A stretch of DNA of 32,000 nt, from NCBI RefSeq assembly GCF_000400465.1, contig NW_008806279.1:176107-208106 (forward strand). The letters are read 5' to 3'. This stretch comes from Wallemia ichthyophaga EXF-994. Lineage: Eukaryota; Fungi; Basidiomycota. Below, one piece after another: positions 1 through 32,000 of this stretch. The position numbers and the translations under genes are program-made. The notes below the pieces were generated by a model. The model was given only the letters and a program-made list of their open reading frames with translations, ran no database searches and was not told the origin of the DNA. The number at the start of each line of letters is the position of its first letter. Within the stretch, counting starts at the first letter, position 1.

Positions 1-299
1 TTAAAGATATTTCTGGTTTAGATGATCTAGTTAACTTGGAAGTACTAGATATATCTAACAATCAAATTAAATCTATAAACAACCTTTCACATCTCAAGAA
101 ACTACAAGAACTTTGGGCTAACTCAAATCAGATTGATAATCTAGATGGCGTTGAGTCTCAACTTCAACACATACAATCCTTGCACACTATCTATTTGGAA
201 CACAATCCCATTCAACACTCGCTCAACACCTCATACAGACGTAAATTGAAAATTTTGCTTCCTCAACTGAAACAAATAGATGCAACACTAACTCAATAA
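1..299 (+). CDS. SDS22: Protein phosphatase 1 regulatory subunit Sds22, 3' part (5' truncated by window edge)
   Basis: The frame is open from base 3 to TAA at 297-299. It has LRRs (LEVLDISNNQI, LQELWANSNQI, LHTIYLEHNPI) and the Sds22-type LRR cap YRRKLKILLPQLKQIDAT. Confidence 0.9.
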   Translation, partial: KDISGLDDLVNLEVLDISNNQIKSINNLSHLKKLQELWANSNQIDNLDGVESQLQHIQSLHTIYLEHNPIQHSLNTSYRRKLKILLPQLKQIDATLTQ

Positions 300-1035
300 T
301 TGAATCGTTTTAATGTTGGCTACAACTCCCTTTTCCTCAACCATCCAATCTACTATATCCCACTGCTTGAATTTTGTACTCCAATACAACATTTCTGACG
401 TTAATGTCAACTTGCTACCTCTTTTCAGCTTCTTCTTCTTAGTGTGAGTGACATCATTTGTCAACTCTTTTAATCTCTCCAAGTCGCCATTTAATATCAA
501 ATATTGAATTGGTTTATATCCACTGATACTCAAATCAACTTTGTTGGTGGATAGCAAGATATCTGTCATGGTTCTATCCTTGATTGATATCGCTTTGATT
601 ATTGGGTAGCCACCCATGCAATTCACATCCGCGTTATAAATATTAATCAACCACTTGACTACATCATAATTACTGTACTTGATAACTGTTTTGGTTAATG
701 ATTTACATTCCAACTGAATGGTGTTGTATAAACTCTCAACTCTCCTGATAATATCCACGTTAAGTATTCTAAACCCAAGCAAGTGATCAATCAACCTCTT
801 TTGTACCAATCTATCGCTCATCCGATCTTTGAATCGTTGCTTAAAATTATTTATCAGGTATCTCATTTTATCCGCCGTATAACTCTCCTTCACCGCCAAA
901 TGTACGTCCTTACAGACCAAATTCAGCGCTGGATTCCCTGCTGTTGCATTGATTGACTGAATCGCCTGGACTGTGTTAATCCATGGCCAGAACATCCACT
1001 GCACCTACATCACATGGCAACGCTTGCAAACTCAT
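288..1035 (-). CDS. Hypothetical protein, about 234 aa, with F-box-like N-terminus and ankyrin-like repeats
   Basis: Model: exons 1035-1009 and 965-288, with a 43-nt intron 1008-966 (GTAGGT...TTAAC...CAG). This gives MSLQALPCD|AIQSINATAGNPALNLVCK. An alternative 34-nt intron (GTGCAG...ACAG) gives LPCDVVQAI. Ankyrin-like segments are YDVVKWLINIYNADVN and GYPIIKAISIKDRTMTDILL; there is a basic patch KKKKLKR. Confidence 0.65.
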
Positions 1036-1168
1036 TCATCACCCTGCTCTTTTAGTGCAGTCGCCATCAAACACTATAAAATTCCAATAATACTTTAATA
1101 TTAAAAATTGCTACAAAATCGTATAAACAAATCAAGTAAAAGTAAAAAAACAACACTATACAGCTCTA

Positions 1169-2586
1169 CTAACACCCACTTAGCCCCAATGTCAAATCTT
1201 CCTCCTCCTCCTCTTCCTGTACACCTCCGATGACGCCATTCAACCTCGGGATGGGAATATCATTTGCAGGTGTGCCTGACATATCCTCAACTTTCGTATC
1301 TCTGCGCTTCATATCTATCCTTTCAGGTCCCTCACTCTCCTCCTCCACGTCCTCTTCCAGATCGGCAAATGCTCTGCACACAGGACAGCTGAAGCATGGG
1401 TAGTGCGTGTTGAGCAGTCCCCGCAAACACTTGTAGTGGAAAGTATGTGAGCAAGGCGCTATAAACAGCGCTTGGCATATCCCCACCGGGAACAAACAAA
1501 TAGCGCAGTCGAGTGTATTGTGCGTGGTCTCACTCGATGTATTTGTATTTGTATTTGTATTTGTCGTGTTATCCGTGTTGCTCTTGCTCTCGCTAGCGGC
1601 GCGCATGCTCCCGCTCATCTCCTTCACCTGTTCGAGCGCCTTCTCGTGGAAAGCGACGGGACTCTTCATTTTATCGCCAATCTCAACCCTAATCTTGATG
1701 CAGCGATAGAGGGCGTCTTTACCGCCCTGGTAATCTACGCCCAGCTGAATAATATCTCCATCGACCATCTCATACGGCTTACTAGCGTGAGTGCTGCCCG
1801 ACAATCGACGATGATTGAGGAATGTCCCACTAGAGCTGCCTGAGTCCTTTATATAAAACTGTTTGTCGCATTAGCGCCGCTGCTTCTCCATCAATTCCTA
1901 CCCACCTTGCCGTCGTCATTCACAGATATTTCGGCATGGTTGCGAGACACTACCTTAGAGCGGAATGCGAGCGAGAGACTAAGAGGATCACCGCCACCGC
2001 CCATCAGCTTCTTGTCATCCTCTGCTACCCCAAGACTAGCTCCTTCATCGTGCTTATCGGTGAAGCGACCTACACGCAGCCGTGCGCCAGGCTTCAGTTG
2101 GCGTGTAGTAATACTGAAATTAGGACTTCTGCTGTTTTCTAAATGTGGCAGAAGTCGCAATCTATGTCTAATTGTATCCTTATCGTCGACCTCGCTTTCA
2201 CTCTGGTTCGAGGACGATGTCGTCGCAGGTCCAGGGGTTCTCCGCTTTGATAACTGACGCCGGATACCCGCACGGGCACCTGAGGCAGTAGCGCTGCCAC
2301 TTGCACTACCACCCGCGGAAGCAGTTGAACTGTGACCGTGCGACGACGATCGTCTGAAAGAGTTGAGTATATTCGTCATAAGAGTCTTGTGGTTGCTCTG
2401 ATTTGTATCTTGTTCGCTTTGGGCTGTTTGGGCTGTTGTTGTTGATTGCGAAGAGGAGTTCTGGGCACCAGCCGGTGGAGGTCTCGTAACATCTCGTGAC
2501 CTTGGATTGCTCCCAAAATTAATTTCAGCAGCAAGTGCTGGATCCGTTACAGTTGCTGCATTCACGCCATAAGTAAACCAAGTCAT
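1169..2586 (-). CDS. DMA1: FHA + RING-H2 E3 ubiquitin ligase (Dma1/Chf family), about 456 aa
   Basis: Exons 2586-1906 and 1858-1169; 47-nt intron 1905-1859 (GTGGGT...CTAAT...CAG). The FHA domain spans the junction (FRSKVVSRNHAEI...GK|FYIKDSGSSSGTFLN...DGDIIQLGVDYQGG). RING-H2 is CAIC...CSHTFHYKC...CPVC. The start is the first ATG of the ORF; the ORF-track start at 2619 is TTG. Confidence 0.88.
1539..1564. repeat. (GTATTT)4 hexanucleotide microsatellite in DMA1 CDS, encoding an NT dipeptide repeat
   Basis: Seen directly: gtatttgtatttgtatttgtatttgt. Confidence 0.9.
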
Positions 2587-2701
2587 GCCTTCTGATGGGT
2601 GTCGTTGTGCGTAACTCAAGTCACACTATCAACAGTCAAGTGGAAACTTTATTTTTTTTTATTCAACTTAAACTTAAAATACAACAATTCACTTATACTG
2701 T

Positions 2702-5700
2702 TCATCCTGTTATCCTCAGCAGCCGCGATATCAACTCATCCTTGTCCTTATCTTCACTGCCCTCTAACGTCATACGCACTCTCTGGAAATTCATCGTATT
2801 GATTGCATTGTTTAGTCGACTGACTAATGCCTCTAGAATTGACACCAACTCTTCATCACTTGCCCCATCCTGTATTACTGGCGCTAGCAGATTTGATGGC
2901 ACGATCGAGTAAACTGATTGTGATGAATCCTCAAAGACCTCCTCTTTGTCTTCTTTTTTCGACTTGGTACGCGAAGATGCACGGCTCATTCCTTTCTCTG
3001 TCTCCGTCCCTCCTGTCATAGTTGAAGCGTCATCATCATTCTCCTTACCAGACTTGCTAGATTTGCTGTCACTTTCATCCTCAAGATCTGTATCGAGCTG
3101 TACATAGTGCTTCGTGCGCTGCTCGCCATCATCTTTGTCCTTCTCCTCCTCACCATCCTTCTCCATCAATTCTGAAGGCTCTTTATGCACGCGCCCGCCA
3201 GCTAGACTCTCTATCTTGACAACCACCCTCGCAAGCTTGCGTATGTCGTCTGGATTGATAATCGGTGGTGTTGACTCAAACATACTAGTGTTCGTCTCTT
3301 CACGCGAGCCTGGTATAGTTACACTGTTCTTGTCCAGCTGTAAACGTCCCTTTAGCTGAATGGGATAGAGGAGAGAGAGATGCTCAGGTACTTCGAGCTA
3401 AATGTTTTTGTTAGCTGATATCTTCGTCCTAAAAACATACTCACCCCCTTCAGACGACGCTCTCCGACAGTAGACACTCCGAATCCAATTCTGCGCAATG
3501 CTGCTACTTCGCTCTTCACTTTCGATGACATGCCCGTTTCTGATTCGGGAGAATTTGGGTCAATCGAACAGTAGTGTTGCAGCTCACTGACTACATCTCC
3601 ACTAGCCATTATTTGTCCTCCTTCAGCTGCGGCTGCCACTCTAGAAGCTCTGTTCACAACAGGACCCCAATAATCCATTCGCTGCGTTACTGGATCGGCT
3701 TCACAGACTGGATACCCTACGTGTATACCCCTGATTGTGTGTTAGTTTGCCTTTTACTTCTATTCTATAACGCACATTCTAACTGAAAGACCTCGTGCTA
3801 TCGAATTACCATTAAAGTCAACCAAAGGTCTACCTTCATCTGTCTCCAGTATCTCTTTAGGCCAGTCCTGAGTCAGCAATTGCAGTTGAACAGTGAAGCA
3901 CCAAAGCAGTGCAGAAGTAACAGTTTGAAACGAAACCATGAACGCATCACCCTGAACAAATTTAGTTTATCAAGTAAAGTAATCCACTAAACCCACCTCA
4001 GTCTTCACTTCGTATCCACCAATTGTTCGAAGATGTCTTCTGAGCAAATGATTGTGTATTCTCATCGCTGATTGCATCCCGCGATTACTCTCCCAGAGAA
4101 TTGTAGAATTGCGAATATCTGTAAACACAAGGGTGACATGTCCGACAGGTGGTGATACTTCTCTATCTAATCTGGCCAATGTTCTATCACCAACAACTGC
4201 ATCATCACGTTTGCGCTGTCCTGTGCGTCTCATTCCTCCATAATAATTATCAATTTCGTTGTTGTTCTCATCATTCGATGGTAGTTTATTTGGCCGGAAG
4301 ATATCAGCAACACTAACGACCATAACCATAAGATTGCCTTGTGCACCATACGCTATTGCAAAATCGCGTAATTTCTGCGCAGCTGTCATAACATCATCCC
4401 GAGTTGTACGAGCAATATCTACAGCCGTCTGAAAACTCATATAATCCCAGAGCGACTTATTGGCAACAATAACGAATTCGTCCATATCAGTGAGGTTGAT
4501 GGTATGAACAGCAGGACGAGCGTTGACAGCAGGTTGAAGATGATAGAAGCCGAATGACTTGGAAACATCAAGTTCATCATTCACCTTCCCTCCTGGTGTC
4601 ACCCATCCTTCTGCTGCACGAATCCGTGCCGTTTCTGGTCGCGATAGTGGCTCATGCTTTGTTGATACCACTCTCGGAGATCCTGATCGTGATATTACTG
4701 CGAGTGAGTCTCCTGCATTTGCTACATGCATAGTCTTGCCCACTATATACACGACTACGGCTGCTGCTCCAGACTTAACCTCGAACATACCCATTTCAGG
4801 TGCATCCTTAGCCGTGCCTGTCGGTGTAGACACAACTGCCATGACCGAGTTGGCTGATACTTGAGATGCTTTGCGGCTGTCACTCTTCGATGACTTGGAT
4901 ACCAAACTCGAGAGTGGTACCACGTCGCTCACATTCGATGTCTTTCTCCGAACTCCTACTAGATTTGGCAGCGCCGTGTCAAAAAACTTTTTGTTGAGGC
5001 GCAGGAATGCACGGCGAAGAGCATCGGGAGTGTCATCTCCAGGTCCTAGTCGAGACAATTCCTTGATTAGCTGCGACTCAAAGCTGTCATGAAGAAACTT
5101 GGACAAGTGGCACCCATTTGCTGTCGTGCTTATCTTCCCATCGAAAAAGCCGAAAAGACACTCATTCTCTTTGCCTCTAAACCTCGGGACAGCGAAATCT
5201 GACATTGAAAGGTTTTCAGAATTACCAATTGAGTCTGCTATCCCATAGGCCATATTGTTGATGTTGGAAAACGACGTTCTCACACGTCTATTTTCAGTCT
5301 CGTCGGGTAGAGAAGGCACACGCAACGTGACATCCATCAGACCGAGTACCCTCAATTCCTTCAGACTAGAGAATTCAGCTAGATTCAATCTACCAGCCGG
5401 TGTTGAATTTCTGTTGTCGAAGTCTTTCACTTCACGAATTTCGAGTCTCTTGTTTCCAGAAAAGTTCAAATAGCGAAGGTCTAAATTCCAGTTCCTTTTA
5501 GTTTGTTAGTAAAAAAGGCTTCGATAATAACGACCTCACCAATTCCAATCGTAGCCCCAATTAGCAATGTTATACTTGAGTACATTGGAACCAACGTCTA
5601 GAACATGCAGTTTGGCTATTTTACCAAGCTCAGCAGGCAGCACTTGAATTTTATTACTGTTGACATGCAAGATACGCAGTGCAATGAGTCTCTCCAAATC

Positions 5701-8700
5701 TTCCGAAGGTAAATTACGGAGATTGTTACCTGAGAGATACAACTCCTGTAAGCCACTGTTCTTGCCGAGACGGTGTGGTGGTATCTCATCAATCTCGTTG
5801 AATGACAGGTTGAGTACTCTGAGCTCAGTCATTAGACTGATGGGATCGAATACCTCATCTGTCAGCCTGTTATCTGCAATAAGCAACCTTTGAAGCTTTG
5901 AAACTAATGGCAACGCAGGTCTGCTTTGTGGTGTCCCAGGTGTACCAATTTGAGGAGCAGCCGATGAGGCTGATGTTTTGCGATCACTCTCTGATGTAGT
6001 CAGCGCTGATGATGCGCTGCCACCTCGACTGTTCAAATCACTCGTACTGCTTTGATGCGACATAGCATTGGCCGCTGCTGCTGCTGCTGCTAAGTTAGGT
6101 GCTGATGTCGCATCGTGATGCAAGGGAGGATCTGGGAAATCATCCAATAAATTACTTGACACATTCAGCACTTCCAAGTTCTGACATTGCCAAATAGCCG
6201 TTGATATTGTTTTGAGGTTGTTATTGTGTAATGCTAAGGTACGTAAATTGAAAAGATCGCTTATCGATTCAGGTAGCGTTGATAGCAAATTGTTGGTGCA
6301 TGAAAGAATTTCTAACTTTGACAACTCTCCAATCGCGCCAGGAAGAGTTGTGAATTGGTTGTAGTCGAGTGATAGATGTAAAAGATTAGGTAAGTATCTG
6401 AACGCATCATCTGAAATCATTGCTAGTTTGGCATTAGATAAGTCAAGTCTTGTGATGTGAGCTGGATTGTTATCAGCTGTTGATAGCGAAAATGAGGTTA
6501 ATGGATTATTTGGTGACTTGAATCTGTTGGCATTTGGACCGATCGTGACATCCAACACACCAATATGATTAAAATCTGCCAGCAATACCTCAAGATTAGG
6601 GAGATCGCAAACAACTGATATATCAGTGAGTGCATTTCTCCTTATATCCAATTCTCGAAGACTGATCAAATTGGCAGCACTTTTTGGTAGTACTGCCAAC
6701 TGATTACCGACGAAAACAGCCCTATGAATCTCCTTCAATTCACTTATCTCTTCAGGTAGAGTCTGGAATGTGTTGAATGAAGCGTCGAGATCGTCCAGTC
6801 CTGTCAGTTTACAAACCACCCGAGGAAAGACATCAAACTTATTGTTAGAGATATTGAGGTATTTGAGGTGTTTCAACTCTGACAAAGACTCAGGCAGTTG
6901 CGTCAACCTATTATTCTGTACTTTCAAACTACGCAATTTTGGCAGACACTTGAAATCGATATGGTCAAGTTCTGGCATACGATTGCATGACATGTCCAAC
7001 CGCGTAAGTGAGCGACAATAGAGACGCACGCTTGGCCACAATCTCTTCATCGATACCATCGATAATTTGAGTTCGCGCAGTGATGTACACAATTGAATAA
7101 AGTCAGAAGGTAGATCAGTGAGTGGATTCTTCGAAAGATTGAGATAGATGATTGAGTGAGCATGACGATATAAGAAAATTGGCACTGTTTGTAAATTCTT
7201 GGCTTGCAAGTCGATGTATTCGAAGCTACCAAATGAGCCAACATCCTCAGCTTCGTAGTAGGTCACAGTAGCGATCCTGTAAATAAATCTGCAAATGAAG
7301 CTTAGATCTTCCTTTCCAAGCTCATCTAGATGATCGTTGTCAGTGAATCCAAGCTGCTCGAGTCTGCGCTTTTGCAGTAACAATGGCTTCTCTGAAGATC
7401 CCATAGCCCTTTCTTTCATCTTCTCACGGATATATAACTGATGCATTGCTGGCTGAACTCTCAACTTTTTGGCAATCATATGAGAAAGTTCATTTACGGT
7501 CGTATGTAATGCGCTTGAGAAAGTGAGATATGATCCATCAGACTTGTAAACGCGGATGCAGTACTGAGTGGTGTTAGCTTTGCAATAATCTCAACTTAAG
7601 GAAGACGTACATTTCCTGCAGCTCCTTTCGATCCTTGCTGAGATGCACTTCCAGCAGTGGAAGGTCGTTGTAAACTTGAACTAGTAGGTCGCTTCGCCGA
7701 GGAAGCTCTACGGAGAGATGCTTTCCGAATATCCTCCCCTATCTCTAATTGCTCACCAGTATGATTAGGCGTCAGATTGTTCGTCTGTCCGCCTGAATCT
7801 TTCGACTGCTGACGCGACCTGGTACCGTTATTACCAGTATCGCTATTTTTTCGACTCTCCTCGTCCACATACTCATTCACATCAGTTGTAGATGGATTGT
7901 TTTGATCTAATGGTTTCAGCCGAATCGGTCTCACGCCTGCATTCTGATCAGCTGATGACCTCTGGAAAGCTGGTGAACCCCAAGTTGCAGCTTCACCAAA
8001 AGCTCCATTCCAGTTGTCTTCCTCTGGATTAAAGTCAAAGTAATTAGAAACCCTACGCTGATGATTATCGTCATTGTCGTCATAATAACCATCTCCTTGC
8101 TCATCTTCCTCGGAAGAACCTGAGTCGTACTCTTCTTTGCTGGAAGGTGCTTGTACTATTCCCCAACTTTCGGGTGCTTGCCAGCCAGCCGGGCTAGAAT
8201 TGTCAGCACTATTTGCAACCGTTTGAGGTTGTGTCTGATTGAACGCCGTCTTGATACCACCTAATTGCACATGGTCAGGTTGTCGTGGTGAAGGAGGACC
8301 AGAACGCTTCCCTCCCATCTTTTTGGGTATATCAAACTCGGATGGCGGAGGATTAATGCGCCATTTGGAATCAGCAGGGAACTTGCTGTCACCGCGATCA
8401 TTTGAGCCGGATCTCTGCTTTTCCTTTGCGGGAGTAGGTGGGGACATGGACAGACTTGGAGCCAATTGAGGGGGATCTTGAGTTCTCGGAGAAGTGCTGT
8501 AAGACAATTTCTGAGCACCAGGCCGTTTGGAGCGCGGAAGTAGATCAAGATCGAACTGACCATCAATTAAGAAGGAGGGAGTGGGTAGGGTCATTGGTGG
8601 TTGATTTTTGTGGGCAGTGCTTGATCTTCGGCTTCTTGAACGGCCTCTAGTAGAAGAATTGGAGGAGGCATTCCTATTTGAGGAGTTGGAAGAATGGCCA

Positions 8701-9332
8701 GCAGTAGAAGCAGAGCCTTGCCTCTTTTCACGTTTCGGATTTGGTTGAGGATCCTTGACGCCAGCTACGATACCTTCCATGTGAGTGAGATCAGTATCGA
8801 GTGAGATAGCAGGTTCACCAGGCCTTTCGTCCTGTTTACCGTGGGAGGAGCCTAAACGAGGCTTATTTCGGGGAGTCTTAGAGGACGAGGGATGGGGATC
8901 CTTTTGAATATCGGCGTAGGACGCGGCCCTCGAAAGAGCAGGAGAGTCGTTAGGGGTGTAAGGAGTGTGAGAATGATGATCAGCGTAATCTTTGGAAAGC
9001 ACGGAGGACGTAGAATGCTTGGGTTTTAAAAGATTCTTCCAGCCTTTGCGCTTGTGCTCTGCTGAGGAACGGTGGTTGTCGATATCGGCCTTGTCGGAGA
9101 GATCTGCAGTGGAGGAATTCAAATTAATTGCCTTATTGATCGGCGGTGTATCTGGAGGAAGATAATTCATGTTGAGATTTGATTGGACGAGATTTGAGCT
9201 GAGCCATGGAGCAACTGGGTTATCTGAGTCTTCCAGTGGTTGAGCTGGTTGTTGTGGCTGCTGTGCCTGTTTATCCTCCTTTGACGCAGTAGATCCCTTC
9301 CTGCTACGCTTAATTTTCTTTAATTTCTCCAT
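2702..9332 (-). CDS. CYR1: Fungal adenylate cyclase, about 2133 aa
   Basis: Exons 9332-7611, 7563-5540, 5494-3997, 3951-3776, 3730-3445, 3397-2702 (6402 nt, in frame); introns are 47, 45, 45, 45 and 47 nt. Domain order: G-alpha-binding motif WQAPESW, Ras-association (YCIRVYKSDGS), LRRs, PP2C-like domain, class III cyclase (TLVFTDIRNST, KTE|GDAFMV, RM|GIHVGYP...MDYWGPVVNRASRV) and a C-terminal CAP-binding-like helix. Confidence 0.97.
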
Positions 9333-9377
9333 AACGAAGTGGACATGGACGTTGATAAGGATGAAATGAATTTAACT

Positions 9378-11187
9378 TTAAACTTGATTAGATAAAACTA
9401 ATCCAAGCGCTACAATTATTATCGATGTTATCGGCGTTATTAGTGCATAGCTTATGAACAGCGTCTTCGATATCAGCTTCTCAAATGCGTCTCCACTTGT
9501 GGCTTGTGTTAGTTGCGCTAGTGTCAGGGCTGGTGGCGAGCCTATCAGTAAGCATGCCGATACTACAAACACTGGATCATCCAATACGCGATATTTGCTT
9601 GTGAGGTCATCCCATAAGAACAATGGTAGAATCATTGCTGGTGTTATTATCATCCTAGCTACCACAGCAACAAATACTGTCCTCTTCTCTCCGCGTTTGT
9701 CCATACTTGTACGTGTACGTGGCTTTGTTATGTTTACTACTCCATTTGTGAAGAATGATTGAACGCTATTAACGAAACTTGGTCGCCGCCTCTGCAAATC
9801 TCCTTCAAATTGATCGATTGGTGCTTGTATTGTTGTTGGTTTCGACTCTGGTGCGGATGAATAGAAGTATGCACCGAGAACAACAAGTGTGAGTGGTACT
9901 GAGACATTTCCTGCGCTCTTGATGGCACCTCTCAAAGGCGTTGCTTTGTCGAGCGCATCTTGAGTATATGTTAGAAAGATTCTTACTTTATTTTCATCAC
10001 TAACTCTGCAAAGGTCTGATCAAAGCAATCACAAGAGAAACGAAAGCCGCCCAAAGTGGGGGTGTCATGAAAGAAAGCTTAGGCGTGTTAGATTGTTTCA
10101 TTCAATGCAGCTCTCAACTTACTATTTTCCTCCAAGCAACACCAATCACTCTAGTAATTGGCTTCACTCGTCTTTCACATTTCTTCCACAGGCGCTTTAT
10201 GGTGCTCATCTTTCCTGTCCCGCTAGGAAGACCCCATTCTCTATCTCCGAGAGAGTCGTCATCGTCTGTATCACTAGAACTGCTGTCGTCTTGCTGAAAT
10301 TGATAGGTTTGCGGAGGTATTTGAGCGTGTGGTAATCCCGTAGATAGTTTATGGTCGTTTCCGTAGCTAATAGCAGGTGGTACGCTGGTTGAGGGTGTTG
10401 AAGGTGATAACGTAATGCTTGGATGACGACCAGAGGAAGGGAAGTGGCTGTTCTGTGCAAACGCTAAAGCTGGATCACTCTCTGTAGCTGAGTTGTCGTT
10501 GTAGGGAGTAGCTGAGTTGTCGTTATAAACTGTAGCTTCTTCAGAACCGTCAAAGGAGCGATTGTTTTCGAGTTGTTCGTTAGGCTCGTCAGCTTGGTCA
10601 GCTTCTGCGAGGAGCCTGACACCCCAACTCCATCTGAGTACCTGACCCATGGTGGAGTAGACGACCAAGTAAGTGAGTGCTCTACCAAGCATCATTTCCT
10701 TTGTGTCGTGTACGGACCACTTAAGACTGGGGACTGTGACGACGAGAGACTGCATCAGGGCGATCGGAAGGCTGTTAGAGTTCTGAAACGCGCCACAAGC
10801 GATTGCGAAATTTCTCTGGCGCTTGTTTAGGCCGACGAGACGACCAAGCCCCCAAGCAGCCAAGACAGAAGCGAGAGTGATAAGAACAAAGCCAATAGGA
10901 ATAACGTGCAGCTCTCTAAGTTTCGAAGGAGACAAAGAGAAGGCAACTTTCGAGAAGAGTAAAGCGGGTGTGAATAGATCGATATTTAGCTTATTTAGAA
11001 GCCTCGTTGCTGGTTTGTCAATTATCTTCCTCGTAGCCAGGAAATACCCGCATAAGCAGAGCACGATCACTTCAATGACGCTCTAGGGGTTGTGTGAGTT
11101 GAGCAGCACTAGCACCAGGAAAAGGCTAATACTTACATTGAATACAGCAACAAGTAATTTACTCGTTGGCGTTGATTCGTTGCTCAT
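9378..11187 (-). CDS. Auxin efflux carrier-like (PIN/PILS, Mem_trans family) membrane transporter, about 554 aa
   Basis: Exons 11187-11137, 11082-10123, 10077-10005, 9958-9378 (1665 nt); introns are 54, 45 and 46 nt. Motifs: FTPALLFSKVA, FQNSNSLPIAL, MTPPLWAA, AGNVSVPLTLVVLGA, RMIITP, DDPVF, SPPALTLAQ. Two hydrophobic halves flank an acidic/Ser-rich loop. Confidence 0.85.
10484..10524. repeat. 24-bp-period tandem duplication (YNDNSAT x2) in the transporter's central loop
   Basis: gtagctgagttgtcgtt occurs at 10484-10500 and 10508-10524. Confidence 0.85.
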
Positions 11188-11262
11188 GTGTTCTTGATTG
11201 TTCACTTGAAAGATATTCGAAATCCAACAAACGTTGATCGCGCTTGGCTTATCAGCTCGCAC

Positions 11263-14200
11263 ATGACTAAATTTCAAGCTTTCCCGTATAGCCCATACGC
11301 AATACAAAATGATTTCATGAGCGCTTGCTACGACGCGTGCGAGAACTCATCCGTCGCAGTACTCGAATCACCTACAGGTACCGTAAGTGGATGGACTGTC
11401 CGGTACAAGCATCCGCTAAGTACATGTTTTGTAGGGTAAATCGCTCAGCTTGTTAGTTGGATGCCTGACTTGGCTAAGGGATTATTCTATACGCGTTGGT
11501 TAAGCTTTAGTGGCTACATCGGCAGCTGATGCGATCATTCTAGTCGAGGGACTCTACAATTGATCGTTTGAGAGAGGATTTGCTGGCTAAGAAAGGCAAC
11601 AAGCCTGCTTGGGTCATTGAACACTCTCTCAAACTCAAGCGAGAAGATTTGGTGGGTTGGGTCGGTGACAGCGTGTACACCGCTAAATACTCAAAAGGAC
11701 AACGAATTGAGGCTTATGGATGAAAGACTTGCTGCTGTCAGGGAAAAAGAGCAGCTACTGCGCAAACATACTGTTAAATACGATGACGACAACGCACGCA
11801 AGAAGATTGTCGGTGTTGCTTTATGCGGGTTTACAATAATGCTCAATCTGCGCTAGAGAATTGACTACGACGATGCAGCTGATGACGACCATTTTCTGCC
11901 AGACGAAAACTGCCAATCCGAAAATGACGACATCAATGCCGACGCGAAGGCAATGCTTGATGAGTGAGTTGAGCGTGAGCGTGAGCGGTGATAGCAGAAC
12001 ACAGCTAATGCAAATCAGATTCGATCTCAACTCCTCCAAATTACACTCTTCCAAGCAAAACCAAAATCAAAACCGCTCCAAGTACATGGAAGCAGCAGAA
12101 CTGCAAGAGCAAGAAGTGGACAGAACAAAGGTGTGTTTTTCACACGCTCACGCTGCTATCTAACAAAACATTTGCAGATCTTCTTCGCATCGCGCACCCA
12201 CTCCCAATTATCTCAGTTCATCTCCGAGATAAGCAAGACATCATATCAAGAGAACGCGCGGGTGATATCGCTAGCATCGCGCAAGAATCTCTGCATAAAC
12301 AGCAAGGCAAGGAATGCACCGGGCGGGGACGCTGGACTTAATGAGCGATGTCGCGAGCTCAGGACTGCGCCTGCATCGAGTGAAAAAAGGTGTGAGTTCT
12401 ATCCTAAGATAGATGAGCAAGGGAGACTGCTCGAGTTCCGCGATCACGCTCTATCTTCTATACGCAATGTAGAGGATCTCGAGGAGCTTGGTAAGACACT
12501 GCACGTCTGTCCATACTACGGGTCGAGGAGAGCAATCAAGCAGTCAGAGGTGAGAGTTTAGTTTTAGTTTGCATTGAAAACGACCTTCTCATACTGTCTA
12601 GATATGTACTCTGCCTTACAACCTCCTTCTTTCCAAAAGAGCGCGGGAGTCCCTGGGTATATCATTGAAAAACCGTATGTCTATCGCCACGCATAGACAC
12701 TTCGCTCATCATTTCACAGACATAGTCGTGATAGATGAAGCACACAACCTTATCGACGTGCGTTGAACGTGAAGTGATATCAGACGATCTAACCAACTAA
12801 TCGAAAATCAGACAATACTCGCAGTACATTCATGCAGCGTCACAATGCGTACGCTCAATGCAGCAATCAATGCACTGTCCACATACATGCAGCGCTACGG
12901 CAAGCGTCTCAGCGGCCAGCACCTGGTATCGCTCAAGTTGTTTGCCAAAACACTTAAGGGCCTGATAGTGTTTTGCGACAAGATGAAAGCGCAGCGCGAG
13001 ACGCAAAAAGCAACGCCGAGGCAAAAAAACGACAAGCAGCCACATCCACAGACACAGACACAGGAAGAAATATTCCAACCCAAAGACGTCGTCGAAGGGT
13101 TCGGCGAGGATGTCAATCTCGGTAGTGTAGAAGCTTACTTGCGCGATTCGCATATGTCTCAGAAGGTGTGTATAATGTATGATTTGCAGTGAATTTAAAT
13201 CAGCGTACTGACTCAATTGCCAAGCTGGGAGCATTCGCCGAGAGGGAAGCTAAGCAAGACAGCCTAAGAAAGCCCTACAACAAAGATAGTAAAGACAGCA
13301 CAAGCACTGATAACGTCAGCTTCGCATCTGCAAGTTCGATGCATCACGTGCAGAGTCTGCTACTCGCTCTCGCCTATCCGGACAGTGATGGGCGAGTAGT
13401 GGTAACGTTCGAAGCGGACACCGTGCGACTCAGCTACCAGCTTTTGAATGGTGCTGAGCATTTCAGGAGCATACTTGATGAATCACGCGCTGTTATACTC
13501 GCTGGTGGTACTATGCATCCCATAACTGACTTTAAGACATTCCTCATGCCTTCACTGCCCCCGTCCCGGTTCACCAGCCTCAGCTGCGCTCATGTCATAC
13601 CTCCTTCTCACCTCCTCGCTACAGCTCTAAGCAAGGGTCCTAGTGGCCTAGATATGGATTTCAGATACGAGGCGCGATCTAAACCGGAGCTGATGAATGA
13701 GCTGGGAATGATCGTGCAGAATCTAATCAATTTAGTTCCAGATGGGCTCGTTATCTTCTTCCCTTCGTATGGATACCTCAATTCTGTCGAAGCTCATTGG
13801 AAGAAGAGCGGTGTGATAGGACGTATTGAACAGAAAAAGAAGCTCTTCCGTGAACCTAAAGAAGCGGCGGATGTGCAGATCACTTTGGATAAATATACAC
13901 AGGGTATTCAATGCAAAACTGGTAAAATTACTGGATCCGTCCTCTTCGCTGTTGTAGGCGCGAAGCTTTCTGAAGGTATCAATTTCTCGGATAACCTCGC
14001 ACGCTGTGTCGTCATGGTTGGCCTCCCATTCCCCTCACCTTCACCTGCATTAGAGGAGCGAAAGAATTACGTTCGAAGCTTCACTAAATCATCACAACAC
14101 GATGCGGGGAATGAATTGGTAATGAATCAGTGCATGAGATCCGTCAATCAATCAATTGGTAGAGCTATTCGACACCAGAATGACTGGGCGGGTTTAGTGC

Positions 14201-14343
14201 TAATCGATAAACGATTTGGTACCTCGCAAATTCAAAACAAGCTACCAGGTTGGATCAACAAAAGTATGACAGTATCCCAAACATTTCCACAAGCCATTAA
14301 GAACATAGCACCATTCTACGCACGTAAGAAAAAAGCTATATAA
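11263..14343 (+). CDS. CHL1: Chl1/DDX11 Fe-S DNA helicase, about 857 aa
   Basis: 11 exons: 11263-11382, 11435-11494, 11544-11651, 11698-11808, 11857-11963, 12019-12130, 12178-12549, 12602-12674, 12720-12757, 12812-13165, 13225-14343 (2574 nt). Motifs: FPYSPYAIQ, Walker A ESPTGT|GKS, IFFASRTHSQL, four Fe-S Cys (NLCIN, ERCRE, RCEFY, CPYY), DEAHN, LAGGTM, LSEGINFSD, NQSIGRAIRH. The donors of introns 2 and 4 and the acceptor of intron 10 are less certain. Confidence 0.93.
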
Positions 14344-14417
14344 GAATATTGTGTTTATTATAAATACAGAGAGAGCAATGCAAGTAAAAGATTATAATTG
14401 TATTAGTATAAAGAAGT

Positions 14418-16182
14418 CTATTCATCCTCATAATCATCCTCATCATTGTCCGACTGTACACCAACGACACCATCATTCTGACGTTGGCGTTCTTGATAGT
14501 TGCTGATACGACCTGAGAAGGCATTTCTTACATTTGCATTTGTACCAATATCCCATACTTGCAGTTTGGCTTTGGAGCCACCAGCAGCCAAGACGAGTGG
14601 GTCGTCAGGACTGAAAGAAACATTAAATATTCTACCAATATCCATATCTCTTGATGTAGTTAAGGTGACATTATTAAGGTTATCTTCTGATTGATCTATG
14701 TTCCAAATTTTGATTTGTTTGTCAGTACCACCGGTAGCCAAACAGCCTTTGAAGTGTGGGTTGATGTCAAGAGCTGATGTCGCACCGTCGTGGGCAGCTA
14801 ATGTGAAAATAGCTTGTGATTCACTGGACACCCTCTCACCATGCTTGACGGATGAAAGATTTCTAGCATCAAACTGCTGTACTAAACCGTTTTCAGTGGA
14901 TACGTAGAAGTTGTGACTGATGAATGGATCCCATTTACACACTTCAACATCAGCAGAAACTAGACAACCAACACCATCATTAGGTGATCTAGTATCAAAA
15001 GTCCTAACTGTTTTGTCGTAACCACCTGTTAAAAGTACTTCACCCTGCTCTTCGTTCCACTGCAAAGATTGCACTTTCTCGTTGTGTGGGTTGAAGCTCC
15101 TAAGAGCTTTGGATGTGTTTAAGTCCCATAACTTGACCGTGTGATCAGCTGAACCAGATGCTAAAATATTTCTATGCAATTTGTTCCAACTGAGTGATAA
15201 GATGGCATCCGTGTGGTACTCATCATTTGCCTTGGTGAGCTTTGACTTCTTCTTACCAGTACCGGCAGCAGGTGCAGACAACTTTGCAGACTTGCCTTGT
15301 TCAAGTTTGCCCAAGATAGTGTCTGGATACATCCCATCGATCTTATCGAGTGACCAGATCTCAATTTCAGGCTCGAAAGTACCAACAGCAATCAAGTTAC
15401 CTGGTGCACCTGTACCTGGAGCGTAGTCCAACCATTCTAAGCAGAGAGGAAACGATGGCAGCATGAGATCGTGATGCACGTATAAATTCTCCTGGGAATC
15501 GTCATAAACGTGTACTTCTAAGATAGACAGGTCATCCTCAGTCTTTGCAGACACGAGCATGTTATCTGAAGGAAGAACTTGCAATTCTTCTCTAATTTCA
15601 TCTTCTTCTTCTTTCTTTTCCTCTTGAGTGAGAGTGACGTACGGGTCTTCTTCAGGGTTTTTGTAGTAAGAAAGGCCTTTCATATTTGAGAAAGCGCCGA
15701 GGGCTGTAAGGAAGTATGAGTTGAGTACTTGAACCGGAGAATGAACCAACTAACCACCCGTATTGTTGTCCTCCTGATCATAATTGTCCAAATTGTACTC
15801 GGATAAGTCATTTGGATCTTTCTTCTGTTGCTTGTGGGTGTTATCATCATCACCGCTCATGCTCTCATCCTCTTCAGCCTGCTCATTCTCCTCATTCTCC
15901 TCACTGGATCAATTGGTCAGATTTGCTAGGGAAAACCTGCGCCAGAGAGACAACCTACTCATCCTTATCATTCTCAACATCCATTCCCTCGTCCTTTGCT
16001 CTCCTTTCATCCATTTCGTTTGCTTCTTTCTCCGCCCTGGCCAATTCAGTCTGAGCATCTTCCAATTCCACCTTAGCCAACGCTGAGATACGCTCCATTT
16101 CCTTATCATCTAACTCATATTTCTTTGGATGCTCCTCTGCGATTCCCCTCTTAACCCACGCTAAACTGCTAATCAAACTCAT
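14418..16182 (-). CDS. PWP1: WD40 ribosome-biogenesis factor Pwp1, about 551 aa
   Basis: Exons 16182-15959, 15903-15758, 15703-14418; introns are 55 and 54 nt. It begins MSLISSLAWVKRG, has an acidic N-region (DLSEYNLDNYD), LYVHHDLMLPSFPLCLEW, IAVGTFEPEIEIWSLD and WD repeats. Confidence 0.93.
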
Positions 16183-16259
16183 CGCCGTTAACCAAGAAGA
16201 CAAGAACTGATGAAAAAACTAAATAAATTAGACTAAAATGTTTCTGTTTCTCAAATACT

Positions 16260-18053
16260 TTACATCCTTGGCTTCTTCGAGGCACTCCCAATCGATTCTC
16301 TCTTTCGCGTTTTACTACTCATCTGTTGCGCATCTGGTGAGCTATACTTGGACACAGGATGTGCATAATTTAGCGGCACTGTTTCTGCATCATTGGGGAA
16401 TGATGGCATCCTTGATAATGACTTGGACTTCTTTCCATCTGGTTGGCTTTTCGAGAGTGGTGTATTCAATCGACTATCTTCCCCAATCGTACCTTGACTA
16501 GATGAAGATTCTAAAGTTGCTTCGTTGCTTCTCTCTAAATCATATCTTGCCGCTCTAAATGCATGTTGAACAGCTCCAAATTTGCTGGCATCTGTTTTTC
16601 TCTATTAGTGTGAATTGAGAGGTGTTTTAACCTACCTTTAGTGAAGCATCTCAACCATAACTCTTCAAAATGCTCTGGACGTGCATAAAGTGATTGATCT
16701 TTGCGTAATTTGAATTTGTCTGGAGTGAGTTGAGTGAGTCATATTATACGTTTTTAACAACATCATCACTCACAATCTGGCCCTTTACCATATTTGCTAA
16801 AAAACCATATCTTGCTTACAGGATCCTCCTGTTTCATACCATGGTGTATGCGAGTCCTAGAAGAGTGAGTTACTTTGGTCCATGAAATCAACATGACAAC
16901 CTACCAGTCAACTATAATATCATCAGCAGACAATTCCACATTGTCAGGTGCATGTGACGCAACGAGCTCAGAGTTGAGATTCGCAATGTCCTCTTTGCTA
17001 AAATCGCTAGAAGGGTATACGCTGTGATCGACACATCTGTAGAGATCCCGGAGGTATAGACGTTCAAGAATACTTCTCGCCTGTTCGAGTTCTGGGGTTT
17101 TCGATCTGCTGATATCCTCAATTATAGAGTCAGTAAGGTGGAGGTATTCCTTAGGGTTTGAGATTTTCTTGGAAATGCCCAAATAGGCATCAGCAGCAAC
17201 TAGAGCATCAACAATCATATATTCCACCGCTTGAGATGCTTTGTGGGTGTATATACGACGATGGAGTGACCAACGCGTATGAAATAGTTCAGCAATATTA
17301 ATAACTTCTTTGTGGTCGTAGCAGATTGAATCATCGATTACTCTCGCTGAGTGGAGAATACGCGATGTGTCGTGTGTGCTGTTGACACCCAAATTGCGAG
17401 TATCACGAGCCATGTACTGAATCATTGAATCAGAATAGTTAACATAATGACAAACCTTAACTCACATCGAATTTATCGACATCTAAACCACTCTCATTGT
17501 TGGCGACAATGTGGAAAAGGAAATTTTTCTCACTGCGTTGATTATCTGGACGAGGACGACCGCGAATAAGGTCCTGAATGAACTCAAGCTCATCTTTTGG
17601 GAAATCGAAATCAGTTCTCTGTCTAAGACCATCGAAAAGAGATTCGAGCATCATTTCAGACGCGACTTCATGAGACCACGTGAGGTGTGGACAAGTGGCG
17701 GGAATAAAGGTGTTGTCGAATACGTGACTGTAAGGGCCATGACCCAGGTCGTGACAGAGACCAGCCAAAGTGACGCAGCGGACATCACGTTCGTCGATGC
17801 CTAGATAAGGTTGGCGTGATTGGAGGAGGGTGACGAGCTGATTGGCTAAAAATGCGGTGCCGATTGAATGCTCGAATCTGTTATGTGTTGCGCCAGGGAA
17901 AACGAAATAGGAAGAACCCAGTTGCTTGAGATAGCGCAGACGCTGAAATTGAGGAGAATCGATAACTGTGAAGCAGAGAGTGTCTAGAGTGATGTACCCG
18001 TGTATTGGATCATTGATTTTACGCTCGTTCCAGAAATCTTCTGCGAGCGACAT
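16260..18053 (-). CDS. SAMHD1: SAMHD1-like HD-domain dNTP triphosphohydrolase without a SAM domain, about 532 aa
   Basis: Exons 18053-17466, 17416-16905, 16856-16774, 16719-16636, 16591-16260 (1599 nt); introns are 49, 48, 54 and 44 nt. Motifs: KINDPIHG, IDSPQFQRLRYLKQLG, FPGATHNRFEHSIG, CHDLGHGPYSHVFD, HIVANNESGLDVDKFD|YMARD, LFHTRWSLHRRIYTHK. Confidence 0.9.
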
Positions 18054-18077
18054 TGGTGGTGGTAGGGAAAAACAATC

Positions 18078-18472
18078 ATGGGCAAGAAAGTAAGTATGGG
18101 TTTGAATATGAATGTCTTGCTTTCGCTCACATCACATAGCAAACAGGCGCTCAAGCGATACAGCTCCGTCATGTCCTCACAGATAAGCACTCAAAAGCTG
18201 TTGAGGCTCTCGATAAGATCAAGAATGGCGAAAACTTTGCAAAAATAGCGATGGAGTATTCGCAGGACAAGGCCAGAGCAGGTGGATTGCTTGGATTGAA
18301 GGTGAGATTGTGCTTTGTCTGCTTGGACGCTTTAACACGGCCCTCACAGCAAAAGACAGATCTCGTTGAGCCAATTTCATCGACAGCGTTTAACCTGCCC
18401 GTCAACCAGCCATCTGATCCGGTTAAATCTGAGTTTGGGTATCACATATTGCTAGTAGAGGCACGTAAATGA
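18078..18472 (+). CDS. PIN4: Parvulin-type peptidyl-prolyl isomerase (Par14/Pin4 type), 98 aa
   Basis: Exons 18078-18089 (MGKK), 18140-18301, 18350-18472; introns are 50 and 48 nt. Motifs LRHVLTDKH, YSQDKARAGGLLG and VKSEFGYHILLVEARK match Par14. There is no WW domain. Confidence 0.88.
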
Positions 18473-18477
18473 ATGCA

Positions 18478-19406
18478 TCAAGGCAATGCGGTATAATTGT
18501 TTGAATTGTTTGAATTGTTTGAATTGTTTGAATTGTTTGAGTTGCTTGAGTTGTTTGTATTGTTCCGAAGCAACCACGCTTCTTCACTCTCCTCATTCCC
18601 CCTATTTCTATCATCACCTTGCTCACCACCAAACAAACTACGTATCTCGCTAGCAGATATCTGCAAGCTCCGCGACCGCTGCATCAAATTCGGGCGTCTG
18701 CTCTCCTGCAGACCAACAAGGCGTGGTTTCGCAGGTGGCCTTGGGGGTGGCTTAAACCAACTGACGTCATTTTGATTGCGAGTACTTGTCGACGCCGTCT
18801 CCGTTTGAGTATCTGGCGCACTCTGACGCGGTGGCAGGTGCGGTTTCGAAGACTGCAACAGATTGCTGAATGGGTTTTTGTCTGAGAAGGTTCTGCGAGG
18901 CGGTGGCGGAGGCGGCGGATGCTTCTCTGCTGCCTTATTCTCGCTGCCTTTTCCATCTTGAATGGTATTGCTTTGTTTACTGCGTCTGAAGTTGGGATGC
19001 GGATGTGCTGTGATTTGAGTCAGCCACGCAATCACCCACCAAATACGCCGACCCACTCTGTTCGAATAAGAAATATTGCCATTGCGTGTAGTTACTTGCA
19101 TGTGACAGTAGCCTAATCACCGCTAGTAACTCTTCTCGAGCTAATGTGAGTGTGCAAGTGCGCTCTGAGCCAAACAGAGCGTTAAATGCAGCGCTGACGT
19201 TGCTGAAAGAGAAGCTGAATCTGTTTATAAGTACTCCAGCGCACTCGTCACTTGACATTCTTTCCTCTCTTTCCAATATGAGTCCACAGTGCGCGTACAC
19301 AGCAAATTCCTCATTAGACAGCTGTATCAGCTGTTAGCGTGCCTTTAAACATACAATCACTCACAGCAGATATATCCAGCCATGCTCTTGTGCGTAATGA
19401 CGACAT
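18478..19406 (-). CDS. Hypothetical protein, about 278 aa: degenerate EH-like N-terminal domain and Pro-rich disordered tail with an NPF motif
   Basis: Exons 19406-19365, 19321-19057, 19007-18478; introns are 43 nt (GTGAGT...CTAAC...CAG) and 49 nt (GTGGGT...CTGAC...CAG); the model is in frame. LAREELLAVIRLLSHA resembles the last EH-hand helix. It contains PPPPPPPRR, KNPFS and KPPPRPP. Confidence 0.6.
18495..18557. repeat. 9-bp tandem repeat (AATTGTTTG)5 plus 2 degenerate copies, encoding (NNS)n at the C-terminus of the minus-strand orphan
   Basis: Seen directly. Confidence 0.92.
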
Positions 19407-19448
19407 TCCAAAAGAAATGAAGAAATCGATTAGAGTACAAAACACAAG

Positions 19449-20394
19449 CTAACCTTTATTCTTCATCTCACGTAGCTTTGCCATAACCTTCGCGCCTTCC
19501 TTCTCCCCGGTGGCTTCTTGCACCTCACTCACATGCACCCTCATGAATGGATTGTGTGCAAGCTCGTCGCCGATAGTGTATTTGCCCACAGTCTGCGAAT
19601 TTGCAGCCGTATCCTCAGCCAGCTTCCTCAACGCCTCGTTCTTTGGCTCGACTGTGAGGGCGAATTTGACGCTATCAATGTCGTCATTAAGCTATTTACC
19701 CTGAATAAGACAAGAACCTACTTTCCACGCGTGTACTCGTGGCCATTGTAAACAACAGTATCCGATGGCAGCTTTGCGAGTACTTCATTGAGGGATTTGT
19801 GCATCTCAGCAGCAGTGCCCTCGAAGAATCTGCCACAGCCAGCGGTGAAGAGCGTATCGCTGGGGGTGTACAGGTGAGCACGCTATATGCACACAAAAGA
19901 ATCCAACTTACCCCGTAAACACTGCTTTTTGGCCAGTTGATTTGTCGTGGACCAAAAACGCAGTAGAGTCCTGCGTATGGCATGGCGTGGAGTGGCAGCT
20001 GCGATACTTGAGCTCAACTATGCTCCACTTCATCTAATACCACCTACCTAACATCCAAGCTGCCAAATTTGAATTCATCCCCGTGGCTCACAATATTCGT
20101 CGTCGCTGGCGCCTTCTGTGAGCCGGAATAGAAGGGAATGTTGGGTAATTGCTTGTGCAGCTCCATGTTACCACCAGTGTGGTCGTTATGATGGTGTGTG
20201 CTAATGTTCGCTGCTAATTCCACACCCTCGGCTTTCGCTGCAGCCAACACCTTGTCCACTGCATAAGGATCCACAGACGCTGCTTTCTTCCCCGCCTCGT
20301 CTATAATCAAGTACGCGTAGTTGTCGCTCTGGTTTGGCACTGGTACTATTCTCATTTTCCTTGCTGCTGTCGATCGAAGTGCTCGTGATAGCAT
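19449..20394 (-). CDS. GLO2: Glyoxalase II (hydroxyacylglutathione hydrolase), about 264 aa, with probable mitochondrial presequence
   Basis: Exons 20394-20048, 19998-19912, 19859-19722, 19671-19449; introns are 49, 52 and 50 nt. Motifs: SDNYAYL, THHHNDH metal site, [11 protein letters not shown]|[28 protein letters not shown]. Confidence 0.95.
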
Positions 20395-20399
20395 CGAAC

Positions 20400-20419
20400 C
20401 ACGTGACGCAATGACGCAA
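20400..20419. promoter_or_regulatory. Overlapping GTCACGTG (E-box/CDEI-like) and two TGACGCAA (CRE/bZIP-like) motifs just upstream of GLO2
   Basis: The + strand reads cacgtgacgcaatgacgcaa, 6-25 nt upstream of the first ATG. Function is inferred from motif similarity only. Confidence 0.3.
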
Positions 20420-20519
20420 GCGTTTTGATTTCACAAAAATTGAGATTATAAAAACTTGTTATTGTTACAAATGCATACACATTCTTCTATTCTACTAATA
20501 TGTAAACTTTTAATTCCAC

Positions 20520-23500
20520 CTACTTCTTCTTCCCGTTATTCTCCTTCGATGTCGTCCCATGGAAACCCATTCTCTCCGCGTAAGCCAGCTCCTCTGCCGG
20601 TGTGAGCTTATCAGCACCGCTCCAGTTAGCTGAACTCGTCCTAGCTCTGAATTTGTGGCGGTTAGGGTTCGTTGCCTGGCCGACCCCAAAAATATCGTCC
20701 ATACTGAGTGGACGCATCATACCAAACACCTCATCGGGGTTAATAGTTGATTGCATCTGCAGTTGCGCCTTCAGATTTGGCGACTCAGCCCAACGTGGCA
20801 GATCGTAGTTCTTCGGCGCGTCATCCTCGCTATCGCTATATTCACTGTTGATGTCAGGTAACTCTATCGATTCGGTATTATGTGATGCGTTGTTGTTGAG
20901 CAGTGGTACTGGTTTAGGCAGTGGTAGTGCTGCTTCTGCTTCTTTTTCCTTCTCCTTGCCATCTCTGACTGCCGTGCTAGCAGACTGCGCATTGTTCATC
21001 GCCTTATACCCGAGTGTACCGTTCGATGCACTAGGTCTGAGTCCTCTCTGCACAGGTGCATTAGAGACGCGCGTTGCTGTTGTACGCTGATGCATAGGTC
21101 TCATTGCGCCTGTTGTTGATGTACCAAGCTTGCGACTCGCACTCTCATCTTCATTCGCTTTCTTGCTCGCAGCTGCAGCTGCCCTTTCCCTATCTTTTTG
21201 TTGCTGCTGTGCTCTCTCTTGCTGTTGCTGCGCTCTCTCCTGTTGCTGCTGTGCTTTCTTCGCCGCTGCCGCTTCCTCTCTCTCTCTCCTCCTCTTTGCC
21301 AACTCATCACGCTGAGCTCTACGTTCGGCTTCCTGTTTCTCGTGCGCCTCTTTCTGCGCTTGAACGCGCCTCATCTCTTGCTCTTTACGTTGCGCTGCCT
21401 TGCGCTCTTTCTCCTTCTCCTTCTCCTTCTCAGCTGCTACCCTCTCAGCCGCATCCTTCTGCGCTAATTGCACAGAAACCTGCGATGGCATACGTTGGTG
21501 TCCTGTTGTGCTGCTTGACATCCTCACCGCTGATGGCTTTTTATTGAGTGATTTGCCCATCTGTGTAACATTCGAGTTGAGCATGTTAGAGAATTGATTC
21601 TTCTTGTCATTATCCGTACTGCCAGCGCGTGGACGGAACTTGTTGGTAGTCTGCAATGGTTTCACACTCAGCGAAGGCTTAGGCTGTGGTTGCTTTAATG
21701 TTGCTTGTTGCTTGTTAGGCCTGTATTGATCTTCTTCATCACCATCATTCTCCTCCAGCTCCTCGTGTGTGTTATGTTTCCTCTTATTTTTACTCTTGTC
21801 CTCCTCCTCTGCTTTTTCTTTTTCTTGTTGCTTTTTCTGCTGCTGCGTAATTTCCGAAAGATCCATCGGTTCATCTTTATCTTGATGTTTGACTGAGGAC
21901 TTGTGGGAGTTTTCGTTTTCCTCTGTGTGCTTTTGTGCAGCTTCATCATCCGGCATCATATGGTCAACTTGATTTAAATCAGCGGCTTCAGGTACTGGTG
22001 TAGGTGCTTGTTGTTGTTCTGTTGCATGTTCTACAATTGGCTCCTCTTCGTGCTCTTGCTCCTGCTCCTCTTCTTGCTCATCACTAGTTTCCTTCTGTTC
22101 AGCACCAGTATCAGAAGCAGGATAAGCGCCTGGGAAATTGGCAGACATTCTGCTGTCCCAGCTATCAACAGCACGTTTCCTAGGTGGGCTATTAGGAGGG
22201 GTGGTAGATTCATCGATCGGTACTGCAGGAACTAAAGGAGCATTGACAGACGACTGCTGTGACTTTGAATGCGATTGAGAGGGTTGCAATTGTGACTGCG
22301 ATTGTCTTTGCGAATGTGAAACTTTCACATCCTCTTCCGATTGCATTATTGGCTCACTTGCTAAACTTACAGGTGCCTCCTTAGGCGGCAAGTCAAACAG
22401 ATTAGGTTTCTTCTGAGTTCCCGCGACTTGAGTGAGACGTTTACGAATTTCAGCAGTCTTTAATGCTAGAGCATCAGCAGGAGTCTTTGGTTCATTGATT
22501 TGATGTGGCTGCTGCTGTTCTTGTGACATTGACTTGTTAAATTTGCGCGATTGGCCATTCTCAACAGTACTCTCATCCATTTTATCAGATTTACGTTTAC
22601 CACTGGTTACAGTCGCAATTGAGCTACTACGTTCAGATTCCAAACCATTTGGACCGGGTTTGACAGAATGGCTGAGCCACGAAGCACGTGATATTGATGG
22701 ATCCTTGCTGTCTTTGGCTGTTGATATTGATTTCTTCAATGGTGAACGTCTGGGGAGGGAGGCGAAAGCTAATGATTTGCGTGGAGGACTCTTTGTCTTA
22801 TCTTTTGCATCATCATCCCTTCTAATTGGAGCTGTGAAGTCTGTGCTGGTCTTTTGCTTATGCTCTTCTTGTGATTGTGCTTGTGGCTGCATAAGTATTT
22901 CTTCTGGTTCATCGAGCACCTCTTCAACTTGAGCAGCATCGTTCGTGTCATTCTGCGACTTTTGAATGTTTTGATTGTTTTGCGCGTTCTGTTCAGGCTT
23001 CTCGTCCCGAATATTGAGGAGAGCTTTATGGAAAGTATTGACGGGTGGTGATTTAGGTGATTTGTGCAAATTAGGCGAATTAGGTGACTTATGCTCACTG
23101 GGCTCATCTTGAGGCATTCTAACAGATTTCTTTGTGATTGGAAGGCGTGAGGGTGATTTTGCCGGTAATGAAGGTGATTTTGGTTGTTCCACAGACTCAG
23201 CGTCACGCTCACGACCATCACTAACATCACGCTTATCATTGAAGACATCCTGTATTAGTTATTAGCGTGTTTGCCGTGCGTGTGTGAGTAGACAAAACGC
23301 ACCTCATTAATTTGATGAATTTTTTTAGCAGATTTCTGTGCAGCAGCAATTGCTGCTCTTGTACGCCTAGTACTGCCATGTCTCCTAGATGGCGTCTTGA
23401 CTAATTCAGTCGTTGGAGCTAATTGAGTTGAATTGAATCGAGATAAGAAGTCATCAACAAAGTTGCAGCCATCTTCAACTAAATCTTCTAATATTGATAG

Positions 23501-23554
23501 CGGTTGTTGGGCGTCCTGCTGGATTTTTGATTGTATATTCGTAGCCCAATTCAT
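20520..23554 (-). CDS. INCENP: Inner centromere protein (INCENP/Sli15/Pic1), about 993 aa
   Basis: Exons 23554-23303 and 23249-20520; 53-nt intron. It has an N-terminal ELVKTPSRR...RRTRAA, an E/K/R/Q-rich single-alpha-helix region, and a C-terminal Aurora-binding IN-box (ELPDINSEYSDSED...PRWAESPNL...INPDEVFG...RARTSSANW). Confidence 0.9.
21200..21256. repeat. 21-bp-period imperfect repeat encoding QQQQERA in the INCENP helical region
   Basis: The protein reads AQQQQERAQQQQERAQQQQ; the DNA is tgttgctgctgtgctctctct-like. Confidence 0.75.
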
Positions 23555-23588
23555 CGATTGTTTTGATGGTCGAGGACAAGAAGCGTTT

Positions 23589-23615
23589 ACGCGTGGAAAT
23601 TTATAAATAACGCGT
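23589..23615. promoter_or_regulatory. Two MluI/MCB boxes (ACGCGT) flanking an AT-rich TTTATAAAT, upstream of INCENP
   Basis: ACGCGT occurs at 23589-23594 and 23610-23615, 35-61 nt upstream of the ATG at 23554. Confidence 0.4.
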
Positions 23616-23830
23616 AATTGAAATGAAAATATACAATGAATCAAATGATCGTTTACAAGATGGAGAATAGTACATTCATCACTTTTTTGAGTTGAAATGG
23701 TTGAAATGAGTGAGATAAAGTGGGTCAGGTGACTGACTTAAGTGAAAAGAGTATAATGAGCGTGGTATATAAAATCCATATGACCTTTTTATTTTCACGT
23801 TTCGCTGGATCATTTGAATGATAAAACCCT

Positions 23831-24656
23831 TCAAAACTCTAAATCCAAATCCAAATCGAATTGAGTGGAATCTTCTTCATGTGGTTTGACAGTAATTGTA
23901 GATGACTCCATATCGGTTTTGTTGAGTGGTTGTATTGATGGCAACTTTCGAGTAGTTGTTGTTGTGGTAGGTGATAAAGTGAACGCAGAAGAGATTGAAC
24001 TCGTTCTTGAGCTATGTTTTCTACGCCTTTCCAACGGCGTCAATAGCTCATCAAGTGATGAAGGTAAGAATTCCTCGCCATTCTCCAAATCGTCGAGTGT
24101 CTCGTGATGATCATCGTCATCATCGTCAATGTCAGTGTAAGAAAATGATCTCCAGTTATAATACATTGATGGCCTTTGAAATGAGCTCAAGGATTGGCTT
24201 AATTGATGCTGTTCTGGGTTCATAGCTGGTTTTGATTGTTGATTAACATTTCCAAGTGAAGTTGATTGTGGTAGGTTTAACATATCATCAGCCTTATTCA
24301 AACTATCCTTTACGATATCCTTCTGTACTTGTAGTGCCTCCTTCTTATTCTTTTTATCCATTGATTGCGGTTGTCCGGGCATTACGTGACTCAGGGCACA
24401 ACGATGTCCGAATCGACAGCTACCCTTCAAGTACCAAGTACAAGGCTGTGAAGTAGTCTTATTTTTAACCTGATTTGAGTGGCTGAATGGGCAACTTGAT
24501 CCTGTGATGAGCACTTGTAAGCTGTACGTAAAGCCGTAGCTAACAACCCCACTCACCCGCTCTACATTGATCTTTCTTATAGAACTTACAAGGTACATGG
24601 CTGGTCACTGATCCCGCTGTAGCGCTATCCTTTGATCGATTCTGATTGCTGCTCAT
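23831..24656 (-). CDS. Tandem CCCH zinc-finger protein (Lee1/Cps3-like), about 256 aa
   Basis: Exons 24656-24557 and 24501-23831; 55-nt intron. Fingers are HVPCKFYKKDQCRA|GSSCPFSH and PCTWYLKGSCRFGHRCALSH. It has the family-like motif EEFLPSSLDELLTPLERRR. Confidence 0.8.
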
Positions 24657-24729
24657 CGGCGTCGTTTATAACCTTATCGAATCGCTATTACGAAATTATA
24701 AATTAATTTTGTCTCAAACTTGAACGGCG

Positions 24730-25435
24730 ATGACGACAGCAGTTGATAAAGTCGATAAGATATCGATCCATCCAAATGCTTTGGTTTGCCAGGTGTGTAG
24801 GATTTGCTAGTTTGTAGTGGTGTAAACAACTCACAACACTCACAGGACGCTGACTTGAGAGGTAGCATTACAATCTCCAGTGGTACCGTTATACATCCAA
24901 AATGCACTATACTTGCTGTACCAGGGGCTATAGTTATTGGTGAAAACTGTATAATTGAAGAATCTGCGATAATTGTGAATAGGTAGGTTTAAGTGGTCTT
25001 ATATACCACTCTAACACCCTCACAGACGCAAAGAACCCATGCTCATTGGCGATGAAAACGTATTCGAAGTTGGCTCACGTGTAGAAGCTGCTTCTGTAGG
25101 CTCACGCAACACATTCAGCGTAAAATCAAGAGTTATCTCGTCGATAGAGATCCCTAACGACTGCTCTATCGGCCCAGCTTGCATTCTTACTCCTTCATAC
25201 ACATCCCCGCAAAGAGAAGACTTCAGAGAACGACTGCAAGATTACACAGTGGTGTACGGGCAGAACCCGGATCGGAGAATTGGTGATGCTGTGGGCAAAA
25301 TACACCAGAGAGCACTACTAGCCAAGCACCTCGAGTACCTCAGAAATGTCGGTAAAATTTGCTACTCGAGAATCTTCAAACTAATTGCAAAGCACATAGG
25401 CATTACCAAAGTATATTAAAATGAGGAATGTATAG
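24730..25435 (+). CDS. DCTN6: Dynactin subunit 6 (p27), left-handed beta-helix, about 185 aa
   Basis: Exons 24730-24792, 24846-24982, 25026-25347, 25400-25435; introns are 53, 43 and 52 nt. Sequence includes ALVCQ|DADLRGSITISSGTVIHPKCTI, IGENCIIEE, IGDENVFEVGSRVEA and KHLEYLRN|ALPKY. Confidence 0.88.
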
Positions 25436-25464
25436 ATGTGTTCAATGTATATTTATACTTTCAT

Positions 25465-25649
25465 CTGCTTTTGTTGAGTTAGCTTGGTGTACAAGACATG
25501 CGCCAGGACAAGGCCATGTCTATCTAGTCAGTTTTTCATTTTCTCATTCAATGTAGATTATGAAGTCTAACATATCTTATTTGTGGTACTTCTCTAGTAA
25601 CTCATCCTATCAAACAACTGCCTTGTCCTGCTTATAATTATCTACTCAC
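25465..25649 (-). other. Candidate 185-nt spliceosomal intron in the PUP3 3' UTR containing a structured element (possible snoRNA host)
   Basis: Donor GTGAGT at 25649-25644, branch GCTAAC at 25483-25478, acceptor CAG ending at 25465. An 11-bp inverted repeat lies at 25630-25620 and 25514-25504. Confidence 0.5.
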
Positions 25650-25681
25650 TTGGTCATGGAGGTTTCGGTGAAGGAGGGAAA

Positions 25682-26450
25682 TCAGTCCATACGAGACTTG
25701 AGGGAGCGAGTGATAATTTTCTCAGGTGTTCTGTGTTTATCGAATGGTTAGAATTGTGTTTTCAGTGTCTTTGTGCTACATCACTCACATCAAGTGCACG
25801 ACTGCACCCCAACCAGACAAGGCATCACGATCGACACCGTTAAGAAGAGTTTGTGAGACAGTTTCAAACAAATCCTCAGCTTCAAGATCTGGTTCCCATA
25901 GACTTTCAGCCATACCAAACATCTTATCAGAAGCAGTACCAGAAACGACGAAATCCTTAGCAAAGTTGAGGCAGCCGATGAGGTCAGTGGCTGCTATGAA
26001 AGGTTCACTGTTGTTTGGGTCTAAACCTGCGACAACGGGCTCAACAAAGTAAGGCGACCACCTTCTTTCGTAAAGAGTGGAGCTGACCAAGTGAGCGAAC
26101 GTATTCGGTTCAATTTCTCTGCCCTCCTTGAGCTTGTACATGTTTGTTCTGAATCTGAACGTGTCTCTCCTGTGCGGGTGTGAGTGTACGCGTCATTACC
26201 ACCACCAAGACTAACAAAGTGAGGACATCTGTAGCCAATCCAGGCAATCCAACGTATAGTTTTTGCGTAATTGGGAATACCTGCGTGCGTATGAGATGGT
26301 ATACACGCCTCACACGCCAATTCCCACCTTTTCGAAGTTTGCCGCCAAACTCATGTTCCTGTTGCCCAATCTCAAATCACCGGCGATTGCGACGCATTTC
26401 TTTCCTCTCATCGCGACTACTGAGCCGCCGTTGTATTCCATTATAGACAT
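25682..26450 (-). CDS. PUP3: 20S proteasome subunit beta-3, 205 aa
   Basis: Exons 26450-26328, 26280-26216, 26169-25789, 25730-25682; introns are 47, 46 and 58 nt. Sequence: MSIMEYNGGSVVAM...GLPGLATDV...RRWSPYFVEPVVAGL...DRDALSGWGAVVHLI|TPEKIITRSLKSRMD. Confidence 0.97.
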
Positions 26451-26497
26451 GATTGAATGTTGGTGTAGATGATCGTTTGGGTTAAAGAGATGTACAG

Positions 26498-27153
26498 CTA
26501 CAAAGAATCCAACAGCGGGCGCAGAGTGGCTGATTCCGTAACCAGCAATCTCAGCTCCATCCACAACCCATCAAGCAACACACGGCCATCGACAGCCTCA
26601 CCCAATCTATCCAATTCAGCGGTGATATGATCGATATCCCTCTGTCTGCCACGCTCACCGCCCAATTCCTCATTAAATGATATCTTGCTCTTGTGTGTCG
26701 CTGCCTGCTCTGCCTGCTCATGCTCACGGGCGTGTTCTATAGCCTCTATATCTTTGGGCAGTATTTGCTGAGCACCCACTCTACCGACGCTGCCTACTAA
26801 ATTTCTAGCGCGCTCAACTAATCCATTATCTGCGCCATTGTCATTGCCGGCCAACAGCGACAGTGTTTGATTCGCAAATGCACGCAGTCTACCGTATTCT
26901 CTACCATACACCACACCCACTGTGTAGCCCTCATCGAATCCTGATTGCAGATGTGATTCCTTTCCAAAGCTAATTCCCTCTCTGTAACCTTCCTTTGAGG
27001 ATATCACTATTCAATTCGCAGAAGAGAAGGCAGACTAACATCCATGTATCTATCCTCCATCTTATTCCACTCTTTATCGCGCTGTTTGGTATCCAATTCA
27101 TCATCAGATCCTCCCCAAACGTCTTCTTCCATGTGCTTGTTATCGCAAGTCAT
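26498..27153 (-). CDS. YAE1: Yae1 (CIA adaptor for Rli1/ABCE1), about 202 aa
   Basis: Exons 27153-27040 and 26992-26498; 47-nt intron. Yae1_N deca-GX3 signature: EGYREGISFGKESHLQSGFDEGYTVGVVYGREYGRLR. Confidence 0.82.
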
Positions 27154-27549
27154 CGTGACTGTAGCGGACTGAAGGTTGCATCAGATGGTGGTTTATCTAT
27201 TCTTACATTATTAGAAGTTATAGCACTCTATTTATCCCGTAGATTACATACAGTATTAGAATAAAATTTACAACTTATTATGTTTTATGGTGACAATATT
27301 GTTCTGAGTGTTGAGCGAAATGTTGAGCAATTGTTTGTTATATTAACTTCTATTGATTCACGCGTCGTCTGTGCTTTGTGTGAGTTGCTGGCTTGTGTCT
27401 TGTGTCGCGCGATCGACGCAAATACCCACGGTATATTCAATTCAAATTAGAAATACACTGTCAATCAAGCTAAGATCGACACTGATAGCCTTAATGGTTC
27501 TGATAGCCCTGAAAATTTGATTCGTTTCGTTTGATTCATTTGATCAAAT

Positions 27550-28751
27550 TCACCACCCAGACCTGTTGATCTTGTTAGTATTCCTCTACAAATCCCCATC
27601 CCCACTTACCCATGATAGTCAGGTGATGACGACAAATAGTTATTTGTACTCGTTCGCGGTCTCCGATACTTGGATAGGTCATTCTCTGTGAGATTTCTAC
27701 CAGCAATCGACGAGCTTGATGGGTTATTGTTGATTGTGCTAGTCGATAACATTTTGTGTGGGTATTGGTTATCGCTGCGTTCAGGAGTGGATTTATATCT
27801 CCTATGGGATGTGTTGGATGTGTTGGGGAAAGTGTTATTGTTACTCTTTATAGAATCGACTCTATTTTTGATACGCGCATTGTGCGCAGCTGAATCTAAG
27901 TCCATATCATCATCAAAATACTCTTCTTCCTCATCCTCTCTTTGCCTTGCTAAAGCCTCAGCTTCAGCTTCCTGACGAGCAAATTTCTCGCGGAGCTTTG
28001 CATTGAGCATCCCAGAACTGTTGTTGTGACCACCAAGCAGCATTCTAGCCCTGGTTTCACGCTCCCAGAGAATGGATTTGCGTAGACTTTCACTCAATTC
28101 TGATGCTAGCATGTTGCGTCTGATGGTGCGTGGTGACTGTGGACGTGCACTAAGAGGAGCATCTGGTATTTCTAAAGGACCTGGAGCACTGTGGGGACTG
28201 TGGGGAGGTTGATCACCCTGTGCACCACTTTCTGAACCAACAAGAGTGGATGCATAGCTCGTATCTTGTGAAGTGCCTTTGTGGGGAATATTCATAGCAC
28301 TTTGTGACTTTTTCTGTAGACGTCTGCTATTTCTAGCGTTAAATTCCAAACCACAGTCTTTATCCGAGGAGTCTTCGGAGTTATTAGGAGAGTGATTTTC
28401 CGTAGCCTTTGTGAGGTTCTGCTGGCTATTGAACATAGTTGACAATAAACTCAATTTGTCTTGGCTCGGGTAAATGGGCTTGTTGGATAGAAAATAGGTA
28501 AAACCACCGGCAGCGGACATGGATCTCTTCGGCAGCTTCTCAAAGCTGATTGGTTGGTTTGGCTCGTCTTGGTCATCAGAATATTCAGACCAAGAAGAGT
28601 CATCGTCCTCGTCGGATATCTGCTGGTTGGCGTCTACAGACGAAGGCTGCTGGTCATCTGAAGCTGAAGTTGATATGTAGAATAATTTCCCCCGCTGTTT
28701 TTTGTTATGGGCTGTGTCTGCTGCTTCCATGGGTTCCATGTTCAAATTCAT
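27550..28751 (-). CDS. DUF3295-like fungal low-complexity protein, about 384 aa
   Basis: Exons 28751-27610 and 27562-27550; 47-nt intron (GTAAGT...CTAAC...CAG). It contains SPRTIRRNMLASELSESLRKSILWER, and the spliced C-terminus DYHGSGW matches the family's YHxxGW end as I recall it. Confidence 0.72.
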
Positions 28752-28812
28752 TTGTGTTATTGCGGTGGTTGCGGTTCAACGCACGTTATCAGATGATATT
28801 TGTACTTAAATT

Positions 28813-30179
28813 TCAATTTTCCTGGATAAATTTATTTACAATTTCTAAATTTTCTTGTAAAGTGCTCAAATCCTCAAACCTTCTCTCCTCTTTTAGAGAG
28901 TCAATCTGCTTGAGTAACTGCGATTGCTGCACGAACAGCGCTTGGAGGTGTCTGTCGCGCGATTCGCCGCTGTCATTCAAACCACTTGACCTTCTCACTC
29001 TTCTAGACTGTTCCAAATCACTCCTCACTGCCGCCGTGTATTTGCCCAATTTGCCCCTGAACCGAGTCGTTATCGCTCGGCAAAGTGCCGTGGGTTCATT
29101 GAAAGATCTCATTAACTCTTCCATCCGCTGAATTTTCTCCATAACCACGCTTGTGTTTAGTGTACGATTACTTGTGATGACCTCTAGCTCTTTTTCCAGA
29201 GCAATTGCTTCCTAAAATAGCTTCATTAGGGGAACGTGGACAGTGAGATAGCAACACTCACCTCATATGCACCCATATATCGTGGTATAACTATTTTCAT
29301 TTCTTGTTTTTCAACTACTCTCCAGCAATCCAAACAAACTCGTATTCCCGTTTGTTGTTTTTGTTCTTGTTCATCATCCAGCTTCATCATTCTACCATAG
29401 TCATCTCTCTTCATCTCGAAGCTAGCCTTGCTTTTCAGTGCATCTCTAGCCACCTCCGCAGCGCTGACGACTCTACCGCACAATCTGCAGTGATGTTTGC
29501 GGTATTTGAAGGGATTGAACTGAATATGTGCAATTGGACACCAGTCTACCAACTTATCATCCTCCCAATTGACGATGTTTTGTTCGTTAGCTCGAAGTTT
29601 TATATCACTGAGTAACCCAAATGAGTCGCCATGCTTGCGCTTGTGATTGATGTGCAGCTCAACAAGCTTATCGAGACGTCTTAGTAAACGACTGTGATTG
29701 AGGATATCCTTATCATCACGCTTGTGCTTATCTCTCTCTCGGACCAAGTCATGGAATCTGTCCCTAACGACGCCCTTAGGCTGGAACCCCACTCGGTAAG
29801 GGGTGCGTTTGTAAGGAGCAGAAGCAGCACCAGGAGCAGCACCACTGCCACTAATTCCACTGAAATTACTCGTAAATGAAGGAGTACGTGATTTCTGATC
29901 AAATTGATAAACTGGTTGATGAGCTGCGGTTGTTGATGAGCTGGGAGATGGACTAGCTGGAGAGTTGTGTAGATTTCCAATATTTCTACTTTTATTTACA
30001 TTTATATTGGGTATACTCGTTGATGTCGGCGTTGATATCGGTGATGTCCCAGCTGAGCCAGTTGAGCGTGTCTGCTGGTATAGATTGAACTGATGACGTG
30101 ATCTATCTAATCTTTTGAATTGTGTTTTTGGTTTATCTCGTTTATCCGATTCATCCATCTCTTGGACGTCGTCTGCCAT
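28813..30179 (-). CDS. PEP7: Pep7/Vac1 (rabenosyn-like) FYVE protein, about 438 aa
   Basis: Exons 30179-29262 and 29211-28813; 50-nt intron. It has YRVGFQPKGVVR...LLRRLDKLVELH, EQNIVNWEDD, RKHHCRLCGRVV, IRVCLDC and a C-terminal coiled coil ending LFVQQSQL...STLQENL. Confidence 0.82.
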
Positions 30180-30187
30180 CAAGATAA

Positions 30188-32000
30188 ATGCACGCGCTGA
30201 GAATACAAAACCACGAAATTAAGATTTTGGTGGGATTGACTGTGCTGGCGTTTATAGTAAGGTGCTATAGACTCGGTAGTCCTCCGTCTGTCGTATTCGA
30301 TGAGGTCCATTTCGGTGGCCAGGTTTCCAAATACATTAAGCAGCGGTGGGAGTTGGTATGTTTTGGTGTATCTGCCATACTCATACGCTCTCAGATTCTT
30401 CATGGATGTTCATCCGCCACTCGCTAAGCTTCTCCTCACTGCAGCCGCTGCGTTGTTTGGTTTCACCGGCAATTTCACCTTTGAGCGGATAGGTGAGGAT
30501 TATCTGGCGCATGATGTCCCTTACGTCGCCATGAGAGCCGCTCCCGCGGTTCTGGGTACTGCGTTGACCCCACTCACCTATCGTATCTGTCGATCACTCC
30601 ACCTCAGACCGCTGTCTGCAGTTCTTGGGAGTATTTTGATCACTTTCGATACCGCACTCACCACGCAATCACGCCTTATTCTACTAGACTCTCCTCTCCT
30701 CTTCTTTACTGCCCTTTCCACTCTCTCTTTTATCAGATTCCACAACCAAAACAAGGTAAAAGCCGCGCACTTCACCCAGGAGTGGTGGATGTGGCTCATC
30801 CTCACTGGTCTCTCTTTGGGTGCGGTTGTGAGTGTGAAGTGGGTTGGTCTCTTCACCGTTGCGACCATTGGCGTCGGTACGTTGTGGGAGTTGTGGGAGT
30901 TGCTTGGAGATTTACAGATCCCACCGCGACTACTATTCAAGCACTTTACCACGCGAGCACTCTGTCTCATTGTCCTGCCCATACTCTTCTACCTATGGAT
31001 GTTCGCCATCCACTTATCCATCCTGAATAGGTCTGGGGGTGGGGACACGTTCATGAGTCCCGCATTCCAGCAGTCACTGCGTGGCAACAGGATGCAAGAC
31101 ACGTACGCGCCCGTTGGAATGGGGTCTGAAGTGACCATCCGCCATGTGCACTCACCAGGCGGATATCTGCACTCGCACAAACACGACTACCCCACCGGCT
31201 CATTCCAGCAGCAAATAACACTCTATCCGTATTCCGACGACAACAATATCTGGCAGATTGTAGAACGCAGTCATAACAACGGCGAGGCTGATACACATGA
31301 CTACCATAGTGAGACATTTTCACAGATACACGACGGAGCCGTTGTCCGCTTTTTGCATCTCCTCACTGGCAAACGCCTCCACTCTCACGATCACAAGCCC
31401 CCGGTCAGCGAGGCGGAATTCCAGAGCGAGGTGTCGGGATATGGTTTCGACGACTTTAACGGAGACGCTAATGATAATTTCAAAATAGAGATCGTGGACG
31501 GCGACGCATATGACAGCGCATCGCATAAGCAACTCAAGGCTATCAGGACACATTTCCGGTTGCGACATGTGCTCAGTGGTTGCTATCTCTTCTCACATCG
31601 CGAGAAGCTGCCTGAATGGGGGTACGGGCAGCAGGAGGTGACGTGCAACAAGCAGTCGCCAATGGAGAACAGTGTGTGGTACATCGAGAGCAACACGCAC
31701 GGCCAGCTGGAGGAGAAGGAGAAGGAGAGAGGTGGTGTGGAGATGGTCAACTACCGACCAATGGGATTCCTCGCCAAGTTTATTGAGCTGCAGCGGGTAA
31801 TGTGGGCGGTAAACAATGGGCTAACGGAGCGACACGCGTACGACAGTCGGCCGATATCATGGCCGTTGTTCACTCGTGGCATAAACTACTGGACCAAGGA
31901 CCACAAGCAGGTGTACCTGGTAGGGAACCCGGTAGTGTGGTGGCTCGGTGCGGGGAGTGTGGCGGTGAGTGTGTTGGCGCTGGCAGGTCTTGCAGTAAGT
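30188..32000 (+). CDS. PMT1: Dolichyl-phosphate-mannose protein O-mannosyltransferase, PMT1 subfamily (3' truncated)
   Basis: Exons 30188-30345 and 30395-31994, with a 49-nt intron; a probable next donor GTAAGT is at 31995. Motifs: VVFDEVHFGG, FFMDVHPPLAK, SRLILLDS, SVKWVGLF, MIR domains (GGYLHSH, QQQITLY, KRLHSH) and GNPVVWW. The subfamily call rests on FDEVHFGG. Confidence 0.92.

Follow-up and report, generated by a model that had tools for sequence, protein, structure and literature searches.

Intronic box C/D snoRNAs are released from their host transcripts by splicing, debranching and exonucleolytic trimming. The described RNAs closest to the one reported here are SNORD104 (RF00289), yeast snR58 and plant snoR58Y, all of them box C/D guides for a 2'-O-methylated cytidine (Cm) of LSU rRNA (human 28S C1327, yeast 25S C663 and Arabidopsis 25S C675), and plant snoR64/Z200 (RF00267). 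An external stem, located beyond the mature ends of the snoRNA, is known to aid folding and snoRNP assembly and to stabilise the kink-turn (PMC5519232, PMC4150776), and intronic C/D snoRNAs are preferentially positioned about 50 nt upstream of the branch point (PMC5519232). Stems of another kind, the zipper stems, occur in long introns of S. cerevisiae (RPS17B/RP51B type; PMC2536676), where they pair the region after the 5' splice site with that before the branch point, shorten the effective distance within the intron and loop out a sequence that is functionless in itself.

We analysed a window of 32,000 nt from the genome of Wallemia ichthyophaga EXF-994 (contig NW_008806279.1), in which an inverted repeat lies in the gap between PUP3 and its convergent neighbour. 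In our judgement it is quite likely (probability of about 0.82) that positions 25649-25465 of the minus strand form a spliceosomal intron in the 3' UTR of PUP3, with a box C/D snoRNA (roughly 90 nt) inside it. A snoRNA placed in an intron of a host gene and closed by an external stem is textbook biology; what is new is the unannotated snoRNA gene together with its intron, as well as an explanation of why one intron is outsized where introns are otherwise very short. The features of the locus, all on the minus strand, are as follows.

25682-26450, minus: coding region of the host gene PUP3 (20S proteasome beta3), 4 exons, 205 aa, from splicing and translation
25650-25681, minus: 3' UTR exon 1 of PUP3, 32 nt, from the stop codon to the 5' splice site
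25465-25649, minus: predicted 3' UTR intron, 185 nt, GTGAGT ... GCTAAC ... CAG
25644-25649, minus: 5' splice site GTGAGT, 32 nt after the PUP3 stop; GTGAGT or GTGAGC across lineages
25620-25630, minus: 5' arm of the outer stem, CAGGACAAGGC; GAGGGAA in W. mellicola and CCACCAC in the ENA lineage, with matching partners
25611-25616, minus: 5' strand of the inner terminal helix, UGUUUG, paired with UAGACA in the MFE, centroid and duplex folds
25602-25608, minus: box C, AGGAUGA (consensus RUGAUGA); GGATGA is invariant; aligned to box C of snoR64
25585-25601, minus: conserved 5' block GUUACUAGAGAAGUACC, nearly invariant in the alignment
25563-25577, minus: predicted antisense guide AGAUAUGUUAGACUU, invariant in all lineages; its core UGUUAGACU aligns to the consensus guide of SNORD104
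25559-25562, minus: degenerate box D', CAUA, aligned to CUGA of SNORD104 and CAGA of snoR64
25541-25547, minus: box C', AUGAGAA; AAUGAGAA matches the snoR64 consensus, and one strain has AAUGAAAA
25528-25531, minus: box D, CUGA, invariant
25517-25522, minus: 3' strand of the inner terminal helix, UAGACA, partner of UGUUUG
25504-25514, minus: 3' arm of the outer stem, GCCUUGUCCUG, pairs with the 5' arm
25478-25483, minus: branch-point motif GCTAAC, 45 nt after box D; CTAAC or CTGAC across lineages
25465-25467, minus: 3' splice site CAG; the W. mellicola-type cDNA junction falls after the corresponding CAG of the W. mellicola locus L001
25400-25464, minus: 3' UTR exon 2 of PUP3, of which only the start is defined, antisense to the stop codon and coding end of the neighbouring gene

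The resemblance to SNORD104 is found in the guide. Its core stands directly upstream of box D' in both RNAs, and the same target cytidine, the third nucleotide of GUCUAAC, is predicted. The two RNAs differ in that the one of Wallemia is longer from box C to the guide and carries there a conserved 17-nt block which is absent from SNORD104, its box D' is CAUA instead of CUGA, box C has a G at position 2, and the host is an intron of the PUP3 3' UTR. With plant snoR64, the W. mellicola sequence can be aligned over the full length, including the terminal stem, box C, the guide, box C' and box D. The guide reads CAUGUCAGACUUC in the plant RNA and AUAUGUUAGACUUC in Wallemia, while the box C' sequence is identical. 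This G-to-A difference in the guide matches what we take to be a difference in the rRNA itself, i.e. UGAC in plants and UAAC in fungi. Unlike the clustered, polycistronic snoR64 genes of plants (PMC2875012), the Wallemia RNA resides in a UTR intron; moreover, whereas Arabidopsis snoR64 is assigned to 25S U2884 (PMC8053127), the short and variable spacer on the box D side of the Wallemia RNA cannot guide there.

When compared to the intron-encoded box C/D snoRNAs of vertebrates and yeast, the locus shares with them the presence of one snoRNA per intron and of a flanking external stem. However, its host intron lies in a 3' UTR, while theirs interrupt coding regions or 5' UTRs; this intron has about three to four times the length of the ordinary ones examined (three of PUP3 and eight of W. 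mellicola), and the stem (11 + 6, 13 or 12 bp in the three lineages) is long for a snoRNA. As to the zipper stems of yeast, the likeness is that here, too, the stem would shorten the effective distance, leaving 47-58 nt, but what is looped out in Wallemia is a conserved snoRNA, and the snoRNA alone is enough to explain the stem.

The host gene, PUP3, starts with the ATG at 26450 and ends with a stop codon at 25684-25682 of the minus strand, and its three coding introns (26327-26281, 26215-26170 and 25788-25731) are 47, 46 and 58 nt long. The protein has 97% identity to PUP3 of W. mellicola and belongs to PF00227. The gene convergent to it encodes a hexapeptide-repeat protein, consistent with dynactin p27/DCTN6, whose TAG ends at 25435 of the plus strand, in agreement with the annotated gene ends at this W. 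ichthyophaga locus (L002, GCA_000400465.1), with which the sequence around the gap is identical. From the ends of these two reading frames we obtained a gap of 246 nt, the very length that had been reported in an earlier note on this DNA. In the gene models retrieved for W. ichthyophaga and W. mellicola, PUP3 ends at the stop codon and the gap is empty, with no snoRNA in it. The gap is four times the usual size (judged by the other gaps listed in the earlier note) and the intron three to four times the ordinary one, which would be because room is needed for the snoRNA (about 90 nt) together with its stem.

In several strain annotations of W. ichthyophaga, PUP3 and the upstream gene with a YAE1 domain make up a single protein of 395 aa (P0121-P0124). 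This looks like a merged gene model, as its size is close to the sum of 202 and 205 aa.

Loci for comparison were obtained through the members of the PUP3 cluster: the locus of W. mellicola CBS 633.66 (L001), two loci of a distant Wallemia-like lineage from ENA metagenomes (L004 and L005), and several W. mellicola-type strains from Logan and ENA. Between the three deep lineages (W. ichthyophaga, W. mellicola and the ENA one), the core from box C to box D (79-81 nt) is 86-93% identical, and the flanks of the intron are 46-58% identical. The guide with box D' (UAAGAUAUGUUAGACUUCAUAA), GGAUGA and CUGA are invariant across the lineages. Outside Wallemia, a search up to 2.5 kb from PUP3 in Calocera, Serendipita and Ustilago revealed no guide of the GUUAGACU type, so that the association with PUP3 looks specific to Wallemia; a scan of metagenomes for the guide gave a single match, unrelated and due to chance.

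The intron has GT..AG borders and a branch motif at the usual spacing (GCTAAC, then 10 nt, then CAG), as expected of a spliceosomal intron. Its three signals lie exactly where the earlier note had placed them and delimit the same 185 nt. All three Wallemia lineages retain GTGAG(T/C), CT(A/G)AC and an AG downstream of it. Removal of the orthologous intron is seen in a Logan contig of 2671 nt (L003, run SRR23314750), which is collinear with the W. mellicola genome, runs unbroken across the convergent pair and is 94-99% identical over four genes. It lacks nine GT..AG / CT..AC segments, namely eight of about 41-71 nt and one of 166 nt. The latter corresponds to positions 3788-3953 of L001, from GTGAGTCT to AACCCCAG, and is orthologous to the 185-nt intron. 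As every intron is absent, the contig must be RNA-derived; the evidence for splicing consists of one assembled contig from one run, whose library type is not given and whose RNA origin is deduced from the loss of introns. The junction, where CATCATGAT is joined to AAGTAG, is separated from the PUP3 stop codon by 29 nt of uninterrupted sequence, and the intron is therefore part of the PUP3 transcript. The first 3' UTR exon accordingly measures 29 nt in W. mellicola, and about 60 nt in the third (ENA) lineage. We did not find a paper on run SRR23314750.

The presence of an unannotated intron in the 3' UTR of PUP3, as had been proposed, is thus borne out by signals conserved in three lineages and by precise absence of its ortholog from a cDNA-like contig. 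As for the spliced transcript itself, the outcome was mixed. The junction exists for the W. mellicola-type ortholog, but the 25650/25464 junction of W. ichthyophaga was not present in any of the five Logan contigs which match the window exactly at this place: four of them hold the whole unspliced intron and one ends within it. Since these contigs are identical to the window and unspliced, they provide neither polymorphism nor evidence on splicing.

In spliced PUP3 mRNA, exon 2 would begin 29 nt beyond the DCTN6 stop codon and continue antisense into DCTN6, and therefore the mRNAs of PUP3 and DCTN6 must overlap at their 3' ends. The sequence TATAAATA had been put forward in the earlier note as a putative 3'-end signal of PUP3. 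In two contigs of a W. mellicola-type strain (L008 and L024; Logan SRR33769985 and SRR33769984), CCCCCG stands where other strains have the CCCCAG acceptor. With this CAG lost, the 3' splice site must shift by 3 or 6 nt downstream, and such a shift is harmless in a UTR.

Between the arms of the repeat, on the minus strand, there is an 81-nt box C/D snoRNA core. Both boxes that define the class are present, with box C at 6 of 7 positions of its consensus, and box C, the guide, D', C', box D and the closing stem follow each other in canonical order and spacing. Box C is [A/G]GGAUGA in every lineage, L001, L004 and L008 included, the only departure from RUGAUGA being a G in place of U at position 2. 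Box D' agrees with CUGA at 2 of 4 positions. The spacer on the box D side, of about 9 nt, is short and variable, which makes a single guide probable for this RNA. In the three lineages, 36-45 nt separate box D from the branch motif downstream, not far from the distance favoured by intronic C/D snoRNAs. Hence, the earlier suggestion that the intron carries RNA cargo could be given a more definite form, a box C/D snoRNA, on the basis of the layout of boxes, the conserved core and sub-threshold Rfam matches to C/D families.

The G at position 2 of box C is a fixed departure and occupies a loop position of the kink-turn. The block at 25601-25585 of the minus strand, GUUACUA[G/A]AGA[A/C/U]GUACC, sits between box C and the guide, outside the latter, and is almost invariant in the three lineages; it might pair additionally with pre-rRNA or fold into a small hairpin.

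A crude search of the whole window for box C and box D with a flanking duplex returned two loci, of which the intron candidate had by far the strongest duplex (-25.7 kcal/mol). The other (9656-9545, minus strand) was rejected, being inside a long coding ORF. We also rejected a plus-strand reading of the gap, as it has no C/D order of boxes and its fold is ordinary (z = -0.91); the sole snoRNA-family match on that strand of the gap is a weak one to snoR160, outside the stem. ARAGORN found no tRNA in the window.

No Rfam family matched the window at gathering thresholds. In a permissive scan of the gap on the PUP3 strand, the snoRNA-family matches were all box C/D, none of them reaching a gathering score. 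The best-scoring family in all three lineages was snoR64, with 18.2 bits in W. ichthyophaga, 22.3 bits in W. mellicola (E = 0.03-0.04) and 18.8 bits in the ENA lineage (gathering score 45); SNORD104 scored 11.9 bits (gathering score 40). With scores below gathering we claim no family membership, and it is the guide which leads us to regard the RNA as a functional counterpart of SNORD104. In the cmscan alignment, the consensus guide of SNORD104, GUGUUAGACUG, followed by D' CUGA, aligns base for base with AUGUUAGACUU followed by CAUA in Wallemia. As the registers of guide and D' coincide, the fifth nucleotide upstream of D' is the same G as in SNORD104.

The guide is complementary to GGAGUCUAACAU, which we take to be present in fungal 25S rRNA. 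It is thus predicted to direct 2'-O-methylation of the C in GUCUAAC that corresponds to C663 of 25S in yeast numbering, i.e. the snR58/SNORD104 site. In the yeast 25S sequence, an A stands at the known Nm site A649 and a C at each of C650 and C663, the last one being the target C. This Cm site of the LSU is the one assigned to yeast snR58 and to SNORD104. The sequence GGAGUCUAAC is generally conserved in fungal LSU rRNA, and the predicted target pairing in Wallemia rests on that. In Arabidopsis 25S rRNA, A661 and C675 are methylated, and C675 is listed under snoR58Y (PMC8053127). The two positions are offset by 12 nt from A649 and C663 of yeast, which is consistent with their being the same sites. 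Our literature search yielded no paper pairing snR58 with C663. Taken at the level of sequence, the RNA would be the Wallemia counterpart of snR58, SNORD104 and snoR58Y.

We then come to the inverted repeat. The perfect 11-bp repeat (25630-25620 / 25514-25504), the 105-nt loop and the two tails, 19 and 39 nt long and together 58 nt, were all found as they had been described. By itself the repeat is not striking. Perfect inverted repeats of at least 11 bp with loops of up to 200 nt are represented in the window by 3 distinct cases, while shuffled sequences lead one to expect about 1.6. The stem is present in both the MFE and centroid structures of the 185-nt intron, but the overall folding energy is ordinary (z = -1.47). 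We take the stem as real because of the comparison of lineages, each of which forms a strong stem from different sequences. In W. ichthyophaga it consists of CAGGACAAGGC..UGUUUG / UAGACA..GCCUUGUCCUG, that is 11 + 6 bp with a small internal loop; in W. mellicola of GAGGGAAUGUCCA / UGGACAUUCCCUC, 13 bp; and in the ENA lineage of CCACCACGCUCG / CGAGC-C-GUGGUGG, 12 bp with a bulge. The flank duplexes have energies of -26 to -30 kcal/mol and z from -4 to -5.5, and in every lineage 0-1 of 300 shuffles were as good. The W. mellicola homolog of the inner helix, UGUCCA/UGGACA, differs from that of W. ichthyophaga by compensatory and wobble changes. The stem is thus conserved in structure and place, not in sequence, across the three lineages, in all of which it forms a terminal helix and places box C next to box D. 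We used statistics of flank duplexes and not column-by-column covariation because MAFFT leaves the lineage-specific stems out of register. A comparison of the arms across related genomes, recommended in the earlier note, therefore speaks for a selected stem, with unrelated sequences pairing at the same place and doing so better than shuffles. In one W. mellicola-type strain (L008), a G.U wobble replaces a G-C pair of the stem.

In two ENA assemblies of W. mellicola type (L016 and L019), the 13-bp stem is interrupted by one mismatch (U x C) or by two, and in L016 both partners of one pair are changed with pairing not restored. From these mismatches it follows that the stem tolerates some damage.

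The stem stands hard against boxes C and D, which marks it as the terminal/external stem of the snoRNA. Such a role explains the inverted repeat without invoking the size of the intron. According to the mechanism that we propose, transcription of PUP3 would run beyond the stop codon into the gap, and the composite stem (11 + 6 bp around a small internal loop) would join box C AGGAUGA and box D CUGA, so that a kink-turn may form. Snu13, Nop56, Nop58 and fibrillarin would assemble on the nascent intron, which would then be spliced out, a step documented for the W. mellicola-type ortholog only. The lariat would be debranched, with exonucleases trimming it to the protein-protected snoRNA, whose guide upstream of D' would pair with 25S rRNA around GGAGUCUAACAU and direct 2'-O-methylation of the C in GUCUAAC. 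The spliced PUP3 mRNA would be left with a short, two-exon 3' UTR in antisense overlap with the end of DCTN6. As a secondary role, the stem may draw the splice sites of the outsized intron together and thereby aid the spliceosome.

This last idea can be pushed further. It could be that the stem serves mainly to loop out the 105 nt and thus to present an intron of normal size to a spliceosome tuned to about 45-60 nt, the cargo being secondary. The length left outside the stem (58, 56 and 47 nt in the three lineages) is always within the normal range of introns, and long yeast introns are spliced better when base pairing brings the 5' splice site closer to the branch point (PMC2536676). On the other hand, the stem directly adjoins boxes C and D, the very place required of the terminal stem of a snoRNA, and nothing else in the gap is as conserved as the looped-out part, which indicates that the cargo is under selection. 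Moreover, the short tails may be just the minimum needed for splice signals in a compact genome, and pairing between the tails of the intron is no better than in shuffles. We find this account rather unlikely, and similarly doubtful is a stem with two jobs, snoRNP assembly plus restoration of a normal effective intron length of 47-58 nt in the three lineages. On the latter view, the Wallemia spliceosome would handle almost exclusively introns of about 45-70 nt, and an intron could house a snoRNA only when a strong closing stem conceals it. Were the stem to have both jobs, it would be required for splicing as well, and a hard upper limit on intron size would exist in Wallemia. Pairing of the tails, the 5' splice site included, had been suggested by duplex folds and was rejected on this account.

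A different question is whether the snoRNA has to be spliced out at all. It might have its own promoter in the gap, or be freed from read-through transcripts by a nuclease (e.g. RNase III acting on the long stem) followed by trimming. Long external stems can indeed uncouple box C/D snoRNP assembly from splicing (PMC5519232), and none of the matching Logan contigs of W. ichthyophaga is spliced. Nevertheless, the exact GT..AG removal in the cDNA-like contig and the conservation of splice signals amid otherwise diverged flanks argue for splicing, and the first 3' UTR exon, with its 29-60 nt, leaves little room for a promoter. We therefore regard release without splicing as improbable, bearing in mind that the two routes are not exclusive and that the nuclease one could run in parallel. 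Least probable, to the point of being hardly credible, is pure coincidence of an inverted repeat and splice-like motifs in an ordinary 3' UTR or intergenic spacer. It would agree with the near-chance rate of perfect 11-bp repeats in the window and with the not unusual folding energy of the intron, but is contradicted by the conserved core, lineage-specific compensated stems, conserved splice signals and the cDNA junction. We thus prefer the reading of a spliced 3' UTR intron which hosts a box C/D snoRNA.

A survey of fungal snoRNAs reported an apparently heavy loss of snoRNAs in "W. sebi" (PMC5824354), which could be explained in part by diverged snoRNAs that go unnoticed in UTR introns like the present one. 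The locus also offers a compact natural system in which to ask if one and the same stem is needed both for assembling the snoRNP and for splicing an oversized intron. Finally, as stated in the part of PMC8476143 that cites Zhang and Sachs (2015), 3' UTR introns can trigger NMD in fungi; an intron 32 nt past the stop codon may thus affect stability of PUP3 mRNA, a link that is speculative.

The window holds other inverted repeats, too. One is a perfect 12-bp repeat, AGCGTGAGCGTG / CACGCTCACGCT (11972-11983 and 12143-12154, plus strand), whose arms lie in neighbouring short introns (about 11966-12020 and 12131-12178) around an exon of about 110 nt. It could be due to chance, or it could be a case of intron-intron pairing that favours exon skipping or circularisation. 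Another, a perfect 11-bp repeat, GTTTGAGAGAG / CTCTCTCAAAC (11566-11576 and 11624-11634, plus strand), has a 47-nt loop and appears to be within coding sequence.
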